A DNA stretch of 64,000 nucleotides from Escherichia phage RB43: the sequence record NC_007023.1; one strand, 5' to 3'. The position numbers and the translations under genes are program-made. This document shows positions 1 to 64,000 of this stretch, one piece after another. The notes beneath the pieces were generated by a model, which did no database searches, had not been told where the DNA came from, and worked only from the letters and a program-made list of their open reading frames with translations. Position 1 is the first letter of the stretch. Each line of letters starts with the position of its first letter.

Positions 1-797
1 CGCTGTATGACGGCGGTGTTAAACTTAACGAAATCATCACCAACGTGTATAATGCGTTCGGTGATGTGCGTTTGCTGACTGCAAATGATGGTGTTGGTAC
101 AATGCTGCTTCATGCAACTGGATATTTCCAGAAGTTGCCAAGAACGTATTATTCAGCAAACCCGATCGAACTGGGTTCATTGCATGATATGGATACAGCA
201 ACAGGGCCAATTACGGTTGTTCTTCCGTCTGGTAAGGCTGGCGAAGGGTGCTATTTCATAAATAGTAACGGTAGTATTTCTGTTGATCGTCCTGTTGTAT
301 TTCGTCCTCAAGTAGGCGATAACATCAAAGGGGTTAAGGATCAGCTTTATATCACTTCTCCTTACACCCAGATTAAATTATGGTGTGTGAAGAAAGAAGG
401 TTCAGTAACCACATGGGATTATTCAGTCGAATCTATGTTCGGCTCTAAAACAATGCCCGTGGATACTACCAAACTAATTTTGAAAGCATCACCGACCGCA
501 ATTCCTTTATTCGGTTACAGTGAATTCAGCGGGGCTAAGTTGCTAGTATATGCTGAAAATATGACAGGTACAGTCAACAAAATGGCTGAACTTCTCCTGT
601 CTGTGGATCGTATCGCAAGGGGCGTATATTCTACGGAATATGCTGTACTGAAAAATAGCGATGATGACATGTATTCACTTACTTTCACTGTCGGTGCTGG
701 TGACATTGTATATGCAAACGTCCAATCGGTACTCGAAGATCGAATTAAGTTCTCGATTAAAGCGGTTGACACCATTAAATCAGGGATCGCAGCATGA
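1..797 (+). CDS. 9: baseplate wedge / tail-fibre connector protein gp9 (5' end cut by window edge)
   Basis: Frame is open to window start; translation (NAFGDVRLL...HATGYFQK...FINSNGSISV...SPYTQIKLWC) aligns with T4 gp9 as recalled; ATGA overlap with next gene. Confidence 0.85.
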   Translation, partial: LYDGGVKLNEIITNVYNAFGDVRLLTANDGVGTMLLHATGYFQKLPRTYYSANPIELGSLHDMDTATGPITVVLPSGKAGEGCYFINSNGSISVDRPVVFRPQVGDNIKGVKDQLYITSPYTQIKLWCVKKEGSVTTWDYSVESMFGSKTMPVDTTKLILKASPTAIPLFGYSEFSGAKLLVYAENMTGTVNKMAELLLSVDRIARGVYSTEYAVLKNSDDDMYSLTFTVGAGDIVYANVQSVLEDRIKFSIKAVDTIKSGIAA

Positions 798-2611
798 AAC
801 AAGAAATTATTATTGGTAACGTGGTTGATGATGGCGCTGGCGATTACTTACGCCGTGGTGGTCAGAAAACAAACGCGAACTTTACCGAACTATACGAAAA
901 GCTGGGTGATGGGGAGATCCCACACCCAGCGGGTGCATGGAAAACACATTCAGCACCGACTCTGAACCCGATTTTCGGTGATTCATGGGCGCTGAATACC
1001 AGCAACAACCGTATTACTGTAAACCTCCCTAAAGGCGGCGTAGGCGATTATAACAAGGTTATTCGTCTGCGTGACGTATGGAGTAAATGGGCTGTAAACA
1101 ACGTCCGTATTGTTCCTGCAACTGGTGATACCATCAAAGGATCACCAACTTACAAAGAACTGTACAAAGATTTCATGGATGTTGAGTTAGTTTATTGTGC
1201 GCCTGGTCGTTGGGAATATGTCGAAAACAAACAGGTTGACAAAATCACAACTTCCGATCTGGCTACTGTAGCAAAAGAAACATATATTGCTACACAAGGA
1301 CAGACAGATTTCCCGAATGTGTTTGGCCCTGGTAACTCGTACAACGTCCGTGCTCTGGAAGTTTACTATCGTGGTAACTTGCTGTACATCGACGACAAAA
1401 ACGGATTTGTTGAAGCAAACAGCGATTATGGTTCACCTGGTACAAACCCTGGAGAATTGATTGACCTTGATGGTACTAACATACGCCTTAAACGTCCGTG
1501 TAACGCTGGAGACACGCTTCAATTCGTAACCTATATGGATGGTATAGCGACATGGCGATCGACGTATGAGGCGCATACTATGCGCGTATACAACACGGGT
1601 GATACTGAACTGGTAAGCGTACCTGGTGAAATCTGGGTTGGCAACCTTGCAACCAAAAAAGAATTTACCACTGCTGAATTCGGGATCAGTTCTCGTGTAT
1701 TGATTAATCCGAACTCTTTCGAACTGCTGTTGAACGGTCGCCAACTTGTTAAAGCAGGTGACGCGGATCTTCCTACATTCGTGTGTGAAGGGGCAGAAGG
1801 TTATGATGAAGATAGCTGTTTAGCTAACTCCGGTGCGTGGGTTCCTTCTGGACAGGACTACAGTTTGATCTTTGTTGATTCCATTGTAACAGGTATCAAA
1901 TTCAGTCAACCTCTTGAAAGTCGCGATGTTGTTACGATCCGTTGGTTCAATAACGATATCGGAACTGTAATGGAATGGGAAGGTGTTGGCGGTATTAAAG
2001 AGCATACCGATAAAATCTATCTGAACAACGAAGAAGAGTTAACCCTAGTTGGACGGATTGAATATACCGACTATAACAACCCGTCGCAGAAAACGATGCG
2101 TAAAATTACGGAACCTTTCAGCGGTCGATTGCTGGATCTGCAAGCGTTTTTTGATGTGATTCATCCGATCGGGACGATCTACGAAAACGCGCATAACGAC
2201 GCAAACCCAGGCGAATACATGGGCTTCGGTATCTGGAAACGGTACGCAGAAGGTCAATTTATCGCTGGTTGGACAACTGATGCAGCAGATAGCGATTTTG
2301 GTTTAAACAACAACGATTTGGATGGTTCTGGACAGCCTACACACACAGCAGGTGGTTCTGGTGGTGAACGTGGTTATGAAATTCATCCGATCAACGTTCC
2401 ACAAATTGAATCAACCGATAAAGTTCTGATTAAGGACGACAACGGGATCATTATCATTGGTGGCTGTCAGGTTGACCCAGATGCAACAGGGCCAGGATAC
2501 ACTAAATACCGTGAGGATGTATTGAAAGTAAATCAGGGTAACACTACCCCAGATAAACTTAAAACGCTCCCTCCGTATATTACTGCACATCGCTGGATAA
2601 GGGTAGCATAA
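794..2611 (+). CDS. 10: baseplate wedge subunit / tail pin gp10
   Basis: 605 aa; N-terminus MKQEIIIGNVVDDGAGDYLRRGG and C-terminus PYITAHRWIRVA match T4 gp10 closely. Confidence 0.9.
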   Translation: MKQEIIIGNVVDDGAGDYLRRGGQKTNANFTELYEKLGDGEIPHPAGAWKTHSAPTLNPIFGDSWALNTSNNRITVNLPKGGVGDYNKVIRLRDVWSKWAVNNVRIVPATGDTIKGSPTYKELYKDFMDVELVYCAPGRWEYVENKQVDKITTSDLATVAKETYIATQGQTDFPNVFGPGNSYNVRALEVYYRGNLLYIDDKNGFVEANSDYGSPGTNPGELIDLDGTNIRLKRPCNAGDTLQFVTYMDGIATWRSTYEAHTMRVYNTGDTELVSVPGEIWVGNLATKKEFTTAEFGISSRVLINPNSFELLLNGRQLVKAGDADLPTFVCEGAEGYDEDSCLANSGAWVPSGQDYSLIFVDSIVTGIKFSQPLESRDVVTIRWFNNDIGTVMEWEGVGGIKEHTDKIYLNNEEELTLVGRIEYTDYNNPSQKTMRKITEPFSGRLLDLQAFFDVIHPIGTIYENAHNDANPGEYMGFGIWKRYAEGQFIAGWTTDAADSDFGLNNNDLDGSGQPTHTAGGSGGERGYEIHPINVPQIESTDKVLIKDDNGIIIIGGCQVDPDATGPGYTKYREDVLKVNQGNTTPDKLKTLPPYITAHRWIRVA

Positions 2612-3273
2612 TGACACAATTTATTTCAAAGACAAGGGAGGGGGCGAAAGTCCCTTCCCGTGAAGCAGACTTTTTGCAATATGAAATGGGTACTAAAGAC
2701 CCTCTTATCGGTGGTAAACGTACTATCGGTGGTGCAAACGTCGATCAGCTTCGTAAAGGGGTAGATTATCCCAACGTGCAATCAGCAATCGATGACCTGT
2801 ATACTCTGTCTCAACAGATCCCGATCAACGGGGTTATCATGATGACAGAAGACAGTCCTCCGACCGCTGTTCAGCAGGTAGAGACTATAACTTTTGATGG
2901 TACTGTACAAAACACAGATCCAGACCAGACAAAAGCAACAATTCATGTTTATGGATTCCCGTTCGTGTTCGATAACACAACGAACGCATCAACCGTATGC
3001 GAAACAGTCTACAACAAGTTTACTGAATTTGTCAATGACGAAAAATATTTCGATCTGGTAACTCGCAAGGGCTTGAACGGTGAAATTCTGGAAGTTCGGT
3101 TTATTGATTGTGTTCCGCATCCGGTAACAAATACTACTGAAAACGGAATATCTATGGTAGGAACAATCGATGTACAGGCACGATCTGGTTACGGTACGTG
3201 GTCGAAACTGGGTGAGGTGGATCTTGCTGTAACTCCGGCAGTTCCAATTTTCTACTTTAAACGTATTGCGTAA
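2611..3273 (+). CDS. 11: baseplate wedge subunit / tail pin gp11
   Basis: 220 aa ORF in the T4 gp11 position, start overlapping gp10 stop (ATAATG); size matches T4 gp11. Confidence 0.8.
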   Translation: MTQFISKTREGAKVPSREADFLQYEMGTKDPLIGGKRTIGGANVDQLRKGVDYPNVQSAIDDLYTLSQQIPINGVIMMTEDSPPTAVQQVETITFDGTVQNTDPDQTKATIHVYGFPFVFDNTTNASTVCETVYNKFTEFVNDEKYFDLVTRKGLNGEILEVRFIDCVPHPVTNTTENGISMVGTIDVQARSGYGTWSKLGEVDLAVTPAVPIFYFKRIA

Positions 3274-3282
3274 GGATAACCA

Positions 3283-4674
3283 ATGAGTAACAACACAATT
3301 AACCACGTAAGCGATGCGTCCGTTTACGTGACTTTTGATCCGGCAGGTACGCAATGGCCCTCGACTTTCGTCAACGTACAGCAAGCATTAGCCTCTATAG
3401 GCCCGTGGGCGCGTACTGATGTTGGTTTGCCTAACGCGGCTCCTGGTATGCGTGGTATTGCTGCTATTGCTACCGAGGCGATGATTGACGCAGGGACAGA
3501 CAACGAAACGATCGTTACTCCTGCATTGCTGGCATATCGTTTACAAAATCCTCATGCGTCACAAACCGTTTGGGGATATACCAAATACGCAACTGATGCG
3601 GAAGCGGTTGATGTCGCAAACGATCTGGTTTCATTAACTCCGCGTTCGATCAATGTGGTTTTCAATACCAGACACGCATCAGAAACCGTGTGGGGTTCTT
3701 CTAAACTGTCAACGACAGCACAGGCAACAGCGGGTACTGATGATACAACCTCAATGACACCATTGAAGGTAAAACAAGCAATCTCTGCTCTGGTTCCGGT
3801 ACAATCCAACGCAACAGAAAGCGCGTTCGGTTTGGTTCAGTTGGCTACGGTTTCAGAAGTCCGCGCGGGTACTATTCGCGACGGTTTCGCAATTTCACCG
3901 TATACGTTTATTCGTCTGAATGCAACAGAAAGCGATCTGGGTATTGTTCGCCTAGCAAGTCAGGCAGAAGTAAACGCAGGAACTGATGATACCAAAGCCG
4001 TTACCCCGTTAAAACTGGCTAACCTTAAAGGCTCCGGTGGTTCTTTCGGTTTGGTTAAATTATCAACAGAAGTAAACGCAGGGCTGGCTAACACTGCTCT
4101 TTCTGCGGGTGCTAACGTAGTACCGAGCAACCGTGACAGCGCTATCACTGGTGGTGCATTGTATCAGGGTTCAGTTGCTGCTGCTAATAAATACCAGACA
4201 CATAGCGATATCGAAGCATCGTTACCGATTGGCTGTATGATGATGGCTGCATTTAACTCCGATTACGGAAACCTGTGTATTGCCAACGGTCGCGGGATGT
4301 ATACATACGAATACCCTGAACTGTTTGCACTTATAGGTTATACGTATGGCGGTAGTGGTAACATTTTCAACCTTCCCGATATGCGAGGCGTGGTTGCTCG
4401 TGGATTTGATGCGGGACGTGGTTTAGACCCAGGTCGCGGTTTTGGTACATACCAGCATCACGAAGTACAGTCACATGAACACCCTCTGCAAATGATCTAT
4501 CAGTCTGGTGGTAACTTACCATCATGGCAGTGTGTTTATGAACTGCGTACTGCGGAGAAAAACGACCAGCAATTATACTGGCCTGATCCTTCACTCAGTA
4601 AAGCAATGGCTGTTGGCGGCAACGAAACGCGAATGAAGAACCTTGCGATCAACTATGTAATTCGAGTACGATAA
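3283..4674 (+). CDS. 12: short tail fibre protein gp12
   Basis: 463 aa; position after gp11; repeated ...A(T/G)TDDT..VTP(L/A)K... motifs typical of T4 gp12/gp34 fibre repeats; C-terminal His-rich receptor-binding-like region. Confidence 0.8.
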   Translation: MSNNTINHVSDASVYVTFDPAGTQWPSTFVNVQQALASIGPWARTDVGLPNAAPGMRGIAAIATEAMIDAGTDNETIVTPALLAYRLQNPHASQTVWGYTKYATDAEAVDVANDLVSLTPRSINVVFNTRHASETVWGSSKLSTTAQATAGTDDTTSMTPLKVKQAISALVPVQSNATESAFGLVQLATVSEVRAGTIRDGFAISPYTFIRLNATESDLGIVRLASQAEVNAGTDDTKAVTPLKLANLKGSGGSFGLVKLSTEVNAGLANTALSAGANVVPSNRDSAITGGALYQGSVAAANKYQTHSDIEASLPIGCMMMAAFNSDYGNLCIANGRGMYTYEYPELFALIGYTYGGSGNIFNLPDMRGVVARGFDAGRGLDPGRGFGTYQHHEVQSHEHPLQMIYQSGGNLPSWQCVYELRTAEKNDQQLYWPDPSLSKAMAVGGNETRMKNLAINYVIRVR

Positions 4675-4686
4675 AGGGGTTAATCC

Positions 4687-6975
4687 ATGATTTCAAAACT
4701 TAACCCGTTACCAAAGATCCCGTTTGTTGATGGTGTCCCTTCGGACACCACACAAACCCCGATCAACTGGATAATTAACGGCGAAACTCTCGATGGTGCT
4801 AAAACCAAAGTCACTAACGAGGGTTCTTTAAACAGGTGCGGTGTTCTGGTACAAAAGAACGCGGTGCAATTAGAAACCAACACCATTACACAGACTGCAA
4901 AAATCAACGAAGTTATCGATCAGGTTAACCTCATTAGTGAAAACCTCGCGGCTATTTCTGATGAAAGCGTGATTGACAAACTGGATCAGGTTGTTGCTGA
5001 TGTAGAAGTGTTGAAAGTTGATATGACTGCGGTTCAAGGTTCTACTGCAAGCAATACCCTGAAAATCCAGGATCTCGATAAAGAGATCGGGACGTGGGAC
5101 GCTTCAACAGATCCTAAACACCGTACCATTCGAAAAGATATTATTTTCCTGAAAGGGGAAATGGGTGCGTACCCTGGGTTTAACGAAAACGGCGACGTAG
5201 ATCCGACATCAACGGGTTCCGGCATGAAATACAAAATCATGACGAACGCGCAAGCGATTTCGATTCATGAAGGACGTATTACGCGCCTTGAAGATGATTG
5301 GGCTAACTCAGACGTAGGTCATTTAACTGATGAAGTAACCGATCTGCGTAACGAAATGGGGCCAAAACATTTAGCGACATTTGAATCTGTATATGTTCGC
5401 CTGAACACTATCGGTACTGAGATCACTGGTATCAATTCCGAACTAACCAGCATCAACCAATATATCGGTCGTACTGGCACGGGTGGAACTGGTAGTATTT
5501 CTGCGCGTATGACTACGGCAGAATCGAATATCGCAACCCTGCAAACGCAGATGAATGATTCTGCTACTGGTGTATTACCTCGCGTAATTTCTTTGGAAAA
5601 TGCTGTCGGTAACTCTCAGATCCCTGGTAGTATTCGTTACGACATCAGCGCAATCAAACGTGACATCGGTGATATCAACATGATCGTCGGTGAATCAAGC
5701 GATGATGGTCTTCGTGGGGAAATGGCTCAGGTTATGACCGATATCGGTACTGATTCACAGCCTACGAGCATCAAAGGCCGTTTGCTGAACGTTGAGAACA
5801 CCCAACGTGACGATCATCAGAAACTGATTGACGTTGAATCTGTTGTTGGTAATACTTCAAGTGGACTCGTTGCGGCTAATATCGCGATGGGTAAAGCTGT
5901 TTACGGTGATGCAACGAGTTCTGATCCATTCCTGAAAGACGGTATTCAGAAAACAGCGCGTGACAGTAAAGCGGCTATCGGTGTAAACACAACCGGATCT
6001 GAAACAGGGATCTATAAACTGATTTCGGATTTGACTGCTCGTGTTGCTGCACTTGAAAGCGGTACTGGTGGCGAACTTGAACAACGTGTTTCTGATTTGG
6101 AAACCAATAAAGCATCGCATCAGGACGTTGCAAACGCATTGGTTCCGTATATTACCGAAGCGGAAGCAGATGTTAAGTACGAACCGAAGAAAATTCCGTT
6201 ATCGTTTACGCAAAACCTTGTTGGGCGTGGCGATTATATCGAAGGTGATGACATTTCTTTCATGGTTACGGTAACAGGTGGTAAACTGCCTTATGTCTAC
6301 CAGTGGAAGAAAGGAACCGCTGATGTAGGTACTAACGCATCGAGCATTCTGATCCAAAGCATTACCTCTGCCGACGCTGGCGTGTATAAAGTTGTTGTTA
6401 CCGATGCAGACAACACCGTAATTACTTCTGACGAAGTGACGGTTGCTGTTTATCCGGTTCCTCAGTTTGATACTAACCTGGCTGACAAATCGGTGGTTGA
6501 CGGTGATCCTCTGACTCTGGAAGTTGTATACAGCGGTGGTAAACCTCCGTACACTTACGAATGGTTCAAAGATAACTCTGTTATCTCTGGGGAAACATCA
6601 GCAACATTTACCAAATCTGCTGTTACAAGCGCTGATGCTGGTGAATACTATGTTTCTGTAACTGACGCAATGAACAACCAAAACGATTCAGTGAAAGCAA
6701 CCGTGACTGTAACACCTCGTCCGGCTCTTGCATTCACTACGGATCTGAGTGCTACTAAATCATACAGCACAGGTGCTAACATGGATCTTGCTGTTGTCGT
6801 GACTGGTGGTAAAACACCATATACGTATAAATGGTTTAAAGACACTGCGGAAATTTCCGGTCAGACAGGTGCAAGCCTTACCACTGTAGCAGAAGATGGG
6901 GTGTATAAAGTCGAAGTGACGGATGCACTAACGACTAAAATCACATCAACTGAATGCACGGTAACTGTGGCATAA
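4687..6975 (+). CDS. wac: fibritin (whisker/neck fibre, wac) with atypical C-terminal triple Ig-like array
   Basis: N-terminus (PFVDGVPSD...INWIINGETLDGA) matches T4 fibritin; long heptad-rich middle; last ~255 aa form three ~85-aa Ig-like repeats (GGK.PY.Y.W.K...SADAGVYKV.VTD); no foldon-like sequence. Confidence 0.8.
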   Translation: MISKLNPLPKIPFVDGVPSDTTQTPINWIINGETLDGAKTKVTNEGSLNRCGVLVQKNAVQLETNTITQTAKINEVIDQVNLISENLAAISDESVIDKLDQVVADVEVLKVDMTAVQGSTASNTLKIQDLDKEIGTWDASTDPKHRTIRKDIIFLKGEMGAYPGFNENGDVDPTSTGSGMKYKIMTNAQAISIHEGRITRLEDDWANSDVGHLTDEVTDLRNEMGPKHLATFESVYVRLNTIGTEITGINSELTSINQYIGRTGTGGTGSISARMTTAESNIATLQTQMNDSATGVLPRVISLENAVGNSQIPGSIRYDISAIKRDIGDINMIVGESSDDGLRGEMAQVMTDIGTDSQPTSIKGRLLNVENTQRDDHQKLIDVESVVGNTSSGLVAANIAMGKAVYGDATSSDPFLKDGIQKTARDSKAAIGVNTTGSETGIYKLISDLTARVAALESGTGGELEQRVSDLETNKASHQDVANALVPYITEAEADVKYEPKKIPLSFTQNLVGRGDYIEGDDISFMVTVTGGKLPYVYQWKKGTADVGTNASSILIQSITSADAGVYKVVVTDADNTVITSDEVTVAVYPVPQFDTNLADKSVVDGDPLTLEVVYSGGKPPYTYEWFKDNSVISGETSATFTKSAVTSADAGEYYVSVTDAMNNQNDSVKATVTVTPRPALAFTTDLSATKSYSTGANMDLAVVVTGGKTPYTYKWFKDTAEISGQTGASLTTVAEDGVYKVEVTDALTTKITSTECTVTVA

Positions 6976-6982
6976 TTTAACA

Positions 6983-7001
6983 AGGGGCGCAAGCCCCTTT
7001 T
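6983..7001 (+). terminator. rho-independent terminator after wac
   Basis: GC hairpin AGGGGCGCAAGCCCCT followed by TTTT. Confidence 0.6.
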
Positions 7002-7010
7002 GAGGATCAT

Positions 7011-7934
7011 ATGATTACGAACAATCCTGAACAATTGAAGGATGAAATTCTTCGTCGTCTGGGCGCACCAATCATCAAAATCGAAATCACACAAGACCAG
7101 ATTTACGATTGCATTCAACGCGCACTGGATCTGTATGCGGAATATCACTACAACGGAACAAACAAAAGTTACATTATCCTTACGTTAGGCGAAGACAACC
7201 CGCGAAACGTATTTGATTTGAGTAAAGAACATATTTTCGCGGTTACAAAAGTATTGCGTACAAATATCGGTTCATTGGTTTCTATGGACGGTACAGCGGT
7301 TTATCCGTGGTTTACTGATTTCCTGATGGGGCTTACTGGTGGTTCTCTGGGCGGTCGCTGTGCATCAAGCGTGTACGGTATGAATGCATATGGCGCGGAT
7401 CTGGGGTATTTTACACAGATGATGTCATATCAACGTTCAATGCAAGAGTTGCTGGCTCCATTACCTGATTACTGGTACAACGATGACACTGGTCAGTTTT
7501 GTGTATGGGGTAAAGTCAACAACGGTGATATTATTGTCATTGAAGTGATGGTAAGATCCTTTGTCGATGTTCCTAGTGCCGTAGGAAGCGTTGCAGGATA
7601 CGCTACAGCGGGTTCTAACGCAGTAGAAGACCAATCCATAGCCGACATCTACGATAACCCGTATAACGCGGTTGTGGGCGGTGTACGAGCGGGACAGGGT
7701 ACAACTGTTACTGGTGGAACCTCTGCATATAACAACCGTTGGGTAAAAGACTACTCAACCGCGCTGGTAAAAGAAATCAACGGGCAAATTCTGGCTAAGT
7801 TTCAGGGTATGCAATTGCCTGGTGGTGTTGCTCCAGATGGAACACGACTGATTCAGGAAGCGGAAACCAAATTACAAGGATTGCGCGACGAACTGATTTC
7901 TATGTCTGACGCAGTTCCTATTATTATGGTGTAG
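7011..7934 (+). CDS. 13: neck protein gp13
   Basis: 307 aa; ...LGAPII.IE.T.DQIYDCIQRALDLY...NNRWVKDY..AL.KE.NGQILA... matches T4 gp13. Confidence 0.9.
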   Translation: MITNNPEQLKDEILRRLGAPIIKIEITQDQIYDCIQRALDLYAEYHYNGTNKSYIILTLGEDNPRNVFDLSKEHIFAVTKVLRTNIGSLVSMDGTAVYPWFTDFLMGLTGGSLGGRCASSVYGMNAYGADLGYFTQMMSYQRSMQELLAPLPDYWYNDDTGQFCVWGKVNNGDIIVIEVMVRSFVDVPSAVGSVAGYATAGSNAVEDQSIADIYDNPYNAVVGGVRAGQGTTVTGGTSAYNNRWVKDYSTALVKEINGQILAKFQGMQLPGGVAPDGTRLIQEAETKLQGLRDELISMSDAVPIIMV

Positions 7935-7942
7935 GGGGAATA

Positions 7943-8689
7943 ATGCAAAACTGGGATGAAAGTTTATTCGCTCAGTTGTCAACGGGGGAGGGAGTCGATC
8001 GCAACTTAAAGGATCAAGTCACTAACCCGTATGTAAACTGGTACAAATATAACCCAACACAACAGCTACATGATTCACTTACAGCAGAATCAATCCAGAT
8101 GAAATCACCTGATATGTATTATGTCAGACGTGAATTTGTGAATATAGATAAAATTCTGGGTGAAGACCGAGAGTCTAAATTCACGAAATCGTGGAAGATC
8201 GCTGCATATATTGAATCATATGCTAACTATGAAGGACAGCGGGACTTCTTTAGCAAATTCGGGTTGAGTTCTAACGACGAAATGACGCTGGTACTAAATC
8301 CGCGTTTATTTGCACATCAAACTGATGGTGGTATTCCGGTGCTGGGGGATTTGGTTTATTTCCCAATGGATAACAGCTTGTTTGAAATTACATGGGTGGA
8401 AGCAGATCCGTTCTATCAGTTCGGTGATCGTCCTCAACGTAAAATCAACCTGGCTAAATTCATCTACACGGGCGAAGAATTGGCTCCTGAATTGCAGCGA
8501 AACGAAGGAATCCATATCGAACCTGATGCAGAACTGGATCTTGAACCTATTCGAAATCTTGACGGGCTGGCAGATATTAACATTGAACAGTACGAAGAAG
8601 ACAAAGAATTTGAAAGAGAAGGTGACGAGTTTATCGAATCTTTTGATGTTGTCAACGGTCGCGGTTCTCCGTTTGCTACACTGCCCTAA
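7943..8689 (+). CDS. 14: neck protein gp14
   Basis: 248 aa ORF directly after gp13 in T4 order; good RBS (GGGGGAATAATG). Confidence 0.8.
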   Translation: MQNWDESLFAQLSTGEGVDRNLKDQVTNPYVNWYKYNPTQQLHDSLTAESIQMKSPDMYYVRREFVNIDKILGEDRESKFTKSWKIAAYIESYANYEGQRDFFSKFGLSSNDEMTLVLNPRLFAHQTDGGIPVLGDLVYFPMDNSLFEITWVEADPFYQFGDRPQRKINLAKFIYTGEELAPELQRNEGIHIEPDAELDLEPIRNLDGLADINIEQYEEDKEFEREGDEFIESFDVVNGRGSPFATLP

Positions 8690-8761
8690 ATACAAATAGG
8701 GGAAACCCTATATATGTTGGGGTGTATGGTGAAAACCTGCACCCGATTCAAAGAGGATCTT

Positions 8762-9376
8762 ATGATATACACAAAACTTAAAGAATGGTTGCCTCATGAT
8801 CTATACGTTGAGTATGTTGATATCATAACGGCTTCACCAAAAACAGAATACACAGAAAAACATCATATATTACCACGATCGCTATTTCCTGAATTTGAAA
8901 ACGACCCAGACAACTTAGTAGAACTTGATGTGATGAAGCATTTGATGGCTCATAGGACATTAGCAAAAACCAATGACCATAAAATGATTCTCGCGTTTTT
9001 CATGATGTTCACCTACGAACATAAACGTTATTCTACATTGTCAGAACAGGAACAACAATTTATTCTTGAAGAAAAGACAAAAGCCCGTGAAGCAATGCGT
9101 GTTGTTAAAAAAGAACAGATGAAAGGTAAATATGATGGTGAAAACAACCCATTTTACGGAAAACGACATACTGATGAATTTAAGAAAATGATGGGTTCTG
9201 TGCATAAAGGTAAGAAGTTATCACCAGAACATTTAGCAAATCTCGTTGCCGCACACAAAGGCAAAAAACGAGAAAAAGTAAAATGCCCCCATTGTGGGAT
9301 AATGTGCGCCGCTAATACAGCAAAGCGCTGGCACTTCGATAACTGTAAGTCTGGACTTGTCCAGCAGGGGGATTAG
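8762..9376 (+). CDS. free-standing HNH homing endonuclease with NUMOD-like repeats (start could be upstream ATG 8714)
   Basis: HHILPRSLFPEF...NLVELDVMKHLMAH HNH motif plus repeated NPFYGKRHT / GKKLSPEHL / GKKREK NUMOD3-like motifs; RBS AGAGGA before ATG 8762; sits between gp14 and gp15 where T4 has no gene. Confidence 0.75.
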   Translation: MIYTKLKEWLPHDLYVEYVDIITASPKTEYTEKHHILPRSLFPEFENDPDNLVELDVMKHLMAHRTLAKTNDHKMILAFFMMFTYEHKRYSTLSEQEQQFILEEKTKAREAMRVVKKEQMKGKYDGENNPFYGKRHTDEFKKMMGSVHKGKKLSPEHLANLVAAHKGKKREKVKCPHCGIMCAANTAKRWHFDNCKSGLVQQGD

Positions 9377-9427
9377 AAAATTTTCGGATATTGGTATAAT
9401 AGTTCGCTGCGTAACTATATCGTTCTT

Positions 9428-10203
9428 ATGGGACAATTGTTTAACCATGTTCAAGTTAAACGAGTGCGTGGCGAACAAGAAAAATTCATTAAGGTTCCGA
9501 TTACCTATGCTTCAAAAGAGAAGTTTCTCGCTTCCATGAACAAACTCAACTACACGTTGAGTCAGGAAAACGTAGCGAAAACGGAAACCATTTTACCGCG
9601 AATGAATCTATCACTGGTGGACCTGCAATATAACGCAATTCGTAAAACCAGTATCGCGGTTAACCAGAAAATGTCGCAGTTACAAGCACCGCGTAAAACG
9701 ATCACACAGTTTAACCCTGTGCCATATCGTCTAATCTTTGAACTGGGTGTGTACACTCGTTACGAAGACGATATGTTTCAGATCGCAGAACAGATTTTGC
9801 CTTATTTTCAACCGCATTTCAACTGCAAGATTACCGAACTGCATAAGAACGAAATCAAAGTTGACCGAGACATCAAAATTAGTCTCCAATCGGTTGCACC
9901 AGATACAACGTTTGAAGGTGATGTTACCCAGCGCCGACACGTTGAATGGTCTTTCATGTTTGAATTACAGGGTTATCTGTACCCGCCTGTGACTGATGTC
10001 AAAGGTGAAATCAGAACAGTATACACGGATTTCTTTGCAAATATGAACCCACTGGACAAGGATAACTTTGAATCAGTGGACAGTCAAGCAGATCCGGTTG
10101 ATTTACCGCTTCAAGATTATACAGGCGAAGAATACATTCAGACTTATTCGCGCAACACGCCGATCCCGTCTGGTGATGAACCTCCGAAGCCGAGGGGAAC
10201 ATA

Positions 10204-10204
<1 letters not shown>
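9428..10204 (+). CDS. 15: tail sheath stabiliser / completion protein gp15 (first ATG; conserved N-terminus continues upstream to 9380)
   Basis: Matches T4 gp15 (FIKVPITYASKE...ILPR.NL.LVD...YEDDMFQIAEQILPYFQPHFN...PPKPRGT); 17 further conserved codons upstream lack ATG/GTG/TTG (see finding). Confidence 0.85.
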
Positions 10205-12538
<2,334 letters not shown>

Positions 12539-12555
12539 ATTAGAGGAAATCTATA

Positions 12556-14550
12556 ATGGCTTTACAATCTCCAGGTATTGAAACCAAAGAAACATCGGTA
12601 CAATCTACCGTTGTTCGAAATTCAACTGGTCGCGCTGCCATTGTTGGTAAATTTTCATGGGGGCCAGCTTATCAGATCCGTCAGATTTCTAATGAAGTCG
12701 AACTGGTAAACTATTTTGGTGCTCCAGACAACCTAACCGCTGACTATTTCATGAGTGCTGTTAACTTCTTGCAGTACGGTAATGATCTCCGTCTGGTTCG
12801 TGTTGTTGATAAAGATGCCGCAAAAAACGCAAGCGCAATTTTTAACCAGATTAAAACAACTATCGCATCACAGGGTTCTAACTATAACGTTGGCGACGTG
12901 ATCAAGGTAAAATATAGCAACACCGTAGTAGAAGAAAACGGTAAAGTAACTCAGGTTGACAGTAACGGTAAGATCCTTGCGGTAACTATCCCCAAGCGAA
13001 AAAAATCGTTGCTCGTGCTAAACAGATCGGTACTTACCCAGATATTTCTACTGGTTGGAACTACTGAAATTGTTTCTCAGTCTTCCGGTGTATCTGCGTC
13101 AATCACGATCGATGGTATCGAAAGCGATTCTGGGATCACTCTGTTGAACCTGGACATTGCAAAAGAAACCATTCAGGGAACTTCGTTCCAGACGCTGACC
13201 CAGAAATATCAGATCCCGTCTGTTGTGGCTCTGTATCCTGGTGAACTGGGTTCTACTGTACAGGTAGAGATCATTTCCAAAGCTGCTTACGACACTGGCG
13301 CTATGATTTCCGGCTATCCTTCTGGGATCTCCGTTAAAAACAGCGGTCGTTCTGTGATGACCTATGGTCCACAAACCGATAATCAGTACGCTTTTGTTGT
13401 GCGTCGTGGTGGTATTGTACAAGAATCTTTCATCGTGTCAACCGATAAAACCGATAAAGATATCTATGGCGTAAATATCTACATGGATGACTTTTTCGCG
13501 AACGGTGGTTCTCAGTACGTATTCGGTACTTCTATGAACTGGCCTAAAGGTTTCTCCGGTATTCTGGAATTTGGCGGCGGTCTGTCTTCAAACGACACCG
13601 TAGGCGCTGATGAACTGATGACGGGTTGGGATATGTTCGCAGACCGCGAAGCCTTACACGTTCCGCTGCTGATTGCAGGTGGCTGTGCTGGTGAAAGCGT
13701 GGAAATCGCTTCTACTGTTCAGAAACATGTTATTTCAATCGGTGATGAACGTCAAGACTGTACGGTTTTCGTATCGCCTCCGCGCTCTCTTCTGGTTAAT
13801 ATTCCGCTGGCAACTGCGGTTGATAACATCGTTGAATGGCGTACTGGTTATAAAATCAGTGGTGGTACTCCGGTAGACAATAACCTGAACGTAAGTTCAA
13901 GCTATGGCTTCCTGGATGGTAACTATAAATATCAGTATGATAAATACAATGACGTGAACCGTTGGGTTCCGCTGGCAGGTGATATCGCTGGCCTGTGTGT
14001 TTACACTGATAGCGTTGCTAACCCGTGGATGTCTCCGGCTGGTTATAACCGTGGTCAGATCCGTAACTGTATTAAACTGGCTATTGAACCGCGCACAGCA
14101 CACCGTGACGCGATGTATCAGGTTCAGATTAACCCGGTAACTGGTTTTGCAGGTGGCTCTGGTTTCGTTCTGTACGGTGATAAAACACTGACTAGCGTTC
14201 CAAGTCCGTTCGATCGCATAAACGTTCGTCGCTTGTTCAACATGATCAAGAAAGACATTGGCGATAATGCGAAATACAAACTGTTCGAAAACAACGACGA
14301 TTTCACCCGTGCTTCGTTCCGTATGGATACTGGTCAGTACATGACGAATATTCGTGCGCTGGGTGGTTGCTATGATTACCGTGTAATCTGCGACACCACG
14401 AACAACACACCAGACGTAATCGATCGTAACGAGTTTGTAGCGACTGTTTACGTGAAACCGCCTCGTTCTATCAACTACATCACTCTGAACTTCGTAGCAA
14501 CGTCTACAGGTGCGGATTTCGATGAATTGGTAGGCCCACAAGCCGTATAA
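12556..14550 (+). CDS. 18: tail sheath protein gp18
   Basis: 664 aa; N-terminal MALQSPGIETKETSVQ... and overall length match T4 gp18. Confidence 0.95.
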   Translation: MALQSPGIETKETSVQSTVVRNSTGRAAIVGKFSWGPAYQIRQISNEVELVNYFGAPDNLTADYFMSAVNFLQYGNDLRLVRVVDKDAAKNASAIFNQIKTTIASQGSNYNVGDVIKVKYSNTVVEENGKVTQVDSNGKILAVTIPKRKKSLLVLNRSVLTQIFLLVGTTEIVSQSSGVSASITIDGIESDSGITLLNLDIAKETIQGTSFQTLTQKYQIPSVVALYPGELGSTVQVEIISKAAYDTGAMISGYPSGISVKNSGRSVMTYGPQTDNQYAFVVRRGGIVQESFIVSTDKTDKDIYGVNIYMDDFFANGGSQYVFGTSMNWPKGFSGILEFGGGLSSNDTVGADELMTGWDMFADREALHVPLLIAGGCAGESVEIASTVQKHVISIGDERQDCTVFVSPPRSLLVNIPLATAVDNIVEWRTGYKISGGTPVDNNLNVSSSYGFLDGNYKYQYDKYNDVNRWVPLAGDIAGLCVYTDSVANPWMSPAGYNRGQIRNCIKLAIEPRTAHRDAMYQVQINPVTGFAGGSGFVLYGDKTLTSVPSPFDRINVRRLFNMIKKDIGDNAKYKLFENNDDFTRASFRMDTGQYMTNIRALGGCYDYRVICDTTNNTPDVIDRNEFVATVYVKPPRSINYITLNFVATSTGADFDELVGPQAV

Positions 14551-14596
14551 CGTCAAGGGGGCTGAAAAGCCCCCATAAATAATCCGAGGTTAAAAA

Positions 14597-15082
14597 ATGC
14601 TTACTGACATTTTACGTGCCTTTGAATCCGGCGATTTCGCACGTCCGAACTTGTTCGAAGTAGAGATCCCGTATCTGGGCAAAAATTTTAGATTCAAATG
14701 TAAAGCGGCAACCATGCCAGCGGCTACAGTTGAAAAAGTTCCCGTAGGCTACCAGAACCGCAAAATAAACGTTGCTGGCGACCGTACCTATGACGATTGG
14801 ACAATCACAATCTATAACGATGACGCGCATAATACGCGTGATGCCCTGGTAGCATGGTCAAACATGATGCACGGAATGGGTGATCAGATTAGTGGTGATA
14901 TTCCAGCGAACTACAAGAAAACCGCTACGGTTAAACAGAAAAACCGTAACGATGAAATTACCGCTGAACATACCATTCATGGCCTTTTCCCGACCAACGT
15001 TGGTGAAGTAACCCTTGATTGGGACAGCAACAACGAAATCTCAACCTTTGAGTGTACGTTTGCGCTGGATTGGTGGGAATAA
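14597..15082 (+). CDS. 19: tail tube protein gp19
   Basis: 161 aa; matches T4 gp19 in size and position; strong RBS. Confidence 0.9.
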   Translation: MLTDILRAFESGDFARPNLFEVEIPYLGKNFRFKCKAATMPAATVEKVPVGYQNRKINVAGDRTYDDWTITIYNDDAHNTRDALVAWSNMMHGMGDQISGDIPANYKKTATVKQKNRNDEITAEHTIHGLFPTNVGEVTLDWDSNNEISTFECTFALDWWE

Positions 15083-15087
15083 AGAGT

Positions 15088-15095
15088 TATAAATA
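15088..15095 (+). promoter_or_regulatory. T4-type late promoter -10 box (TATAAATA) upstream of gene 20
   Basis: Exact TATAAATA about 40 nt upstream of portal start. Confidence 0.55.
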
Positions 15096-15096
15096 C

Positions 15097-15126
15097 AGGG
15101 GTAGCAATACCCCTATCATTATTTTT
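15097..15126 (+). terminator. hairpin plus T-run after gene 19
   Basis: AGGGGTAGCAATACCCCT stem-loop followed by ATCATTATTTTT. Confidence 0.5.
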
Positions 15127-15136
15127 CGGAGTTACT

Positions 15137-16711
15137 ATGAACTTTTTGGGCTTTGGCAATGTACTTAGCTTTTTCAAGAATTTCGCCCGTGAGGATGAAA
15201 TTGAACTTGAACAGCAATTAAAAAATGATACAGGTTCGGTCGCGCCTCCTAAAAATAATGATGGTGCATATGAAATTGAAACCGACCTGAATAACCAGAA
15301 ATATGCTGGTGTATTTCAGCAGTTTTATTCTGGACAAGATCCGGCGATTCAGAACAAAGAACAATTAATCAATACCTATCGCGGTATCATGTCTTATCCA
15401 GAAGTTGAAAACGCTGTTTCAGAAATTATTGACGATGCGATCGTTAATGAACAGGGTAAAGATATCATTACAATGGATTTGGCTAAGACTAATTTTAGTA
15501 AAGCAATCCAGGATAAGATCGTTGAAGAGTTTGACAACGTTCTAAATATCTATGACTTTGATAACATGGGCGCTCGCTTGTTCCGTGATTGGTATGTGGA
15601 TTCTCGAATCTACTTCCATAAAATCATGCACAAAGACGAGTCCAAAGGTATCCGTGAATTGCGCCAACTTGATCCGCGCTGCATGGAACTGATCCGCGAA
15701 TCTATCACAGAAACCCTTGACGGTGGCGTGAAAGTATTCCGTGGTTATCGCGAATTTTTTGTGTATAGCGCACCGAAAGCGGGCTATACATACAACGGGC
15801 AGATCTACCAGGCTAACCAGAAAATTAAAATCCCGCGTTCCGCTATCGTGTACGCACATTCTGGTCTGGAAGATTGCAGCAACAACATTATCGGATATCT
15901 GCACCGCGCTGTCAAGCCAGCAAACCAATTACGTTTGTTGGAGGATGCGATGGTCATTTACCGCATCACCCGCGCACCTGAACGCCGTGTGTTCTATATC
16001 GACGTAGGTCAGATGGGTGGCAACAAAGCTACACAGTATGTAAATAACATTGCACAGGGGCTTAAAAACCGCGTTGTGTACGATGCTCGCACGGGTACTG
16101 TGAAGAACCAGCAAAACAACCTGTCTATGACAGAAGATTACTGGTTGATGCGTCGTGACGGTAAAGCGATCACAGAAGTTTCTACACTGCCTGGCGGTCA
16201 GAACTTCTCTGATATGGACGATATCAAATGGTTTAACCGTAAGCTCTATGAAGCACTGCGTGTGCCGTTAAGCCGTATGCCTCGCGATGATGGGGGTATG
16301 CAAATTGGTGGGGGTGGTGAAATCACCCGTGATGAACTGAAATTTAGTAAGTTTATCCGCACACTGCAAATTCAGTTCAGCCCTGTGCTTTCCGATCCGT
16401 TAAAAACTAACCTGATCGCGAAGAAAATTATCACAGAGGATGAATGGGAAGAAAACGTAAGTAAAATTTCGTTTGTATTCCAGCAAGATTCATATTATGC
16501 CGAAGTTAAAGACATCGAAATACTTGAGCGTCGTCTGAATCTAATGTCTCAGGTTGAAGGTGTGGTCGGGAAATATGTCTCCCATAAATACATTATGAAA
16601 GAGATTCTTCGAATGTCCGACGAGGATATTGATGAACAGGCGAAACTGATCGAAGAAGAATCTAAAGAAGAACGTTTTAAAAATCCAGAAGCGGAAGAGG
16701 AAAACTTTTGA
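15137..16711 (+). CDS. 20: portal vertex protein gp20
   Basis: 524 aa, same length as T4 gp20; conserved blocks throughout. Confidence 0.95.
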   Translation: MNFLGFGNVLSFFKNFAREDEIELEQQLKNDTGSVAPPKNNDGAYEIETDLNNQKYAGVFQQFYSGQDPAIQNKEQLINTYRGIMSYPEVENAVSEIIDDAIVNEQGKDIITMDLAKTNFSKAIQDKIVEEFDNVLNIYDFDNMGARLFRDWYVDSRIYFHKIMHKDESKGIRELRQLDPRCMELIRESITETLDGGVKVFRGYREFFVYSAPKAGYTYNGQIYQANQKIKIPRSAIVYAHSGLEDCSNNIIGYLHRAVKPANQLRLLEDAMVIYRITRAPERRVFYIDVGQMGGNKATQYVNNIAQGLKNRVVYDARTGTVKNQQNNLSMTEDYWLMRRDGKAITEVSTLPGGQNFSDMDDIKWFNRKLYEALRVPLSRMPRDDGGMQIGGGGEITRDELKFSKFIRTLQIQFSPVLSDPLKTNLIAKKIITEDEWEENVSKISFVFQQDSYYAEVKDIEILERRLNLMSQVEGVVGKYVSHKYIMKEILRMSDEDIDEQAKLIEEESKEERFKNPEAEEENF

Positions 16712-16959
16712 TGAAAGAATTTATCGAAGCAATCAAAAGCGGCGATCTGGTGGAGGCTAAAAAGCAATTTTACTCCATCATGGAAGACCGTACCGAAGCC
16801 CTTCGCCAAGAAATGCGCGTTGAAATTGCAGAAGCAGTACGAATCGAAGGTGAAACCGACGAAGACGACAGCGACGACGACAAAGACGACAAAGAAAATG
16901 GCGACGGCGACAAAGAAAAAGACAAAAAGCCGTCTGATAAAGACGACAAAGACGAATAA
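16711..16959 (+). CDS. 67: prohead core protein gp67
   Basis: Small protein with IEAIKS.DLV.A...F N-terminus and highly acidic D/E/K-rich tail, as in T4 gp67; ATG overlaps gp20 stop. Confidence 0.8.
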   Translation: MKEFIEAIKSGDLVEAKKQFYSIMEDRTEALRQEMRVEIAEAVRIEGETDEDDSDDDKDDKENGDGDKEKDKKPSDKDDKDE

Positions 16960-16971
16960 GAGGTGTAAATA

Positions 16972-17379
16972 ATGCAACTCGAACTCGAAGAAATTAGTGT
17001 TGAAGAACTCGAACCCCATTTAACCGAAGCGAAAGCCCGTGTTGATATTCTGGGGATCGATGAAGCCACTATTAAGATCATCGAAAATTTGGCGGTCGAT
17101 GAACCTCATTTAGCACTTGCGATGATGTCCATTGTCGAGGGTTTGAGTTTAGATGAAGTCATTGTTAAACACGTTGATTCTCGTGGTAATGTTGAGCGTC
17201 GAAAAGACCGCAAAACCCGTGAACGTAACGCGTATCAAACAACTGGCCTTACTAAGTCTCAACGTCGCCAAATCGCGCGTCGTGCTATGAAAACGAAACG
17301 TGCAAATCCTTCTATTACAACCCGCGCACAACGTAAGCGCAAAAAAGCGCTCCGTAAACGCGCCGCATTGGGGCTATAA
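16972..17379 (+). CDS. 68: prohead core protein gp68
   Basis: 135 aa ORF between gp67 and gp21 in T4 order; basic C-terminus. Confidence 0.75.
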   Translation: MQLELEEISVEELEPHLTEAKARVDILGIDEATIKIIENLAVDEPHLALAMMSIVEGLSLDEVIVKHVDSRGNVERRKDRKTRERNAYQTTGLTKSQRRQIARRAMKTKRANPSITTRAQRKRKKALRKRAALGL

Positions 17380-17381
17380 AT

Positions 17382-18029
17382 ATGAATGAATCCCAACTCA
17401 ATGAAAACGGCGATATGCTGCTAATCGAGGAATGGGGTTTACCTTGTGCGGATATTTCTGATTCTATTTTGGAATCGGTCGGAACGTCGAAAGACGGTAA
17501 ACTTAGGATTGAAGGTATTTTCCTGCAAGCCGAAAAAGTTAACCGAAATAAACGACTGTATCCGAAAAAAGTATTAGAAGAAGCAGTAAATGACTATATC
17601 AGAACTCAGGTTAATACCCGTCAAGCTCTGGGTGAAATGAATCACCCGCCGCGACCGAACGTCGATCCGCGTAATGCTTGCATCCTCATTGAAAAAATGT
17701 GGTGGAAGGGTAATGACGTTTGGGGCCGTGCTGTTGTTGTCGAAGGTGACAATGGTGATGGTGATAAACTTGCAGCGTTAATTCGTGCTGGTTGGGTTCC
17801 TGGTGTTTCTTCTCGCGGATTAGGTAAACTTGCCGATTCTGGTAAAGGTTACGGTATCGTACAAGAAGGTTTTAAATTGGCAGTAGGTGTTGATGTTGTT
17901 TGGGGGCCAAGCGCTCCAGATGCTTACGTTAAGCCAATTACCGAATCTCAGCAGACAAAACCGCTTGTTGAGAATATTAGTGCTGATGACGCTTTCAGAA
18001 AACTTTCTGAACGTTTGAAAGGTCTATAA
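17382..18029 (+). CDS. 21: prohead core scaffold protein and protease gp21
   Basis: 215 aa; NRNKRLYPKK.LE.AV.DYI...ALGE.NHPPRPNVDP...WWKGNDV.GRA.V.EGD.G.GDKLAA.IRAGW.PGVSSRGLG matches T4 gp21. Confidence 0.95.
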   Translation: MNESQLNENGDMLLIEEWGLPCADISDSILESVGTSKDGKLRIEGIFLQAEKVNRNKRLYPKKVLEEAVNDYIRTQVNTRQALGEMNHPPRPNVDPRNACILIEKMWWKGNDVWGRAVVVEGDNGDGDKLAALIRAGWVPGVSSRGLGKLADSGKGYGIVQEGFKLAVGVDVVWGPSAPDAYVKPITESQQTKPLVENISADDAFRKLSERLKGL

Positions 18030-18032
18030 ATA
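18025..18032 (+). promoter_or_regulatory. T4-type late promoter -10 box (TATAAATA) upstream of gene 22
   Basis: Exact TATAAATA about 28 nt upstream of gene 22 ATG. Confidence 0.5.
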
Positions 18033-18059
18033 ATATCATATCAAACAGGAAACTTAGAA

Positions 18060-18848
18060 ATGCTAAAAGAACAACTGTTGGCAGAAGCCCAGAACCTGGA
18101 TACCCCAGTTGAGTTAGACAGCATTTTCGAATCAGTTGAACTTTCTGATGAAGTGAAAGCGAATTTCACCACTGTATTCGAACAAGCTGTAAAAGCAAAC
18201 GCTGTTAAACTCGCTGAATCCCATATCAATCAGATCGCGGAACGTTCCGACGAATTGGTTGAAGCCCAGGTTGCCGAAAAAGCTGGCGAAATCGAAACAC
18301 GACTGTACGAAGATGCAAATAAATACTTCGACCACATCGCGCAAGAATGGCTCTCTGAAAATAAAGAAGCCGTATCCCGCGATATTAAGGCCGACCTATT
18401 CGAATCTCTGGTTACTGGCATGAAAGAATTGTTCGTTGATCACAACGTAATTATTCCAGAAGCCCAGGTTGATGTTGTTGCAGAACTCGAAGATGAACTG
18501 ACCGAAAATCAGCAGGAAGTTAAACGCCTGTTCGAAGCAAATCAGGCTCAGGCTAAAGAGATCGCCAACATGAAACGCGATACCATCGTTTCAGAAAAAA
18601 CCAAAGATTTAACTGAATCTCAGGTTGAGAAAGTTCACAATCTGATCGAAGGTTTGGAATATTCCGACAAGTTCGAATCCAAACTGACCGCAATTGTCGA
18701 AATGGTAGCGACTAAAGCGGAAAAACAGGTTGACGAGAGTACCACTACTCAGACAACCAAAGACGATTTTGTTCCGGTGAATGAAAACACTCCGGCAGAG
18801 AAATCGAAGATCAATAAATATGTTGAAGCGGCTAAACGCCTTTCCTAA
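18060..18848 (+). CDS. 22: prohead core scaffold protein gp22
   Basis: 262 aa acidic helical protein in the T4 gp22 position. Confidence 0.85.
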   Translation: MLKEQLLAEAQNLDTPVELDSIFESVELSDEVKANFTTVFEQAVKANAVKLAESHINQIAERSDELVEAQVAEKAGEIETRLYEDANKYFDHIAQEWLSENKEAVSRDIKADLFESLVTGMKELFVDHNVIIPEAQVDVVAELEDELTENQQEVKRLFEANQAQAKEIANMKRDTIVSEKTKDLTESQVEKVHNLIEGLEYSDKFESKLTAIVEMVATKAEKQVDESTTTQTTKDDFVPVNENTPAEKSKINKYVEAAKRLS

Positions 18849-18869
18849 TCTTTTATAAGGTAAGAAACA

Positions 18870-20444
18870 ATGTCTAAGAAAAACGAATTGATGGAAAAAT
18901 GGAACGATCTTCTGGAATCTCAGGAAGGTTTACCGGATATCGCTACCAAATCCAAAAAACAACTGGTTGCTGCCATTCTGGAAGCCCAGGAAAAAGACGC
19001 TGAAACCGATCCGGTTTATCGCGACGAAAAAATCGTGGAATCCTTCGGTGGTTTCCTGGCCGAAGCAGAAATTGCTGGCGACCACAACTATGACCAGACT
19101 AACATCGCGTCTGGTAAATCCAGCGGTGCTATCACCAACATCGGTCCTGCTGTAATCGGTATGGTTCGCCGTGCGATCCCTAACCTGATTGCATTCGACA
19201 TTTGCGGTGTTCAGCCTATGACTGGCCCTACTGGTCAGGTGTTCGCTCTCCGTGCTGTCTACGGTAAAGATCCTCTGGCTGGCGGTACTCCGGCAGATGT
19301 TCGTGAAGCGTTCCATCCGATGTTTGCCCCGGATACCATGTATTCTGGTGAAGGTGCTCACACCGCATTCGCGAAAATCACCACTGGTACAGCGATCGCT
19401 ACTGGCGCTATCGTATACCACATTTTCCAGGAAACTGGTATTGCATACTTCCAGAACGTTACCTCCGGCAACGTGACTGTAACTGGTGCTGATCCGGCTG
19501 CTCTGGATGCTGCTGTAATCGCAGAGAACGAAAAAGGTACTCTGGCTGAAATCTCTGTTGGTATGGCTACCAGTGTAGCAGAACTGCAAGAGAACTTCAA
19601 CGGTTCTAGCGCTAACCCGTGGAACGAAATGGCTTTCCGTATCGACAAACAGGTTATCGAAGCCCGTAGCCGCCAACTGAAAGCACAGTATTCTGTTGAA
19701 CTGGCACAGGATCTTCGCGCTGTTCACGGTATGGATGCTGACGCAGAACTGTCTGCAATTCTGGCAACTGAAATCATGCTGGAAATCAACCGCGAAATCG
19801 TTGATCTGATCAACTATACCGCTCAGGTTGGTAAATCTGGTTTCACCCAGACCGTAGGCTCTAAAGCTGGTTCCTTCGACTTCCAAGATCCGGTAGATAT
19901 TCGCGGCGCTCGTTGGGCTGGTGAAAGCTACAAGGCTCTGCTGATTCAGATCGACAAAGAAGCAAACGAAATCGCACGTCAGACAGGCCGTGGTGCTGGT
20001 AACTTCATCATCGCTTCCCGTAACGTGGTTTCCGCTCTGGCTCGTATCGACAGCGGCATCACTCCGGCAAGTCAAGGTCTCCAGAAGACTCTGAACGTTG
20101 ATACCACGAAAGCAGTATTCGCTGGTGTTCTGGGTGGCACTTACAAAGTGTACATTGACCAGTACGCACGTCAGGATTACTTCACCGTTGGCTTCAAGGG
20201 CGACAACGAAATGGATGCTGGTATCTACTACGCGCCATACGTTGCACTGACCCCGCTGCGTGGTTCTGATCCGAAGAACTTCCAGCCAGTAATGGGCTTC
20301 AAAACTCGTTACGGTATCGGTATCAACCCGTTTGCGAACTCTCGCTCTCAGGCTCCGGCAGATCGTATCACCTCTGGTATGATCAGCAAAGAAATGTGCG
20401 GTAAAAACGCATACTTCCGTAAGGTCTGGGTTAAAGGTCTGTAA
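18870..20444 (+). CDS. 23: major capsid protein gp23
   Basis: 524 aa; near-identical blocks to T4 gp23 (AEAEIAGDHNYDQTNIA, RRAIPNLIAFDICGVQPM, YIDQYARQDYFTVG). Confidence 0.97.
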   Translation: MSKKNELMEKWNDLLESQEGLPDIATKSKKQLVAAILEAQEKDAETDPVYRDEKIVESFGGFLAEAEIAGDHNYDQTNIASGKSSGAITNIGPAVIGMVRRAIPNLIAFDICGVQPMTGPTGQVFALRAVYGKDPLAGGTPADVREAFHPMFAPDTMYSGEGAHTAFAKITTGTAIATGAIVYHIFQETGIAYFQNVTSGNVTVTGADPAALDAAVIAENEKGTLAEISVGMATSVAELQENFNGSSANPWNEMAFRIDKQVIEARSRQLKAQYSVELAQDLRAVHGMDADAELSAILATEIMLEINREIVDLINYTAQVGKSGFTQTVGSKAGSFDFQDPVDIRGARWAGESYKALLIQIDKEANEIARQTGRGAGNFIIASRNVVSALARIDSGITPASQGLQKTLNVDTTKAVFAGVLGGTYKVYIDQYARQDYFTVGFKGDNEMDAGIYYAPYVALTPLRGSDPKNFQPVMGFKTRYGIGINPFANSRSQAPADRITSGMISKEMCGKNAYFRKVWVKGL

Positions 20445-20460
20445 TCGACTTTACACTAAA

Positions 20461-20488
20461 AGGCAACCTACGGGTTGCCTTTTTTGTT
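20461..20488 (+). terminator. strong rho-independent terminator after gene 23
   Basis: AGGCAACCTACGGGTTGCCT hairpin followed by TTTTTTGTTTG. Confidence 0.75.
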
Positions 20489-20537
20489 TGTGTAAATAGA
20501 TACAGGTAAAACACCATATAATTCAGGAACCATAGAA

Positions 20538-21860
20538 ATGAGTGATAAACACTACACAATTCACAAGTTGATGCGTCAGTCTACGCTTCCGTCTGGTAAA
20601 CGCGAAAAGGTTATCAACGAAGCAACAGGCACGACAGATATCAACGTACAGAACACGCGCCCAGAACTGGTTTCTTTAACTCGCGCCGTGAACAACCTGA
20701 TCTATCATGAACTGGTTGCAGTACAAGAAACTGATTTACCAGTAGCAACGCTTTTTGGTGTTCGTTATCGTAACCCTAACGGCGATATGACTTTCTCCAG
20801 CGCTGCAACCTATTCAGGCCGAATTTCAGGGCGTACAGGCATCGATGATATCGATCTGGCTAAAGCATACGTTAAGGGTGATTTATTCAAGCACGATGTC
20901 ACTGACGTTGTTTATGAGGTTATCGCACCGATTACGCTAAACACCCTGGATACTGACAAAGACACCGCACTGATGAAAGGTGTTTTCCAAAGTAAAATTC
21001 GTCTGGTGAGTGAAGCCGCTGATACATCGAAATACGAAACAAGCGAAGATATCGCATCAACTTCGTTCCAGATGGATCGCTGGAATATTCCGGTACGCTC
21101 TCGTAAGTTTAAAACCGAAATGACGGTTGAACTTATACAGGATCTGGAAGCAAACCAGTTTGAAGCAGATGGGGTTATCGAGGATATTCTGGGTACTGTT
21201 GCCAGTGAAGAAGTTAACAAAGATATCATCCAGACTCTGATCACCGTATCTAAGCGTTATAACGTTAACGGTGTTGTGACTGACGGTATTTTTGATGCTA
21301 CCACGTCTTACACTGCTGCTGATGCTCCGGCATTAGGCCGTATGCTGTATCAATTAGCGTGTGAAATGGGGCAGGAAATGAATAAAACCACTTCATTTGA
21401 TGCTACCTACGTCCTTTGCTCTGCTCGCGTCACAGGCATTCTGGCTGCGTCTGGTTGGATGACCGAAACTGACGAACAACACCCGCTGGCAACTGGTAAG
21501 CTACAGAACGGTTATTATGTCTATACAGACACGAACACCCCGTTTGATTATCTGCTGACAGGCTGTAAGTACGATCTGGGTGATATGGACCATGTTGGTT
21601 CTCTGTTCTTCACTCCGTACACCGAAGCCGACGAAGCAGGTTCAATCAAGGTATCCGTAGATCCGGCATCACTGCAACCGAAAGTAGCAATTCTGATGCG
21701 TTACGGTTTGTCTGTGAACCCGTATACAACTGAAACCGATTCTGATCGCCTGATCAAAGGTGACGATTGGTCTAACCTCGCAGGTAAATCTAAATTGAGT
21801 CAGATCGTAGGTGTTAAATTACCTACCTGGGTTAATCATGTTTTGAGAAGACCATTATAG
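20538..21860 (+). CDS. 24: capsid vertex protein gp24
   Basis: 440 aa gp23 paralogue following gene 23, as in T4. Confidence 0.9.
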   Translation: MSDKHYTIHKLMRQSTLPSGKREKVINEATGTTDINVQNTRPELVSLTRAVNNLIYHELVAVQETDLPVATLFGVRYRNPNGDMTFSSAATYSGRISGRTGIDDIDLAKAYVKGDLFKHDVTDVVYEVIAPITLNTLDTDKDTALMKGVFQSKIRLVSEAADTSKYETSEDIASTSFQMDRWNIPVRSRKFKTEMTVELIQDLEANQFEADGVIEDILGTVASEEVNKDIIQTLITVSKRYNVNGVVTDGIFDATTSYTAADAPALGRMLYQLACEMGQEMNKTTSFDATYVLCSARVTGILAASGWMTETDEQHPLATGKLQNGYYVYTDTNTPFDYLLTGCKYDLGDMDHVGSLFFTPYTEADEAGSIKVSVDPASLQPKVAILMRYGLSVNPYTTETDSDRLIKGDDWSNLAGKSKLSQIVGVKLPTWVNHVLRRPL

Positions 21861-21879
21861 TAATAAAGATCAACAAGGT

Positions 21880-22051
21880 CAAATGAGCGAAGCGAATTTT
21901 CACGAACGAAGTGAGTGATAGGAACTACATAATTATATTTTAATATTTTATATATAGAGAAAAATGTAGTTTTTGGTATGGTTTTTAACCAGATGTAAAC
22001 TAACATTCACTCACTACGTTCGTTCATGTACTCGCTTCGCTCGTAAATTTG
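21880..22051. repeat. large imperfect inverted repeat (about 40-bp arms) enclosing a nested 8-bp inverted repeat and an AT-rich core
   Basis: Left arm CAAATGAGCGAAGCGAATTTTCACGAACGAAGTGAGTGA (21880-21918) pairs with reverse complement of right arm (22007-22051); inner AACTACAT/ATGTAGTT at 21923-21971. Confidence 0.7.
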
Positions 22052-22076
22052 ACTTCTTGATCATAGTGGTTATAAT
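22049..22076 (+). promoter_or_regulatory. sigma70-like promoter upstream of uvsY
   Basis: TTGACT, 16-nt spacer, TATAAT; about 24 nt upstream of uvsY ATG; -35 overlaps the right arm of the inverted repeat. Confidence 0.55.
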
Positions 22077-22099
22077 GATTCTTTGTTTTGAGGTGATAC

Positions 22100-22522
22100 A
22101 TGACTGAACTAAAACTTGAAGATTTACAGGCTGAACTCGAACAGGATATGTTGATTGATCCTCTGAAACTACAGAGTGAATCAGCAGACATTCCGAAGAT
22201 TTGGTCAAAATGGCTTCGATATCATTCGAATGCTAAGAAAAAACTGATCCAGCTACAGGCCAGGAAAGAAGCAGATGTTAAAGAACGTCTTCTGTATTAC
22301 ACTGGACGGCATGAGACTGAAATGACTGATGTCATTTACACAGGTTCAGGTGAAATTAAGATTGCGATCAATGGTGATCCGAAAATTGTTGAGGTTAACA
22401 AGCTGATCCAGTATTTCGAATTGATTGCAGAATTCACCAGCAAAGCGCTGGACATTGTTAAGAACAAAGGATATTCTATCAAAAATATGTTGGAAATCCG
22501 AAAACTTGAGAGTGGTGCATAA
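22100..22522 (+). CDS. uvsY: recombination mediator UvsY
   Basis: 140 aa; LEDLQAELEQD..IDPLKLQSE......SKWL..HS..KK.L..L.A.KE...K.RL.YY.GR matches T4 UvsY. Confidence 0.85.
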   Translation: MTELKLEDLQAELEQDMLIDPLKLQSESADIPKIWSKWLRYHSNAKKKLIQLQARKEADVKERLLYYTGRHETEMTDVIYTGSGEIKIAINGDPKIVEVNKLIQYFELIAEFTSKALDIVKNKGYSIKNMLEIRKLESGA

Positions 22523-22523
22523 A

Positions 22524-22715
22524 ATGTCAAATCAATTTGAAAGCCAGCACGACGCTAAATGCGTGGTGTGCAAACGTCCAATGGTAACAGCTACTGGGTT
22601 TGTTACCGAATCCGGTCCCGTTTGTGGTCCTATCTGTGCTCAGTATCTGATTGAGCGTGATAAATCTGGACTGAACGAAGCCGACGATCTGAACGAAGTT
22701 CAAATGTTGCTGTAG
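22524..22715 (+). CDS. small hypothetical protein with CxxC...CxxxC zinc-ribbon-like motif
   Basis: ATG immediately after uvsY stop; 63 aa; Cys pairs CVVCKRP...CGPIC. Confidence 0.5.
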   Translation: MSNQFESQHDAKCVVCKRPMVTATGFVTESGPVCGPICAQYLIERDKSGLNEADDLNEVQMLL

Positions 22716-23032
22716 GTGGGAATATGAACACGGAAGATGTTGACTTTTTCGACGAAAGGCCGGATCTGATTGATTCCGGTTGTTTCGAAGATGAACACCC
22801 AGATTTTTAATCAGTAAATAGATGTGTACCCCTTGTTGGGCTTGGGCTTGCCGTATGGCGTACCCATTTGCGCCGTCCGATAGAATTTACTTTCGGCGGG
22901 GTGATTGGTAAAATACCTTCGAGTAAAGGCCAGTGAATAGTAATTCGGAATAGTACCGCACCGAAATAAATAAATGTACTTCCTCGCGGTTCTGTTATGC
23001 CGCTGTTTATATGACTGCGGTTATATAAAATT

Positions 23033-23066
23033 AAAGCCCCTTCCTTTCGGTTGGGGCTTCTTTTTT
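23033..23066. terminator. bidirectional hairpin terminator between convergent transcripts
   Basis: AGCCCC...GGGGCT stem with T-run downstream on plus strand and A-run upstream; overlaps uvsW.1 stop. Confidence 0.6.
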
Positions 23067-23295
23067 AGAACTTCTCTTCTTCTCCGGTTTCAAGTTCGGC
23101 TTTGAGTTCTTCACGCCGTCCCTTGATCGCGTCACGCATTGAAATGTCATCGGATGCTGCAACTTCAACTTCCTTGACCCGCGTATTGTAATACTTTTCC
23201 AACTCTTTCAAACCGTCCAATGTACGGCACGAAGCAACTTTATTCATGAAATCATCAATTGCGGCTTCGTTAACGAATTCAGTAAAACTTTTCAT
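23065..23295 (-). CDS. uvsW.1: UvsW.1 (small protein encoded downstream of uvsW)
   Basis: 76 aa minus-strand ORF right after uvsW; good RBS AAGAGG; same size as T4 UvsW.1. Confidence 0.7.
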   Translation of the reverse strand: MKSFTEFVNEAAIDDFMNKVASCRTLDGLKELEKYYNTRVKEVEVAASDDISMRDAIKGRREELKAELETGEEEKF

Positions 23296-23304
23296 CTTAA
23301 CCTC

Positions 23305-24804
23305 TTAAATTTCTACCTGTTTGATCACGTAGTCGAATCGTTCTTCATTGTAGATCCGCACACGTTCCATAGCATGTTTCATGCCGTAGTTAGTTGCACT
23401 ATATTTATTTTTGGCTGTCTTCGACTTCGCCAGCGTTGCCAGGTTATCGACGATATCCCATACAGTAGCCAGCGCTTTCGAACCATGCTTACGCAACACG
23501 CGCCCGATCGACTGCTTAACAACAACGGCAGATTTGCAAGGGTGTGCAAAAATGATGTGATGCAGGTTCTTGATTGAAATACCTGTACTCAGTACCCCGA
23601 TCGAACCGATTACAATCAAACCCTTTGTTGATTCCGCAATCTTTTTCATTTCGTTGCGGTCGTCAATGTCCGTATCGCCGTTGATCAACACAACGTTGTC
23701 ATAAACCTTGCTCAACTTCTCGTACAGCCATTTTCCGTGTTCTTTATACCGGAACATCACGAATGTGTTTTCGTTCTTCTCACGGGCTAATTTAAGCGCT
23801 AATTTTAGAATCCATGCGTTGCGCCGTGTATGGCTTGTAACGTACTTGATTTCTGTCTGGTAGTCCGCACCTTTTAACTTCTTAACCTCTTCTTCTTTGT
23901 ATCGAAGAAAGATTGTGTTAATTTTCAGGTTGGTGACTTGTCCATCATCCATCAAACGACGCGTATCAACTGGTTTAAAGACTTTACCGAACGCACCGAT
24001 GTATTGCATCATGTTCGTTTTCCCTTCTTTCAGGGAACCGGATAACCCCAGTTTGAAAATGCACTGATCCATTGTGTCGATAATCTTTTTGATGCTCAAC
24101 CCTGTTGAGAGGTGGCATTCATCAACCATCAGGCACATGAACTGCTGGAACCACTCAGCAGGCATTTTAACCGCTGATTGCCAGGTTGAAACATAGATTA
24201 GCGCGTTGCTGTTCTTAGCAGTACCGGAACGAATACCCAGCATTGCCGATTTCGGAAACAGTCGATAGTTTGCGATGTCCTCGATCATTTGGTCAACCAG
24301 CGCCGTAGTTGGAACGATAATCAGCACTTTACCGCTGTAATGTTCCAGACACCAACGGGAGATAAGACCCTGAATCAGTGATTTACCCGCTGACGTTGGC
24401 AGGTTCAGAACACCTCGACGGTTTTTGATACCGTGGAATACGGATTCGCGTTGATACCAGTAAGGATCGATCTTTTTGTCGCCGTCATAAACTGGATGCT
24501 CGTTTACCCACTTGTCAAAATCTTCTTGCGTGATATCCTCTGTCTCGTGGATCTTCGGATCTACCCAGATTGAATACCCGCGCGATTCTGCGAATTTTGC
24601 TACCAGATAGGCTAATCCATACGGGAGTTTTCCGTTGTAGTCCATCAGGTAAATGTACCCGTTCCATCCACCATATTTGTACTTGTTTTGGTACTGATAG
24701 CCTGGAGGCTGGAATGAAAAATAGTCACGCAGTTCATAGACAATGTTTGCTTCTGCCTGAATCTGTACGTGGCTTGTGTTTAAATATTTGACTTCAATAT
24801 CCAC
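23305..24804 (-). CDS. uvsW: UvsW RNA-DNA and DNA helicase (apparent GTG start)
   Basis: 499 aa; LNLPTSAGKSLIQ, KVLIIVPTTAL, DECH, GSLKEGK.N.MQY, IGRVLRKHGSK.ATVWD match T4 UvsW; first codon is GTG. Confidence 0.9.
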   Translation of the reverse strand: MDIEVKYLNTSHVQIQAEANIVYELRDYFSFQPPGYQYQNKYKYGGWNGYIYLMDYNGKLPYGLAYLVAKFAESRGYSIWVDPKIHETEDITQEDFDKWVNEHPVYDGDKKIDPYWYQRESVFHGIKNRRGVLNLPTSAGKSLIQGLISRWCLEHYSGKVLIIVPTTALVDQMIEDIANYRLFPKSAMLGIRSGTAKNSNALIYVSTWQSAVKMPAEWFQQFMCLMVDECHLSTGLSIKKIIDTMDQCIFKLGLSGSLKEGKTNMMQYIGAFGKVFKPVDTRRLMDDGQVTNLKINTIFLRYKEEEVKKLKGADYQTEIKYVTSHTRRNAWILKLALKLAREKNENTFVMFRYKEHGKWLYEKLSKVYDNVVLINGDTDIDDRNEMKKIAESTKGLIVIGSIGVLSTGISIKNLHHIIFAHPCKSAVVVKQSIGRVLRKHGSKALATVWDIVDNLATLAKSKTAKNKYSATNYGMKHAMERVRIYNEERFDYVIKQVEI

Positions 24805-24875
24805 TATGATTACCCTATGTACAAAGTATATAGGTATTTATTGCCTAAATATTGAATAAACACTGGAGATAGACA

Positions 24876-25796
24876 ATGAAAATTGATTACGAATTGGTAG
24901 AAGGGTTCCGTGCTCTGCCTACTAAAGAACAGAAAGGCGCACTGGCTGACTACGCTCAAAGCACCTTTGAAGTAAAATTGAACAAACAAAAATCATTCGA
25001 TAACATGCTGGCTGATCTGGAAGCTGCTGTACCAGCGGAAGAAGAAAAACCGGAACTGCTGATTGATTCCCCAGAATCCGCGATCGTTTCGTACACTGGT
25101 AGCGTTGCAATGGATGAACCTGTTGTTAACGCTCCGAACATTCCTGATGTTGTTGTCGATGTGTCGCAGGACTTTATGGATTACGTCAAAGACGTTGCGC
25201 CGGAAGTGGCTGATCAGATTAAATTAGTCCCTGATGTTGTTGTCGATGTGTCGCAGGACTTTATGGATTACGTCAAAGACGTTGCGCCGGAAGTGGCTGA
25301 TCAGATTAAATTAGTCCCTGATGTTGTTGTCGATGTGTCGCAGGACTTTATGGATTACGTCAAAGACGTTGCGCCGGAAGTGGCTGATCAGATTAAATTA
25401 GTCCCTGATGTTGTTGTCGATGTGTCGCAGGACTTTATGGATTACGTCAAAGACGTTGCGCCGGAAGTGGCTGATCAGATTAAATTAGTCCCTGATGTTG
25501 TAGAAGCGTCTGTAACCGCTTCTGACGAGTCCAAAGCTGATATGGCATGGTTGGACGGGTTTAGCCCTACAATCGTTCTGATGGGGCGTAGCGCTCGTTC
25601 TAACGGCTATTATACGTGTCCCTGGTGGATCTACGATTGGATTAAGAAAAATCCAGATTGGTACAAAGATCCTGACCAGTGTCCACACTACAGCGCACGG
25701 GATACCCTGAAATCGCTGGTGTACTACATCAAACGTGATGGTCAAGTTACTGTGCGTGAAACGCGCAACAGCAGTTTCGATACCTTCAAATTTTAG
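24876..25796 (+). CDS. Hoc-like capsid decoration protein with C-terminal capsid-binding domain and internal 4 x 29-aa perfect tandem repeat
   Basis: C-terminal ...YYTCPWWIYDWIKKNPDWYKDPD...RDGQVTVRETRN resembles T4 Hoc capsid-binding domain (AYIWCGWWVMDEI...GKDW...DVQESRNGY) as recalled; location next to uvsW as for T4 hoc; RBS GGAGA. Confidence 0.6.
   Translation: MKIDYELVEGFRALPTKEQKGALADYAQSTFEVKLNKQKSFDNMLADLEAAVPAEEEKPELLIDSPESAIVSYTGSVAMDEPVVNAPNIPDVVVDVSQDFMDYVKDVAPEVADQIKLVPDVVVDVSQDFMDYVKDVAPEVADQIKLVPDVVVDVSQDFMDYVKDVAPEVADQIKLVPDVVVDVSQDFMDYVKDVAPEVADQIKLVPDVVEASVTASDESKADMAWLDGFSPTIVLMGRSARSNGYYTCPWWIYDWIKKNPDWYKDPDQCPHYSARDTLKSLVYYIKRDGQVTVRETRNSSFDTFKF
25143..25501 (+). repeat. 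perfect 87-bp direct tandem repeat, 4 full copies plus 11-bp partial, in-frame inside the Hoc-like gene
   Basis: Copies start at 25143, 25230, 25317, 25404; each encodes PDVVVDVSQDFMDYVKDVAPEVADQIKLV. Confidence 0.95.
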
Positions 25797-25896
25797 CACT
25801 TTTTGCTAAAAATCTGGTTGACTCGTACCCCGCTTTAAAGTATATTTGTACTCGAAGGCGGGGGAAAGGCTCTCGCAGTGAAAGAAGGAAAGCAAA

Positions 25897-26214
25897 ATGA
25901 AAAACGAAATGATGAAAAATGCTTATTATCCGGTTTTGTTTGTTTGGGGCGGGGAAAAAGTTAAAACTATCGTTAATTCACAAGCTCCGTATTACACTGT
26001 AGGTGAAGCACTTCGTCACGCCGCCGAAGCTGATTATCCGGTATCATTTGAACCTGGTTATGCTCGTTGGAACGGTTCTAAGTGGGTTGCTGATAGCTGG
26101 GACAACTACGAAGAATCAAGAATGGAACATGATCCTGATTATGTTTCTCGCCAGATGGAAGCGCACATGATTGCAGACCGTCGCCTCGATAATGAAGCTC
26201 GCGGATTCTGGTAA
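25897..26214 (+). CDS. hypothetical protein
   Basis: 105 aa ORF with RBS GAAGGAAAG; followed by hairpin terminator. Confidence 0.5.
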   Translation: MKNEMMKNAYYPVLFVWGGEKVKTIVNSQAPYYTVGEALRHAAEADYPVSFEPGYARWNGSKWVADSWDNYEESRMEHDPDYVSRQMEAHMIADRRLDNEARGFW

Positions 26215-26220
26215 AATTTA

Positions 26221-26243
26221 AGGGGGCGAAAGCCTCCTTTTTT
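26221..26243 (+). terminator. rho-independent terminator
   Basis: GGGGGCGAAAGCCTCC hairpin followed by TTTTTT. Confidence 0.5.
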
Positions 26244-26287
26244 ATAGGTGAATAATGAATAAATAAAATCATGAATGTCTGAAAGAT

Positions 26288-26824
26288 TTGTCAGATGGTA
26301 AAGAAATCGAGAACGTTATATTCCTCGATATTGACGGCGTGTTAAATAATATGCGCTCTATGAAATTCGGTGAACATATGGACATCGAATGTGCGCGACA
26401 TCTACGCCGGATCGTCAACCATGCAAATTGTGATATCGTTGTTTCTTCAACGTGGCGCATTGGGAACACGACACACACCCTACGCGAAATCCTGTACCCC
26501 TGGGGCTTGTATCGCGTTATCGGTCGAACCTGTAGCAACATGGTTGGTAATTGTGTGCGTGGTGATGAAATAAAGGCGTGGATCGATACGTTCGGATGTA
26601 AGAACTACATGATCCTTGATGATGATTGTGATATGTTGCCAGAACAAAAAGATCACTTCGTCAGAACAGATCCTGAAATCGGGCTTACCGAAGAACAATC
26701 AACCTTTGCGATCCGCAATATATTTGGAGTAACAACCCCGTTTTGTCCTGAATGCAACGGCTATGGGCGCGTGAACCAATACGATAAATGCGGTAGCTGT
26801 AACGGTAAAAAATTGCGTCTATAA
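26288..26824 (+). CDS. HAD-superfamily phosphatase with C-terminal Cys-rich zinc-ribbon (apparent TTG start)
   Basis: N-terminal FLDIDGVLN (HAD motif I), SSTWR, ILDDD motifs; C-terminal CPECNGYG...CGSCNGKK; no in-frame ATG upstream of motif I. Confidence 0.6.
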   Translation: MSDGKEIENVIFLDIDGVLNNMRSMKFGEHMDIECARHLRRIVNHANCDIVVSSTWRIGNTTHTLREILYPWGLYRVIGRTCSNMVGNCVRGDEIKAWIDTFGCKNYMILDDDCDMLPEQKDHFVRTDPEIGLTEEQSTFAIRNIFGVTTPFCPECNGYGRVNQYDKCGSCNGKKLRL

Positions 26825-26827
26825 ATA
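26820..26827 (+). promoter_or_regulatory. T4-type late promoter -10 box (TATAAATA) upstream of second Hoc-like gene
   Basis: Exact TATAAATA about 25 nt upstream of ATG 26852. Confidence 0.5.
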
Positions 26828-26851
26828 CAGAAAAACTAAGAGGTTTCAATA

Positions 26852-27355
26852 ATGGCTACTGAAAAATGGACTACGGTTCACCCTATCCCGTGGCGTAACA
26901 CCAGCTTTACCTATCTTCCGTGGTGGATCTATGATATCATCGTTGCTGCTAATACGGCAGGTGGAGATTGGCGTGATTACGCAGAAGAAAAATATGCGAA
27001 AGAATTCGTCACGCTGAAACAAGCATACATCGACTAGACCGATGTTGATTTCATCGAATCTCGCAACGGCTACCTGTACAAACTCAGTGATTTTACTCCG
27101 GCTGATCCGGTTGTTACTATCACCCCGAAAACTGCCCCTGCTGATTTTAAAGTAGGCGATCCTGACCTTGCTGCAACCGATCTGTTTACTATCGATCCGA
27201 GCGGTACGGCTATGACTCTGACTGTGGATTCCTCTGGTCATGCGTCGATCGTTGGCGGTAAACTCCATGCTATAAGCGCTGGTGATGTTGTTGTAACGGC
27301 GACCTCCGGTTCTGTTACTGCAAACCTGACTGTAAATGTTAAAGTTGCTCCATAA
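26852..27355 (+). CDS. second Hoc-like gene: N-terminal capsid-binding domain interrupted by in-frame TAG (27035-27037), then Big_2-type Ig-like domain
   Basis: ATG 26852 to TAG gives 61 aa (VHPIPWRNTSFTYLPWWIYDII...GGDW...); same frame stays open to TAA 27353-27355 encoding ...FIESRNGYLYKL... plus Big_2-like domain; homology to Hoc spans the TAG. Confidence 0.5.
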
Positions 27356-27370
27356 CTAAGAAGGTAAAAC

Positions 27371-27871
27371 ATGCTTCTATTCGAATTCAATGATGTATTC
27401 GCGAAGTTTAGTGATGCAATTCAGGCAAAATTCGGCAAACGTCCCGAAAACATGACAGAAACAGAATACAATACTGCTGTTTCGTCCCTGGTTCGTACAG
27501 ATTTCTATGAAAAGCTGGCGATCGAGGTGTTGGGCTGGGACATGATGAAATGGGGTATGACTTATCGCGATCGCGAAGTTGGTTTCATTCTCGTCAATGA
27601 GGTTAAAAGCCCTCTGTGGGTAAACAACCAAAAAGTTGCATACATGGATAAGGTGTGTGCGGAAATGGGTATTGTGCGTCTGGATTTCTGGACGTGTAAG
27701 GATCTGAATGAACTGAAAGGTCATGCTTATCGTTGCCCTCTGATTTCTCGCAATGAGAAACATCGTCAAGCATGGGATAGCGCTGGCAAGTATCGCAGTG
27801 TATATCTGAATGATGACATGAACATCACTATTCAGGATGTGAACCGCGCCTTTGCGGATTACACACCATAA
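27371..27871 (+). CDS. hypothetical protein
   Basis: 166 aa ORF, RBS AAGAAGG, followed by terminator. Confidence 0.55.
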   Translation: MLLFEFNDVFAKFSDAIQAKFGKRPENMTETEYNTAVSSLVRTDFYEKLAIEVLGWDMMKWGMTYRDREVGFILVNEVKSPLWVNNQKVAYMDKVCAEMGIVRLDFWTCKDLNELKGHAYRCPLISRNEKHRQAWDSAGKYRSVYLNDDMNITIQDVNRAFADYTP

Positions 27872-27878
27872 ACAAAAA

Positions 27879-27906
27879 AGGGAACCGCAATGGTTCCCTT
27901 TCTTTT
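27879..27906. terminator. bidirectional rho-independent terminator
   Basis: GGGAACCGCAATGGTTCCC hairpin flanked by A-run and T-run; between convergent genes. Confidence 0.7.
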
Positions 27907-28367
27907 TACAGCTTTCTAACTTCTTTCAACGCTTCTTCTTTGCTACCAACGAAGAGGATCGCTTTTCCTCCCGCTTTCCTGAAAGGTAGTACCGCTTTCG
28001 CTCTGTCATCGAACAGTACACCCTGACCTGCATAGGCTGCTTTTTCGCCGCTGCTTTTGGTGTAGTGGAATTCAGGCAGATATCCTAACAGTTTAACAAG
28101 CGCTTTGCGTTTTTGTTCTGCAACTTCTTCGGAATTGTATTTACCGACACTGGTCAAGATCGCAACCTCGCCTAATGTTCTCATATGGCAGAACAGCGCA
28201 ACACCTTCTTCAATCGGTTTTAAATTTTCGTAGAAGTCGGTTTTAGATATTGCCTCTTTTGCCTTTTTGAGTTCATCCTGTGGCATTCTTGCTGGATCAC
28301 CATACATCGGTATGAAAGAACCTTCCCAATCAAACAGTACACCATCCATATCAAAGAAAAATTTCAT
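27906..28367 (-). CDS. HAD-family phosphatase, 5'(3')-deoxyribonucleotidase-like
   Basis: Starts MKFFFDMDGVLFDW (HAD motif I of the 5'-nucleotidase type); ...VLFDDR... near C-terminus; RBS GAGGAA. Confidence 0.6.
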   Translation of the reverse strand: MKFFFDMDGVLFDWEGSFIPMYGDPARMPQDELKKAKEAISKTDFYENLKPIEEGVALFCHMRTLGEVAILTSVGKYNSEEVAEQKRKALVKLLGYLPEFHYTKSSGEKAAYAGQGVLFDDRAKAVLPFRKAGGKAILFVGSKEEALKEVRKL

Positions 28368-28416
28368 ATCAATTCCTCGCTTTGTGTGTGCATCATATTC
28401 ATATATGTTCTCATTG

Positions 28417-29250
28417 TCAACCCCATGTATCGGTTTTGGGTGCGTATGCTGCAACTTTAGCAACCAATTCCTTATCAAGCTGGTCAATAGATTTCTGTGC
28501 TTTACCTTTTGACTTAACTTTGATGTAGTTAGACTTGACAACAAACATACCGCCTTTGTCAGATTTTTTGATCTCGCTATCGATACCAACTTTGTTAAAG
28601 CTGATCCAGATATCACCATCCATATACTGTTTCAGTGAATCGCCCATGTTCAGGATCTTAGCCATAGTAAGAGCGGCCCCTTCGTGGGTATCCATGAGGA
28701 TCTCTTTAGGAACCACACGGTCACGTTTCAGGTTCTGCTGCATAGCAATATGAACATCGTTCATTACCCAAACGATATGGATGTTTTCTTTATGGTATCC
28801 CAGCGTTTCAACGTCACGGGCAATGCTTGCCAGCTTGCTCATGCTTTTTAGGGTAACGTCGAAAATCAGGTTTGGTTTGCGGTCTTCTGGTGCTGCTGCA
28901 ATACCAGCATAAACACGCGCCTGGTTTTTGTTGGATACGTTGAAAACGTCTGCGATCACATGATGCAGGGTTGCCACGTTATCCGGGTTTTTCAGGTTCA
29001 TGGTTTTAACATCATGACCAGTTTTAGCTTTGATTTCTGCCGCCAGTTTGGTGCTACCCATTACCAGCTTTTTCAGTGCGTCAACGTCCAGTGTGATTCC
29101 TTCGATACCTAACAGTTTTTCGAGGGTAAAACCTTTACCGGAACCCGCACCGCCAGCCAGGATCACAACCTGACCAAATTTAGGATATGCCTTGCCGCCA
29201 AACGTAATCAACGCTTCGTCAAGGGATACAAAGTCTTTGAATGATTTCAT
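28417..29250 (-). CDS. P-loop NTPase, putative nucleotide/nucleoside kinase
   Basis: Walker A VVILAGGAGSGKGF; hydrophobic-D Walker B-like LIFDVT; 277 aa; RBS GGAG; immediately upstream of the HAD nucleotidase. Confidence 0.5.
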   Translation of the reverse strand: MKSFKDFVSLDEALITFGGKAYPKFGQVVILAGGAGSGKGFTLEKLLGIEGITLDVDALKKLVMGSTKLAAEIKAKTGHDVKTMNLKNPDNVATLHHVIADVFNVSNKNQARVYAGIAAAPEDRKPNLIFDVTLKSMSKLASIARDVETLGYHKENIHIVWVMNDVHIAMQQNLKRDRVVPKEILMDTHEGAALTMAKILNMGDSLKQYMDGDIWISFNKVGIDSEIKKSDKGGMFVVKSNYIKVKSKGKAQKSIDQLDKELVAKVAAYAPKTDTWG

Positions 29251-29362
29251 CTTAGAACTCCAGGGTTATTTTAATATATTTATTGACACCGTTTATTGGT
29301 TGGGTTTATAGTGAAGTTGTTCGACGGATAAGCCGGAAGAACTTAACCATAAGGTAAACATC

Positions 29363-30283
29363 ATGAAACTTGAATTAAACCGCTTCATCAAAGCCGCTGC
29401 TGCTGGCGACCAGTCAAAATACAAATCCCGTCGCGATACCCTGATTGACGATTTCTGTAATCTGCTGGGGTTCAAGCGCTGGCATACTCCGTCTATGCGT
29501 CCAGACTGTGATCCAAAATGGGATTACTTCAAATGGACTCCCCGCGATCGTGGTTATGTCGATAACGTCCGCGTAATGACATTCACTCATATGTACGCAA
29601 ATGCAATAATAGAAGTTGCCAAACGTAATAATTCTACGTACCCGAACGGGTGGAAGGTTGCAGAAGTCATTGAAACCCTGATGCAACTGCGCCGTGAATA
29701 TAAAGCTGGAATGATGATGCAACTGCGCCGTGAATATAAAGCTGGAATGATACGTAAATTGGAAGAACAATCCGAAAGACATGAATATAAAGAATGGTCT
29801 ATCGTCGCAAAATATCTGCTGAACATCACCTATTCGGTTTTCTGTCGCTTCGGAACAAAAGAAATCGGGTTCGGTTCTCATGATATCATTGCAGAAGCCC
29901 GTCATCGCCTGACATACGCGATCCTGAAAATTCAAAATTCCGGTGGTCTTGTTCTGGCTGCATTCTGTGATGAAATTGTGTACTACGGCGATCAGGTTGA
30001 AGTTGAAGGTGTTCACCACGAAAAATTCAACAAACTTGTGTTCGGACAATATAACAGCTATTCATACGGAAACGATATCCGCGTGATGATGCACCCGCGT
30101 ATTATGCTGGATATGGAAGGGTGGGAACCTGGACACGGGATCGGTGATATCGAAAGCCAGCGTGAACGCCGTGTTCGTTCTGTCGCAAAAGCTCGCGAAT
30201 TGATGACGGGTAGCCTTACTGATTACCTGTTCAGAACAAAAGAAGACGTTGAAAAAGAATTTGTTGACTTGTCGGGCGAATAG
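29363..30283 (+). CDS. hypothetical protein (contains 12-aa in-frame tandem duplication)
   Basis: 306 aa ORF; LMQLRREYKAGM duplicated. Confidence 0.55.
   Translation: MKLELNRFIKAAAAGDQSKYKSRRDTLIDDFCNLLGFKRWHTPSMRPDCDPKWDYFKWTPRDRGYVDNVRVMTFTHMYANAIIEVAKRNNSTYPNGWKVAEVIETLMQLRREYKAGMMMQLRREYKAGMIRKLEEQSERHEYKEWSIVAKYLLNITYSVFCRFGTKEIGFGSHDIIAEARHRLTYAILKIQNSGGLVLAAFCDEIVYYGDQVEVEGVHHEKFNKLVFGQYNSYSYGNDIRVMMHPRIMLDMEGWEPGHGIGDIESQRERRVRSVAKARELMTGSLTDYLFRTKEDVEKEFVDLSGE
29681..29752 (+). repeat. 36-bp direct tandem duplication (2 copies)
   Basis: ATGCAACTGCGCCGTGAATATAAAGCTGGAATG repeated with 36-bp period. Confidence 0.9.
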
Positions 30284-30350
30284 CGATAAGCTGTAATCAC
30301 TGAAAACAAGGAGATAACCATGAATACCATTCACTGCCGCAAAGAGTTCG

Positions 30351-30638
30351 TTGAGTTCTATCACGGATCATGTACTGCTGCCGGAATCGAAAGGCATGTT
30401 GTTACCTCCTTGTGCGTCTGAAACTCTGTCAGAGAAAGGCAGAAAGAAAAACTTAGACCGTGTTTTCTTCACCGCTGATATAGGTTTAGCCCGTATCTAT
30501 GCTGGAAGGGCTGCACGGTCAATCGGTGGTGATCCGGTACTGTATCGGGTTGTGTGTCCAGTTGACGCGGTATGTATGAACGACGACAAAGGCGCGAGTG
30601 TTTATCATGCTGCATGGGCTTTTTGTGAGGAAATATAA
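30351..30638 (+). CDS. hypothetical protein (TTG start in ORF track; alternative ATG at 30396)
   Basis: 95-aa ORF; overlaps a 33-codon ATG-initiated ORF (30320-30421) in another frame; start uncertain. Confidence 0.35.
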   Translation: MSSITDHVLLPESKGMLLPPCASETLSEKGRKKNLDRVFFTADIGLARIYAGRAARSIGGDPVLYRVVCPVDAVCMNDDKGASVYHAAWAFCEEI

Positions 30639-30775
30639 TGGAAATTTTGGTTCCTTTACTTGTTATTATGTTTATCGTGGTTTGGGTTATTGGTCCACTC
30701 ATTTTCATAGGTTATATCCTTTCAGAACACCAAAAATTTAACGAATGTTTGCGAAAAGGAATAAAATATGAATGA
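30638..30775 (+). CDS. small hydrophobic (membrane) protein, 45 aa
   Basis: ATG overlaps upstream stop (TAATG); translation MEILVPLLVIMFIVVWVIGPLIFIGYIL... is a single TM helix. Confidence 0.35.
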   Translation: MEILVPLLVIMFIVVWVIGPLIFIGYILSEHQKFNECLRKGIKYE

Positions 30776-30935
30776 TCGTGTTTTAGCAATTCTCGTTTTC
30801 CTTCTGGGGTATCGGGTTGAGGTGTTCGGTGGACACATGATGCTTAATGGTGACTTGACCGCAATTTGGATGGTTGCTGTTGGTGTTATGTTCACTTTCT
30901 TATCATTTGCGATTGTCAACGAGGCTACCCAATGA
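30768..30935 (+). CDS. small hydrophobic (membrane) protein, 55 aa
   Basis: ATG overlaps previous ORF; MNDRVLAILVFLLGY...IWMVAVGVMFTFLSFAIV two hydrophobic segments. Confidence 0.35.
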   Translation: MNDRVLAILVFLLGYRVEVFGGHMMLNGDLTAIWMVAVGVMFTFLSFAIVNEATQ

Positions 30936-31258
30936 AACTATTTCATGTAGTGTATAGCGGTATGGTTAATGTTGATGTTCCCTTGCTTTCCGTCGAAACG
31001 ATTGATACACTCGAAGGGAAGATCGGAAAACGTTTTAAAACTACCGTATCCGAAATCAGTACGGTGTTTGTTGACCATCCGTCAGATCTGGAAAATTTAA
31101 TCAACACTCTCGATGATTTACAAATCCCGTTTGCGGAAATTTTTCATCATCAATCGGGGCTGTATCTGATTGTGACATTTGTTCTAAAAAATGTTGACAG
31201 CAGAAATCCAGAAGTGCTAGATTTTATCCGTAACATTGATTCAAACAAAGGAAAGTGA
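30932..31258 (+). CDS. hypothetical protein
   Basis: 108 aa from ATG overlapping previous stop (ATGA); ORF track gives longer TTG-initiated version from 30866. Confidence 0.5.
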   Translation: MKLFHVVYSGMVNVDVPLLSVETIDTLEGKIGKRFKTTVSEISTVFVDHPSDLENLINTLDDLQIPFAEIFHHQSGLYLIVTFVLKNVDSRNPEVLDFIRNIDSNKGK

Positions 31259-31260
31259 TT

Positions 31261-31599
31261 ATGAAAATCGTTCAGCGTAATATCAGCGAAGTTAGCCAGG
31301 AAGAAAAAGTTCAGATCCATTTCAAATTCAATGATCTGAAACGTGGTTATGCAGAAATTGCCCGTGTTCATAAGTTGGACAATGGCGACATTTATATGAT
31401 TGTCCAAGAAATTGAACGAATCCGCGCTTTCCGTGCCGAAAACCCGAAAGTAAAACGTGTTCTTCGTCGTGTGTATGTGAATAAACATCGTAAGGCTGCG
31501 AAACCAGTTAAACCAAAACGCGAACCGCGTCCAGACAACAAACGCAAAGCAATTAACGGTGCTATGGCGCTGGCTTTCCAGGAAGCAGGTTTAGTGTAA
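31261..31599 (+). CDS. hypothetical protein with basic C-terminus
   Basis: ATG 31261 with RBS AAGGAAAG; Lys/Arg-rich tail (KHRKAAKPVKPKREPRPDNKRK). Confidence 0.5.
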   Translation: MKIVQRNISEVSQEEKVQIHFKFNDLKRGYAEIARVHKLDNGDIYMIVQEIERIRAFRAENPKVKRVLRRVYVNKHRKAAKPVKPKREPRPDNKRKAINGAMALAFQEAGLV

Positions 31600-31608
31600 G
31601 GGGTTAAC

Positions 31609-32136
31609 ATGAGTCGTAGAAATATGGAACGCTGGAATACTATTGTAACCAGCAGTATCAAACCAGTTGCGCCAGCGTTCAAGGAAGTTGTAGAAGAAAC
31701 TCCAGTTAAAACACAGACTGTTGTATCTTTGTGTGAAGAAGATTTAGAGCACCGTCGCCGTGCGAATCAAATTGAATTCGATCTGCGTATTGCCCGTTCA
31801 TACAACAGTAAAAACGATGATGCGCGTAGCCGTAACCTGCAATTTGCTCTTACGTTGAGCGATTGGACTGTGTTAATGAGTCAAACTACTTGTGCGTATT
31901 CCGGTAAGGTGTTTAGCACTCGCGGAGACAGCCCGAACTCTCGAACGATGGAACGTATTAACCCGATGTTGGGTTATACCCCAGAAAACACGATCGCAGT
32001 GACAAAAGCCGCTAACAGTGAAAAATCATCACTTGATGCGTTCATGAAGGGTTCTGTAATCCTTCCTGAAGTAAAACTGAAATTGTTACGCAAAGCCGCG
32101 TACCAAATTGAAAAACAATTGAAAATTAAAGGTTAA
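31609..32136 (+). CDS. hypothetical protein (possible degenerate HNH / His-Me-finger-like motif)
   Basis: 175 aa; ...CAYSGKVF...MERINPMLGYTPENTIAVTKAANSEK loosely resembles HNH core; weak. Confidence 0.45.
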   Translation: MSRRNMERWNTIVTSSIKPVAPAFKEVVEETPVKTQTVVSLCEEDLEHRRRANQIEFDLRIARSYNSKNDDARSRNLQFALTLSDWTVLMSQTTCAYSGKVFSTRGDSPNSRTMERINPMLGYTPENTIAVTKAANSEKSSLDAFMKGSVILPEVKLKLLRKAAYQIEKQLKIKG

Positions 32137-32140
32137 TATT

Positions 32141-33184
32141 ATGTTTGTGAAATATTCTTCTCTTACGAACCATTATGAAGGTAAATTCATCAATGGTGTG
32201 ATCATGAATGGTTTGACGGGCGGTGTGTGGGTTGCTCGTGAAAAGATCCACGGTGCTAACTTTAGTCTGATTACTTCTGACGGCGAAAGGGTTATTCCGG
32301 CAAAGCGTAGCGGTGAAATCCTTCCTACTGAACAGTTTTACGGTTGCGAACCTGTTGTTGCCCGATATGCCCCAGCAATCCGCAAACTGTGGGATGTCAT
32401 CAATACCGCACAACAGGTTAGCGGGATTTACGTTGATTCTCTGGTAATTCAGGTGTATGGTGAATTTGCGGGGCGCGGTGTTCAGAAAGATGTTGATTAC
32501 GGTGAAAAAGATTTCTACGTGTTCGATATCCGCGTAAATGGTAAATTCCTGCATGATAACATCGTTGCGGTGTATGCAAAAACTGTTGGCTTGAAAATGG
32601 CCCCGCTGTTAGCATACGGTACTTTTGACGAGATCCGAGCACTTCCGATCACGTTTGATTCAGTGGTTAACCTGGCGAACTCCGGCGCGATTCCTGCACA
32701 TAACGGGGTTGAACCTGAATTCAAAAACTTCATGACGCTGAAAGATGGTGAAGGTGAGAACATCGCAGAAGGTTTTGTTATGAAGCCCGTACACCCTGCT
32801 TTCATGCCGAACGGTGAACGTGTTGCAATTAAATGCAAAACGACGAAGTTTAGCGAGAAGAAAAACAAACAAGCGAACCGCTTCAATGCTCCGGCTGAAC
32901 TGTCGGAAAATGATAAAGTTAAACTGGATGTGTTCACCTGCTACCTGACAGAAAACCGCGTTAAAAACGTCCTGTCTAAAATTGACAGCACGAACCTTAC
33001 CGCGAAAGACTTCGGTCGCGTCATGGGGCTGACTGTACAGGATGCTCTTGAAGAAATCGAACGCAACTACGGACCGTTTATCGAACAGTTTGAAAACCCG
33101 ACGCTGGCGAAGAAAACTTTCACCAACGAAGCCTCAAGCCTGATTCGTACAAACTGGGGCGCAATCCTGAACAATGAATTTTAA
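32141..33184 (+). CDS. rnlB: RNA ligase 2 (RnlB)
   Basis: 347 aa; N-terminus ...KYSSL.NHY..KFI......GLTGG.WVAREKIHG.NFSLI (nucleotidyltransferase Lys motif) and ...KPVHPAFMPNGERVAIKCK..KFSEKK... match T4 Rnl2. Confidence 0.9.
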   Translation: MFVKYSSLTNHYEGKFINGVIMNGLTGGVWVAREKIHGANFSLITSDGERVIPAKRSGEILPTEQFYGCEPVVARYAPAIRKLWDVINTAQQVSGIYVDSLVIQVYGEFAGRGVQKDVDYGEKDFYVFDIRVNGKFLHDNIVAVYAKTVGLKMAPLLAYGTFDEIRALPITFDSVVNLANSGAIPAHNGVEPEFKNFMTLKDGEGENIAEGFVMKPVHPAFMPNGERVAIKCKTTKFSEKKNKQANRFNAPAELSENDKVKLDVFTCYLTENRVKNVLSKIDSTNLTAKDFGRVMGLTVQDALEEIERNYGPFIEQFENPTLAKKTFTNEASSLIRTNWGAILNNEF

Positions 33185-33322
33185 AACTGTTCTCGAAAAC
33201 GCAAAAACGGCTACCCTGATCGGTAGCCGTGAACCCCCCGAACGTATAGCAAACATCGCTATCAAGATCGGACGGCATTAAGTGATCGAGACATTTTAGC
33301 TTATTCTGGTGGTGCTCCTGGA

Positions 33323-33757
33323 ATGGATAGCCATTTCTTGTTTGACTACGCACCAGAAAGACGGCGCATAATTCTCCCTGAAAACGGTTTTAACGGGCTT
33401 TACTCGAATGGTATGGATATCATCGACTATAACGAGTTAGACACGTACAAAGCCGCTGACGAAGCGAGAAAGGTAGCTGGGAACTTCGATTACCAAAATG
33501 AATGGACACAAAGGCGTTATGCGAGAAATGCAGTTCAGATATTGCGCGAAAATTTAGACAGCCCGACTGACTTCGTGTTATTTTGGGCTATCGAAAAGGA
33601 TTTTTGTGTCAAGGGCGGTACGGCTATCGCAACACGCCTTGCACGATTATACGGTGTTCCCAGTTTCAACCTGTGGAAAGAAAACGTATTGAATGATGTT
33701 TGTGATACTTTGGGGATTAATATCAAACCTCCAACTTTGGATTTTCTCTGGTGCTAA
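33323..33757 (+). CDS. SLOG/DprA-like Rossmann-fold protein, 3' portion (conserved 5' part lies in another frame from ATG 33174)
   Basis: ORF from ATG 33323; same frame is open from 33233 (..LAYSGGAPGMDSH); ATG 33174 ORF (MNFKTVLENAKTATLIGSREPP...) ends 33281; together resemble GSR...SGGAxGxD pattern; assignment tentative. Confidence 0.4.
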   Translation: MDSHFLFDYAPERRRIILPENGFNGLYSNGMDIIDYNELDTYKAADEARKVAGNFDYQNEWTQRRYARNAVQILRENLDSPTDFVLFWAIEKDFCVKGGTAIATRLARLYGVPSFNLWKENVLNDVCDTLGINIKPPTLDFLWC

Positions 33758-33823
33758 CTCCCGAACAATCACGTAATTACGAACGCCTCTCAGTTGAAGA
33801 GGCACTTAAAAAGGTTAAGAACA

Positions 33824-34027
33824 ATGGTAGAGATCAACGGAATCGGGGTGAACCCGAACGCATTAATTTCAAAGAACGATCCTCGTTGCGGTCGTAGTCC
33901 TACGCTGGCAGAACGTGCGCGTAAGCTGGTAGAGGAAACAAACGGCAAGATGTTTGAAACATGCCGTGAAGAAATCACCCGCAACATTCTAAGTTTTCCA
34001 ACAAAACAATCATACACGTTGATATGA
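33824..34027 (+). CDS. hypothetical protein
   Basis: 67 aa from ATG 33824 (ORF track has upstream alternative start 33794). Confidence 0.4.
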   Translation: MVEINGIGVNPNALISKNDPRCGRSPTLAERARKLVEETNGKMFETCREEITRNILSFPTKQSYTLI

Positions 34028-34245
34028 AACGTTTTGTTGGTACGACGATGGGGCAAGAATGCACCAAACGTGCGTTTGATATGATCGGGGAATGGCTGAC
34101 CGAAGAAGGTTTAACCTATGAAACCCAAGCGGTAAGAACGTCTGCCGCAATACAATATGCAATGAGTAACCGCCGTATTTCAGGAAACGCCCCTGTAACT
34201 GAAAGAACTGGGTATAGCGAATACACGTATTTCATCACCTGGTAA
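34024..34245 (+). CDS. hypothetical protein
   Basis: 73 aa ORF with ATGA overlap to upstream ORF. Confidence 0.45.
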   Translation: MKRFVGTTMGQECTKRAFDMIGEWLTEEGLTYETQAVRTSAAIQYAMSNRRISGNAPVTERTGYSEYTYFITW

Positions 34246-34264
34246 AAAAGTTTGAAATAGTTGT

Positions 34265-34291
34265 TGACGGGAGTTCTGATTATGATAAGAT
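34265..34291 (+). promoter_or_regulatory. putative sigma70-type early promoter
   Basis: TTGACG, 15-nt spacer, TAAGAT; same TTCTGAT..TAAGAT architecture recurs at 45641-45668. Confidence 0.35.
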
Positions 34292-34332
34292 AGCTCCCGT
34301 AGACAAGACAACTAACCCAGAAGGAAAACATC

Positions 34333-34590
34333 ATGGAAATCAAATTAATCCCTACTTGCGCTGGTTACTGCTTGGCACTGAACGGTGTAGCAAACAACGG
34401 CAAAGGCTTACGGGCTAACGTTGAAGCAATGCTGAATGAACTGGCGTTGCGGAGTGAACCTGGGATGCAGTATGAGTATGATGACGTTGCAACCAGCGTT
34501 AAAATCTCTAATCTGGTGATGAATGGTGTTGACTGTGCGGGTGGTGGGATTGCTACATCGACTATGCAGACAATCGGGTTTTCTTACTGA
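34333..34590 (+). CDS. hypothetical protein
   Basis: 85 aa ORF with RBS AAGGAAAAC. Confidence 0.5.
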   Translation: MEIKLIPTCAGYCLALNGVANNGKGLRANVEAMLNELALRSEPGMQYEYDDVATSVKISNLVMNGVDCAGGGIATSTMQTIGFSY

Positions 34591-34619
34591 CCAGCAACTA
34601 AGGAATGTTATGAAAGATT

Positions 34620-35020
34620 ATATTTCAGAAGCAGAAGCGCTTGAAGAAAGCGGTTTTCAAGTCACCATTGACGATGAAGAAGATGGTGGCTATGATGGCG
34701 GTGTTATGTGGGGGCTTAAACGTCCACAACGTAAAACCCCTGTTCAATATTCTGATGGTTCAGTAAGATACGAAACGGTTGTTAAAGAAGTAAACGGGCG
34801 CGTCATTACGTCCGAACGGCAGAAGGACATTAAACAATTGTATGATGTCGCAAAAGCCGCTAAAGTAGGAACCGAGATTGTTTGTCCGGTGTGCAAAGAG
34901 AAACACAAGAAGACGACCTATCATAAGGTGTTCTGCTCTAATGGCAAAAAATCCAGGAAAGACTGCAAGAGTAAATACTGGAACACGATTCATCCTGAAC
35001 GTTTGGATCGTATCTTTTAA
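34620..35020 (+). CDS. hypothetical protein with CxxC motif
   Basis: 133 aa from ATG 34620 (RBS AAGGAA); CPVCKEK...C; ORF track has longer GTG/TTG version from 34523. Confidence 0.5.
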
Positions 35021-35042
35021 TCAAAACGTGGAGTACGTTTAA

Positions 35043-36473
35043 ATGCAAACTTTTAATGAACTGAATAGCATCATCACCTCAACCGATTCCTACAAAGTGT
35101 CTCACTGGATGCAGTATCCGCAAGGCACTGATGCAGCGATGTTCTATATCGAATCTCGCGGTGGTAAATTTGATGAAGTAGTAACCGCTGGCGTTAACTA
35201 CGTTGCGCGGGTTCTCGCTGAACCAATTACCATGAAGCAGGTTGAGTTAGCGCGGGTACTTTACCGTAAACACTTCGGAAAAGAGATCTTTAACTACGAA
35301 GGGTGGAAAAAGATTGCTGAACTGGGTTACACCCCTGTAATTTTCCGTGCGATCCCAGAAGGTACGGTGTTCCGGGAAAAATGCCGTGCGACTGTGTACG
35401 CCGAAAACGAATTCTCGTGGCTGGCTGGGTGGCTGGAGACAATGACGATTCGCGGTATTTGGTATCCGTCATCTGTAGCAACGCTATCGCGTGAGTGTAA
35501 AAAGGTTCTGGCACACTACCTGGATATGACTTCTGACCTTACTGGCGAAGCATATAACATCACACTGGGTACACGTCTGCATGATTTTGGGGCGCGGGGC
35601 GCGACCTCTGCTGAATCTGCTGGCATTGGTGGGCTGGCACACCTTTATAACTTCATCGGCACTGATACCGTAGAAGGGATGATTATGGCAATCAGCCTCT
35701 TTGCGGATTATCAAACACTGTTTGATGAAGTTGAAAACGTAGAAGTAGCTGGGGTTTCCATCCCTGCTCGTGAGCATTCAACTACGATTTCCTACGGTAA
35801 AGAAAACGAAGACGAAGCATATAAAAACAGCATTGAAATGTTCGGTGATGGGTTCTACGCTTGCGTATACGATTCATGGGACTACAAAGCCGCTGTTGAC
35901 CGGATCGATAGTTATAAAGAGAAAATCATTGCATCTGGCGGTGTGTTGGTAGTGCGTCCAGACTCAGGGGATATGATAGACAACATCATGTACACCTTGC
36001 GCAAACTGGGGCAAATCTTCGGATATACTGTCAACTCCAAAGGGTACAAAGTTCTTCATAACTCTGTTCGTATCATCCAGGGTGACGAGATCCACGGGCC
36101 TGAAACAATCAACCGTGTATTAAGCTGGATGGAAGCGAACAAATGGTCGAGCGAAAACATTGCGTTCGGTATGGGTGGCGGTTTGCTGCAAGAAGTTACC
36201 CGCGATACCCAGAAATATGCTGAAAAACTTTGCGCTATCCGTATCAACGGTGTGTGGAAAGGCGTTTACAAATGCCCGAAAGGTTCGGAATGGAAAAAGA
36301 GCAAGAAAGGTTTATTGATGACCATCACTAACGGGATGGAATTCAAGACAATCGATTCTCTCGAAGAATCTATTCCTGCTGGGTGGTTTGATGCGATGGT
36401 AACTTATTATGACAATGGTTATCTGAACAAAACTGACACTTTAGGGGAAATTCGTGAGCGTAGCCGGATTTAA
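35043..36473 (+). CDS. nadV: nicotinamide phosphoribosyltransferase (NadV/NAMPT family)
   Basis: 476 aa; N-terminal ...TDSYKVSHW...YPQGT..., GTRLHDFGARGATS, IRPDSGD, RIIQGDEI, FGMGGGLLQ motifs typical of NAMPT/NAPRTase family. Confidence 0.8.
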   Translation: MQTFNELNSIITSTDSYKVSHWMQYPQGTDAAMFYIESRGGKFDEVVTAGVNYVARVLAEPITMKQVELARVLYRKHFGKEIFNYEGWKKIAELGYTPVIFRAIPEGTVFREKCRATVYAENEFSWLAGWLETMTIRGIWYPSSVATLSRECKKVLAHYLDMTSDLTGEAYNITLGTRLHDFGARGATSAESAGIGGLAHLYNFIGTDTVEGMIMAISLFADYQTLFDEVENVEVAGVSIPAREHSTTISYGKENEDEAYKNSIEMFGDGFYACVYDSWDYKAAVDRIDSYKEKIIASGGVLVVRPDSGDMIDNIMYTLRKLGQIFGYTVNSKGYKVLHNSVRIIQGDEIHGPETINRVLSWMEANKWSSENIAFGMGGGLLQEVTRDTQKYAEKLCAIRINGVWKGVYKCPKGSEWKKSKKGLLMTITNGMEFKTIDSLEESIPAGWFDAMVTYYDNGYLNKTDTLGEIRERSRI

Positions 36474-36762
36474 TATCCGCGCCAACGATAACGGATCTGT
36501 AATCTTCTATAACAATCAGCCCCTTGTTGCTCGCAAGGGGCTTTTTTGTAAGTTAGTTGGGTATGGGTTCAAGTTGGAACAGGTGGATAATGCAACACTA
36601 AAAGAGATCGTGCGCATAGCCTATCTCCTGAAAGATAAGAAAGATGAACATAAGGCGGTTGCAATGCTGGAGAAATTGGGAGAAAATCATTGCTTCATCA
36701 TAAATCGTGGATACAAATACGATACAATCGCTTTATTTGAAAAAGGGCTTAGTGAACTATGA
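36454..36762 (+). CDS. hypothetical protein (GTG start)
   Basis: 102-aa ORF; SD AGGGGA 5 nt upstream of GTG; overlaps 3' end of nadV. Confidence 0.4.
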   Translation: MSVAGFNIRANDNGSVIFYNNQPLVARKGLFCKLVGYGFKLEQVDNATLKEIVRIAYLLKDKKDEHKAVAMLEKLGENHCFIINRGYKYDTIALFEKGLSEL

Positions 36763-37610
36763 ATTATTTGGGTGTGATACCTTACACGGGCAACAAACAG
36801 GATCTATTGCATAAGTTGTTTGAACTGTTTCCCGACCACCGACACTATCGTAGATTTGTCGATTGCTTCTGTGGTGGATTGAGCGTGTCGTTAAACGTTC
36901 CCAAACCAGTTCTAAGCAACGATTTCGATAAGACACTGATTGATGTATATAAGGTTCTTAAACGCGCTCCTGATCTCTCAGAGGTGCGAGAATTGATTGC
37001 TAAGAAGGGACTGAACAAAGAAAACAAAGATGCGTACCTGGCTTTTCGTGAAGAATACAACCAGCATCGCGATCCGCTGTGGCTGTACGTTCTGATCCTT
37101 CATTCATTCAGCAATGTCAACCGCACCAATGAGAAGGGAGAGTTTAACGCGCATTTTGGATACCGGACGATAAACGCATCAACGGTTAAGCGCTTTGAAC
37201 ACTTCAAGGCAAACGTAGCCGGAATTGAATTCACTTCTGGTTCTTACTCTGATATTGAAATCAGGGACACCGATTTTGTATACTGCGATCCTCCGTACCT
37301 GATTACGGATGCGGTGTATAATAAATTCTGGAATGCTGATCGCGAACGCGAGTTATACGCATTTCTTGACTCGCTTAACGAGCGGGGCATTTGGTTTGGA
37401 TTGTCCAACGTGACACACCATGCCGGAAAACAAAACGATATCCTGATTGAATGGATGAAGAAATACACCGTTCACAACCTGGATAAAAAGTATCTGTTAG
37501 GCCAGCATACAGAATCCTATGAGCAAAACAAAACTCAGGAGGTGTACGTGTGCAACTATCAGAAACGTGATGTAAATACATTCCCCTTAACACTCGATGA
37601 TTTAATGTAG
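36759..37610 (+). CDS. dam: DNA adenine methyltransferase (Dam)
   Basis: 283 aa; ...YTGNKQ.LL..L...FP....F.D.FCGGLSVSLNV..PVL.ND... and DPPY motif match T4 Dam. Confidence 0.9.
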   Translation: MNYLGVIPYTGNKQDLLHKLFELFPDHRHYRRFVDCFCGGLSVSLNVPKPVLSNDFDKTLIDVYKVLKRAPDLSEVRELIAKKGLNKENKDAYLAFREEYNQHRDPLWLYVLILHSFSNVNRTNEKGEFNAHFGYRTINASTVKRFEHFKANVAGIEFTSGSYSDIEIRDTDFVYCDPPYLITDAVYNKFWNADRERELYAFLDSLNERGIWFGLSNVTHHAGKQNDILIEWMKKYTVHNLDKKYLLGQHTESYEQNKTQEVYVCNYQKRDVNTFPLTLDDLM

Positions 37611-37616
37611 GTTAAC

Positions 37617-37889
37617 ATGTTTAAAATTTATGGTTATATTCCATCCGTTTATAATTGCGCTCCATGCCTGAACTGTAAGCGACTGCTGGACGCGAAAAAA
37701 CATGAATATGAATTCGTATCCGTTGCCGATTCCAAAGGCGAAGACGGGAAGCCGATCCTGAATGAATCGGTGATTGACGAACTCGAAGGACTGTTAGGAA
37801 CACGCCGGATGACCATGCCTCAGATTTTCCATGACGGGAAACACATTGGCGGGTTTGACCAACTTCGGGATTACGTTCGCACCCTGTGA
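37617..37889 (+). CDS. nrdC: thioredoxin/glutaredoxin NrdC-like
   Basis: 90 aa; MFKIYGY...C..C..AKRLL..KK..YEF...TMPQIF..G.HIGGFDQLR.Y matches T4 NrdC. Confidence 0.8.
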   Translation: MFKIYGYIPSVYNCAPCLNCKRLLDAKKHEYEFVSVADSKGEDGKPILNESVIDELEGLLGTRRMTMPQIFHDGKHIGGFDQLRDYVRTL

Positions 37890-37923
37890 TAAATAATGAC
37901 ACCTTACTTTGAATGGTGTTATT

Positions 37924-38406
37924 ATGCTGACGAAACGAATTACCAAAAAAGATTACCCCTCAATCAAGCAAGCTCTCTTTGACAAACAAGGGGGCTGCTG
38001 TGCTTTATGCAAGCGTCCTTTAGAGGGAGACATTGAAAAACATCACCTCGATCATGACCATGCTTTAGACGGCGAAAACGCCGGACGTGTGCGCGGCCTA
38101 CTGTGTAACCTATGCAACGGTACAGAAGGTATTGTAAAGCACAAATTTAACCGATCCGGTCTTGTGTCTCGTGATGTTGATTATATTGTCTGGTTGGAAA
38201 ACCTGCTTGCATATCTGAAACAAGATTATTCCGAAAACCGTATTCATGACAAATTCATACCAGATAAGGTAAAATGGTTTTCAAGACTTACCAAACCTGA
38301 TATGATTGCCGAAATGGTTTCTATGGGCTTCGAGTACGCCGAAAAAGACGAACGCAAAGCCTTAACCGCAAAATATAGAAAGCAATTAATGAAGGCAACG
38401 AAATGA
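37924..38406 (+). CDS. 49: endonuclease VII (gp49), Holliday-junction resolvase
   Basis: ...GGCCALCKRPL......HLDHDHAL.G..AG.VRGLLCNLCN..EG..KHKFNRSGL...VDY..WLENLL.YLK.DY..N.IH..F...K..FSRL matches T4 gp49; ORF track start 37909 is an alternative. Confidence 0.85.
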   Translation: MLTKRITKKDYPSIKQALFDKQGGCCALCKRPLEGDIEKHHLDHDHALDGENAGRVRGLLCNLCNGTEGIVKHKFNRSGLVSRDVDYIVWLENLLAYLKQDYSENRIHDKFIPDKVKWFSRLTKPDMIAEMVSMGFEYAEKDERKALTAKYRKQLMKATK

Positions 38407-38909
38407 ATGAAAAATATACGGAACTTGATGAACTTCTCAAGTGCGTAAGTGTAGACATTTGTAGCGGTGTTGTTACGTGGACTAAGCCAACAAACCGAAA
38501 AATTTGTATAGGCCAATCTGCTGGTGTTGTTGATAAAAACGGGTATACTGTTATCGGGTTCAAAGGGAAGAAATTCTTCCGACACCACGTTATATGGTAT
38601 GCGATTCATGGTACACTACCAGAAAAACCGTATGTTATTGATCATGTTCACGGAGTTGAACGTGGCGATGGGGTTTCGAACCTACAAAAGATTACACAAC
38701 AACAAAACATCATGAAGAAAAAGGTTCAGAGAAATAATAAATCTGGACATAAAGGCGTACATTGGTGCAACACATACAACAAATGGGTTGCAAAAATAAA
38801 GTTCAATGGAAAATCAATTTATATCGGAGAGTATGACGATTTGAATGATGCTATCAACGCAAGAATTCGCAAATCTCAAGAACTCTTTGGTGAGTTTGGA
38901 GAAATATAA
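38403..38909 (+). CDS. free-standing HNH homing endonuclease with AP2-type DNA-binding domain
   Basis: HHVIWYAIHGTLPEKPYVIDHVHGVERGDGVSNL (HNH) then GHKGVHWCNTYNKWVAKIKFNGKSIYIGEYDDLNDAINAR (AP2-like); inserted between gene 49 and nrdD. Confidence 0.75.
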   Translation: MNEKYTELDELLKCVSVDICSGVVTWTKPTNRKICIGQSAGVVDKNGYTVIGFKGKKFFRHHVIWYAIHGTLPEKPYVIDHVHGVERGDGVSNLQKITQQQNIMKKKVQRNNKSGHKGVHWCNTYNKWVAKIKFNGKSIYIGEYDDLNDAINARIRKSQELFGEFGEI

Positions 38910-41032
38910 TGCTTGTAGAAAAACGCGACGGCAAAACCGTTGATTTTGATAAAGAAAAAATCCGTATTGCTGTAGAAAAAGCTGGCGGGACTATGACGGA
39001 TGCTGATGCCGCAATCATGCTGGTTCAGTACAATCAGATCCGCGATGGTAGCGCAATGAAGATCGCCCGTATCCAGGAACTCGTTGAAGAATCCCTGATG
39101 AAAACGAACCCAGCGGTCGCCCGTGCATACATCGAATATCGTCACGATCGCGATATTGCCCGTGAACAGAAAAGTAAGCTGTTCAAAGATATCTCCGGTA
39201 TGGTGAATCTGTCCAACAAAGAGATCACCAACGAGAACGCGAACAAACACGCAAGGGTATTCCCGACACAGCGCAATTTGCTGGCGGGTATTGTAGCGAA
39301 GCATTTCGCCCGTAATCATATCCTTCCGAAACATATCGTAGAAGCGCATGACTCCGGCGACATCCACTATCATGATCTGGATTACAGCCCGTTCACGCCA
39401 TACACAAACTGCTGTCTGGTGGATTTGAAAGGTATGCTGGCTAATGGCTTCAAGATGGGTAACGCAGACATCGAACCCCCGAAATCAATCGGTGTTGCGA
39501 CTGCTCTTATGGCACAGATCACCGCACAGATTGCTTCTCACCAGTACGGCGGGACAACCTTTGCAAACGTGGATAAAGTGCTGGCTCCGTATGCAGAAAT
39601 GACATATGAAAAGCATGTTAAGGATGCTAAAAAGTATAAAATTTCGTTAGATCGTACATATGCGATGGAAAAGACTGAAAAAGATGTGTTTGATGCTTTC
39701 CAATCGTATGAATACGAAGTTAACACGCTGCATACTGCCAACGGACAAACACCTTTCGTTACTATTACTTTCGGTACTGGTACGGGAATGTTTGAACGGA
39801 TGATCCAGAAAGCTATTCTGAAAAACCGTATCCGTGGCCTGGGTAAAAAAGGTATTACTCCGGTATTCCCTAAACTGGTTATGTTCATGGAAAAAGGCAT
39901 TAACCTTGATCCAGAGGATCGCAACTATGACATCAAACAACTGGCTCTGGAATGCGCTTCAAAACGTATGTACCCAGATATCATTAGTGCATATAATAAC
40001 CGTCGCATCACTGGTTCTAGCGTTCCTGTATCTCCTATGGGTTGTCGCAGTTTCCTTAGTGTGTGGCATGATGATAACGGTAATGAAGTTCTGGATGGAC
40101 GTAATAACCTGGGTGTGGTGACAATCAACCTCCCGCGTATTGCTCTTGAAGCACAATCGCAGGAAGATGAAGACGCACATGACGCATTCTGGCGTATCCT
40201 TGATGAACGTCTGGAACTGTGCTTTGAAGCCCTGATGACTCGCATCGATAGCCTACGCGGTGTTAAAGCCAGTGTAGCCCCGATCCTGTACACGGAAGGT
40301 GCATTCGGTGTTCGTCTGAATCCTGATGATGAAATCCTGGAACTGTTCAAAAATGGGCGTAGCTCTATCAGTCTGGGTTATATCGGATTGCATGAAACGC
40401 TGTTAATGTTCGGCTCCGGTCAACATCCGTTCGATCGTATTGGCTCTCAAAATGTGGGTAAACTGATTCTGGAATATCTACGCGCCGCGACCGAGGCATG
40501 GAAAAAGAAAACTGGATTTGGTTTCAGTCTGTATTCAACCCCTGCCGAATCTCTCTGCCATCGCTTCTGTAAGCTGGACTTTGAGAAGTTCGGGAGTGTG
40601 AAAGGGATCACGGATAAAGGCTGGTACACAAACAGTTTCCATCTGGACGTAGACCGCACAGTGACACCGTTCGAGAAAATCGACTATGAAGCCGATTATC
40701 ATTACATTGCATCTGCTGGTCATATCAGTTATGTCGAATTCCCTGATATGAAAAACAACCTGCAAGCCCTGGAAAAAGTCTGGGATTATGCAATGGAAAA
40801 ACTGGACTATTTCGGAACTAACCTTCCGGTCGATAAGTGCTTTGAATGTGGTGCTGATGATGAATTCACTCCTACAGAAGACGGTTTCCACTGTAAACAT
40901 TGTGGTAATCACGATCCGGCAAAAATGAGCGTTACACGCCGTACATGCGGTTATCTGGGTGCTCCTGCTGTCCGTGGTTTCAACGAAGGTAAGAACAAAG
41001 AAATGATGCACCGCACTAAGCATCAAAATTAA
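38909..41032 (+). CDS. nrdD: anaerobic ribonucleoside-triphosphate reductase NrdD
   Basis: 707 aa; ATP-cone N-terminus (VEKRDGK.V.FD..KI), conserved catalytic blocks, C-terminal CxxC...CxxC zinc site and glycyl-radical region; uninterrupted (no intron). Confidence 0.92.
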   Translation: MLVEKRDGKTVDFDKEKIRIAVEKAGGTMTDADAAIMLVQYNQIRDGSAMKIARIQELVEESLMKTNPAVARAYIEYRHDRDIAREQKSKLFKDISGMVNLSNKEITNENANKHARVFPTQRNLLAGIVAKHFARNHILPKHIVEAHDSGDIHYHDLDYSPFTPYTNCCLVDLKGMLANGFKMGNADIEPPKSIGVATALMAQITAQIASHQYGGTTFANVDKVLAPYAEMTYEKHVKDAKKYKISLDRTYAMEKTEKDVFDAFQSYEYEVNTLHTANGQTPFVTITFGTGTGMFERMIQKAILKNRIRGLGKKGITPVFPKLVMFMEKGINLDPEDRNYDIKQLALECASKRMYPDIISAYNNRRITGSSVPVSPMGCRSFLSVWHDDNGNEVLDGRNNLGVVTINLPRIALEAQSQEDEDAHDAFWRILDERLELCFEALMTRIDSLRGVKASVAPILYTEGAFGVRLNPDDEILELFKNGRSSISLGYIGLHETLLMFGSGQHPFDRIGSQNVGKLILEYLRAATEAWKKKTGFGFSLYSTPAESLCHRFCKLDFEKFGSVKGITDKGWYTNSFHLDVDRTVTPFEKIDYEADYHYIASAGHISYVEFPDMKNNLQALEKVWDYAMEKLDYFGTNLPVDKCFECGADDEFTPTEDGFHCKHCGNHDPAKMSVTRRTCGYLGAPAVRGFNEGKNKEMMHRTKHQN

Positions 41033-41035
41033 TCA

Positions 41036-41069
41036 AAAAGCCCCTTGCGAAAGTGAGGGGCTTTTGTTA
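41036..41069 (+). terminator. rho-independent terminator after nrdD
   Basis: AGCCCCTTGCGAAAGTGAGGGGCT hairpin followed by TTTTG. Confidence 0.7.
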
Positions 41070-41103
41070 TATTACACATACCGAAACGATGGAGGATGAA
41101 AAG

Positions 41104-41337
41104 ATGAAACTGACAAGAAAAATGACTGATGTTGTTGGGTGTGCATTCGCTTTGGGTTATGAAGTGAAAAATCATCCTACTCGTATTGAGATCATCAACC
41201 CTATCAAGGGTCGCGCGGGGTTGGTTCTGTGTGAAGATGGTACAGCATATCGTAATGATGTTCAGTTGGATCTGGCTATCGCTCTGCGTACCGCAAAACA
41301 AATGAAAGACGTGCTTATAGCAGGTGCTAAAAAATAA
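41104..41337 (+). CDS. hypothetical protein
   Basis: 77 aa from ATG 41104 with RBS GGAGGA; ORF track lists longer TTG/GTG version from 41053. Confidence 0.5.
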   Translation: MKLTRKMTDVVGCAFALGYEVKNHPTRIEIINPIKGRAGLVLCEDGTAYRNDVQLDLAIALRTAKQMKDVLIAGAKK

Positions 41338-41347
41338 GGGTTATATT

Positions 41348-41674
41348 ATGTACTGGACAAAAGACAAATTCGTGTTTCGTGATGATGAAAGTTTTGGCAC
41401 GGTATACCGAAATTTAGCTTTGCGTGGTAGTGCTTTATCACCAAATCAACTATCGTCTGTTGTAATGCCGATAAAGGTTACTCACTGTGACCGTTTTGGT
41501 GTCAATGGTCTTGTTGATTCCGCTGGCACTTCCTGGTATTCGAACTGTTCTTATCTGTTAGACAACAACGATCGTGATCTCTTCAAGAAAGCTGTCCCAG
41601 TTGTTAAGAAGTCAAGAATCTGGATGTTCAAAACTTCTGGACTGTGCGCATCTTCTGGGACGAGTTTACGTTAA
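41348..41674 (+). CDS. hypothetical protein
   Basis: 108 aa from ATG 41348; 3' end overlaps next ORF by about 100 nt in a different frame. Confidence 0.45.
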   Translation: MYWTKDKFVFRDDESFGTVYRNLALRGSALSPNQLSSVVMPIKVTHCDRFGVNGLVDSAGTSWYSNCSYLLDNNDRDLFKKAVPVVKKSRIWMFKTSGLCASSGTSLR

Positions 41675-41825
41675 TGGAAAACTGGTCACAAAACAGGGTG
41701 ATCTTGAAAAATATCTTCGTAAACAACGTGAAGTTGCGTTGAAAGAAACAGAAAAAACAGTCAATCGGTTGACCAAATCGTTAGCCGAAGAAACAAAAAA
41801 TCTGAAACTGTTACGGGGTGAATGA
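41574..41825 (+). CDS. hypothetical protein (GTG start, no obvious RBS; may be continuation of previous ORF via +1 shift)
   Basis: 83-codon frame, protein-like from ...YVNGKLVTKQGDLEKYLRKQREV...; no in-frame ATG. Confidence 0.3.
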   Translation: MISSRKLSQLLRSQESGCSKLLDCAHLLGRVYVNGKLVTKQGDLEKYLRKQREVALKETEKTVNRLTKSLAEETKNLKLLRGE

Positions 41826-42064
41826 TGTTTCCATTAAAAGCGCGTGTTCGCAACAAAACAGGAACACAGGAATGGATGGAATGTATACGGGAAACAAAAC
41901 ATTTCTACATTTCTCAGGCAGTGGACAACAACGGAAAGAACATCCGTTATAATAAAGTTGGTGGTAAACGTGTGGGTATGGATCAATATCTCCAGGTTGG
42001 TACTGTTCGGCCTGTCAACGTTCCATTTGATTTAAGAATTCCTAACGGTAAACCTGTGATATGA
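41822..42064 (+). CDS. hypothetical protein
   Basis: 80 aa, ATGA overlaps with flanking ORFs. Confidence 0.5.
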   Translation: MMFPLKARVRNKTGTQEWMECIRETKHFYISQAVDNNGKNIRYNKVGGKRVGMDQYLQVGTVRPVNVPFDLRIPNGKPVI

Positions 42065-42570
42065 TCGGGAAAATCCTTGATATCCTGTTTCCCTCCCGTG
42101 TACGTGAGCGGGAGAAACAACAACAATTCGACGACATGTTAGAAGAAGTTATGTTCAATTCTTTTATGATGTGGAAGAAAAAACGCGAAGACGAGAAGCA
42201 CCCAAACGCACAAATGGCAAAGGGTGTTTCTAAATGCGCGGTTGGTCGTTACTGGGTTGAAAAAGATTATATTGATCTGATAGGCGCTATAGCTCCTGGG
42301 GTAACGCTGGAAGACTTTTCCCGTGCAACGGGGCGTTCGTATACTGGCTGCATCAATCGTCTGCGTATGCTGTCTATAGTGGTGCGTAGCAAGAATTACG
42401 GATATCGTGATGTTATCCGTCCGGTGATTCCGGTAAGCCGATTAAAAATTCACACGGCTAACGGAAAAAGACTTGACCTGACGGATGAAATGTGTAGAAT
42501 AGGCTATATCAGAGAGGGGAAAGTGTTAAAAGCCCCTGAATGGCTCACTAAACAATTTGAAATAAGGTAA
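42061..42570 (+). CDS. hypothetical protein
   Basis: 169 aa ORF, start overlapping previous stop. Confidence 0.5.
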   Translation: MIGKILDILFPSRVREREKQQQFDDMLEEVMFNSFMMWKKKREDEKHPNAQMAKGVSKCAVGRYWVEKDYIDLIGAIAPGVTLEDFSRATGRSYTGCINRLRMLSIVVRSKNYGYRDVIRPVIPVSRLKIHTANGKRLDLTDEMCRIGYIREGKVLKAPEWLTKQFEIR

Positions 42571-42574
42571 TCAC

Positions 42575-43167
42575 ATGATTAAGAAAATATTTTCGTTCCT
42601 CAACAACAAAGTAGAAACCGTCATCGAGCAAAACACCTCCCCAGAGGACGCATGGCGTAGCGCTGCACGTATCCTGATCAAGAGATTGACCGTCTGCAAC
42701 ATACCCGCATCACGGCTGCTCATGAGATCGCGAAACTAAGCAAAAAAGTTGTTGAGCACAAAGCTCTGCATGAAAGCAAAGAAGCAGAAATCAAAAAACT
42801 GCTGGCTGCTTCTCAGGAAGTTTCAAACAGTCATTACATTCTGGCACTGCAACACCGCAATATCTGGCAGGGGTTGAAAGAAAAGATCAATGAACTGGCA
42901 GAAATGAACAAACAGATCGATCTGTCTGTTGTTGAACTCGATAAAAAACTGGCTGATGTCAAAATGAACCTGGAAATTATCGAACTGAACAAACAGACTG
43001 AAAGCCTGGGTCTGACTGTGCCGGAAGATGTGATTGCAAGCGTGGGTCATACCTCCGTGAACGTCGATACTATCGTAACGAAGATTGATGTTCTGCTGGG
43101 TGGTAAGAACGCCGCCTCCGTGACTTCCGCTGATGTAAGTGCATACATCGAAGCCCTGAAAGCATAA
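42575..43167 (+). pseudogene. coiled-coil protein gene with apparent -1 frameshift about 35 codons in (5' part 42575-42739 in one frame, remainder open 42661-43167 in the -1 frame)
   Basis: ATG 42575 ORF stops at 42739; -1 frame has no start until TTG 42874 yet encodes protein-like helix ...QEIDRLQHTRITAAHEIAKLSKKVVEH... from 42661. Confidence 0.4.
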
Positions 43168-43173
43168 TGAGGA

Positions 43174-43193
43174 AGGGGCGCAAGCCCCTTTTT
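43174..43193 (+). terminator. rho-independent terminator
   Basis: AGGGGCGCAAGCCCCT hairpin followed by TTTTT. Confidence 0.65.
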
Positions 43194-43197
43194 GCCT

Positions 43198-43395
43198 ATG
43201 TATTATATTGAGCGTGATGAATTCGATAATTACTTTGTTGTTGATACTGTCCGTATGATTCATGAACCTCTGCCGTTGACTTGGTACTATTTGACCGAAT
43301 CTAAAAGGAAGAGATCGCGAATCAAGTTTACAGAGATGCGCTGTATGCGAAAACCGATATCAAAAGCGCGGCAATACAATCCAAATGTGAATTGA
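43198..43395 (+). CDS. hypothetical protein
   Basis: 65 aa from ATG 43198. Confidence 0.4.
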   Translation: MYYIERDEFDNYFVVDTVRMIHEPLPLTWYYLTESKRKRSRIKFTEMRCMRKPISKARQYNPNVN

Positions 43396-44117
43396 TGAAA
43401 GCCCAAACAACAATCAATGTTAGTAGACTTCTTGTTGATGGCAATCAACCGTTTGGTTATAATTGTATAGAAGATGCTTATACAAAAGAGGATGAAAAAA
43501 TGATGTGGGAACCTGGATTATCTGAACCGAAAAAGAAATTGTCCTATTCTTCTTGGAAAGAAAAGTACAAAGAACCTTTACAACACCTTCCGTTCAAAGA
43601 AAAGATCTTTGAGTTGCTTAATCCACATACGTATTCTTCTTCGTCATGGGTGTATGAAGGTCCGATCCTCGTCGGTGGATTTCTGGGGTATGTTGTTGAA
43701 ACATATAAATTGAAAGATTCTCTTGATGCTATCATGAGTTCTCCGTACATTGAAGATGTTAGTATTCCATACATCGCTACATCACAATACAGCGCACCGG
43801 GTAATATATCTTCGGATCGTTTGCAAGTTATCGCCTCTGATAATAAGTTTAAGTTTTCTGATGTATCGAGAGGTAGCAGAACTGTACTGATTGCTCTTGA
43901 CATAACAACTTCTGATCAGGACAAAGTAAACCTTATCATTGCATGTGATAGTGTAACTGACGTTACTCAATATTTTGGCGATAATTTCGAACGCAGACTG
44001 AAAGCAAAACAGCTTGAAAAGTTCATTCATAGCTGTAAAAAGAACGTGATGGAAAAATATGATCCGTCACTATCATACACGAAAATTGATGATGACCTGG
44101 TAGGTGAATTATGTTAA
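43395..44117 (+). CDS. hypothetical protein (noticeably AT-rich relative to neighbours)
   Basis: 240 aa from ATG 43395; Lys/Ser-rich; composition differs from flanking genes. Confidence 0.5.
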   Translation: MKAQTTINVSRLLVDGNQPFGYNCIEDAYTKEDEKMMWEPGLSEPKKKLSYSSWKEKYKEPLQHLPFKEKIFELLNPHTYSSSSWVYEGPILVGGFLGYVVETYKLKDSLDAIMSSPYIEDVSIPYIATSQYSAPGNISSDRLQVIASDNKFKFSDVSRGSRTVLIALDITTSDQDKVNLIIACDSVTDVTQYFGDNFERRLKAKQLEKFIHSCKKNVMEKYDPSLSYTKIDDDLVGELC

Positions 44118-44392
44118 TGAATAGTGCTCAATGCAAAGCCCTGAACTTTTTGATCCATGAACTGATTGAATGCGACATTCCTTTTGAGTTCGTTGATCCA
44201 ATCAATTCAGAACACCGCGTTTCTCTTTTCTGGGCTTCTGGTGATAGCAGTATCGACGCGGTGAATAACATCGTTGAACGCGCACAGAAGGATAATGTTA
44301 TTGTGATGATTGGTAGCGTTAACGCCTCCACCTGGAACAATGCTGATGCGTATTTCATCGGATACAAAAAACCGTTGACAGTGAAAGCATGA
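44111..44392 (+). CDS. hypothetical protein
   Basis: 93 aa ORF overlapping previous stop. Confidence 0.5.
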   Translation: MLMNSAQCKALNFLIHELIECDIPFEFVDPINSEHRVSLFWASGDSSIDAVNNIVERAQKDNVIVMIGSVNASTWNNADAYFIGYKKPLTVKA

Positions 44393-44435
44393 TCGCGTAA
44401 TATGCCCCTGTAGACAACAATATAGGGGCTAAATC

Positions 44436-44627
44436 ATGAAAATCAAAAATACTGCTACTGAAAATCTTTGCAACGAAATCGCTGCGACCTACTGGAAAGA
44501 AGGTCATCCAAAGGCAATGAAGGATTTTCAAAAGTGGTGTGACACCCAGAAATTATCAAAATGGGAATACATCGTAATCGTGGAACGGATCAGAGAACTG
44601 ATCCTTGATAAGAAAGGTATAAAATGA
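44436..44627 (+). CDS. hypothetical protein
   Basis: 63 aa ORF preceded by a GC hairpin (44404-44431). Confidence 0.45.
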   Translation: MKIKNTATENLCNEIAATYWKEGHPKAMKDFQKWCDTQKLSKWEYIVIVERIRELILDKKGIK

Positions 44628-45154
44628 TTCAGCTTACATCATACACCAACGCGATCAACAGCCTGTTCCCAGAAGGGACAGAAGCACGGCTTAATTTACA
44701 GGCTGCTGTGATCAAAAACATCGTTGATAGCGTTGTCGGTAAGAAGGTGACGGAAGAAATCGATAACTGTATTGTCACCCATGTTAGCGCGATGATGCCA
44801 CCAAAGCATGAGATCGAAAAGATTGTTCAAAATCAATTTGCCGATTACATTCAGAAACGCTACACATACAGCAATGTGTTTGATGCTAATTACAGTGGCA
44901 TTCGTCAGATTAAAGACGTGATCACCGAAAACGTTAAACAGCAATGCGCTAACCTGATTGAATCTATCAAACTTGATGCGATCGACAGCGCAAGCAAAAA
45001 CCTCAAAGAAGGCGAAGAAGCGTTTATTGCTCGTGTAACCAAAAATCTAGAAGTGACGGTTCGTAAAGAAATCATCGCTCGCGTGAACACCCAGTTCCCG
45101 CAAATCATCGACGAAGCAATCAAAGCCCGTCTGTTCCCAGAGGATAAAGGCTGA
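44624..45154 (+). CDS. hypothetical protein
   Basis: 176 aa ORF, ATGA overlaps on both sides. Confidence 0.5.
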   Translation: MIQLTSYTNAINSLFPEGTEARLNLQAAVIKNIVDSVVGKKVTEEIDNCIVTHVSAMMPPKHEIEKIVQNQFADYIQKRYTYSNVFDANYSGIRQIKDVITENVKQQCANLIESIKLDAIDSASKNLKEGEEAFIARVTKNLEVTVRKEIIARVNTQFPQIIDEAIKARLFPEDKG

Positions 45155-45600
45155 TGAACTTTGACCGCATCTATAACATGGATGTGGTCAACGGTAAAGG
45201 AATCCGTGTGGTGTTGTTTGTAACCGGATGCAATCATAAGTGTGATGGTTGCTACAACAAAAGCACATGGAATCCACGCAACGGTAAACCGTATACCGAA
45301 GAGACTGAAAACGAGTTGATCAGACTCCTTTCAAATCCTCATGTGGACGGATTGACGCTTACAGGTGGCGATCCGTTTTACCGCACCAATCATCCTGTAC
45401 TGTTAAAACTGCTCCAGCGCGTCCGTAACGAGTTGCCTGGTAAGAATGTATGGGTTTGGACGGGGTACACCCTCGAAGCCTTACAGAGTGATACAGAACG
45501 TTGTAAGCTACTTCCTTTTATCGATGTTCTGATCGATGGGAAGTATGAAAAGATTTACCGACTAAGAAACCGTTTCGCGGTTCGGACAATCAGCGATTGA
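45154..45600 (+). CDS. nrdG: anaerobic ribonucleotide reductase activating protein NrdG (radical SAM)
   Basis: 148 aa; ...DRIY..D.VNG.G.RVVLFVTGC.HKC.GCYN.STWN.RNG......LTLTGGDP...WTGY...IDGKYEK... matches T4 NrdG with CxxxCxxC cluster motif. Confidence 0.9.
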   Translation: MNFDRIYNMDVVNGKGIRVVLFVTGCNHKCDGCYNKSTWNPRNGKPYTEETENELIRLLSNPHVDGLTLTGGDPFYRTNHPVLLKLLQRVRNELPGKNVWVWTGYTLEALQSDTERCKLLPFIDVLIDGKYEKIYRLRNRFAVRTISD

Positions 45601-45640
45601 TTGAGTTTCAAAAGGATTCAATCGAAATTAAAAATATCGC

Positions 45641-45668
45641 TTGACCTGGTTGGTGATTCTGATAAGAT
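45641..45668 (+). promoter_or_regulatory. putative sigma70-type early promoter
   Basis: TTGACC, 16-nt spacer, TAAGAT; upstream of ATG 45710. Confidence 0.4.
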
Positions 45669-45709
45669 GTACCTCGTAACAAAACATAAACTAATTGAGA
45701 GATAATATT

Positions 45710-46636
45710 ATGATCCTGAATTTCAAAACCCGTAAAGAAGCCCGTGAATACTGCTGGAAATGGGGCATTCCCCTGAAAAGCATCACCAAAACCGCTAACA
45801 GTTCAAATCTTCCGTGGCGCGTGACTACCGAAGAAACCATGTTTAAAACTGGTCGTGATTATGAACTGGTTGATGTTGAAGGGTTTACCAATAACGGCAA
45901 AAACAAAGCCAACGTTACCCAGGCAAAACAGATCAAACAACACCTGAACGGTGTGATCACTATCATCAGTAAAGACGGCGACAAGTTCGAATTCAAATCG
46001 CCTGAATGCGTAGTGATGGACATCGTGCGTCCGTGGGAAGCGGTATTCTTCAAAGAGGTCAAACCGACCGTCAATGCGAAACCACGTAGCGCTAAACCTG
46101 CACCTGTTCAAGCTGACACGGTTGATGCGGTAGTTGATGATCTGGATGCGGCGCTGGATGGGGGCGTAAACCTCGCACCTGTTGAAGCGGTAGCACAGGA
46201 AGCATGGCCTACCCTCTTTGTGTGCAACATCCCGTATGTTCTGATTGATGAAGCGGGTTTCATTGCTGCACATGGCGCAAATAAAACAATCGTTGATTTC
46301 ATGAAAGAAAATAACGGTGTTTTGACATTTGAATGTGTTGATTCCGATGGTGATGCTACTATCAAAACATTCAAGCGCAATATTCCGATGGTGATGCACA
46401 GCGAACGTAAATATTTCCGCGAACTGGGTACTGGTAAAGTTCCTGCTCCGGCTGTACAGGTTGTTGATGTAACCGAAGAAGTTAACAAGAACCTTCATGA
46501 ACGTAAGATCATTGAAGCTGCACAGAAAGTTGAAGACGCGTTAGCAGAACATCAAAAAGCGATCGTAGTCGTACAACAAGCCGCTCGTGCTGTTCGCGAA
46601 GCTGCACAAGAACTTGCGCTCCTGTCTCGTAAGTAA
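45710..46636 (+). CDS. hypothetical protein
   Basis: 308 aa from ATG 45710; followed by hairpin terminator. Confidence 0.55.
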   Translation: MILNFKTRKEAREYCWKWGIPLKSITKTANSSNLPWRVTTEETMFKTGRDYELVDVEGFTNNGKNKANVTQAKQIKQHLNGVITIISKDGDKFEFKSPECVVMDIVRPWEAVFFKEVKPTVNAKPRSAKPAPVQADTVDAVVDDLDAALDGGVNLAPVEAVAQEAWPTLFVCNIPYVLIDEAGFIAAHGANKTIVDFMKENNGVLTFECVDSDGDATIKTFKRNIPMVMHSERKYFRELGTGKVPAPAVQVVDVTEEVNKNLHERKIIEAAQKVEDALAEHQKAIVVVQQAARAVREAAQELALLSRK

Positions 46637-46644
46637 TACAATTT

Positions 46645-46674
46645 GGGGGTGCTGAAAAGCATCCCCTTTTTATT
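46645..46674 (+). terminator. rho-independent terminator
   Basis: GGGGTGCTGAAAAGCATCCCC hairpin followed by TTTTTATTT. Confidence 0.65.
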
Positions 46675-46685
46675 TGAGGTATATT

Positions 46686-47399
46686 ATGGAATTGTTAGCT
46701 GGAAAAACTTACGGGTTGACCGTATCCCCAGAAGTATTTGCAGAGAAAACCTGGAAAACTGGTATCGCTGCAATCATTCGTAACAAAGGTTACATTCTCA
46801 TTGACCGTACATCCATCGGTGAATTCGAAGATAAAGCGTTTGTGCTGGATGGTGAATTCGAATACGAAATCCCACAATCCGAATGGAAATGGTTTAAAGA
46901 AGTATCGCCGGAAGATGGTGAATTCGTCGAGAAAGAACCGGAAGTTAAATCCGACACCAAAGAAATGAACGGTTCTATTGCTCAGGACATAACTAAACTG
47001 GACATTCCAAACTACACATTTAAAGCTGATGGTGTCGGTACGTTTGAAATTAAACCATATAACCCGTATAAGAATCTGGATATTCAGATCGCGTTCGGTA
47101 AGTCTCTCGAAGAGATTCGTGTTGTTCCCGATCCGTGCGACAAATCAGGTGAATATTTGCGTTTCGCGTTGCAACACCTTTTCAATGGTGGTAGCATCTA
47201 TTACATCGATATGGAAAAATCTATCGATATGCAGGAAGAAAAGATTGCTGAACTGTTCAATCTGCATAACCGATTGGAAGCAGTCGAAAACATCGAAAAA
47301 CTGTTAGGTAAAGAGAAAGCAAGGATCTTGGAAGACCTCAAGCCATACGGAAAGAAAAATGAAAGTAGAAATTTACGGAATTCCCGAAAACATTCATAA
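46686..47399 (+). CDS. hypothetical protein
   Basis: 237 aa from ATG 46686. Confidence 0.5.
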   Translation: MELLAGKTYGLTVSPEVFAEKTWKTGIAAIIRNKGYILIDRTSIGEFEDKAFVLDGEFEYEIPQSEWKWFKEVSPEDGEFVEKEPEVKSDTKEMNGSIAQDITKLDIPNYTFKADGVGTFEIKPYNPYKNLDIQIAFGKSLEEIRVVPDPCDKSGEYLRFALQHLFNGGSIYYIDMEKSIDMQEEKIAELFNLHNRLEAVENIEKLLGKEKARILEDLKPYGKKNESRNLRNSRKHS

Positions 47400-47637
47400 G
47401 TGTTATGGATGTATCGAGGCACAAAAGCTACTTAACGAAAAAGGGATAGAATATCATTTTTATCCCGTTCTGAAAGAAGCAAAAAATGATTTAGGCTTTG
47501 AATACGATCGACCACGTATCGAAGAGTTAGCAAAACGGGCACGACAACGCAGTTTGGCGTTCCAGTATCCGAGAATTTTTGTCGATAATGTTCTTATCGG
47601 CGGTTATATGCAACTGAAACAACTTATTGGTGACTAA
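47359..47637 (+). CDS. glutaredoxin-like protein (NrdH/Grx family)
   Basis: 92 aa; MKVEIYG.P.N..KCYGC..A..LL...GIEY......RIFVDNVLIGGY..L... has CxxC and Grx-like fold signature. Confidence 0.65.
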   Translation: MKVEIYGIPENIHKCYGCIEAQKLLNEKGIEYHFYPVLKEAKNDLGFEYDRPRIEELAKRARQRSLAFQYPRIFVDNVLIGGYMQLKQLIGD

Positions 47638-47949
47638 ATGAGCCGTGAAATTTTACTCCCTGCTGCAAACGCTATCCACGCTGAAACAATGGAATACATG
47701 GAAAAGTTCGTCGAGAATGACAACACGGACATTATCACGCCAATCCATTTGGACGCACTGGAAAACAAACTGCATAAGAAAATTAAAGATCAGTTCCCAG
47801 AAAAAGTTAGTCGCAATTTTGTTCGTCAGGAAATTGTAGCAATGATCCTCAAACACTACGGGATCGAAATGTTCGGTGTTAAACCGATTGCATCAAAAAG
47901 CAATGAAATTTCTGAAAAGACGATTAAGAAATACGCTAAGAAGAAATGA
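47638..47949 (+). CDS. hypothetical protein
   Basis: 103 aa ORF starting 1 nt after previous stop. Confidence 0.5.
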   Translation: MSREILLPAANAIHAETMEYMEKFVENDNTDIITPIHLDALENKLHKKIKDQFPEKVSRNFVRQEIVAMILKHYGIEMFGVKPIASKSNEISEKTIKKYAKKK

Positions 47950-49373
47950 TTTTTAAAACGATTGAATGTGTTCCGTCAAGTGGTAAGACAAAGGCGATTC
48001 TGAACCATATCAATCAAACGGGCGAAAAAGCAATCATAGCGTCGATTTCCATGATGTTATCAAAACAGTCTTATGACTATTACATCAATGAAGTTAAAGG
48101 GAAACGCGCTGTGATTGTGGACACGGATCACCGAACAAAACGAACCAACAACGATGCGCTGAAAGAAGTCATAAAAGATTTTGATGTGATTTTTATCACC
48201 CATGCAGCGCTAAAAAACATCGATGACTTTGATTTGTATAAGGATTATTCCTTGTATATTGATGAAGTTCCCGATCTGGTATCGTTCGAAAGTCTGCGAT
48301 TTAATAGCAATATCAAGCACATACGCGAGATTTGCTTGCCGTTTAGTTGCAATGCCGATGATATCGTTGATTTAAAACTTGACGAAGAAAAACGAGAACT
48401 GGTTACACGATTGGCCTACGATGGATTACGCAAACGTGATGATATAGCCGTTAAGATGTTTCCACTATACCGCGCTCTGTTGGGCGAAATTCCGGTAAAG
48501 ATGCAATGCAGCGATTCGGGCTATGTTTGCTACTTCGTAGAAGACCATGATGTTAGTCAGTGGAAGTTTAAAAATGTGACCATTGCTTCATCCAATATCA
48601 GAGATACGATTACAGGCAAGATCCTGAACAAGTTTCATGATGTGGAATTCGAAGAATCACCATTACAAAAGCTGGTTGACTTCAAGCAATACAAAAACAC
48701 AGGGCGCATACATATACATGTGCTCGCAGAGGGGGATTATTCGCGTTATACGGGCGATCTTTCTCAATCTGGGACGACAGTATACACTCAGATTAAAAAA
48801 CGCGTAGAGGCGCTTCTGGGAGGCGAACAGTTCATATACTGTACCAATACGTACCGATCGAAATTTAGCGACGGGCAGGAAATCCCGTATAACTCGCATG
48901 GTTTGAACTTCTATTCAAGCTATACAAACGTAGTTGCTTTGTTCAGTTACAACCCGTTACCCTGGCTGCGTCAAATGCTCCGAGCGGTTGCGGTTTCCTC
49001 CGGTTTAGAAGAGGAAGAATTAGTTGATGCGTATGTTGTCAGTAAATATTATGAACCAGCTTTCCAGTTATGCGCACGTTCTGATATTCGACACAATAAC
49101 AGCAAACGTAAAATTAATTTGTTTGTTCCTGATATGCGGTTAGCGAAATACATGAAGGAGAAGTATTTTCCTGATGCTGTAATCGAAACCTCAGAAGCAG
49201 TACAAACGAAAAGGCAGCGCAAATCATTTCAGTCTCTTTTCCAGATGACAGCACAAGAAATTAATGCTTTCAACTGGTATAAAAAGAAACACAAATTAGA
49301 TTTCGCTAATCCTCTTCACCACGCGATTGTAAAAGACTGGCTTAACAATTACCGTGAGAAAAAGGCGACTTGA
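47946..49373 (+). CDS. hypothetical protein with deviant Walker-A-like (PSSGKT) and Walker-B-like (YIDEVP) motifs
   Basis: 475 aa ORF immediately upstream of the tail-fibre module; function not recognised. Confidence 0.5.
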   Translation: MIFKTIECVPSSGKTKAILNHINQTGEKAIIASISMMLSKQSYDYYINEVKGKRAVIVDTDHRTKRTNNDALKEVIKDFDVIFITHAALKNIDDFDLYKDYSLYIDEVPDLVSFESLRFNSNIKHIREICLPFSCNADDIVDLKLDEEKRELVTRLAYDGLRKRDDIAVKMFPLYRALLGEIPVKMQCSDSGYVCYFVEDHDVSQWKFKNVTIASSNIRDTITGKILNKFHDVEFEESPLQKLVDFKQYKNTGRIHIHVLAEGDYSRYTGDLSQSGTTVYTQIKKRVEALLGGEQFIYCTNTYRSKFSDGQEIPYNSHGLNFYSSYTNVVALFSYNPLPWLRQMLRAVAVSSGLEEEELVDAYVVSKYYEPAFQLCARSDIRHNNSKRKINLFVPDMRLAKYMKEKYFPDAVIETSEAVQTKRQRKSFQSLFQMTAQEINAFNWYKKKHKLDFANPLHHAIVKDWLNNYREKKAT

Positions 49374-49388
49374 TGGTCGCCTTTTTTG
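49362..49388 (+). terminator. rho-independent terminator overlapping stop of upstream gene
   Basis: GGCGACTTGATGGTCGCC hairpin followed by TTTTTTG. Confidence 0.6.
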
Positions 49389-49390
49389 TT

Positions 49391-49398
49391 TATAAATA
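49391..49398 (+). promoter_or_regulatory. T4-type late promoter -10 box (TATAAATA) upstream of gene 34
   Basis: Exact TATAAATA about 30 nt upstream of gp34 ATG. Confidence 0.55.
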
Positions 49399-49428
49399 TC
49401 AGTATTGAATAGATAAAGGAAAACGATA

Positions 49429-52400
49429 ATGGTAGCTAAATCATTCCGCGCCACAAGTGGCCTTGATGCTGCTGGCGAAAAGGTTATCAACGTTGGTAAA
49501 GCATCCCGCTCTGTGTTGAGCGACGGCGTGAACGTTGACTTTTTTAACGAATTTAACACCGTACAACAGTACGATCCTGCTCGCGGTTATTCTGCGTTTA
49601 TGGCTATCATATATGCGCGTCGTATTTGGTATGCTCGTGCGGATATTGCATCACCAGCAGGGGCTTTTGATGAAACAAAATGGATTTCAACCCGTAACGA
49701 TCCGAAATGGGTTTATAACAACGTAACAAGTGTTGATGGTCTTCCCGTTGAATCCGGTACATACTTAATGGCTGATGGTCGTTTCTCTGAACTGACTTAT
49801 ATTCTGCCAGATGCACCAGTAGAAGGGGATATTATCACGATTAAAGATGGCGGCGGGATGGTTGGTATCAACAGTATGTTGGTACGTTCTAACACTCGTC
49901 AGATCCGTCTGCGTGATGTTCAATCCAGTTCTTACCGACTAACTCACCCATATATGACCGTTGCGTTTATTTTTAACGGTAACTTATGGCGCGTTGCTGA
50001 AATGTTAGACAACCGAGATTCACAGTTTGTGAACGCAACTGGTGCTGGATCTTTCCAGATGCAATCCGGTATGACTACATTCCGTAATAGCGGTACTGGT
50101 AAAATCACTCTTCAATTGCCGAAGTATGCAAACGATGGTGACTCCATCACAACTTACGACCTTGATAAACTGAGTTCGGTAAACGTTGCAACATTACAGG
50201 TATATCCTGGTAGCGGTCATACGATCACTTATGATAGCATTAACGGCGTAACCTCTGTTGCTTCACAGCGTTCCGGTTATGGTGTATTCATCTTTGACCA
50301 GACTAACAACCGCTGGGTTGTGTATGATGGTGATAACCGCGTTCGTCTGCGTCGTATCAGTTATGACCTGAACATGCTCCCGAACGATTATGTTTTCGTT
50401 ACTCCGATTGCTGGGAACCCTCCAACTATCCGTAACGTAACATTAACCCTCCCGCAAGATGTTGCAGAAGGGGATCGCGTGTACATCAGTATGTACATGA
50501 TGGGTAAAACACAGAACTGTACGATCAAAGTTAAAGATGGTTCCGGTGAAACAATCCGCACCAACAAAAACATGATGCAGTTCCCACAGCGTAAAGACTA
50601 TCCACCTGATGATTGGTTTAGCGTGACTACGCTTTCGTTTAACGCAGATACTGACTATCTTCCATATATGGAGTTGTCTTACCTGAAAGCAACGAAAGAA
50701 TGGGTTGTTGCACAGTATCGACCACTGGTTGAACGTGTTGATCCAACTAACCGTTCTCGTTTGGGTGTTATTGCGCTTGCTACTCAGGCAGAAGTAAACA
50801 AAAACCTGGAAGATTTGCCGTCTGATGAACTGGCAGTAACCCCGCGTACACTGGCGAATAAAACCGCTACTGAAACGCGCCGTGGTATCGCTCGCCTGGC
50901 GACGACAGCAGAAGTAAACCAGAACACTACGGCTACTTTTTTGGATGATATAATCGTAACGCCTAAAAAGCTGAACGAACGTACAGCAACAGAAGATCGT
51001 CGCGGTATACTGGAAATTGCTACTCAGGCAGAAACTAACGCTGGCACGGATGACACTACCGCAATCACGCCTAAAAAGCTCGATACGCGTCGTGCAACCG
51101 AAACCCTAGCAGGTATCGGAAAACTCGTCACCACGGGTGCTACGACTGCTGAGGGGGCTTTACGTGGGGATGCTGGTACTAACGTCTACAACTTCAATAA
51201 CGGTGTTGATCTGATCACTCCGAAATCGTTGAACGAGAAGACAGCAACCGAGAAATCGAAAGGTTTGGTTGTGCTGGCGACGGAAAACGAAGTTATTACG
51301 GGCGCTGCTGCTGGATCTGCTTCAATGCCGATCGTAGTTACTCCTGAAATGTTACATCGTAAAACGTCTACTGAGGCGCGGATCGGTTTGATTGAGATCG
51401 CAACTCAGACAGAAACCAACACAGGAACCGATGATACTCGTGCGGTAACGCCTAAAAAGCTGAATGATCGTAAAGCGACAGAAACGCTTGATGGTATTAT
51501 TGCACTGGCAACCACTGCGGAAGTTGCAGCGGGTACAGTAACGAATAAAGCGGTTGTTCCGGTTAAGTTGAAAGAGTTTTTCGACGTTGCTGGTCATATT
51601 GCTGTTGCAACTGCTGATGGTTTGACTCAATCCGGTACTATCTGGACTACGGTTAACCTGGGGATCGCGGCTGCTACTGAAACTCAACGTGGTACTTTGC
51701 GCGTTGCTACTCAGGCAGAAACAAACGCGGGTACTCTTGATACTGTTATCATCACTGCGAAGAAATTGCAAGCTAAAAAAGCTACCGACACAGCAGAAGG
51801 TATTATTCGCTGTGCAACGAATAGCGAAGCGGCTGCGGGTACTTCTACAAACCTGGCAATTACTCCGGCAACAATGCAGTATCTGAACGGTAACGATCCG
51901 GCGTGGGGTGCAACAACTACTCGTCGCGGTGCTGTATTCATTACCACTAAATCGAATACGTTCATTGGTGATAATCTGGTTGGTTCTACTCAACCTGTAG
52001 ACAGTTACCTTGAAGATTTCTATGCTGTATCGCCTCGCGGTCTTAACTTTGCCCTGCAAAACTTCTTACCGAAAATGGCAACAGCACAGAATAGCTTGAG
52101 TCTGGGTGGTGTGGTTGCTGCAAGTTGGATGCGTCGTGATGCTGATCAAACCGTAACGGGGAACAACAAGTATAACGGCACAAGCACTTTCGTGGGTAAC
52201 GTAGTTACTAACGGGACGCTGACGGCAAATGCTGCTGTAACCGTTAACGCAACAGTGACAACGAACAACAACATTAACCAATCTGCGAAAGCAAATACGG
52301 TTTATGCGAATACTGTTCTGGGTACTGCTGCTGCTGGAACCAAAAACCTGCTTCGTACTTTCCGTGGTGGTACAACGGATACTACATGGCATGAAACGGT

Positions 52401-53088
52401 TCAGGGTTCAGTGTATCGCATGGCAACGGGTGCAACTGATTTGGTTGATGTTCTGACGGTCGGTGATGTTGGTAATGGTGTGCTGGCTTACTACGGTAAT
52501 ACATTGCGCCTGAACAGCAAAGCCCTGGCAAACATTAACGCAAACGGTGATGTTACTATTGCGAGTGATGCAAGCCCTACGGTACAATTACGGACTGCTG
52601 CAACTAATGGCTGGAACGGTGTTACCATCAGTAACGACAAAGGGACAACCACAGCAACGGTGATCAACACCAGAAACTTTACCCAGCACCTTGACAGTAC
52701 GTATGTCAACGTAACGGGTGATACCATGACGGGTGCGCTGTCTGTCAACGTTAGTGGTACTGGTGGACGCTTTACCAGTGTAAGCGGTACAGCACATATT
52801 CAGGCGGGTGATTTCTCTGGCCCGATCCAGAAAATGCGCTTAACGGGTATTAACGATCAGGTATTGACTGAGTTTAACATCAATATCACCGATTACACCA
52901 AAGCGATGATCAACGGGAACCTGATTTACCATGCAGGTCGCAAACCTACTCCGGCAGAAATCGGGGCTGTTGCGGTTGCTGGTTCGACAGTAGACACGCT
53001 GGTAGTTCGCAACTACATCAAGATCGGAAACGTAAAAATCTACGCAAACCCAGTCACTAAGACTTGTGAGTTTGAGTGGGAGGAATAA
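49429..53088 (+). CDS. 34: long tail fibre proximal subunit gp34
   Basis: 1219 aa; N-terminus (...GLDAAGEKVINVG...DGVNVD...NTVQQYDPARGY...PAGAF), repeats (TLANKTATETRRGIARLATTAEVNQNTT..F.DDIIVTPKKLNERTATE) and C-terminus (IKIGNVKIYANPVTKTCEFEWEE) match T4 gp34. Confidence 0.92.
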   Translation: MVAKSFRATSGLDAAGEKVINVGKASRSVLSDGVNVDFFNEFNTVQQYDPARGYSAFMAIIYARRIWYARADIASPAGAFDETKWISTRNDPKWVYNNVTSVDGLPVESGTYLMADGRFSELTYILPDAPVEGDIITIKDGGGMVGINSMLVRSNTRQIRLRDVQSSSYRLTHPYMTVAFIFNGNLWRVAEMLDNRDSQFVNATGAGSFQMQSGMTTFRNSGTGKITLQLPKYANDGDSITTYDLDKLSSVNVATLQVYPGSGHTITYDSINGVTSVASQRSGYGVFIFDQTNNRWVVYDGDNRVRLRRISYDLNMLPNDYVFVTPIAGNPPTIRNVTLTLPQDVAEGDRVYISMYMMGKTQNCTIKVKDGSGETIRTNKNMMQFPQRKDYPPDDWFSVTTLSFNADTDYLPYMELSYLKATKEWVVAQYRPLVERVDPTNRSRLGVIALATQAEVNKNLEDLPSDELAVTPRTLANKTATETRRGIARLATTAEVNQNTTATFLDDIIVTPKKLNERTATEDRRGILEIATQAETNAGTDDTTAITPKKLDTRRATETLAGIGKLVTTGATTAEGALRGDAGTNVYNFNNGVDLITPKSLNEKTATEKSKGLVVLATENEVITGAAAGSASMPIVVTPEMLHRKTSTEARIGLIEIATQTETNTGTDDTRAVTPKKLNDRKATETLDGIIALATTAEVAAGTVTNKAVVPVKLKEFFDVAGHIAVATADGLTQSGTIWTTVNLGIAAATETQRGTLRVATQAETNAGTLDTVIITAKKLQAKKATDTAEGIIRCATNSEAAAGTSTNLAITPATMQYLNGNDPAWGATTTRRGAVFITTKSNTFIGDNLVGSTQPVDSYLEDFYAVSPRGLNFALQNFLPKMATAQNSLSLGGVVAASWMRRDADQTVTGNNKYNGTSTFVGNVVTNGTLTANAAVTVNATVTTNNNINQSAKANTVYANTVLGTAAAGTKNLLRTFRGGTTDTTWHETVQGSVYRMATGATDLVDVLTVGDVGNGVLAYYGNTLRLNSKALANINANGDVTIASDASPTVQLRTAATNGWNGVTISNDKGTTTATVINTRNFTQHLDSTYVNVTGDTMTGALSVNVSGTGGRFTSVSGTAHIQAGDFSGPIQKMRLTGINDQVLTEFNINITDYTKAMINGNLIYHAGRKPTPAEIGAVAVAGSTVDTLVVRNYIKIGNVKIYANPVTKTCEFEWEE

Positions 53089-53094
53089 TATAAA

Positions 53095-54681
53095 ATGGCG
53101 AATAACGAATTCATGGCGTTATTCGGCCCTGATAGCTTTACGGCGAATGTGTTTTCAGAAGCAAACGCCGTAAAATATCGATTGGTTGTGCGTGGGGCTA
53201 ATTTAAGCTCCACACTCAACGCAATTGAGGTTTCTATCAATGGGGCTGATATTATAAACAGAAACACACAACGAGATCGCGGAATTAACCTGGCGATTAT
53301 TGATGGAACAACGTTAGCATTACTGGATTATAAGACATTTGATATGTATGGTGATCCTACTACGAACGGGAACGCGCTTAGGGACTATTTGGGTTCTCTT
53401 CCAGCGAATCGCATTGTGTGTTTTTATAGTTACGACGCAATAGGAAGTAACGCCAACTTTACCGCAATTATGCGTAAAATTGGTTCTGTTGCATGGCCGG
53501 AAGAACGTTTTTTCTCAACCGATGATCGTCGTCGTTCGTCGTATTCTGCCATATATTCATCAACCATGAAGAAAATCTGTATGGAAAACTTCGTGGGTGG
53601 ATCTGGCAGTATATCACAGGATGATACGAGAAGTTTTGTTGAAGTTGTGTTTGACGAATTCAGCGACATCGGCGTTACTGGTATTCCTGAACGTATGGTC
53701 GATGATGTACAAACGTATCAGAACAGCGGTTCATTATATGGATATCATGGGTATGGTTCATGGAATATAGGAACCGATGTTTTTCGTGGGGATATATTCA
53801 AAGTAACTGGTGATCTGTATTGTTCACAAGAACTTCGTGACGCTGGCGGGGATACGTATCTGTATATCTGGACAGAAACTGCTGGTGCGCAATGGGTAGC
53901 GTCTTCTCTGTTGCGTACAACAAACTTAACTCCTGATACGTGGCATTCTTTGTCTATATATTTCACGATCCCGCAAGGCACAGAAAATGTCAAGATGGGT
54001 TGTCAAGTATATCATTATCCGTCAACCGTAAACGTAGGTCTTTCTCAATGTCGAAATGTACAAATCAGTAAAGTACCGCGTGAAGAAGTAAACAGAAACG
54101 GTGCTGCAATTGGTGTGAACGGTGTGCGTATGCAGACGCTTTCCGAAGTTGACACAACCGGAACTGAAAACCCGATTGAACAGTTACTTTCATTGCCTGT
54201 ATCACCTGCTGGAACTCCGAGCAATAAAACGATTGTTTCGCATAACTTCACAGAACTTGATTATCTTGTTGCAGATCCAACGGAATATACATCAACCGAT
54301 ACAACCCAATATCTTGTTAAAGAGTGGGCTAATAAACAATATGACTTTGCAAAAGTGTCATTGAGTAGTGTCGGGGCTAAACCTGGTGATGTCATCCGTA
54401 TTGCGGGACAGCTTAAACGCGATGCGACCGCGATTGCCAACAATAAACGAGCATTCATAATCATGCAGTTCCTTGATGCGAATAATCAGTATATTGGCGC
54501 ACCACAACCAGTTATTATCCAGGATGTAAGCACAGTACCAAACGTGTATACATTCTATAAAAGCGAAGGTGTCGTTCCTGCTGGTGCTGTGAACTTTGAT
54601 TTCGGTTTTTATCGTTATCCGAGCAACACAAGCACAGGATCGGTGTCAGTTAAAGACGTTAAATTGTCTATCGTTCGTTAA
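53095..54681 (+). CDS. 35: long tail fibre hinge connector, gp35-like (by position)
   Basis: 528 aa ORF between gp34 and distal-fibre genes; no strong motif recognised; assignment by synteny. Confidence 0.55.
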   Translation: MANNEFMALFGPDSFTANVFSEANAVKYRLVVRGANLSSTLNAIEVSINGADIINRNTQRDRGINLAIIDGTTLALLDYKTFDMYGDPTTNGNALRDYLGSLPANRIVCFYSYDAIGSNANFTAIMRKIGSVAWPEERFFSTDDRRRSSYSAIYSSTMKKICMENFVGGSGSISQDDTRSFVEVVFDEFSDIGVTGIPERMVDDVQTYQNSGSLYGYHGYGSWNIGTDVFRGDIFKVTGDLYCSQELRDAGGDTYLYIWTETAGAQWVASSLLRTTNLTPDTWHSLSIYFTIPQGTENVKMGCQVYHYPSTVNVGLSQCRNVQISKVPREEVNRNGAAIGVNGVRMQTLSEVDTTGTENPIEQLLSLPVSPAGTPSNKTIVSHNFTELDYLVADPTEYTSTDTTQYLVKEWANKQYDFAKVSLSSVGAKPGDVIRIAGQLKRDATAIANNKRAFIIMQFLDANNQYIGAPQPVIIQDVSTVPNVYTFYKSEGVVPAGAVNFDFGFYRYPSNTSTGSVSVKDVKLSIVR

Positions 54682-54700
54682 GGGGCTTCGGCCCCTTTTT
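54682..54700 (+). terminator. rho-independent terminator
   Basis: GGGGCTTCGGCCCC hairpin followed by TTTTTC; followed by CATAAATA late-promoter-like box. Confidence 0.6.
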
Positions 54701-54773
54701 CATAAATACAGTCATTATAGGAGAATTTTATGGCTGATTTGAAATTAGGCACAACGTTAGGTGGTGCTGCTAT

Positions 54774-57002
54774 TTGGAGTGCTTCGAATCTCCGTTATTG
54801 CCGTCAGGTGGACAAATAACGTATAAAGGCTGGCGTATCTATACCGAAAATGATCGCCCGACAGCGGAAGATATAGGGGCGTTGTCTCTTGCTAATGGTG
54901 GTACTGTTAACAATGATACGACATTCACGAAAAATATAACCGTAGGCGTTAATGCTGTTGCGGGTGCATTGTTTTCTAGATCGTACATCGATATTACTCG
55001 CGCCGGAAGTGAACCAAACATTGTTTTTCGTCGTTCTGATGTTACTACTACGCCGACGACAGAACAAGCCCTTTTAATACTTAATGCTATGAATGGGGCT
55101 AACGTTACTGCGGGTACGTTTAATATTCATGCGCGTACTGATGGCGGGAACAAAGTTTATATTACTGCGTATAAATCGGGATCACAAAATACATCATTAA
55201 CGCTAGATTCGCAACTTCAACAGGTAACGGTAGAACAAGGCACTTTCCGTGTCACTGGAAATACTGTTCTTGCTGGTGCAACTGCAACCACGTTAAACGT
55301 TACTGGGGCGTTGACTGCACAAACGGTTACTCCGGCGAACTGGCAAAATCACGATGTTCGTTATATGACGGGTATTCCGACCAACATGCAGGGAAATAGC
55401 CTAAGCGCTGCTGTTGTTACCGAAAAGAATGATGTTCTTTCCGTAAACGGTAACTTGGTTGATGGTCCTTATGGCGATAATACCTACGTGGGCCAGGTGG
55501 TAAACTATCGCCGCACGTCGAATGCGAGCAACTCGATCACTCAGTTCTTCCTTGATGGTACTGCTTTCCATATCCGTACAGGTTCTGGATCTCCTGGTGC
55601 TTGGTCTTGGACGGGTGGAGGTGCTAACGGTTGGCGTAAAGTGTATGATGAAAGTCACAAACCTACTCCGGCAGAAATCGGTGCATTGAAAAATACTACC
55701 GATACATTGAACGGTGAATTGGGTGTTATCGGTGATGTTTCTTTAAAATCACCTACAGGTCGTCATATTAAATTCGTGTATACGAAAAATGATGGTACTC
55801 AGATTGTTGATGGGTTTATCTACAAAGACGGACCTGATGCTGGTAATCGTCGTTCCGGTATTCGCATTAACTGTTATACGCCGAATAAAGAAACTGGTAA
55901 TGGGGAGTTTTCCGGTGAATTCATTTTCAACGAAAATGGTAGCTTTATTCTTCCTCCTGGCGGCACAATATATCAGGAAGGTATAACACCAGGTCTTTAC
56001 GCAAACGTTATATTAAGTGCCGCTGCTGCTGGTACTACATCATACCTTCGTAAATTCCGAGGTGGTGGCCCTGATACAATATGGCATGAGGCAGTTCGAT
56101 CTAACGTATACGCTTTGGGAACTGGCGCGACATATTCAAATGAAGTAATGACTCTCGATGACACTGGTAATCTGTCTATCAAAGGAACCCCGTCAACATC
56201 AACGAACGTTTTCCTGGATAGTGACGCAAAATCTGTTATTTGGTTTAGACATTCCGGCGGTGCGGAAAAAGGCGTTGTGTGGGCAGAGAGTGATGGTAAA
56301 TTAAAATTACGCGCAAATGCTGGCGGTTCTGCTACTTATGAGTTTTATGCTGGTATGATACACTCACAATACCCCGTATCAGGTACAGATCGCGGTATTA
56401 TTCGCGGTACTCCTGATGGGGGTGGTTGGGATCAATGGCGTGAACGTTCTGCTGCTGTATCTGTTGATGTTCCCGGTGTCAATAATAGCGCATACAGTAT
56501 CTGGAAAGCAACTTCATGGAATAACACCTATGTTGCTGCAATTGGATGTTCATATGCCCGAACTTTACACCAGGCGCCGGCCCGTGTTCGTCTGGTTCTG
56601 CAAAGTTCTGTTGCTTTCTACTTCGATGGTGATGGTAGCTTTAGTACAAGTACAGGGAACATCACGGCAGGTAATAGTGGTTACTTTAACGATGTGTATA
56701 TTCGTTCTGATGAAAAATTGAAAAGCAATTTCAATAAGATTGAAAACGCATTGGATAAGGTTGAACTGTTGAATGGTTTGACTTATGATAAAGCAAGCTA
56801 TATCGGTGGCGAAACTGTTAAGCGCGAAGCTGGTTTGATCGCACAGGAACTGCAAAAGGTATTACCGGAAGCCGTATCTGTTGGTAAGGATACCAAAGAA
56901 AACGAAGTGCTTGTTATTTCGCCAACTGCAACTATTGCATTACTGGTCGAAGCAATCAAAGAACTGCGTGAAGAAGTAAGGGAACTCAAATCCCGACAAT
57001 AA
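54774..57002 (+). CDS. long tail fibre distal subunit paralogue A (gp36/gp37-like) with C-terminal intramolecular chaperone domain; conserved N-terminus is in another frame from ATG 54730
   Basis: ORF track start is TTG 54774; upstream ATG 54730 frame encodes MADLKLGTTLGGAAIWSASN (gp36-type N-terminus) then stops 54819; body has GG.PDTIWHEAVR and C-terminal ...DVYIRSDEKLKSNF...GREAGLIAQELQKVLPEAV (S74-type chaperone). Confidence 0.7.
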   Translation: MECFESPLLPSGGQITYKGWRIYTENDRPTAEDIGALSLANGGTVNNDTTFTKNITVGVNAVAGALFSRSYIDITRAGSEPNIVFRRSDVTTTPTTEQALLILNAMNGANVTAGTFNIHARTDGGNKVYITAYKSGSQNTSLTLDSQLQQVTVEQGTFRVTGNTVLAGATATTLNVTGALTAQTVTPANWQNHDVRYMTGIPTNMQGNSLSAAVVTEKNDVLSVNGNLVDGPYGDNTYVGQVVNYRRTSNASNSITQFFLDGTAFHIRTGSGSPGAWSWTGGGANGWRKVYDESHKPTPAEIGALKNTTDTLNGELGVIGDVSLKSPTGRHIKFVYTKNDGTQIVDGFIYKDGPDAGNRRSGIRINCYTPNKETGNGEFSGEFIFNENGSFILPPGGTIYQEGITPGLYANVILSAAAAGTTSYLRKFRGGGPDTIWHEAVRSNVYALGTGATYSNEVMTLDDTGNLSIKGTPSTSTNVFLDSDAKSVIWFRHSGGAEKGVVWAESDGKLKLRANAGGSATYEFYAGMIHSQYPVSGTDRGIIRGTPDGGGWDQWRERSAAVSVDVPGVNNSAYSIWKATSWNNTYVAAIGCSYARTLHQAPARVRLVLQSSVAFYFDGDGSFSTSTGNITAGNSGYFNDVYIRSDEKLKSNFNKIENALDKVELLNGLTYDKASYIGGETVKREAGLIAQELQKVLPEAVSVGKDTKENEVLVISPTATIALLVEAIKELREEVRELKSRQ

Positions 57003-57003
57003 G

Positions 57004-57030
57004 AAAAGCCCTTCGGGGCTTTTTCTTTTT
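57004..57030 (+). terminator. rho-independent terminator
   Basis: AGCCCTTCGGGGCT hairpin followed by TTTTCTTTTT. Confidence 0.65.
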
Positions 57031-57037
57031 ATAAATA
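57030..57037 (+). promoter_or_regulatory. T4-type late promoter -10 box (TATAAATA) upstream of second distal-fibre gene
   Basis: Exact TATAAATA 27 nt upstream of ATG 57064. Confidence 0.5.
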
Positions 57038-57063
57038 TCATAAAAGCATTTGAGGATCTAATA

Positions 57064-59502
57064 ATGGCAGATTTAAAATCCGGTACTACCATAGGCGGTA
57101 ATACTATCTGGAGTCAGGCTAATTTGCCTTTACTCCCTACTGGAAACACACTAACGTATAAAGGCTTCAAAGTCTATACGGAAAATGATAAGCCTACAAA
57201 AGCTGAAATAGGATTAGGTAACGTTACCAACGACGCACAGGTCAAAAAATCCGGCGATGAAATGACGGGTGATCTGACACTAAAGAACAATACTCAGTTA
57301 ACGGTTCCTCGCCGTATTAACCTGATTGCTGATACTGCGGGGAATGCTCCTTATCTGTTAACTACTCGTTCAGATAACAACGCGGTTACAGATCCGTTCC
57401 CGTCACAGCATACTCGCACGTTTACTTTGTTTGTCAACACAAAATCGAATACTTCCGATCCTTTTGGTGGTGCTAACCTTGCTGCTCTATTATCGCATCA
57501 GTCAACTACTGGGGCAGGTTCTATCGAACTGCAAGCATATGATGCACCAAACAAGACAACAGGCGCTACGGGAATTCTACGCGCTCAGATTGGGCTTAAT
57601 GGGTGGGATGGTTCAATTAACCTTTCCGGTGCTTCGTTAAACGTTGGTATGAGTACAACGGTCAGTGGTAACTTAACAGGAACCCAACTGATCACAAAAG
57701 GCGACGGAAACCGTAACGTCGAATTCCGTGATGCTGGCGGTAACGAATTAGCAATGATATTTGCTGATACTGGTAAAAACTTATATGTTCGTTCAGGTGG
57801 TTCTTATGTAACACGTTTCGCTGCTGATGGTACTCTTATTCTGGCAAACGGTTTGACCGCACCACGTCAAATTTTTGTTAATGGTGCTGGATTGCCAGCA
57901 AACAACAGCTTGATTCGACTTGATACAAGCACTGATGGAAACGCCTCTGGTGACGGCGCAACGCATCTTGGTGTGAAAGCTGATGATGGGAAATTTTATC
58001 ATTATTTCCGTGGTGCTGGTACGATGTTCATCGACGTGAAAGGTGGAATATCTTCTTCAACCCCGTTGTATATGAATGGAGTTGATCAGGCATTACCCAA
58101 AATTGAAATGTTGTCAACTGGTGCGGCTGGCGGTAAAAACTTACTACGTCGATTCCGTGGTGGTCTTCCTGATATTATATGGCATGAAACTGTTCAGCAG
58201 GGTGAATATAAGCTGATGACGGGTAACACCGATAGTGAAATGCAACTATGGGTTAGTGCTAGTGGTGCTGGTCGAGGTGGTGCAATTTACGGTGGTACGT
58301 TTACGGCTGATCGCGGTAATGATGGATTCAAGATCCGTTATAAACCTGCAACAGAATCAGCAATGTTCCAGATATGGAACAGAGATACGAGTGTATTGAA
58401 CTCTTATTTCGGATACGGGTCAAGTAATCAGGCAACAATTAACCTGTATAACCGATTAGGTGATATTGCTGTTTCTACTCCGAACGCTGCGTTCCGGTTA
58501 GATAATACTTTATTAACGCTTGGTAGTTCATCGTCAGCACAAGCCAGTAGTCAAACATTCTATATCCAAAACTGGGGTAATTCTGGTCGTCCTGCTGTGT
58601 TTGAAGTACATGATGATACGGGTTATCATTTTTATTCACAACGAATGCCTAATGGAAACGTAGAATTTCAAACTTCTGGCAATCTGACCGTCAGTAACGG
58701 CGCATACATTTATGGCGGCAATGGCCTAGAAATTCGTTCTAATGGAAACCGTCATGTATGGTTTAAAGATAACGCAGGTAGTGAAAAGGTTGTTATTTAC
58801 GCCGAAGATGATGGCGGGTTGAAAATCCGTACTACGAGTCAGCAATATTCAACTCGTTTTGGTGACGGCATGATTCTAACTACAGGTGCTGCAACCACTG
58901 GAGGTGATAAAGGTTTACTCCGTGGTACTGTTCAGGGTGGTGCGTGGGTCGCATGGCGTGACCGTGCTGCTGGGTTGTTGGTGGATTGTCCTAACTCCAG
59001 AAACGAAGCATACAGCATCTGGAAAGCTACACACTGGGGCGATCAGCATATTGCCGCAATGGATGTCTATGCGGGTGGCGGCAATCCAGTTGTAGTTATG
59101 CACGTTGGTGGTGCTGATTTTTCCTTCGACAATGGTGGTCAATTCAAAGCCAGTGGTTATATTTACTCAGGGGCACATGGTGATTTTAACGATGTGTATA
59201 TTCGTTCTGATATCAGGCTGAAATCTAACCTAGTTGAACTGAAAGATGCACTGAGTAAAGTCGAACAGCTTAAAGGTTATATCTACGATAAGAAACTGAA
59301 AGTCGAAGATGATGAACCTAATGGTCGTGAAGCGGGTATTATTGCTCAGGATCTTCAAAAGGTTTTACCGGAAGCAGTAAGAGAAAACGAAGAAACCGGA
59401 ATGTTGACGATCTCCCCGTCAAGTGTTAACGCGCTTCTGATTACGGCAATCAATGAATTGCGTGAACGTCTGGAAGCAATCGAACGGAAAATAGGGGCGT
59501 AA
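57064..59502 (+). CDS. long tail fibre distal subunit paralogue B (gp36/gp37-like) with C-terminal intramolecular chaperone domain
   Basis: 812 aa; N-terminus MADLKSGTTIGGNTIWSQANLPLLPTGNTLTYKGFKVYTEN matches T4 gp36 N-terminus; GGKNLLRRFRGGLPDIIWHETVQ and ETVFEVHDDTGYHFYSQR like T4 gp37; C-terminal DVYIRSDIRLKSN...GREAGIIAQDLQKVLPEAV chaperone domain. Confidence 0.8.
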   Translation: MADLKSGTTIGGNTIWSQANLPLLPTGNTLTYKGFKVYTENDKPTKAEIGLGNVTNDAQVKKSGDEMTGDLTLKNNTQLTVPRRINLIADTAGNAPYLLTTRSDNNAVTDPFPSQHTRTFTLFVNTKSNTSDPFGGANLAALLSHQSTTGAGSIELQAYDAPNKTTGATGILRAQIGLNGWDGSINLSGASLNVGMSTTVSGNLTGTQLITKGDGNRNVEFRDAGGNELAMIFADTGKNLYVRSGGSYVTRFAADGTLILANGLTAPRQIFVNGAGLPANNSLIRLDTSTDGNASGDGATHLGVKADDGKFYHYFRGAGTMFIDVKGGISSSTPLYMNGVDQALPKIEMLSTGAAGGKNLLRRFRGGLPDIIWHETVQQGEYKLMTGNTDSEMQLWVSASGAGRGGAIYGGTFTADRGNDGFKIRYKPATESAMFQIWNRDTSVLNSYFGYGSSNQATINLYNRLGDIAVSTPNAAFRLDNTLLTLGSSSSAQASSQTFYIQNWGNSGRPAVFEVHDDTGYHFYSQRMPNGNVEFQTSGNLTVSNGAYIYGGNGLEIRSNGNRHVWFKDNAGSEKVVIYAEDDGGLKIRTTSQQYSTRFGDGMILTTGAATTGGDKGLLRGTVQGGAWVAWRDRAAGLLVDCPNSRNEAYSIWKATHWGDQHIAAMDVYAGGGNPVVVMHVGGADFSFDNGGQFKASGYIYSGAHGDFNDVYIRSDIRLKSNLVELKDALSKVEQLKGYIYDKKLKVEDDEPNGREAGIIAQDLQKVLPEAVRENEETGMLTISPSSVNALLITAINELRERLEAIERKIGA

Positions 59503-59513
59503 TGCCCCTCTTT
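59494..59513 (+). terminator. hairpin terminator overlapping stop
   Basis: GGGGCGTAATGCCCC followed by TCTTT. Confidence 0.45.
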
Positions 59514-59527
59514 AAAGAGGTAAAATT

Positions 59528-60052
59528 ATGGCAATTGTTGGAGTACCCGGATGGATCGGGTCGTCTGCGGTAGCAGAAACAGGACAGCGTTGGATGTCTG
59601 CGGCGGGTAGCGCTGTTCGAATTGGTGCGCCTTTCTGGATGTCCCAAATGGCAAACCAATCAGTATATAATATTTCAATACCAATATTCGAACGATATTA
59701 TAAAGGTATTCGTTATCGTGGTTGTTGGAATACTGGATGGAATCTCCCTTTATCTAAACCTGGTTGGAACGCTACTCCTGGTGGTAGTTTTAACGGGCTG
59801 GCTTACGGGACTTGTGTTGCAGTGCAAAACTATCTCGATGGTGAATATAGCGTATTAACTATTCAAAGTGGTCCTGCTGCAAACTTTCGACTCACTACTG
59901 ATGACGGTGCGGTGTTTAACTTTATTGATACCGGACGATATGACGCAGGATATCGAAACTACAAAATCGATCCTAGTCAACATGTGGCATGGTTCGACTA
60001 CCTTAATGCTCGTATAGGACAAACAAGACAAGGACTAGTTGCTATAAGATAA
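59528..60052 (+). CDS. 38: gp38-like tail fibre adhesin/assembly protein
   Basis: 174 aa; N-terminus MAIVGVPGWIGSSAVAETGQRWMSAAGSAVRIG matches T4 gp38 N-terminus; no glycine-rich segments. Confidence 0.8.
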   Translation: MAIVGVPGWIGSSAVAETGQRWMSAAGSAVRIGAPFWMSQMANQSVYNISIPIFERYYKGIRYRGCWNTGWNLPLSKPGWNATPGGSFNGLAYGTCVAVQNYLDGEYSVLTIQSGPAANFRLTTDDGAVFNFIDTGRYDAGYRNYKIDPSQHVAWFDYLNARIGQTRQGLVAIR

Positions 60053-60112
60053 ATATGTTCGGGGGTTGGGAATCCCCGACCGAGGGTATAAAATGGCGCT
60101 ATACAAGATAAA

Positions 60113-60736
60113 TTGGCTGTGCTTGAACGGGTAATGTCGTTCATCATGGCGGTCAAAACGTGGAAACAGCTTTTCATCAAATTGATTCTTATCGTAACAA
60201 TTTTCATTATGTTTATTACATGGTACAAATGGGATGACCTGTTTGCAGTATGGAAATCATCTTCGAGCGTGATCGATGTTCCCACAATGGAGATCGAAAA
60301 AGCAAAAAAGTTTGAATCCGCATCCATTGAACAGTTAAACATAGTGCATTTAACTACGGGTGCGGATTTTTCGGCAGTCTTTGGGTTCAGACCTAATAAT
60401 GTCAATTATTTTGTTGATATAATTGCGTATGAAGGGAAGTTACCGCAACAGATTGATCCGAAAAATCTGGGTGGCTATCCTATAGATAAGACATCGGAAG
60501 AATACAACAGACATATAAACGGGCTACCGTATATCTCAGATATCGCAAGCCCGTACCTTCCGACAAAAAATCTTGTTCCGGTAGTCTACACCTTTAGTTG
60601 TCCTTACTTCAATCTCGAAAACTACTATTCAGGATCAATCTTAATGGAATGGTATAAACAGAAGCCCGAAGTCACCGACATGAAGTTAATGATCGTGTGC
60701 AATCAGGCCGCTAGAATTTTAGGCAGGATTCGATGA
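60113..60736 (+). CDS. t: holin (t), lysis inhibition-type; true start uncertain (TTG 60113, ATG 60134, or ATG 60093 with frame change)
   Basis: ...ESASIEQLNIVHLTTGADFSAVFGFRPNNVNYFVDIIAYEGKLP...LGGYPIDKT...SCPYFNLENYYSGSI...QAARILGR matches T4 holin T; conserved residues (DKLAVLERV) extend upstream of first canonical start. Confidence 0.85.
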   Translation: MAVLERVMSFIMAVKTWKQLFIKLILIVTIFIMFITWYKWDDLFAVWKSSSSVIDVPTMEIEKAKKFESASIEQLNIVHLTTGADFSAVFGFRPNNVNYFVDIIAYEGKLPQQIDPKNLGGYPIDKTSEEYNRHINGLPYISDIASPYLPTKNLVPVVYTFSCPYFNLENYYSGSILMEWYKQKPEVTDMKLMIVCNQAARILGRIR

Positions 60737-60760
60737 TAATTTCAGTTTCGTTTTTTCCAA

Positions 60761-60799
60761 AGCCCGATTGATGAAGTTTTTAACTTTCGTCATCGGGCT
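60761..60799. terminator. long hairpin between convergent genes (bidirectional terminator)
   Basis: AGCCCGAT...ATCGGGCT 8-bp stem with partially paired interior; T/A-rich flanks. Confidence 0.55.
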
Positions 60800-60993
60800 T
60801 TTATCGTATATATCCCACGTTCGCATAAGTTCATACGGTGTAGGAATATATTCATCGTTCCAGTACCCACATTCCCTATCGTAATGCGCCGGAAACCAGC
60901 CTCTGCGGTGTAATATACAAAGAACCCAGCCTTACCCACAGGCGCTACCTTAAAACCTCGTGTAGCGGCTTTCATTGCTTCTTCGTGTGTCAT
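60790..60993 (-). CDS. hypothetical protein
   Basis: 67 aa from ATG overlapping upstream stop (TAATGA); ORF track lists TTG-extended version to 61008. Confidence 0.4.
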   Translation of the reverse strand: MTHEEAMKAATRGFKVAPVGKAGFFVYYTAEAGFRRITIGNVGTGTMNIFLHRMNLCERGIYTIKAR

Positions 60994-61280
60994 TACGCAC
61001 CACTCCAATAATTTATAAAGCGACGAACACCGTATGCTTCCATTTCGATAAAATGGAGTGTCCCGTGTAGCATATCATGATTTTCGTCTTCATCGACAAT
61101 ATCCCAATCGGTAGCTTTCTGTTCTTCAACACTGGCAATGAATACCTGGTTGATTTCGATTTTGCGGTGAGACCGTCTAATGATCGTATCCCCTTCACGG
61201 AACACGATCACATCTGGAACAGTCGGACGGTACGCGGTTTTACCCGCGCACACTTCGTTTAGCATTTCTTCATATGTCAT
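60993..61280 (-). CDS. hypothetical protein
   Basis: 95 aa minus-strand ORF, ATG at 61280. Confidence 0.45.
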   Translation of the reverse strand: MTYEEMLNEVCAGKTAYRPTVPDVIVFREGDTIIRRSHRKIEINQVFIASVEEQKATDWDIVDEDENHDMLHGTLHFIEMEAYGVRRFINYWSGA

Positions 61281-62065
61281 TCTAATACCTTTACGCGTTG
61301 AACGATGGTCTGTTTCACGTCTTTGTATTCCCCGTGTTCTTTAACAGTGGCCTTGAAAGTGATTACGTCACCTTCTTCTGCAATGTTATTACCGAAGTAA
61401 ACAACAACATTACCATCAACATTAATTTTGGTCATGAATCTTTCTACTTCTGTGTAGTAAGAAACTTGAGTGTATCCCAGTGAAATCACTTTCTCAACAG
61501 TACCCGTCATTTGCAGACGCTGTTTGATTTCCCCGATGTGTTTTGCTGCGGCAATCTTCGCCTGGCGTTCTGCTTCCCATTCTGCACGGATTTCTTCACG
61601 TTTAGCGATGTAATCCTTATCCAGCGCAACCCCCATGCAGTAAGCGCAAATGGCGCTGAATACTGGGTCATTGTTCTTTTCGCTGGACTGATCAGCCCAC
61701 CATAGAACAGTAAACATCGGCATATCTGCAATCACTTCGCCTTTACGCTTACCGATTGGCATTATGCCTTGTTCCAGCAGTTCCAGTTTTTCAGTATCGT
61801 ATACTGACAGTTTGCCGCGACGTTCGAACAGATCGAAGTCTGCGAAGCCCTGGAAAACCATTTCGAAACTTTCTGATTGAGTCAAACGACTCACCATGCG
61901 ATCGTAGTATTCACGCGCTTTCTCTTCTGCTTTGTCTGGATCAGTAGACAGGTTGCAGATATAGTTATCAGAAGTATATCCACCTCCCCGACGCTCTACA
62001 CGAAGAGTGTACATAGCATTTTTACGACCAGAAGAAATGAAGTAAGTAGCGGTAACTTTAGTCAT
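61277..62065 (-). CDS. hypothetical protein
   Basis: 262 aa from ATG 62065 with RBS AAGGAG; ORF track version extends to 62104. Confidence 0.55.
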   Translation of the reverse strand: MTKVTATYFISSGRKNAMYTLRVERRGGGYTSDNYICNLSTDPDKAEEKAREYYDRMVSRLTQSESFEMVFQGFADFDLFERRGKLSVYDTEKLELLEQGIMPIGKRKGEVIADMPMFTVLWWADQSSEKNNDPVFSAICAYCMGVALDKDYIAKREEIRAEWEAERQAKIAAAKHIGEIKQRLQMTGTVEKVISLGYTQVSYYTEVERFMTKINVDGNVVVYFGNNIAEEGDVITFKATVKEHGEYKDVKQTIVQRVKVLE

Positions 62066-62113
62066 GGTGAATCTCCTTTGAACGTTTCGTTTCGACAAGA
62101 CCAATATAGCAAA

Positions 62114-62142
62114 AGCCCCCGACCGAAGTCAAGGGCTTTTTT
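62114..62142. terminator. hairpin with flanking A/T runs (bidirectional terminator)
   Basis: AAAAGCCC...GGGCTTTTTT. Confidence 0.45.
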
Positions 62143-62145
62143 AAA

Positions 62146-62475
62146 TTACAGGAATAAACCTGTTCGAATTACCAAATCGATTTTGTTCGTCGGTTCAACC
62201 GGATACTTTTCGACCAGATTGCTGTTGACGTACATCCCGACATACTCATGAGGAATGTTTGATTCATTCGCCCATGCCAGATTGTCATCTGTACGCGGCC
62301 CCAGCATCAGGTTAACAATATCTACAGCGCGATCCTGTTCTGGAGTGTTGTCGCATCCATTCACATATCGCCCGTGTGCGGTTTTGAGGATTTCAACTGT
62401 TTTTTCGTCTGCTTCGACGAGATACAGATTAATGTTTTCTGGGATTTCCTCAAAGATGATCAAAACATTTTTCAT
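62146..62475 (-). CDS. hypothetical protein
   Basis: 110 aa from ATG 62475 with RBS AAAGG; ORF track version extends to 62562. Confidence 0.45.
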   Translation of the reverse strand: MKNVLIIFEEIPENINLYLVEADEKTVEILKTAHGRYVNGCDNTPEQDRAVDIVNLMLGPRTDDNLAWANESNIPHEYVGMYVNSNLVEKYPVEPTNKIDLVIRTGLFL

Positions 62476-62625
62476 CAAACTTACCTTTGTGTTTTTGTTT
62501 ACGTTTTGCTTCTTTAGAATCTCGCTTGCGATCGGCGTGAGTTGAAGCGCGGTTAAAATCATGTTTTGCTACCGGATTGTTCATCGAGGATATAATATCA
62601 CATGATGTTGAATACTGACTTCACC

Positions 62626-62790
62626 ATACAGTTTTACGATAGTTAGGCTATCAGACCCTTTAACAATTCTGTATTTTTCAGGAACAACGCGGTCGATTTC
62701 TTTTTGACGAAGTTAAGCAATCCGAAGTCATCTATATCTTTTGGTGCTTGGGAAATAGAAGACAGCGATACTCGTTGACGCGAATCGTAG
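62626..62790 (-). CDS. small hypothetical protein (54 aa)
   Basis: Not in ORF track (<60 aa); ATG with RBS AAGGAAAA at good spacing. Confidence 0.3.
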
Positions 62791-62854
62791 TACGAAGAAA
62801 TTACAAACATATATTATTTTCCTTATTGGGGCTTTTTAGCCCCATTTTAACTAA

Positions 62855-63118
62855 TTAATCCAGCAGTTTGCGGATCTTATCCGCGATACGTCCGGCACGG
62901 GTTGCGCTTGCGGTATGATCACTTTCTTTGGTAGCCAGTTCAGCCAGTTTGCGCTGATGTTCTTCTTCCGCTGCTTTGCGGTCTGCTGCAACCTGTGCAA
63001 CCTGATCGTTGTCGTGTTGAATACGCGCTTCCAGTTCGGTCAGAGTTTTGTCGAACGTTGCAACGATTTCATCAACAGAGCGGATTTTAGAAGAAAAAGG
63101 ATTCAGTTTCATATTCAT
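62855..63118 (-). CDS. hypothetical protein (helical, charged)
   Basis: 87 aa minus-strand ORF. Confidence 0.5.
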   Translation of the reverse strand: MNMKLNPFSSKIRSVDEIVATFDKTLTELEARIQHDNDQVAQVAADRKAAEEEHQRKLAELATKESDHTASATRAGRIADKIRKLLD

Positions 63119-63126
63119 AGTCTCAA

Positions 63127-63567
63127 TTAGTATGGTTGGAATTCAAAGTCAAACAGGTCATTTAAAGCACGGTTGTATTCAGTGTAGTTCTCACCATCAC
63201 CGAAACGCATCTGAATTGCGCTTTCCGCTATTGTACCAGTAAGATTTGAGAAACCAAAGAGGTTTTTAATCTTATCGTGTGCAACGAAGTACAGAGAAGC
63301 ACTATCCAGCAACGCAACCATCGCAGACGGTTCGTGCTCGCGGCGTTTAATACGTAACAGGGTACGATTTGCACCAGTCTTGCGGCGTTGATTCGGTGCT
63401 ACGTAGAAACGAAATACTACTTTGCCCGTTTTATCATCAACTACCAGGTAGAAACCATGTTCTTTCAGGTCAACTCCTTCGAACTTGGTGAACTCACCGC
63501 GTTTCATGTCACCTATCTTAACAGCATATTTGTGGATGTCAAGCCTTGTCAGAATTCTTTTCGTCAT
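63127..63567 (-). CDS. hypothetical protein
   Basis: 146 aa minus-strand ORF. Confidence 0.5.
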   Translation of the reverse strand: MTKRILTRLDIHKYAVKIGDMKRGEFTKFEGVDLKEHGFYLVVDDKTGKVVFRFYVAPNQRRKTGANRTLLRIKRREHEPSAMVALLDSASLYFVAHDKIKNLFGFSNLTGTIAESAIQMRFGDGENYTEYNRALNDLFDFEFQPY

Positions 63568-63955
63568 TTTCTTTTACCAGTTTATTTCCGAATTTGGTGT
63601 TCACACCAGTTTTTGCATTAACGGTCAGCATAACCAGGACAATTGGTGATGATACCAGCAGGATCACAACACCAAAAAACAGACGTATCAAACGTATGGA
63701 TAACGTACCCAGCCACACAAGAGATTTTTCAGCCCAGCGATTAACCGTTCCGAGTACCAGCATAGCATATGCCATGTTAAATGCAAGTGCTACTGCGATA
63801 TATCCGTAAGGTTTTTTGAAATATGTTTGTTTTCCGTCTTCTGAATGACCAGCAAGAGGATTTCCATCATTCCACAGGTCTTTAGAATCTTGTAACGCAC
63901 TTTTTCCGCGTTCAATATATTCCCAGTAATCGGGAACGCCTTGCAGTAATTTCAT
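63539..63955 (-). CDS. hypothetical membrane protein
   Basis: ATG 63955 with RBS AGGAT; two hydrophobic segments (IAVALAFNMAYAMLVLG, FGVVILLVSSPIVLVMLTV). Confidence 0.5.
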   Translation of the reverse strand: MKLLQGVPDYWEYIERGKSALQDSKDLWNDGNPLAGHSEDGKQTYFKKPYGYIAVALAFNMAYAMLVLGTVNRWAEKSLVWLGTLSIRLIRLFFGVVILLVSSPIVLVMLTVNAKTGVNTKFGNKLVKENDEKNSDKA

Positions 63956-64000
63956 AATCAAATCCTATGCGCCTGAATCGCTCCAGGCGCTGTTGTTGGG

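Follow-up and report, generated by a model that had tools for sequence, protein, structure and literature searches.

We analysed a window of 64,000 nucleotides from the genome of Escherichia phage RB43 (NC_007023.1), in which the uvsY operon (uvsY, uvsY.-1 and uvsY.-2) on the + strand and the genes uvsW and uvsW.1 on the - strand are separated by a gap that carries no annotation in the RB43 records. The gap between the uvsY cluster and the uvsW.1 terminator spans positions 22811-23035. The initial annotation rightly recognised a gap here but gave its extent as 22806-23032. The uvsY cluster ends in a small ORF of 28 aa whose TAA stop codon is at 22808-22810, so the first five nucleotides of that interval belong to the ORF and the true gap starts at 22811. 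This ORF is an annotated CDS in HE981739, an RB43 record 100% identical to the window. The gap was also said to lack any ORF of 60 aa or more on either strand, and the ORF listing agrees: the ORFs overlapping it have 29, 22 and 43 aa on the + strand, the last one across the terminator, and 24 aa on the - strand. No tRNA-like feature had been recognised, and ARAGORN indeed found no tRNA or tmRNA gene in the whole window, nor in eight related loci. The description of the gap as GC-rich for an intergenic region holds only in relative terms: its GC content (0.431) is higher than that of the adjacent gp24-uvsY spacer (0.314) but not than the window mean (0.437), the conserved core described below being at 0.468.

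The strong bidirectional terminator reported at the end of the gap was confirmed, with folding energies of -16.2 kcal/mol on the + strand and -17.5 kcal/mol on the - strand, and z-scores around -3.3 on both (-3.26 on the + strand). Its stem-loop, GCCCCTTCC-TTTC-GGTTGGGGC, lies at 23036-23057 and is followed by the + strand T-run (23058-23066), and the preceding A-run is the T-run of the - strand. The stop codon of uvsW.1 is found at 23065-23067 on the - strand. The terminator is unique in the window, and a simple terminator scan missed it because of its internal U.U mismatches. A bidirectional terminator after uvsW.1 is conserved among T4-like phages (Nolan et al. 2006, PMC1524935).

Table 1. 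Features of the gap between the uvsY cluster and uvsW.1 of RB43, in window coordinates.
Feature	Position	Strand	Description and basis
Late-promoter-like octamer AGTAAATA	22813-22820	+	T4 consensus TATAAATA, positions -13 to -6
Conserved structured core	22826-22979	+	154 nt, 5'-GUACCCC ... AAAUGUAC-3'; predicted +1 at G22826
P1, 5'-terminal hairpin CCCC-UUGU-UGGG	22829-22840	+	Kept across lineages with differing loops
Central rod-like domain	22842-22933	+	Long irregular hairpin with conserved internal loops (RNAalifold)
3' hairpin	22944-22965	+	5-bp stem UUCGG/CCGAA, 12-nt loop AAUAGUACCGCA (alignment)
A/U-rich single-stranded tail	22966-22979	+	Ends in conserved GUAC (alignment)
RB43-specific spacer	22980-23035	+	Small alternative hairpins (GCGG/CCGC) (lineage comparison)
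Bidirectional intrinsic terminator	23036-23066	both	Common to the uvsY operon and candidate RNA (+) and to uvsW-uvsW.1 (-)

The gap contains a conserved core (Table 1) that blastn identified at the same genomic slot in around 147 phage records. The carriers are part of Pseudotevenvirus, Yersinia phage JC221 and Slopekvirus. Contigs of IMG/VR and of metagenomes, and one mis-assigned contig of a genome, carried the element as well, always in this slot. Our covariance model of the element (R1) matched it in full, with 95-200 bits, only in the RB43, Lw1, JC221, KP15 and KP27 groups. Both blastn and model R1 indicated a single copy in the window and in every record, and no second copy was found in the 64 kb. 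Searches for remoter homologues by scanning IMG/VR, metagenomes and GTDB genomes with IUPAC patterns returned only Slopekvirus-like and Pseudotevenvirus-like contigs. None of the 16 syntenic loci retrieved via UvsW.1 had the full element; those of RB16-type phages had its 5' and 3' modules only. RB16 and similar close relatives kept the 5' hairpin and the 3' hairpin and have other structured modules in the slot. The promoter motif and P1 are common to the RB43 element and the RB16-type phages, and the body differs. The T4 uvsW/uvsY.-2 junction consists of just a 55-nt terminator gap, in which model R1 finds nothing.

The most conserved part of the core is a central block of 74 nt (22857-22930), in which RB43 and KP15 are identical at 64 positions (86.5%). 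The same two phages show 76.0% identity in uvsY, 76.6% in uvsW.1 and 80.2% in uvsW. Beyond the core, the RB43-specific spacer has a weak terminator-like match (22986-23003), and the 33 nt at its 3' end are 93.9% identical to Pantoea phage Phynn (blastn). Other lineages have a different hairpin at this position, and KP27 and Roth23 have none.

The secondary structure was supported by alignments A1, A2 and A4. RNAalifold, run on an unbiased plain MAFFT alignment, predicted the rod and the 3' hairpin with seven compensated pairs. The pairs were counted on the gap-free part of alignment A4, leaving out the columns of P1 and P2, which the model misaligned in Slopekvirus. Over the three helices (30 pairs), 95.8% of the cells were paired, versus 37-48% when the partners were slid, and both sides had changed in eight of the 30 pairs, versus zero or one in the slid controls; the shuffle control for covariation is known to be inflated by the relatedness of the sequences, and a single deep split accounts for most of the covariation cells because diversity is low (about five lineages). 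The compensations fall on at least four separate branches: one specific to RB43, one specific to JC221, the split between Pseudotevenvirus and Slopekvirus, and a change from G-U to A-U in Margaery-type phages. Around 95% of the cells of the rod (25 pairs) are paired, and five of its pairs have changed on both sides. The stem of the 3' hairpin is paired in 100% of the cells with both sides changed in three of five pairs: UUCGG/CCGAA in RB43 is UUCAG/CUGAA in other members of Pseudotevenvirus, GUCAG/CUGAC in JC221 and GCCAG/CUGGC in Slopekvirus. Its loop is near-invariant across lineages (AAUAGUAC-NN-YA). P1 is closed by UUGU in Pseudotevenvirus, UUUG in JC221 and the GNRA loop GAAA in Slopekvirus. 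The tail, UAAU(A/C)AA(A/G)UGUAC, is kept in all lineages, with the exception of Lw1, where it ends in GUAU.

Two further observations bear on the strand and on the nature of the constraint. Of the 16 variable sites in the 74-nt block, 15 are unpaired, wobble or compensated. G-U or U-G pairs occupy 38 of 330 pair cells, and the equivalent on the - strand would be A.C mismatches; judged by these pairs, the predicted RNA structure is specific to the + strand. Against this stands the single-sequence folding energy of the core, which was not better than that of shuffles on the + strand (z = -0.51) and gave z = -2.2 on the - strand. Taking the comparative evidence together, we regard function at the level of RNA as probable.

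The initial annotation also considered a decayed gene remnant. Such a remnant, or a neutral spacer without function, would fit a region with no annotated function that T4, RB16 and many T4-like phages lack, and this absence does mean that the element is dispensable for the core life cycle. However, across two genera the core has changed less than the essential genes beside it, its stems are kept through paired substitutions, and a promoter motif stands at a fixed spacing from it. The remnant is thus not supported, and decay or neutrality is the least probable of the explanations that we considered.

A very small protein could be encoded in frame 2 of the + strand (core peptide LRRPIEFTFGGVIGKIPSSKG) or in frame 1 of the - strand (PLLEGILPITPPKVNSIGRRK), both of which are free of stop codons over the 74-nt block in all lineages. 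When the 20 substitutions in this block are read in - frame 1, 12 are silent (P = 0.0026, not corrected for the six frames), and in + frame 2 nine are (P = 0.05). Several submitters have annotated hypothetical proteins here, with contradictory strands and frames. Yet none of the frames has a conserved start codon. That of + frame 2 is, in most Pseudotevenvirus, a GTG inside the P1 hairpin, which is GTT in RB43; JC221 has an ATG at another place, and Slopekvirus an ATG in an insertion found only in this genus. In RB43, EC-W2, Margaery and Lw1, - frame 1 lacks any ATG, GTG or TTG before the block. RB43 has no usable ORF and is left with one of 22 aa that starts with TTG and lacks a Shine-Dalgarno sequence. 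The C-termini differ as well, and changes of 1 nt in the length of an A-run shift the frame among KP15-type phages. The 3-periodicity by site is weak (nine of 16 variable sites in one phase), where RNA structure explains 15 of the 16. PHROGs and Pfam had no match for the peptides of the open frames, and tblastn with either peptide reached no further than blastn, returning the same roughly 145 records alike on both strands. An extension of UvsW.1 by read-through was considered, as in RB43 and KP27 - frame 1 of the core shares the frame of uvsW.1 and is open directly beyond the TAA of that gene. It was rejected as chance: there is a stop in EC-W2, Margaery, Lw1 and KP15, and Tauntaun and Roth23 have another frame. 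A comparison with related phages, proposed in the initial annotation, looked for a conserved small ORF as evidence against a small RNA and found none. We consider a coding function very improbable.

The conserved block might alternatively act as DNA, e.g., as a promoter cluster, a recombination junction, a replication or repair site, or the relic of a mobile cassette, the RNA structure being incidental. It contains a sigma-70-like extended -10 match (TTTACT-17-TGgTAAAAT, 9/12, 22886-22914), and the sole freely variable base of this match is a weakly informative position of the -10 element. Around three matches of 9/12 are, however, expected by chance in a stretch of 1.6 kb, and a promoter does not need a conserved spacer of 17 bp. 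Close relatives swap what lies in the slot between two common edges, P1 and the terminator, but the RB43 element is single-copy, unlike the PeSL cassettes discussed below. The T4 origin oriF belongs to this gene neighbourhood too, being found where uvsY begins; it is upstream of uvsY and not at this slot, and T4 has no such element. Compensatory substitutions together with G-U pairs on one strand are the signature of single-stranded RNA rather than of duplex DNA. We rate a DNA-level function no higher than a coding one.

A function of the RNA itself leads to the question of how it would be expressed. T4-type late promoters have their consensus at -13 to -6, start transcription about 6 nt downstream, and lack a -35 element (PMC1524935, PMC2988020). 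The motif NNTAAATA, followed by exactly 5 nt and by the conserved 5' G of the element, is present in every lineage except JC221, which lacks a late motif altogether. It was found by script in RB43, EC-W2, Margaery, KP15, KP27 and Roth23, and by eye in Lw1, and all these lineages have the conserved G at the expected +1. The octamer of KP15 matches TATAAATA at 8/8 positions and that of RB43 at 6/8; the octamers of KP27 (CATAAATA), Lw1 (TCTAAATA) and Roth23 (CCTAAATA) resemble the Aeh1-type CTAAATA. The spacing is fixed despite a different upstream neighbour, which is the stop codon of uvsY.-2 in RB43 and KP15 and another module in Lw1 and Roth23. In the 11 slots scanned, no other TAAATA occurs on the + strand, save one extra copy in RB43, and none on the - strand. 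The combination TAAATA-N5-GTAC occurs once in the window (0.07 expected). A second late-like octamer (AATAAATA, 22965-22972) was created by a deletion of 1 nt and is present in RB43 only. From these patterns in the sequence we infer that the motif may be active as a promoter. The list of predicted RB43 late promoters of Nolan et al. 2006 has none at this site (PMC1524935). We found no transcriptome paper or RNA-seq data in the literature for RB43-, KP15- or KP27-type phages.

The element may also be reached by transcripts from further upstream. There is a sigma-70-like promoter ahead of uvsY (TTGACT-16-TATAAT, 22049-22076), and no terminator between it and the element. Because there is no terminator between uvsY.-2 and the element either, transcripts that read through from the uvsY operon would carry the element as their 3' UTR as well. 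It might be nothing else, i.e., a purely cis-acting 3' UTR element of the uvsY-uvsY.-1-uvsY.-2 mRNA, with no independent RNA and no function in trans, whose structured block shields the transcript from 3' exonucleases or guides its processing. The position between the last ORF of the operon and the terminator fits this, as does the JC221 element, which has no promoter motif of its own. In T4 and in more distant T4-like phages the terminator comes directly after the last ORF, and the element is therefore an insertion into the 3' UTR. For a stabiliser, however, a near-invariant loop of 12 nt would be unnecessary, and so would internal loops that vary less than the proteins encoded next to them. 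The late motif stands at exactly the same distance from the first conserved base also in lineages with another upstream neighbour. Moreover, the body is swapped for unrelated structured modules in close relatives, which suggests cargo rather than a generic stabiliser. An exclusive role in cis is hence rather unlikely in our view.

Most likely, then, the gap holds a previously undescribed small non-coding RNA, which the initial annotation had raised as a possibility and which the conservation of the core, the compensated helices, the late motif at fixed spacing and the shared terminator support on comparative grounds. More precisely, we favour, with somewhat better than even confidence, a functional + strand element that gives rise to a discrete small RNA. 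Late in infection, RNA polymerase of the gp55 type would start at G22826, six bases past the octamer AGTAAATA, and would stop at the bidirectional terminator near 23066, producing a primary RNA of about 240 nt. The functional part would be the 154-nt core, with the 5'-terminal hairpin, the rod of about 90 nt, the hairpin with the near-invariant loop, and the A/U-rich tail.

No Rfam 15 family corresponds to this element. The covariance-model search that had been proposed as a check gave no match at gathering threshold in RB43 and eleven related loci, with no E-value below 0.17, and the matches with E < 0.5 were all on the terminator. Away from the terminator, the best candidates were freshwater-1 on RB43 (15.1 bits versus a threshold of 72) and RAGATH-20 on KP15 (17 bits versus 101), which we attribute to chance because the families differ between homologues. 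Nor did we find in the literature a published RNA that corresponds to the element. T4 encodes two small stable non-coding RNAs, rnaC (species 1) and rnaD (species 2), whose biological role is still unknown (PMC3014915). With 139 and 119 nt they are in a similar size range; unlike the RB43 element, which occupies the uvsY/uvsW.1 slot of a window without tRNA, they lie at the end of a tRNA cluster and are co-transcribed with the tRNAs. Model R1, run with filters off on the T4 region of the tRNAs, rnaC and rnaD, matched neither of them, the best score in the region being 14 bits elsewhere.

Other classes of RNA share part of this architecture. In bacteria and phages, 'type I' 3'-UTR sRNAs have their own internal promoter and share the intrinsic terminator of the mRNA. 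The RB43 element is likewise placed after the final ORF of an operon and before the Rho-independent terminator of that operon. A promoter-like motif precedes its conserved 5' end, and it has a hairpin at the 5' end, a stretch rich in A and U, and a terminator hairpin followed by a U-tail. The element differs in its presumed promoter, which has a T4-type late (gp55) motif instead of a sigma-70 one, and in what is conserved, a long and complex 154-nt fold instead of a short seed. Like riboswitch aptamers and other highly conserved cis-regulatory leaders, it has unpaired positions conserved above the coding level and stems that co-vary. Unlike riboswitches, it is followed by no credible ORF before the terminator in RB43, KP15 and KP27; a small ORF comes after it in JC221 alone. 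No known aptamer class was matched in Rfam 15. The PeSL (promoter-early stem-loop) cassettes of T4-type phages are short non-coding units of a promoter plus a hairpin that are swapped in a modular way (PMC2839356, PMC4122927). They are multi-copy, with sigma-70-type early promoters and a simple stem-loop, and are found in hyperplastic regions (PMC4122927). As with PeSLs, related phages share the edges of the slot (promoter and P1 on one side, terminator on the other) and differ in the contents between them, but the RB43 element is single-copy, has a late-type motif and a multi-helix core of 154 nt, and is located inside the conserved core genome.

As to its mode of action, we infer that the RNA, transcribed from the late motif, would act in trans by binding protein. 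Most likely it works in trans by the three-dimensional shape of its fold, binding a protein of the phage or of the host or serving as a decoy for one, because the loops are conserved beyond the neighbouring proteins and the stems are free to co-vary. Binding or titration of a protein is a tentative proposal, to which we give somewhat less than even weight. Action through a short base-pairing seed seems less likely. A search for targets with the complements of the near-invariant loop (GTACTATT) and of a second stretch (ACCUUCGA) gave counts near chance and no extended pairing.

That near-identical phages swap the body of the RNA as a module points to an accessory role, possibly in the interaction with the host. 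One could go further and propose that the uvsY/uvsW.1 slot of RB43-, RB16-, JC221- and KP15-like phages is a swap site for non-coding RNA cargo, and that the RB43 element is a late RNA that binds and neutralises a host factor; this broader proposal is speculative and, as a whole, decidedly unlikely. Read in this way, the slot holds at least four unrelated cassettes that are exchanged between close relatives at shared edges. These cassettes are ORF-poor, apparently structured, and mostly headed by a late-promoter motif. If the proposal were true, the host factor could be, e.g., a defence or RNA-turnover protein, and the slot would do with RNA what the anti-defence islands of phages do with proteins.

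The element is thus a new candidate for a late small RNA, embedded in the 3' UTR of the uvsY operon. It is common to about 150 sequenced phages and, from its motif, apparently expressed late. Many of these are phages of Klebsiella, Enterobacter and Cronobacter of the kind isolated for therapy. For genome annotation, a covariance model would replace the contradictory 'hypothetical proteins' on both strands. The element may also serve as an easily deletable candidate for the study of non-coding RNAs of large lytic phages.

The best-supported reading of the interval between uvsY and uvsW.1 in RB43 is that it encodes a candidate new family of small structured RNA, predicted by sequence comparison. 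The window is 100% identical to record HE981739, and RB43 is a Pseudotevenvirus. The initial annotation placed an ORF-free gap at 22806-23032; the gap was recovered with shifted bounds (22811-23035), and RB43 records have no annotated feature within it. As had been stated, it lacks ORFs of at least 60 aa (the largest have 29, 22, 24, and 43 aa), and ARAGORN found no tRNA in the window or in eight related loci. The strong bidirectional terminator said to close it was also recovered, with folding energies of -16.2 kcal/mol (+) and -17.5 kcal/mol (-), and z ~ -3.3 on both strands. A bidirectional terminator after uvsW.1 is conserved in T4 and five relatives (Nolan et al. 2006, PMC1524935). The gap was also called relatively GC-rich for an intergenic region, which holds only against a typical spacer (gp24-uvsY, 0.314) and not against the window mean (0.437): GC content is 0.431 in the gap and 0.468 in its conserved core.

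Features of the RB43 locus and of related loci and contigs (L handles) fetched for comparison
Feature	Sequence	Position	Strand	Remarks
Capsid-vertex gene	RB43	end at 21860	+	440 aa
Sigma-70-like promoter	RB43	22049-22076		TTGACT-16-TATAAT, 11/12; ahead of uvsY
uvsY	RB43	22100-22522	+	
uvsY.-1 (name used here)	RB43	22535-22715	+	59 aa; UvsY.-2 or hypothetical in relatives
uvsY.-2 (name used here)	RB43	22724-22810	+	28 aa
Candidate RNA (core)	RB43	22826-22979	+	
5' hairpin (P1)	RB43	22829-22840	+	
Rod	RB43	22842-22933	+	
Central 74-nt block	RB43	22857-22930	+	
3' hairpin	RB43	22944-22965	+	
Terminator	RB43	23036-23057	both	GCCCCTTCC-TTTC-GGTTGGGGC; flanking A-run and T-run
uvsW.1	RB43	23065-23295	-	
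uvsW	RB43	23305-24804	-	
"Hypothetical protein" over element	L004	724-858	+	
"Hypothetical protein" over element	L005 (Lw1)	739-855	+	
"Hypothetical protein" over element	L007	657-818	-	
"Hypothetical protein" over element	L008	525-818	-	
RB16-type shared ends	L015 (RB16), L017 (CfP1), L018, L024			reverse complements
Module A	L005 (Lw1)	566-712		
Module A	L006 (JC221)			
Module A	L015 (RB16), L017 (CfP1)			reverse complements
Module A, variant	L022			
Module B	L006 (JC221)	~530-730		
Module B	L018, L024 (two IMG/VR contigs)			reverse complements
Further slot bodies	L022, L023			contigs

Used as a blastn query, the 225-nt gap matched 147 phage records, at a single place in each, from phages of Klebsiella (105), Enterobacter, Cronobacter, Escherichia, Citrobacter, Raoultella, and Yersinia. 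We aligned nine representative sequences, those of RB43, EC-W2, Margaery, Lw1, Yersinia phage JC221, and four Slopekvirus phages (KP15, Tauntaun, Roth23, and KP27). The core extends from GTGTACCC to AAATGTAC (window 22824/22826-22979), with lineage-specific sequence outside. The comparison with related phages suggested in the initial annotation showed that the gap is more conserved between RB43 and KP15 than the neighbouring genes. The central 74 nt are 86.5% identical (64/74, gap-free), against nucleotide identities of 76.0% for uvsY, 76.6% for uvsW.1, and 80.2% for the 3' 400 nt of uvsW, where the differences are concentrated in one codon phase (59, 13, 11). This conservation and the covariation of the stems contradict the earlier proposal of a decayed gene, and a functionless remnant is scarcely credible. 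In pattern scans, IMG/VR, metagenomes, and GTDB genomes yielded no contigs other than additional ones resembling Slopekvirus or Pseudotevenvirus. A Pseudotevenvirus-type copy (197.9 bits with R1, the covariance model of the element) occurs in a contig labelled Flagellimonas marina in GTDB (L040, NZ_JBHSCL010000010.1), which is probably a phage contaminant of that assembly because its 178,077 bp fit a phage genome. At the equivalent position T4 has a terminator gap of 55 nt and nothing more, and in T4-like contigs with a UvsW.1 ~60% identical the last ORF directly adjoins the terminator.

RNAalifold on a plain MAFFT alignment (n=6) predicted two hairpins, the long irregular rod and the 3' hairpin, with 33 pairs and compensatory changes in seven of them. 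R1, trained on six Pseudotevenvirus/JC221 sequences, scored 167-200 bits on these copies and 95-102 bits on those of Slopekvirus, and had no other match in the 64-kb window. Pairs were counted on gap-free columns, leaving out the 5' hairpin and the outer helix because R1 misaligned them in Slopekvirus. Over 30 pairs in three helices, 95.8% of the cells were standard pairs and eight pairs changed on both sides, against 37-48% and 0-1 when the 3' partners were slid by 1-3 columns; only about five lineages exist, so that many covarying cells date to one split, and relatedness among the sequences inflates the shuffle control. The 5-bp stem of the 3' hairpin is UUCGG/CCGAA in RB43, UUCAG/CUGAA in the other Pseudotevenvirus, GUCAG/CUGAC in JC221, and GCCAG/CUGGC in Slopekvirus, and its 12-nt loop (AAUAGUAC-NN-YA) is constant outside the NN and Y positions. 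The 5' hairpin retains its CCC/GGG stem, and its loop is UUGU, UUUG, or GAAA, the last of the GNRA type. The RNA model accounts for 15 of the 16 variable sites of the 74-nt block: four are unpaired (one with all four bases), six make up three pairs with full compensation, two belong to a G-C/G-U wobble pair, and the remaining three show covariation with the outer helix, on its 5' strand. G-U or U-G cells, which become mismatches if read on the - strand, represent 38 of the 330 pair cells, indicating that the predicted fold is that of the + strand. An element acting at the DNA level is very improbable. The single-sequence fold energy of the core is ordinary on the + strand (z = -0.51), with z = -2.2 on the - strand. 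In KP15-type copies (L003, L007, L037, L038), the linker joining the block to the 3' hairpin has an A-run of 6, 7, or 8 nt that looks like a slippage-prone tract.

The initial annotation had named a conserved small ORF as contrary evidence; we searched for one without finding it, and start codons differ by lineage or are missing. That the element encodes a micro-protein is very improbable. Two frames are stop-free over the 74-nt block in all lineages, and there synonymous changes are in excess, with 9/20 substitutions in + frame 2 (P = 0.05) and 12/20 in - frame 1 (P = 0.0026, before six-frame correction). However, + frame 2 starts with a GTG that lies within P1 in most Pseudotevenvirus (GTT in RB43), with an ATG elsewhere in JC221, and with an ATG in a lineage-specific insertion in Slopekvirus. 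In RB43, EC-W2, Margaery, and Lw1, - frame 1 reaches the block without any preceding ATG, GTG, or TTG. RB43 is left with one 22-aa TTG ORF lacking a Shine-Dalgarno sequence. C-termini vary, the A-runs shift the frame among KP15-type phages, and the annotations by submitters conflict in strand and frame, i.e., the "hypothetical proteins" over the element are mutually incompatible. PHROGs and Pfam searches gave no match, and tblastn with either peptide retrieved the same ~145 records as blastn, both strands alike, which is expected of nucleotide conservation alone. The evidence against coding is the stronger. In RB43, the - strand of 22810-23064 has 85 stop-free codons in frame after the uvsW.1 stop, without ATG, GTG, or TTG. 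Among the lineages, - frame 1 is open and in frame after this stop only in RB43 and KP27, and we rejected the link with uvsW.1 as chance, the arrangement being absent from the others.

The Rfam search proposed earlier (Rfam 15, permissive mode, RB43 and eleven related loci) gave sub-threshold matches only. All those with E < 0.5 fell on the terminator; the core gave two, to different families in different homologues. R1 matched neither T4 rnaC nor T4 rnaD.

All copies but that of JC221 are preceded by NNTAAATA, five bases, and a conserved G. The octamer is AGTAAATA in RB43, EC-W2, and Margaery, TCTAAATA in Lw1 (also in RB16 and CfP1, whose body differs), TATAAATA in KP15, CATAAATA in KP27, and CCTAAATA in Roth23. 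The T4 late promoter is TATAAATA at positions -13 to -6, with position -13 often variable and an Aeh1 form CTAAATA (PMC1524935; PMC2988020); this places the predicted RNA start at G22826. The spacing from motif to G is the same with the uvsY.-2 stop codon or another non-coding module upstream. TAAATA was absent from the - strand of the 11 slots scanned, and the 64-kb window has a single TAAATA-N5-GTAC (0.07 expected). The RB43 octamer has two mismatches to the late consensus, and a prediction of 2006 that listed 27 late promoters for RB43 does not include it. We infer from the motif a putative late-promoter activity: transcription of the element would proceed on the + strand, probably late and from a predicted promoter of its own, and the candidate RNA would end at the terminator common with the uvsY operon. 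We found no convincing terminator between the uvsY promoter and 23036. Transcripts from the uvsY promoter(s) probably read through in any case, and therefore the element would be at least 3' UTR; if the operon reads through, it is certainly within that UTR. A purely cis role as a 3'-UTR stabiliser is rather unlikely.

Other promoter-like matches were observed. Only RB43 has a second late-like octamer, AATAAATA (22965-22972), which arose by loss of 1 nt within the A/U-rich tail and is nearer the T4 consensus than its first octamer. An RNA started from this second octamer, at ~22978, would be short and contain only the RB43-specific spacer and the terminator. A sigma-70-like extended -10 match (TTTACT-17-TGgTAAAAT, 9/12, 22886-22914) is within the most conserved block, and every lineage has an equivalent (TAANAT); the match may be fortuitous, or it may mark an internal promoter that would give a shorter 3' RNA.

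The slot is modular. RB16-type relatives, whose UvsW.1 is 96-100% identical to that of RB43, share with it the promoter motif, P1 as far as GGGGCTTG(G), and the 3' module (GAAUAG, hairpin, CGUUAA), with a short hairpin instead of the ~90-nt centre; CfP1 is minimal, with no central insert. R1 matched only the two ends of these loci (13-21 bits). Module A (~140 nt, GGTAGGTAAAAAGTTGCCATAGGCAAGACAAA...GGACGCTC) is found in 13 records (Lw1, RB16, Miller, CfP1, JC221, and others) immediately after the uvsY.-2 stop and before the late-promoter motif. It is conserved, ORF-poor, and single-copy, without tRNA match, and its differences between Lw1 and JC221 look compensatory by eye, e.g., CGCC/GGCG vs AGCC/GGCU. 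Module B (~230 nt, TAGGGCAAGGGCATGTTTACCGATGG...) is non-coding and unrelated. Where scanned, NNTAAATA-N5-G heads module B and the L022 and L023 bodies, and the module downstream of module B lacks a promoter motif of its own. None of these modules (A, B, L022/L023 bodies) matched Rfam. The first 33 nt of the RB43 gap match Citrobacter phage IME-CF2, and the RB43-specific spacer preceding the terminator (23003-23035) has 93.9% identity with Pantoea phage Phynn (MN038175) across 33 nt, which suggests mosaic junctions at both sides of the core. The shuffling of modules at shared regulatory edges resembles the promoter-early stem-loop (PeSL) cassettes of T4-type phages. Yet, PeSLs are defined as multi-copy simple stem-loops with a sigma-70 early promoter (PMC4122927), whereas the element is single-copy, has a late-type motif and a 154-nt multi-helix fold, and falls outside this definition.

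For the candidate RNA we prefer a shape-dependent trans function (protein binding or decoy) to a seed-type antisense RNA, because conservation falls on the loops and internal loops while the stems co-vary, and because the unit is accessory and swappable; this is a proposed mode of action, judged from sequence comparison. In the literature we found neither a transcriptome of these phages nor an account of an RNA at the uvsY/uvsW.1 slot. The candidate is not a new kind of system; it would join the phage small RNAs as a useful and testable member.

What the first reader, a model, noticed from the sequence alone, without database searches (positions are those of the whole stretch)
24876..25796. 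Hoc-like protein in which the display region is four perfect 87-bp (29-aa) tandem repeats
Four identical 87-bp copies start at 25143, 25230, 25317 and 25404, with an 11-bp partial fifth copy; they are in-frame and encode an acidic 29-aa unit (PDVVVDVSQDFMDYVKDVAPEVADQIKLV). The C-terminus (CPWWIYDWIKKNPDWYKDPD...RDGQVTVRETRN) resembles the Hoc capsid-binding domain and shares the PWWIYD motif with the neighbouring Hoc-like gene. Perfect DNA identity between copies implies very recent expansion or ongoing concerted evolution, so copy number is probably variable between isolates. Together with the second Hoc-like gene this gives two paralogues that may compete for the same capsid sites with different displayed modules.
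Basis: partly seen in the sequence, partly recalled or inferred. Interest (0 to 1): 0.65.

Follow-up and report, generated by a model that had tools for sequence, protein, structure and literature searches.

The report
Amplified linker repeat in phage Inh
The four perfect 87-bp repeats are real in this sequence, but the gene is the phage RB43 copy of T4's little-studied head protein Inh, not Hoc; the repeat is a one-record expansion of a floppy acidic linker, and the more useful result is that Inh's tail end has the same fold as Hoc's capsid-docking domain.

Summary
Observation confirmed: 4.1 perfect in-frame 87-bp copies at 25143-25501 inside a 306-aa ORF. Interpretation partly right.

The window is the RB43 reference genome. 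The ORF is the orthologue of T4 Inh ("minor head protein, inhibitor of gp21 protease"; Phage_Inh_N + Phage_Inh_C), not a Hoc, and it has no Ig-like domain.

The repeat lies in a hypervariable, acidic, low-confidence linker, not in a folded display module. RB43-GVA, RB16, GuL6 and every other relative examined have one copy flanked by an 11-bp direct repeat that marks the amplification boundaries. No other multi-copy allele turned up among the 120 listed protein clusters, IMG/VR or JGI metagenomes.

Most likely cause: slippage or unequal recombination in one laboratory lineage, probably near-neutral. Caveat: this record carries 34 derived single-base differences in 64 kb, many of which break ORFs, so its quality is poor. 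That also makes the hoc nonsense codon at 27035-27037 unreliable.

Modest interest.

The parts
24865..24868 (+). Shine-Dalgarno-like GGAG, 7 nt upstream of the inh ATG
   Evidence: Read directly from the sequence.
24876..25796 (+). inh gene (306 aa including the expansion; 219 aa in relatives)
   Evidence: ORF list. phrog_1051 'minor head protein inhibitor of protease', E 1.4e-74. 100% identical to the protein NCBI names Inh of phage RB43. The single-copy RB43-GVA form is 36% identical to T4 Inh, E 1e-38.
24876..25031 (+). Conserved helical N-terminal domain (aa 1-52; corresponds to Pfam Phage_Inh_N)
   Evidence: Alignment A3 has many invariant columns from M1 to L48. AlphaFold gives three helices with pLDDT about 82-87. 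PF26097 is assigned to the 219-aa orthologue.
25032..25535 (+). Hypervariable acidic linker (aa 53-220): 168 aa and net charge -30 here, against 38-95 aa and -9 to -20 in 31 relatives
   Evidence: Alignment A3 shows indels and segment replacements in this region. AlphaFold pLDDT is below 50 with only short helices. Lengths and charges were computed.
25143..25501 (+). Tandem array: four exact 87-bp units (25143-25229, 25230-25316, 25317-25403, 25404-25490) plus the 11-bp partial unit CCTGATGTTGT (25491-25501)
   Evidence: TRF gives 4.1 copies at 100% identity. It appears as a 261-bp insertion relative to RB43-GVA, RB16 and GuL6. The single-copy allele has the 11-nt direct repeat spaced exactly 87 nt apart.
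25536..25793 (+). Conserved C-terminal domain (aa 221-306; corresponds to Pfam Phage_Inh_C), homologous to the Hoc capsid-binding domain
25620..25637 (+). PWWIYD (aa 249-254), equivalent to T4 Hoc Trp309, Trp310 and Asp313
   Evidence: Alignments. The role of these Hoc residues in gp23 contact is described in PMC10385173. W251 and D254 are invariant in A3.
25758..25769 (+). ETRN (aa 295-298), equivalent to the T4 Hoc loop Glu355-Ser-Arg-Asn358 that sits at the capsomer centre
   Evidence: Alignments. E295, R297 and N298 are invariant in A3. The loop's function in Hoc is described in PMC10385173.
26852..27355 (+). Neighbouring hoc gene (167 aa in relatives), cut to 61 aa here by TAG at 27035-27037 (TAT in relatives), with a GAC->GTC change at 27009
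   Evidence: Alignment A2. The RB43 reference annotates a 61-aa Hoc (P0122). The intact RB43-GVA Hoc aa 8-76 matches T4 Hoc 293-362, E 1e-9.

Best explanation
This is the inh gene of the phage RB43 reference genome. Inh has three parts: a small conserved helical N-domain, a long acidic linker that is probably disordered and poorly conserved, and a conserved C-domain with the same fold and key contact residues as the Hoc capsid-binding domain.

In the ancestral state, seen in every relative examined, the linker holds one 87-bp segment bounded by an 11-bp direct repeat (CCTGATGTTGT). In the lineage sequenced here that segment was amplified to four copies. The most likely route is one illegitimate event between the 11-bp repeats (replication slippage or unequal exchange, 1 to 2 copies), followed by ordinary unequal homologous recombination between the now 87-bp repeats (2 to 4 copies). 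T4-type phages recombine at very high frequency.

The result is 87 extra residues and 15 extra negative charges in a linker that tolerates length changes throughout the family. The change is therefore probably near-neutral and fixed by a laboratory bottleneck.

Shown: gene identity, domain layout, position of the repeat, single-copy state in relatives, the 11-bp boundary repeat, and Inh_C/Hoc-CBD homology. Inferred: the mechanism of amplification, its neutrality, and that the C-domain actually docks on gp23 hexamers.
For: - Gene identity.
- Source: the window's Inh protein is 100% identical to RB43's, on a 180,500-bp contig.
- Single copy elsewhere: the closest relatives; all 40 listed phage records span about 2335-2340 bp against 2601 bp of query.
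- Homolog lengths: the other 119 listed protein clusters are 176-234 aa; Inh-like representative clusters are 163-279 aa.
- The junction-specific pattern is found only in RB43's own IMG/VR contig and in no JGI metagenome contig.
- The 11-nt direct repeat is spaced 87 nt apart in the single-copy allele.
- The linker is hypervariable, acidic and low-pLDDT.
- Five distant Inh homologs independently carry short tandem duplications in the same linker.
- RB43-GVA is a laboratory derivative of the same isolate, propagated separately for about 20 years (PMC3157838).
- C-domain homology with the Hoc capsid-binding domain.
Against: - No independent read-level evidence exists for four copies. Only one record carries them.
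- That record has poor base-level quality. Of 42 small differences from RB43-GVA in 64 kb, RB16 agrees with GVA at 34, and many are 1-bp indels that break ORFs intact in GVA.
- Short-read assemblies of relatives could have collapsed a perfect array, so 'single copy everywhere' may be overstated.
- The direction of change within RB43 (expansion here, or contraction or collapse in GVA) is inferred only from outgroups.
- A full-length Inh profile did not retrieve Hoc from PDB sequences.
- Two residues conserved in Hoc, Tyr293 and His295, are not conserved in Inh.
Confidence: 0.72

Rival explanations
1. The four-copy array is an artefact of the 2005-era RB43 reference assembly, or of cloning or PCR during its sequencing. 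The phage really has one copy, like RB43-GVA.
For: The record carries 34 derived single-base differences in 64 kb, about 20 of them 1-bp indels, and several break conserved ORFs. The array is found in no other record, protein cluster or metagenome contig.
Against: Assemblers collapse perfect tandem repeats rather than invent them. A 348-bp array fits inside a single Sanger read. The expansion is exactly in frame and bounded by the pre-existing 11-bp direct repeat, as expected for a biological slippage or recombination event.
Confidence: 0.2
2. One reading: the protein is a Hoc paralogue whose repeats form a surface display region, and it competes with the neighbouring Hoc for capsomer centres. 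Copy number would then be under selection.
For: The C-domain is homologous to the Hoc capsid-binding domain and keeps the equivalents of R300, W309, W310, D313, E355, R357 and N358. Other phages use this domain to display non-Ig modules (PMC10385173).
Against: It is orthologous to Inh, not Hoc. It has no Ig-like domain. The repeat region is low-confidence and hypervariable, a linker rather than a module. The equivalents of Tyr293 and His295 are not conserved. Capsid binding by Inh is untested here, and the only localisation found in the searched papers lists Inh with the head-internal components.
Confidence: 0.15
3. Four copies (or a polymorphic array) is the original RB43 state. RB43-GVA lost copies by recombination, or its assembly collapsed them.
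For: Unequal recombination contracts arrays as readily as it expands them, and it regenerates exactly the single-copy sequence. Short-read assemblies collapse perfect repeats. Both stocks descend from one isolate.
Against: All outgroups (RB16, GuL6, IME-CF2 and dozens more) have one copy, so an expansion must have occurred in the RB43 lineage in any case. Only its timing would change.
Confidence: 0.15
4. The amplification is adaptive compensation for loss of Hoc in this stock. With hoc truncated, a longer and more acidic Inh occupies the vacant capsomer centres and restores an acidic, anti-aggregation surface.
For: The hoc nonsense codon and the inh expansion occur together only in this record. 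The two proteins share a docking-domain fold. Hoc's acidity is reported to aid virion dispersion (PMC10385173). The expansion doubles the linker charge from -15 to -30.
Against: The hoc changes are two substitutions 28 bp apart in a record full of clustered, probably erroneous differences, so the truncation may not be real. There is no evidence that Inh is surface-exposed. The co-occurrence is a single observation.
Confidence: 0.06

Closest known systems
T4 Inh (gene inh/lip; 'minor head protein, inhibitor of gp21 prohead protease'; PHROG 1051; Pfam Phage_Inh_N PF26097 + Phage_Inh_C PF26098)
   Same: Full-length homology: the single-copy form is 36% identical to T4 Inh, E 1e-38. It has the same three-part layout and the same neighbourhood (uvsW - inh - hoc).
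   Different: The linker is about twice the family norm because one 29-aa segment is present four times. At 306 aa the protein is longer than every other Inh-family sequence found (163-279 aa).
T4 Hoc capsid-binding domain (residues 281-376; PDB 8t1x, 5vf3)
   Different: There are no Ig-like domains. The domain is attached to an acidic linker and a helical N-domain instead. The equivalents of Tyr293 and His295 are not conserved. Capsid binding by Inh has not been demonstrated.
Non-canonical Hoc-like proteins that use the capsid-binding domain to display other modules (e.g. the phage PG7 511-aa protein with an N-terminal binding domain and a GDSL lipase; PMC10385173)
   Same: The docking domain is fused to a non-Ig partner. 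The RB43-type Hoc next door also has the binding domain at its N-terminus.
   Different: The partner here is the Inh_N helical domain of unknown activity, and the family is annotated as a protease inhibitor rather than a decoration protein.
Tandem duplications in T4-type phages that arise at short direct repeats and are then expanded or lost by homologous recombination (classical T4 genetics; my own knowledge, not checked here)
   Same: The amplified segment is bounded by an 11-bp direct repeat, the copies are perfectly identical, and copy number differs between laboratory lineages.
   Different: It is small (87 bp), in frame and inside a coding linker, so it changes protein length rather than gene dosage.

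Membership tests
Inh (phage T4-type minor head protein / prohead protease inhibitor) | Significant full-length sequence similarity to T4 Inh and the family profile | tested here: met
   phrog_1051 E 1.4e-74. T4 Inh against the single-copy RB43 form: E 1e-38, 36% identity over the full length.
Inh (phage T4-type minor head protein / prohead protease inhibitor) | Phage_Inh_N + Phage_Inh_C domain pair | tested here: met
   PF26097 + PF26098 are precomputed for this exact protein (P0001) and all listed homologs and named. Both domains are conserved in A3. The local Pfam copy lacks these models.
Inh (phage T4-type minor head protein / prohead protease inhibitor) | Conserved genomic position beside uvsW and near hoc | tested here: met
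   Window order is uvsY, uvsW.1, uvsW, inh, two ORFs, hoc. T4 order is hoc, inh, segE, uvsW.
Inh (phage T4-type minor head protein / prohead protease inhibitor) | Inhibition of gp21 protease; presence in heads | not testable with these tools
   This is a biochemical property. No experimental paper on Inh was found in the searchable library.
Hoc (highly immunogenic outer capsid protein) family | Capsid-binding domain with conserved WW...D and ESRNG-type loop | tested here: met
Hoc (highly immunogenic outer capsid protein) family | One or more Ig-like domains forming the displayed fibre | tested here: not met
   No Ig/Big Pfam hit. The AlphaFold model has no beta-sandwich; outside the C-domain it shows only helices and coil.
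Hoc (highly immunogenic outer capsid protein) family | Best family match is a Hoc profile | tested here: not met
   The Hoc-like phrog_1149 scores only E 1.6e-5 over aa 240-298, against E 1.4e-74 for the Inh family.
Hoc (highly immunogenic outer capsid protein) family | Binds the centre of gp23 hexamers on mature capsids | not testable with these tools
   This needs binding assays or cryo-EM.
Naturally copy-number-variable coding repeat | Different copy numbers among independent natural isolates | tested here: not met
   The only difference is between two laboratory lineages of RB43. No other multi-copy allele was found among 140 phage records, 120 listed protein clusters, IMG/VR or JGI metagenomes. 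Short-read assemblies could hide such alleles.

The most novel reading that the evidence does not exclude
Inh is an unrecognised second client of the Hoc docking site at the centre of gp23 hexamers. Its linker length then sets how far the Inh_N domain and its negative charge extend from the capsid. In the RB43 reference stock, where hoc carries a nonsense codon, the four-fold linker amplification would have been selected because a longer, more acidic Inh fills the vacated sites and replaces Hoc's anti-aggregation function.
Probability: 0.07. Interest if true: 0.65.

Novelty: new variant of a known kind. Interest (0 to 1): 0.33.

Why it matters
The repeat itself matters little. It is a record-specific length variant of a non-essential head protein, and it is a warning that the RB43 reference record needs resequencing.

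The by-product is more useful. Inh is absent from the recent T4 head reviews that I checked, and it carries a domain with the fold and key contact residues of the Hoc capsid-docking domain. That gives a concrete, testable hypothesis for where Inh sits and how it might act: docking at capsomer centres, possibly before or in competition with Hoc.

It also adds Inh to the set of proteins that reuse this docking module, which is relevant to T4-based display and vaccine platforms. The tolerance of the linker to an 87-residue insertion suggests a permissive insertion site.

Tried and rejected
- NC_007023 (the RB43 RefSeq record) is not in the annotated collections. The source was identified through the exact protein match instead.
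- The local Pfam copy gave only sub-threshold noise for the ORF, because it lacks PF26097 and PF26098.
- A word-index search with the 85-aa Hoc binding domain returned only 6 short proteins and gave no diverse Hoc set. The Hoc profile used for hhalign therefore has only 8 sequences of low diversity.
- The exhaustive representative search with the Inh C-domain recovered 91 clusters, nearly all Inh-like. No Hoc reached whole-library significance, and four long repetitive proteins among the hits look spurious.
- Pairwise BLAST of T4 Inh against T4 Hoc is not significant on its own (E 1.3).
- Eight literature searches found no experimental description of Inh and no statement of the Inh/Hoc domain relationship.
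- No tRNA, and so no amber suppressor, is encoded in the window.
- I considered treating the hoc TAG as a genuine knockout. I rejected that as unproven after polarising the differences with RB16.

Full report
**Observation.**
Tandem Repeats Finder reports a single array at 25143-25501 with period 87, 4.1 copies, 100% matches and no indels. The array lies in frame in ORF 24876-25796 (+), 306 aa, preceded by GGAG 7 nt upstream of the ATG.

**What genome and gene this is.**
- The 2.6 kb around the ORF is 99.9% identical to two records of phage RB43, isolate RB43-GVA, and 97-98% identical to RB16, GuL6 and IME-CF2.
- The 306-aa protein is 100% identical to the protein NCBI calls [quoted passage not shown], on a 180,500-bp contig. 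The window is therefore the RB43 reference genome.
- The ORF matches PHROG 1051, "minor head protein inhibitor of protease", at E 1.4e-74. The Hoc-like phrog_1149 scores only E 1.6e-5, over aa 240-298.
- T4 Inh and the single-copy RB43 form align end to end (36% identity, E 1e-38).
- Homologs carry Pfam Phage_Inh_N plus Phage_Inh_C.
- Gene order is uvsY, uvsW.1, uvsW, inh, two ORFs, hoc. This corresponds to hoc-inh-segE-uvsW in T4.
- The gene is inh, not a hoc paralogue in the ordinary sense. No Ig-like domain is detected by Pfam or in the structure model.

**Where the repeat sits.**
An alignment of 32 Inh proteins shows three parts:
- a strongly conserved N-terminal ~52 residues;
- a middle region full of indels and segment replacements;
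- a strongly conserved C-terminal ~85 residues.

AlphaFold2 with this alignment models the N-domain as three helices (pLDDT ~85) and the C-domain as beta-beta-alpha-alpha-beta-beta (pLDDT ~90). Residues 55-220 are mostly below pLDDT 50, with only one short helix per repeat unit.

The middle region of the 31 relatives is 38-95 aa long, 18-29% Asp+Glu, with net charge -9 to -20. In the window it is 168 aa with net charge -30. The repeat therefore expands an acidic, probably disordered linker. It is not a folded display module.

**Copy number elsewhere.**
- RB43-GVA, RB16 and GuL6 each have exactly one copy of the 87-bp unit. The window differs by a clean 261-bp (3 x 87) insertion.
- In the single-copy allele the unit is bounded by the 11-nt direct repeat CCTGATGTTGT, spaced exactly 87 nt apart. 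These are the boundaries of the amplification.
- All 40 listed phage records span about 2335-2340 bp against 2601 bp of query.
- The other 119 listed protein clusters, from a 5.8-billion-protein collection, are 176-234 aa.
- The Inh-like representative clusters from an exhaustive search are 163-279 aa.
- A junction-specific pattern that exists only with two or more copies was found only in RB43's own IMG/VR contig and in no JGI metagenome contig.
- Five distant Inh homologs carry their own short tandem duplications (9-18 aa units) in the same linker. Repeat formation there is recurrent, but no other case is this large.

**How reliable is this record?**
RB43-GVA is a laboratory derivative of the same isolate, kept separately for about 20 years (PMC3157838). 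Across the 64-kb window the two records differ by the 261-bp expansion, 19 substitutions and 23 single-base indels.
- Many of the indels break ORFs that are intact in GVA.
- With RB16 as outgroup, GVA carries the ancestral state at 34 of 42 sites and the window at 4.
- One of those four is codon 100 of gene 38 (window 59826), which is exactly the published Q100R host-range mutation of GVA. This shows the comparison behaves sensibly.
- The window's excess of derived, often clustered and frame-breaking differences is best explained by sequencing errors in the reference record.

This does not make a four-copy array a likely artefact. Assemblers collapse repeats rather than expand them, 348 bp fits within one Sanger read, and the event is in frame at a pre-existing direct repeat. 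It does mean the array lacks independent support. I put about 20% on an artefact.

**The neighbouring hoc.**
Relatives encode a 167-aa Hoc. Its N-terminal residues 8-76 match the T4 Hoc capsid-binding domain, residues 293-362 (E 1e-9), so in RB43-type phages the binding domain is N-terminal. In the window, codon 62 is TAG instead of TAT, and a GAC->GTC change lies 28 bp upstream. The reference annotates a 61-aa Hoc. The stop precedes the ESRNG loop that contacts the capsomer centre in T4 (PMC10385173), so a genuine truncation would be a null. Given the record's error pattern, I cannot treat it as real. No suppressor tRNA is encoded in the window.

**The Hoc resemblance.**
- The isolated Inh C-domain has T4 Hoc residues 299-359 as its best PDB sequence hit (E 0.004).
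- Foldseek's top PDB hit for the model is the T4 Hoc C-terminal domain, 8t1x_X (prob 0.97).
- A profile-profile comparison of 205 Inh C-domains against 8 Hoc binding domains gives 96.7% probability and E 3.7e-10 over 62 columns.
- PHROG cross-hits run both ways.
- Hoc residues Arg300, Trp309, Trp310, Asp313, Glu355, Arg357 and Asn358 have conserved equivalents in Inh: R238, W250/W251, D254, E295, R297 and N298. All are invariant or nearly so in the alignment, except position 250, which is Trp or Tyr.
- Tyr293 and His295 do not have conserved equivalents.

I found no paper in the searchable library that states this relationship. The recent T4 head reviews there do not mention Inh at all. Whether Inh actually docks on gp23 hexamers is inference.

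**Mechanism and verdict.**
The most likely history is a slippage or unequal-exchange event between the 11-bp repeats (1 to 2 copies), followed by unequal homologous recombination (2 to 4 copies) in one laboratory lineage. It would be tolerated because the linker is unconstrained, and fixed by bottlenecks.

Perfect identity of the copies fits a recent event. So does the minimal divergence from RB43-GVA.

An adaptive link to loss of hoc is conceivable but rests on one co-occurrence in an unreliable record.

Overall this is a real sequence feature in a known gene of a known phage. It is a new length variant rather than a new kind of element, and it is of modest interest. The by-product, the Inh C-domain/Hoc docking-domain homology, is worth an experiment.

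Noticed in passing
window 27009 and 27035-27037 (hoc, 26852-27355): hoc carries TAT->TAG at codon 62 plus a GAC->GTC missense change relative to RB43-GVA, RB16 and GuL6. This truncates Hoc to 61 aa, before its ESRNG capsid-contact loop. The reference annotates this 61-aa product. It may be a sequencing error.
   Followed up: partly
window-wide, e.g. 33275, 34019, 41606, 41630, 42680, 43303, 45548, 60102: There are 23 single-base indels and 19 substitutions relative to RB43-GVA. RB16 agrees with GVA at 34 of the 42 sites, and several indels break ORFs that are intact in GVA. The RB43 reference record appears to contain many base-level errors.
   Followed up: yes
window 12993-13059, 35369-35387, 56542-56577: Three clusters each hold three 1-bp indels that together restore the reading frame. 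By correspondence with RB16 they lie in the gp18, nicotinate phosphoribosyltransferase-like and gp36 genes. They produce short locally frame-shifted stretches, typical of low-quality read segments.
   Followed up: partly
window 59826 (gene 38, 59516-60052): The window has the ancestral A (Gln100) where RB43-GVA has G (Arg100). This matches the published Q100R host-range mutation of RB43-GVA (PMC3157838).
   Followed up: yes
window 25818-25863: Immediately after the inh stop there is a strong sigma-70-like promoter (TTGACT-17-TATATT, 10/12). An inverted repeat, CCCCGC (25828-25833) / GCGGGG (25858-25863), encloses its -10 box. This resembles the PeSL promoter/stem-loop cassettes described for T4-type phages (PMC2839356). 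It lies upstream of a 105-aa ORFan-like gene (25897-26214), which is followed by a terminator-like hairpin at 26220-26239.
   Followed up: partly
L001 4492-4995 (RB43-GVA hoc); window 26852-27355: RB43-type Hoc has the architecture inverted relative to T4. The capsid-binding domain is at the N-terminus (aa 8-76) and the remainder (aa ~85-167) follows it. I did not test whether that remainder is Ig-like.
   Followed up: partly
window 26288-26824 (annotated from about 26255 in relatives): The gene between inh and hoc encodes a HAD_SAK_2 domain ('Swiss Army Knife RNA repair' HAD, E 1e-28) fused to a C-terminal DnaJ-type CXXCXGXG zinc-finger-like segment.
   Followed up: no
proteins P0156, P0136, P0161, P0179, P0147 (distant Inh homologs): Each has its own short tandem duplication in the acidic linker, for example DETVDQPTA x3 in P0156 and an 18-aa unit x2 in P0136. 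The Inh linker is therefore recurrently prone to repeats.
   Followed up: partly
window 24924-25031 (Inh aa 17-52): The Inh N-domain also matches the C-terminal end of an unrelated PHROG of unknown function (phrog_3259, E 1.9e-12). The Inh_N module may occur in other phage proteins.
   Followed up: no

Follow-up and report, generated by a model that had tools for sequence, protein, structure and literature searches.

The stretch of DNA that we analysed, referred to here as the window, comprises 64,000 nt of the genome of Escherichia phage RB43 (NC_007023.1/AY967407), as published in 2005, and the locus of interest lies on its plus strand between 26820 and 27355. A T4-type late promoter consensus, TATAAATA, is read directly at 26820-26827, and a Shine-Dalgarno sequence, AAGAGG, is read directly at 26838-26843, 8 nt 5' of an ATG at 26852. 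This ATG opens a hoc-like gene whose codons 1-61 (26852-27034) encode the first two thirds of a Hoc-type capsid-binding domain. At codon 62 the frame is interrupted by an in-frame TAG (27035-27037), after which it stays open for 105 sense codons (27038-27352) up to a TAA at 27353-27355, also read directly, which is the true stop of a gene of 167 codons. Codons 63-167 encode the last third of the capsid-binding domain, including an ESRNG loop (codons 69-73, 27056-27070) that lies 3' of the TAG, and then, after a linker, a single Big_2-like Ig domain (about 27104-27352). When the sequence was re-read, the coordinates given in a preliminary description of this DNA for the late box, the ATG, the TAG and the TAA all proved exact. 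The late box is a consensus match only, and by analogy with T4 late promoters it would function as a promoter; it is invariant in a four-way DNA alignment of the window with phages RB43-GVA, RB16 and Miller. The Shine-Dalgarno sequence is conserved in the same alignment, and the Miller annotation places a ribosome-binding site at the equivalent position. The preliminary description had also claimed that the part downstream of the TAG has no start of its own giving 60 aa or more, and this holds, since the first in-frame ATG, GTG or TTG past the TAG is ATG 27212 and yields 47 aa only. The split of the gene is already visible in the public annotation of NC_007023, in which the 61-aa piece is named 'Hoc large outer capsid' (YP_239213.1/AAX78759.1) and the 47-aa tail is RB43ORF238w (YP_239214.1).

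We compared the locus with other phage genomes by a megablast search using positions 26200-28000 of the window. The closest match, at 99.8% identity, was RB43-GVA (HE981739.1, HE858210.2), an independently maintained RB43 stock that was resequenced by Illumina; IME-CF2 and GuL6 matched at 98.4%, RB16 at 97.7% and Miller at 92%. RB43-GVA, RB16 and Miller each have a single uninterrupted CDS of 504 nt here, to which the RB16 and Miller records give the label hoc or 'Hoc-like head decoration', and many of the 211 matching phage records annotate an intact Hoc-like or capsid decoration gene. The 105-codon frame that begins right after the stop is not a product of chance: it makes up the remainder of a gene of 167 codons, which every relative examined has intact. 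The window gene is the same gene as that for the Hoc-like protein of the RB43/RB16 group of Pseudotevenvirus (RB16 YP_003858524.1, RB43-GVA CCL97698.1, PHROG 11091), with which it shares its 167 codons and the order of the locus (uvsW - inh - two ORFs - hoc-like), and its DNA is 99.6% identical to that of the RB43-GVA copy. It departs from the group at two codons, with TAG for TAT at codon 62 and GTC for GAC at codon 53. The window copy thus has the binding domain with its ESRNG loop and the Ig-like domain of a Hoc-like protein, but not an uninterrupted frame, which the TAG breaks at codon 62.

A comparison of homologues at the position of the stop, which had been proposed as a check in the preliminary description, returned a sense codon in each case. 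In the four-way DNA alignment, codon 62 is TAT (Tyr) in RB43-GVA, RB16 and Miller. Exactly two differences separate the window from RB43-GVA within the hoc-like gene: one at 27037, where a single T-to-G difference gives TAG in place of TAT, and one at 27009, where the window has a T (GTC, Val53) and the three relatives have an A (GAC, Asp53). RB16 and Miller side with RB43-GVA at both positions, so that D53V is a second private change, 28 nt 5' of 27037. Across the wider family, 24 of 25 homologue clusters have Tyr62, Asp53 is nearly invariant, and no stop or break at codon 62 occurs among the 25 clusters. The exact 61-aa and 47-aa products were found among public assemblies only in the RB43 record itself.

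For queries of profile and structure databases, we used the window protein repaired to the RB43-GVA sequence (Tyr62, Asp53). The repaired protein matched PHROG 11091, 'Hoc-like head decoration', from end to end (E=2e-112), and the portion encoded by codons 63-167 matched positions 63-167 of the same family (E=1.5e-63). Residues 6-82 of the repaired protein matched PHROG 1149, the main Hoc family, at its C-terminal end (positions 1066-1144 of 1150, E=1.4e-23), so that the suggested HMM search of the whole protein for Hoc found both families. In a phmmer search against the PDB, residues 8-76 aligned with residues 293-362 of T4 Hoc (5vf3_Z, E=9.9e-10), and in a structure comparison the fold of the binding domain of a close homologue matched 8t1x_X. 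These matches bear out the earlier proposal that the N-terminal part is homologous to the capsid-binding domain of T4 Hoc. Tyr62 aligns with Tyr348 of T4 Hoc, which confirms that the stop sits inside a conserved domain, at a tyrosine that is present in T4 Hoc as well. The ESRNG motif at residues 69-73 aligns with Glu355-Gly359 of T4 Hoc, and the family alignment shows no variation at E69, R71, N72 and G73 and almost none at S70. In T4 the ESRNG loop lies at the centre of the gp23 hexamer, and mutations in the loop impair binding (Fokine et al. 2023, PMC10385173).

The C-terminal part had been described as a Big_2-type Ig-like domain, a claim that stood at the level of fold and not at the level of the window sequence itself. 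A Pfam scan of both halves and of the joined window protein gave no match at E<=1, and among 26 family members Pfam Big_2 weakly matched six, with a best E of 2e-4. We then turned to the structure of an intact homologue, P0003, which is 92% identical and was modelled by AlphaFold with a pLDDT of 84.7. The C-terminal domain of P0003 is all-beta in this model, and its best matches in the PDB are Big_2 domains, namely 7quz, the C-terminal domain of lambda gpV (2l04) and LigA/LigB. The predicted structure thus supports an Ig-like domain that would be of Big_2 type by fold. The claimed inversion of the domain order relative to T4 Hoc was upheld, with the binding domain first and the Ig domain last. 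T4 Hoc (PDB 5vf3, 8t1x, 8t9r) likewise has the homologous binding domain, the ESRNG loop, Ig-like display domains and a late promoter, but its three Ig domains are N-terminal and precede a C-terminal binding domain, at about residues 281-376, in a protein of 376 aa, whereas the window gene encodes the binding domain followed by one Big_2-like domain in 167 aa. In the family alignment the N-terminal binding domain occurs alone or together with one or two Big_2-like domains or an Ig_3 domain, and the DNA of the binding domain also matches versions joined to an SGNH hydrolase in PG7, CC31 and Pet-CM3-4. In the second Hoc-like protein of Enterobacter phage PG7 (511 aa), a Hoc binding domain at the N-terminus is joined to a GDSL hydrolase at the C-terminus (Fokine et al. 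2023, PMC10385173, section 3.6). This PG7 protein resembles the window protein in having the Hoc capsid-binding domain at the N-terminus and a cargo at the C-terminus, and differs in the cargo, a GDSL/SGNH hydrolase in PG7 and an Ig-like domain here. The inverted order is therefore not new, since an N-terminal Hoc domain with a swappable C-terminal cargo has already been noted for PG7.

The preliminary description called this gene the second Hoc-like gene of the stretch, which the neighbouring genes do not support. The ORF at 24876-25796, considered as a first Hoc, was rejected as such: it is a homologue of Inh, the prohead-protease inhibitor/minor head protein (PHROG 1051, E=1.4e-74), and its similarity to the Hoc binding domain is weak. 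The C-terminus of Inh (25590-25793, residues about 240-306; RSNGYYTCPWWIYDWI...VRETRNSSF) weakly matches PHROG 1149 at positions 1074-1134 (E=1.6e-5), and in a pairwise BLASTP of Inh against the N-terminal domain of the Hoc-like protein only an RxxxxxxPWWIYD motif aligns (E=0.002). This resemblance suggests that Inh and Hoc may share a capsid-binding module, and it is probably the reason that Inh had been called Hoc-like. The inh gene also contains a repeat array at 25143-25501, with 4.1 perfect tandem copies of an 87-nt unit (29 aa, PDVVVDVSQDFMDYVKDVAPEVADQIKLV) in a protein of 306 aa; the Inh proteins of RB43-GVA, RB16 and Miller have a single copy of the unit and are 218-219 aa long. The array may have arisen by a real tandem amplification in the stock that was sequenced, or else it is an artefact of assembly. 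A second repeat lies at 29679-29751, where a perfect 36-nt tandem duplication (2.0 copies, with MQLRREYKAG repeated) falls in a 306-aa ORF (29363-30283) whose orthologues in RB16 and GuL6 are 15 nt shorter. This duplication is real, because the protein is identical in RB43-GVA.

Since the public RB43 record annotates both pieces of the hoc-like gene as CDSs, they could be read as two separate functional genes, one for a 61-aa protein and one for an Ig-domain protein that is 47 aa long or is started non-canonically. We consider this scarcely credible. The break falls inside a single folded domain, the 47-aa piece begins in the middle of the Ig domain and would lack its first strands, and such a split is found in no relative.

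A further reading, raised in the preliminary description, is that the UAG is subject to programmed readthrough or suppression, and so controls how much full-length protein, with its Ig domain on display, is made relative to a short N-terminal product. A system of this kind is known from phage Q-beta, in which the A1 protein is made by readthrough of a UGA; the stop of Q-beta is conserved, and the phage cannot do without the extension product. The likeness to Q-beta lies in a stop followed by a long in-frame extension that encodes a module of the virion surface. Unlike that of Q-beta, the stop in the window has no counterpart in any relative and falls within a folded domain. The 105 codons that stay open past the stop would suit readthrough, as would the base that follows it, which is an A; an A in this position makes for relatively weak termination in E. 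coli. Against readthrough, the stop is missing from every relative, including the sister isolate RB43-GVA, and the short product lacks the ESRNG capsid-contact loop and would have no obvious function. We also looked for the machinery that readthrough might use. ARAGORN found no tRNA in the 64-kb window, and for the whole RB43 genome one tRNA has been reported, Ile-CAU (Nolan et al. 2006, PMC1524935), so that the check for a tRNA with a CUA anticodon gave none in the window and none in that report. The stops of the 66 long ORFs in the window are TAA in 39 cases, TGA in 19 and TAG in eight; as TAG ends those eight ORFs normally, recoding of TAG across the genome was rejected. The other premature stop made by a substitution relative to RB43-GVA is a TAA, not a TAG. 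The 100 nt that begin at the TAG fold no better than shuffled sequences (z=-1.43), and no Rfam match was found in the region, on which grounds a readthrough-stimulating structure or a known RNA family was likewise rejected. Because the stop is not conserved, programmed readthrough is largely refuted, and we regard it as highly improbable.

In an alignment of the whole 64-kb window with RB43-GVA we counted 42 differences, and 1-nt indels account for 23 of them. RB16 and GuL6 served as outgroups for polarising the sites, which succeeded at 30 of the 42; the window carries the odd allele at 28 of these and RB43-GVA at two. One of the two is codon 100 of gp38, an experimentally established host-range mutation of RB43-GVA (PMC3157838; PMC3486835). 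As this mutation was recovered as derived in RB43-GVA, it served as a positive control and validated the polarisation. The differences are strongly clustered: 19 of the 42 have a neighbour no more than 30 nt away, whereas 20,000 simulated random placements gave 1.6 such sites on average and at most 12. Three of the clusters are triplets of compensating 1-nt indels, in which the frame is regained after a few codons. The gene for the gp18 tail sheath has three private 1-nt insertions within 67 nt (12993, 12999 and 13059), producing a 22-aa out-of-frame patch at which RB43-GVA, RB16 and GuL6 agree and share SEKIVARAKQIGTYPDISTGW. Such an insertion triplet is a hallmark of base-calling error. Another triplet of 1-nt indels gives a 6-aa patch in the nicotinamide phosphoribosyltransferase gene, and a triplet of 1-nt insertions at 56542-56577 gives a short scrambled patch near the C-terminus of gp36, the distal tail fibre. 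The same gp36 gene carries a private 1-nt deletion at 54790 that cuts off its conserved N-terminal 21 aa from the gene body, and a private 1-nt deletion at 60101 detaches the conserved initial 3 aa of holin t from the gene body. A DprA-like gene, nrdG and several ORFs are truncated by frameshifts in the window, and in total the differences affect about 17 genes, with the essential genes for gp18, gp36 and the holin among them. The 17 window-side substitutions, those that are not attributable to RB43-GVA, comprise 13 missense, two nonsense, one stop-loss and one synonymous change, with 13 transversions and four transitions. Neither purifying selection nor a mutation spectrum biased towards transitions has left a mark on them.

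The densest cluster of substitutions in the window consists of six private changes in 87 nt (44556-44642) across the junction of two small ORFs; all six alter an amino acid, and the window is the odd one out at six of six. At 9307, an A-to-C difference from RB43-GVA turns the TGA of the ORF after gene 14 into TGC, a stop-loss at a site that is not polarisable with the outgroups. A private T-to-A at 26265 changes codon 4 from TTA to TAA in the ORF just 5' of the hoc-like gene; the annotated start of this ORF in relatives corresponds to window position 26255, and in the window the ORF appears to start only at a TTG at 26288. This TAA is the second premature stop made by a substitution, and it lies within 800 nt of the TAG in the hoc-like gene. 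The only two differences derived in RB43-GVA, codon 65 of gp34 (49622) and codon 100 of gp38 (59825), are both in tail-fibre genes. The gp38 change, Q100K/R, is the published K-12 host-range mutation, and the Geneva stock may have adapted a second time through R65H in gp34. For residue 100 of gp38 the paper has Lys as the wild type and Arg in the gfp mutant, whereas HE981739.1 (gfp) reads AAA (Lys).

An Illumina sequence of RB43 from the Geneva stock has been reported to differ from the published genome at 107 nt or more, that is, by at least that number (Perrody et al. 2012, PMC3486835). The 42 differences in the window are presumably part of that set. Perrody et al. did not distinguish errors from mutations among the at least 107 differences (PMC3486835), and a literature search for an explicit statement of errors in the published RB43 record found only this count, with no attribution. 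The signs that would mark an artefact are present in the record: the variant is private, private indels and substitutions are clustered and break essential conserved genes, and there is no signature of selection. Because a viable stock could not plausibly carry such a load in essential genes, and purifying selection would be visible in real mutations, we read the pattern as one of patchy base-calling errors.

Two of the explanations put forward in the preliminary description therefore survive, a base-call error and a recent nonsense mutation. We favour the former, with a probability of roughly 0.8: the TAG would be a base-call error, in which a T was read as a G at 27037, in a locally poor stretch of the record. 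D53V, the A-to-T change at 27009, would likewise be a single-base miscall. Under a base-call error, 26852-27355 would be one late-expressed gene for a 167-aa Hoc-like head-decoration protein, and the real phage would most likely have TAT (Tyr62) and make the full-length protein. By analogy with T4 Hoc, the 167-aa protein would decorate the capsid, sitting at the centres of the gp23 hexamers by means of its ESRNG loop, with the Ig domain displayed outward as in T4 Hoc.

What speaks against an error is that RB43-GVA and the sequenced stock had been grown separately for years, and that some of their differences are real, at least that at Q100 of gp38. The TAG could accordingly be a genuine recent amber mutation (Tyr62 to stop) that arose in the sequenced stock, giving a spontaneous hoc-null allele of a probably dispensable decoration gene. 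The hoc gene of T4 is dispensable, so that a genuine amber allele would be tolerable in a laboratory stock. A TAG private to one lineage is what would be expected of a recent mutation, and D53V, a second private and non-conservative change, could reflect relaxed selection after inactivation of the gene. Such an allele would encode a 61-aa fragment that ends before the ESRNG loop and the final strands of the binding domain and would not bind capsids; the Ig domain would not be made, and the phage would survive because it does not need head decoration. Weighing against a genuine mutation are the dozens of private changes that would be impossible in a viable phage and that lower the prior for any one of them being real, the mere two polarisable changes gained by the RB43-GVA lineage in the same 64 kb, and the position of the TAG in a two-change cluster 28 nt wide, like the patchy and obvious errors elsewhere. 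We thus judge a genuine amber allele, together with the loss of capsid binding and of the Ig domain that it would entail, to be unlikely, if by no means negligible. A variant in which a genuine stock-specific TAG is combined with low-level natural readthrough of UAG, or with a suppressor host, would give sub-stoichiometric Ig decoration as an accidental dosage variant; we hold this to be very unlikely.

Preferring a base-call error, we regard the result mainly as a warning about data quality. RefSeq NC_007023 splits one hoc-like gene into 61-aa and 47-aa CDSs, and within this 64-kb stretch gp18, gp36, the holin, nrdG and other genes are garbled by some 40 private differences of one base each. 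Users who align RB43 proteins or predict their structures would do better to take the sequences of RB43-GVA (HE858210) or RB16; the alignment in Fokine et al. 2023 (PMC10385173) includes an 'RB43 Hoc'. A real TAG would amount to no more than the spontaneous loss of function of a decoration gene that the phage can probably do without. Relatives already have annotations for the 167-aa Hoc-like family, and its architecture has been described. The genuine biology at the locus is that of an N-terminal Hoc binding domain with an exchangeable cargo; across the family the cargo may be an SGNH hydrolase, an Ig_3 domain or Big_2-like domains, one or two in number, and it may also be missing.

Follow-up and report, generated by a model that had tools for sequence, protein, structure and literature searches.

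A gene of Escherichia phage RB43 carries the same 36 bp twice in direct succession, which raises the question of whether the repeat is genuine, how recently it arose, and what it does to the protein. We addressed this in a window of the RB43 genome, the 64,000-nucleotide stretch of record NC_007023.1 that was analysed as a whole. Tandem Repeats Finder and direct reading both gave one array at 29679-29751 (period 36, 2.0 copies, 100% matches, 0 indels), one of the three tandem arrays that the program found in the window, and the exact periodic run at the repeat is 73 bp. In the stretch 29640-29760, ATGCAACTGCGCCGTGAATATAAAGCTGGAATG is present twice with an ATG between. In the codon register, the final base is the sole difference between the two copies; the unit length is divisible by 3 and the repeat is in frame within the 306-aa ORF. 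By chance, 64 kb should contain approximately 64000 x 4^-36 = 1e-17 perfect adjacent repeats of 36 bp. The original prediction, made from the sequence alone, had given the coordinates, sequence, encoded peptide (MQLRREYKAGM) and gene length correctly, as confirmed by direct reading, Tandem Repeats Finder and the ORF list. The RB43 repeat is a real, recent in-frame 36-bp tandem duplication.

Table 1. Positions of the duplication, of the gene that contains it and of related features (window coordinates unless a contig is named).
Feature	Position	Strand	Description
RB43ORF242w	29363-30283	+	306 aa; stand-alone family-B DNA-polymerase-like palm + fingers protein, phrog_7439
Promoter-like site	29283-29312	+	sigma-70-type TTGACA-18-TATAGT; 11/12 consensus, ~50 bp upstream of start codon
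Motif A-like strand + helix	29555-29602	+	aa 65-80, YVDNVRVMTFTHMYAN; position of the catalytic Asp is Thr73
Fingers helix 1	29657-29740	+	aa 99-126 in model; R-x-x-x-K twice: R110/K114, R122/K126
Repeat copy 1	29681-29716	+	codons 107-118, MQLRREYKAGMM
Repeat copy 2	29717-29752	+	codons 119-130, MQLRREYKAGMI; the inserted extra 12 residues
Hypervariable fingers-tip cassette	29705-29791	+	aa 115-143; at least 4 unalignable or length-variant forms
Fingers helix 2	29783-29851	+	motif B-like KYLLNITYS; K150, N154, Y157
Motif C-like beta-hairpin	29948-29986	+	aa 196-208, LVLAAFCDEIVYY; D203 is the second Asp of PolB DTD
P0006	contig ERZ28812121 NODE_2802, locus L005:3340-4266		metagenomic homologue with doubled unit

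The gene product, named RB43ORF242w after a GenBank note in phage GAP161 (hereafter ORF242w), had no match in Pfam (E <= 1), NCBIfam or PADLOC. In PHROGs it matches a family of unknown function (E = 5e-157), in two stretches that the variable region separates. The description of the product as a protein of unknown function therefore agrees with the annotation, but it can be improved, since the structure model and Foldseek identify a homologue of the palm and fingers of family-B DNA polymerases (PolBs). The AlphaFold2 model, built on a 21-sequence alignment, was confident (pLDDT 86.5, pTM 0.82). Foldseek returned 111 matches in the PDB at E <= 0.001, of which the best 50 were all family-B DNA polymerases (top E = 1.6e-6). 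Sequence evidence was obtained independently of the model. A family HMM found only 27 proteins at E <= 0.001 among 1.84 billion representatives, and three among the weakest of these (P0043, P0044 and P0045; E = 3e-4 to 8e-4) are true PolBs by Pfam. With hhalign, the family profile matched P0045 with a probability of 95.8% and E = 6.5e-9, the PolB alignment starting just before motif A; at the sequence level, only the family profile detects the homology. The family profile found only an insignificant match to RNA ligase 2 (E = 0.55) among PDB chain sequences. These results indicate that ORF242w has the PolB fold and is a stand-alone homologue of the PolB palm and fingers. Uncharacterised proteins (~240-345 aa) of Klebsiella phage PMBT1, Aeromonas phages phiAS4 and 65.2, and Vibrio phage VAP7 share this small fold; the BFVD matches with this fold are A0A1G4GQI8, E1A1E4, A0A219YCA8 and A0A4Y5TX97. 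A limited search of open-access text found no description of the family, and RB43's own gp43, sought for comparison, is not within the 64-kb window.

The motifs of the protein bear on its activity. In the hhalign alignment, motif A VAVFDFESLYPN aligned to VRVMTFTHMYAN, with the catalytic Asp replaced by Thr73, and LLEMRRKAK of fingers helix 1 aligned to LMQLRREYK. Motif B KIIANALYG aligned to KYLLNITYS, which places Y157 at the motif Tyr, and YGDTDS of motif C aligned to AFCDE, in which the first Asp is gone and only the second is kept. In an extended alignment of 25 sequences, reaching down to 16-20% identity, only K150, D203 and H218 are invariant; conservation is at least 90% at L106, R110, K114, N154 and Y207, and none of the 25 sequences has an Asp at the motif A position. 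In RB69 gp43, the equivalents R482, K486, K560 and N564 grip the incoming dNTP by its triphosphate, and the metal-binding residues are D411 and D623. The ORF242w family thus keeps the triphosphate-side residues (R-x-x-x-K and the motif B K and N) and one motif C aspartate. Of the features of an active family-B polymerase, ORF242w has the fold, motif B and R-x-x-x-K; it lacks the motif A aspartate and the two-Asp motif C, does not match Pfam PF00136 (DNA_pol_B) or PF03104, and with 306 aa has no 3'-5' exonuclease or N-terminal domain. Since the motif A catalytic Asp is missing, ORF242w is probably catalytically dead as a canonical polymerase, while nucleotide or primer-terminus binding by the family is plausible. 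The conserved D48, E204, H218 and H219 could in principle compensate for the missing aspartate. We therefore regard ORF242w, in which the nucleotide-binding residues are strongly conserved, as a candidate pseudo-polymerase or non-canonical nucleotidyltransferase.

Comparison with known polymerases sets the family apart. True PolBs include RB69 and T4 gp43, phi29 polymerase and archaeal PolB; in contrast, members of the ORF242w family have only ~290-306 aa and very short fingers, and have their own invariant or near-invariant H218, H219, RPDxDP block and PNGW. H218 is family-specific, and we know of no PolB counterpart. Inactivated PolB derivatives are considerably larger and retain the PolB domain set, whereas ORF242w is a minimal palm and fingers module, present in T4-like and some other phages. 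Passages in the reports on an archaeal family (PMC2527604), the C-terminal half of Pol epsilon (PMC2669801) and chordopoxvirus F12 (PMC4304020) describe inactivated PolBs that, like ORF242w, have substituted catalytic carboxylates and are still conserved. Conservation despite these substitutions implies a non-polymerase role for them. The primer-independent PolBs (piPolBs) keep the motif A Asp and an exonuclease domain; ORF242w, in contrast, has neither. Like ORF242w, piPolB is without the first Asp of motif C, and a passage in one report describes such a piPolB as active (PMC7544198), so that the loss of this residue alone is not decisive.

Our survey of homologues placed the duplication in time. 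Of the phage records, 44 cover at least 80% of the gene, and all but 2 RB43 records show a break or gap at this point. A junction-spanning peptide searched against 50,697 phage records found the doubled form in the two RB43 records only. The closest relatives, the metagenomic proteins P0003 and P0004 (294 aa; loci L006-L009), show 94.7-95.7% nucleotide identity to RB43 and have one copy, followed by a linker homologous to that of RB43 (MQLRREYKAGMILKWEEQSEKHKYKEWS versus ...AGMIRKLEEQSERHEYKEWS in RB43). The Pseudotevenvirus homologues that we fetched (EC-W2, Maroon and GAP161; 289 aa) have MQLRREYK followed by a different, shorter segment, SAYRVNPNPIYN. Neither P0003 and P0004 nor any other Pseudotevenvirus homologue examined has copy 2. 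Six further contigs, encoding proteins of ~41% identity, likewise have the unit once, and a search by unit pattern for further duplicated alleles in viral and metagenome contigs found single-copy genes only. The original prediction had called the duplication recent and proposed a comparison of copy number in homologues. The identity of the two copies, and the single copy with the same downstream sequence in the nearest relatives, bear this out. The prediction had not noted that the duplication adjoins a hypervariable cassette, nor that a distant homologue, described below, also has the unit doubled. Since the nearest relatives are single-copy, the single copy is ancestral and the RB43 duplication recent and lineage-specific.

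The 12 residues that were duplicated include R-x-x-x-K and sit in helix 1 of the fingers hairpin, immediately ahead of the tip. In the RB43 model, helix 1 (99-126) is followed by a 14-residue loop (127-140) and helix 2 (141-163), with a pLDDT of 57 for residues 131-140. In the model of the single-copy protein P0003, helix 1 (99-119) and helix 2 (124-151) are joined by a turn of 4 residues (120-123), and no 10-residue block of the tip region falls under pLDDT 78. According to these models, the extra 12 residues extend helix 1 by ~7 residues and loosen the tip, turning the 4-residue turn into a predicted 14-residue floppy loop. Both helices are anchored in the palm and the flanks of the duplication are unaltered, so that R110/K114 of copy 1 should still lie opposite K150/N154, in the native position, and R122/K126 of copy 2 would project at the tip; this placement follows from sequence anchoring and secondary structure only.

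The duplication adjoins a hypervariable tip cassette. Among genes that are 92-96% identical elsewhere, the tip takes at least four forms: the one found in EC-W2, Maroon and GAP161; AGMILKWEEQSEKHKYK; the RB43 form; and AGAKMKFNEIREVWEENPERNNYK, with a 7-aa insertion at the same site. P0002 (L010:2215-3120) and P0007 have a 7-aa insertion, AKMKFNE or AKMKWNE, exactly at the RB43 duplication site. The start of the fingers tip is thereby marked as a recurrent insertion site. Since the tip is the least constrained part of the protein and the only one to vary freely in length and sequence among close relatives, the insertion in RB43 is probably tolerated. We consider it likely that the best explanation of the locus combines a recent RB43 duplication, a PolB-like protein and a tolerated lengthening of the tip.

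The surroundings of the gene are conserved. In relatives, the neighbourhood keeps a Hoc-like capsid-decoration gene on the upstream side, with Srd-like and RNA ligase 2 genes on the downstream side. Divergently from ORF242w, at 28417-29250(-), lies the gene for a P-loop protein of 277 aa that matches Zeta_toxin (Pfam E = 2.7e-7), and this gene is syntenic with ORF242w in every relative examined. An antisense 211-aa ORF at 29414-30049(-) was given no weight, as it comes from a mechanical ORF list and the plus-strand gene is conserved across relatives. The ATG of ORF242w is preceded by an AAGG Shine-Dalgarno sequence, and the promoter-like site, which is a consensus match only, suggests early expression; the total of such sites across the region is not above the shuffled expectation.

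A second doubling was found in a distant homologue. The metagenomic protein P0006 (308 aa) also reads MQLRREYKAGM-F-MQLRREYKAGM, and Tandem Repeats Finder gave an array at this locus with a period of 36, 2.3 copies and 91% matches. The duplication junctions of RB43 and L005 lie 0-2 nt apart. The two L005 copies differ from each other at 1/36 positions, and each differs from each RB43 copy at 6/36 positions; four of the changes are synonymous (CTG/TTG, CGT/CGC, GCT/GCG and GGA/GGG), and each is present in both L005 copies. Since the L005 copies match each other and differ from those of RB43 at four synonymous sites, the L005 doubling would be an independent second event. Recent exchange of the doubled segment between these two genomes was rejected because the units differ at 6/36 positions, four of them synonymous, which resembles the gene-wide divergence. 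The most parsimonious reading is that the same 12 codons were apparently duplicated twice, independently, in RB43 and in L005.

In the RB43 lineage, the event was a single, recent 36-bp in-frame tandem duplication after the split from the closest known relatives. Replication slippage or unequal recombination probably caused it, with almost no homology at the junction (1 nt). In L005 the junction microhomology amounts to 3 nt. We also sought a hotspot hairpin by folding the duplicated region and the single-copy homologue as single-stranded DNA; the folds were no stabler than shuffled controls (z scores +1.9, +1.7 and -0.6), and neither folding nor junction homology revealed a mutational hotspot. 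A 4-nt TGAT repeat of the single-copy form was rejected as the cause, as its spacing is 33 nt and not 36. The event is an ordinary, routine kind of mutation at an exposed hypervariable hairpin tip.

The duplication itself leaves the current view of phage biology unchanged. It points, however, to a conserved, unannotated minimal PolB palm and fingers module. What lifts it slightly beyond the routine is the apparent independent doubling in a distant homologue and the nature of the protein, an apparently undescribed, aspartate-deficient mini-PolB in which the duplicated motif is the conserved nucleotide-binding R-x-x-x-K. The apparently recurrent 12-codon doubling and the cassette-like variation mark the fingers tip as an evolvable surface.

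Another perfect in-frame tandem repeat lies 4 kb away in the same genome. At 25143-25501, within an ORF at ~24876-25796(+), a homologue of inh contains an 87-bp repeat of 4.1 copies, a 29-aa unit four times over; inh encodes a minor capsid protein, an inhibitor of the prohead protease. RB43-GVA (HE981739) has a single copy of the repeat unit where the window has 4. RB16 matches inh only from query position 268 on and apparently also has fewer copies. Either the copy number changed between laboratory stocks of RB43, or one of the assemblies collapsed or expanded the repeat. Unlike this 87-bp array of 4 copies, whose number varies between RB43 stocks or assemblies, the 36-bp duplication is constant in all RB43 records. 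Together, the two repeats show that gain and loss of in-frame tandem repeats are active in RB43.

The tolerated lengthening favoured above may be set against an adaptive origin, in which the tip is an interaction surface under diversifying selection, and its lengthening or the doubling of R-x-x-x-K was selected in parallel. The two doublings of the unit have different junctions, neither a hairpin nor useful microhomology points to a hotspot, the tip is hypervariable in genes otherwise 92-96% identical and has a 7-aa insertion in another lineage, and the duplication has been stably kept in laboratory stocks, all of which speak for selection. However, the number of cases is only two, relaxed constraint would equally permit in-frame insertions where a hairpin tip is exposed, and most relatives are fine with a short tip. 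We therefore consider an adaptive origin unlikely. A fuller version would place ORF242w in an undescribed family of early-expressed, aspartate-deficient "mini-PolB" proteins that bind a nucleotide or primer terminus, with the tip under selection and the parallel R-x-x-x-K doubling adaptive; the tip would then serve, for example, as an interface with a host or defence factor. This combination, the interface included, is a distinctly improbable one.

The reading of two independent gains also has to be weighed against a single old duplication in the common ancestor of RB43 and L005, homogenised by concerted evolution through array expansion and contraction and lost elsewhere. The doubling of the same 12 codons in both genomes would fit such a history, as would the changing copy number of arrays in RB43, exemplified by the inh repeat. 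In the gene distance matrix, however, the L005 gene takes the outgroup position, with ~78-80% identity to the rest (79.8% to RB43), and the sampled lineages that lie closer to RB43 all have one copy (L006, L007, L010, EC-W2, Maroon and GAP161), so that several losses would be required. The four synonymous differences present in both copies would in addition require repeated homogenisation, and the linkers downstream of the repeat are unrelated in RB43 and L005. An old, homogenised duplication needs more events than two independent gains, and we regard it as rather improbable.

The RB43 records themselves bear on the copy number. The gene is 100% identical in two Pseudotevenvirus RB43 records, HE981739 and HE858210, both of RB43-GVA, which was maintained in Geneva, separate from the Toulouse stock, for ~20 years (PMC3157838). 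The identical 306-aa protein appears under AAX78764.1, YP_239218.1, CCK74085.1 and CCL97702.1, four accessions that come from at least two sequencing projects, and in 3 contigs, the longest of 180,500 bp. A hypothetical single-copy RB43 protein of 294 aa is absent from a collection of 15 billion proteins. Over 23102-36279 (~13 kb), the window and RB43-GVA differ by a 261-bp change in repeat number, 4 SNPs and 7 one-base indels and are thus distinct assemblies. The duplication is stable in separately kept laboratory stocks, the copy number resting on agreement between assemblies; since all RB43 stocks come from one isolate, this agreement shows stability and the absence of a stutter, and is silent on natural frequency. 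Short perfect tandem repeats can be mis-assembled, and the window has probable one-base errors elsewhere, but the alternative raised in the original prediction, an assembly or sequencing stutter in a truly single-copy genome, is extremely unlikely and effectively excluded, because separate assemblies of diverged, separately propagated stocks agree exactly, Sanger or modern reads greatly exceed the 36-bp unit in length and hence span it, and an independent metagenome assembly (L005) has the doubling in a different background with 1 mismatch between the copies.

The SNPs between the window and RB43-GVA lie at 26265, 27009, 27037 and 28280. Six of the one-base indels are single T residues missing from the window within ~2 kb (33274, 34018, 34541, 35367, 35375 and 35386). 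At 30393 the window has an extra G relative to RB43-GVA, which causes a frameshift in a 105-aa gene directly downstream of ORF242w (~30320-30638(+)). This gene is an intact 318-nt ORF in RB43-GVA, EC-W2, Maroon, GAP161, L005, L006 and L010, and the extra G is probably a sequencing error in the source record, or else a real frameshift.
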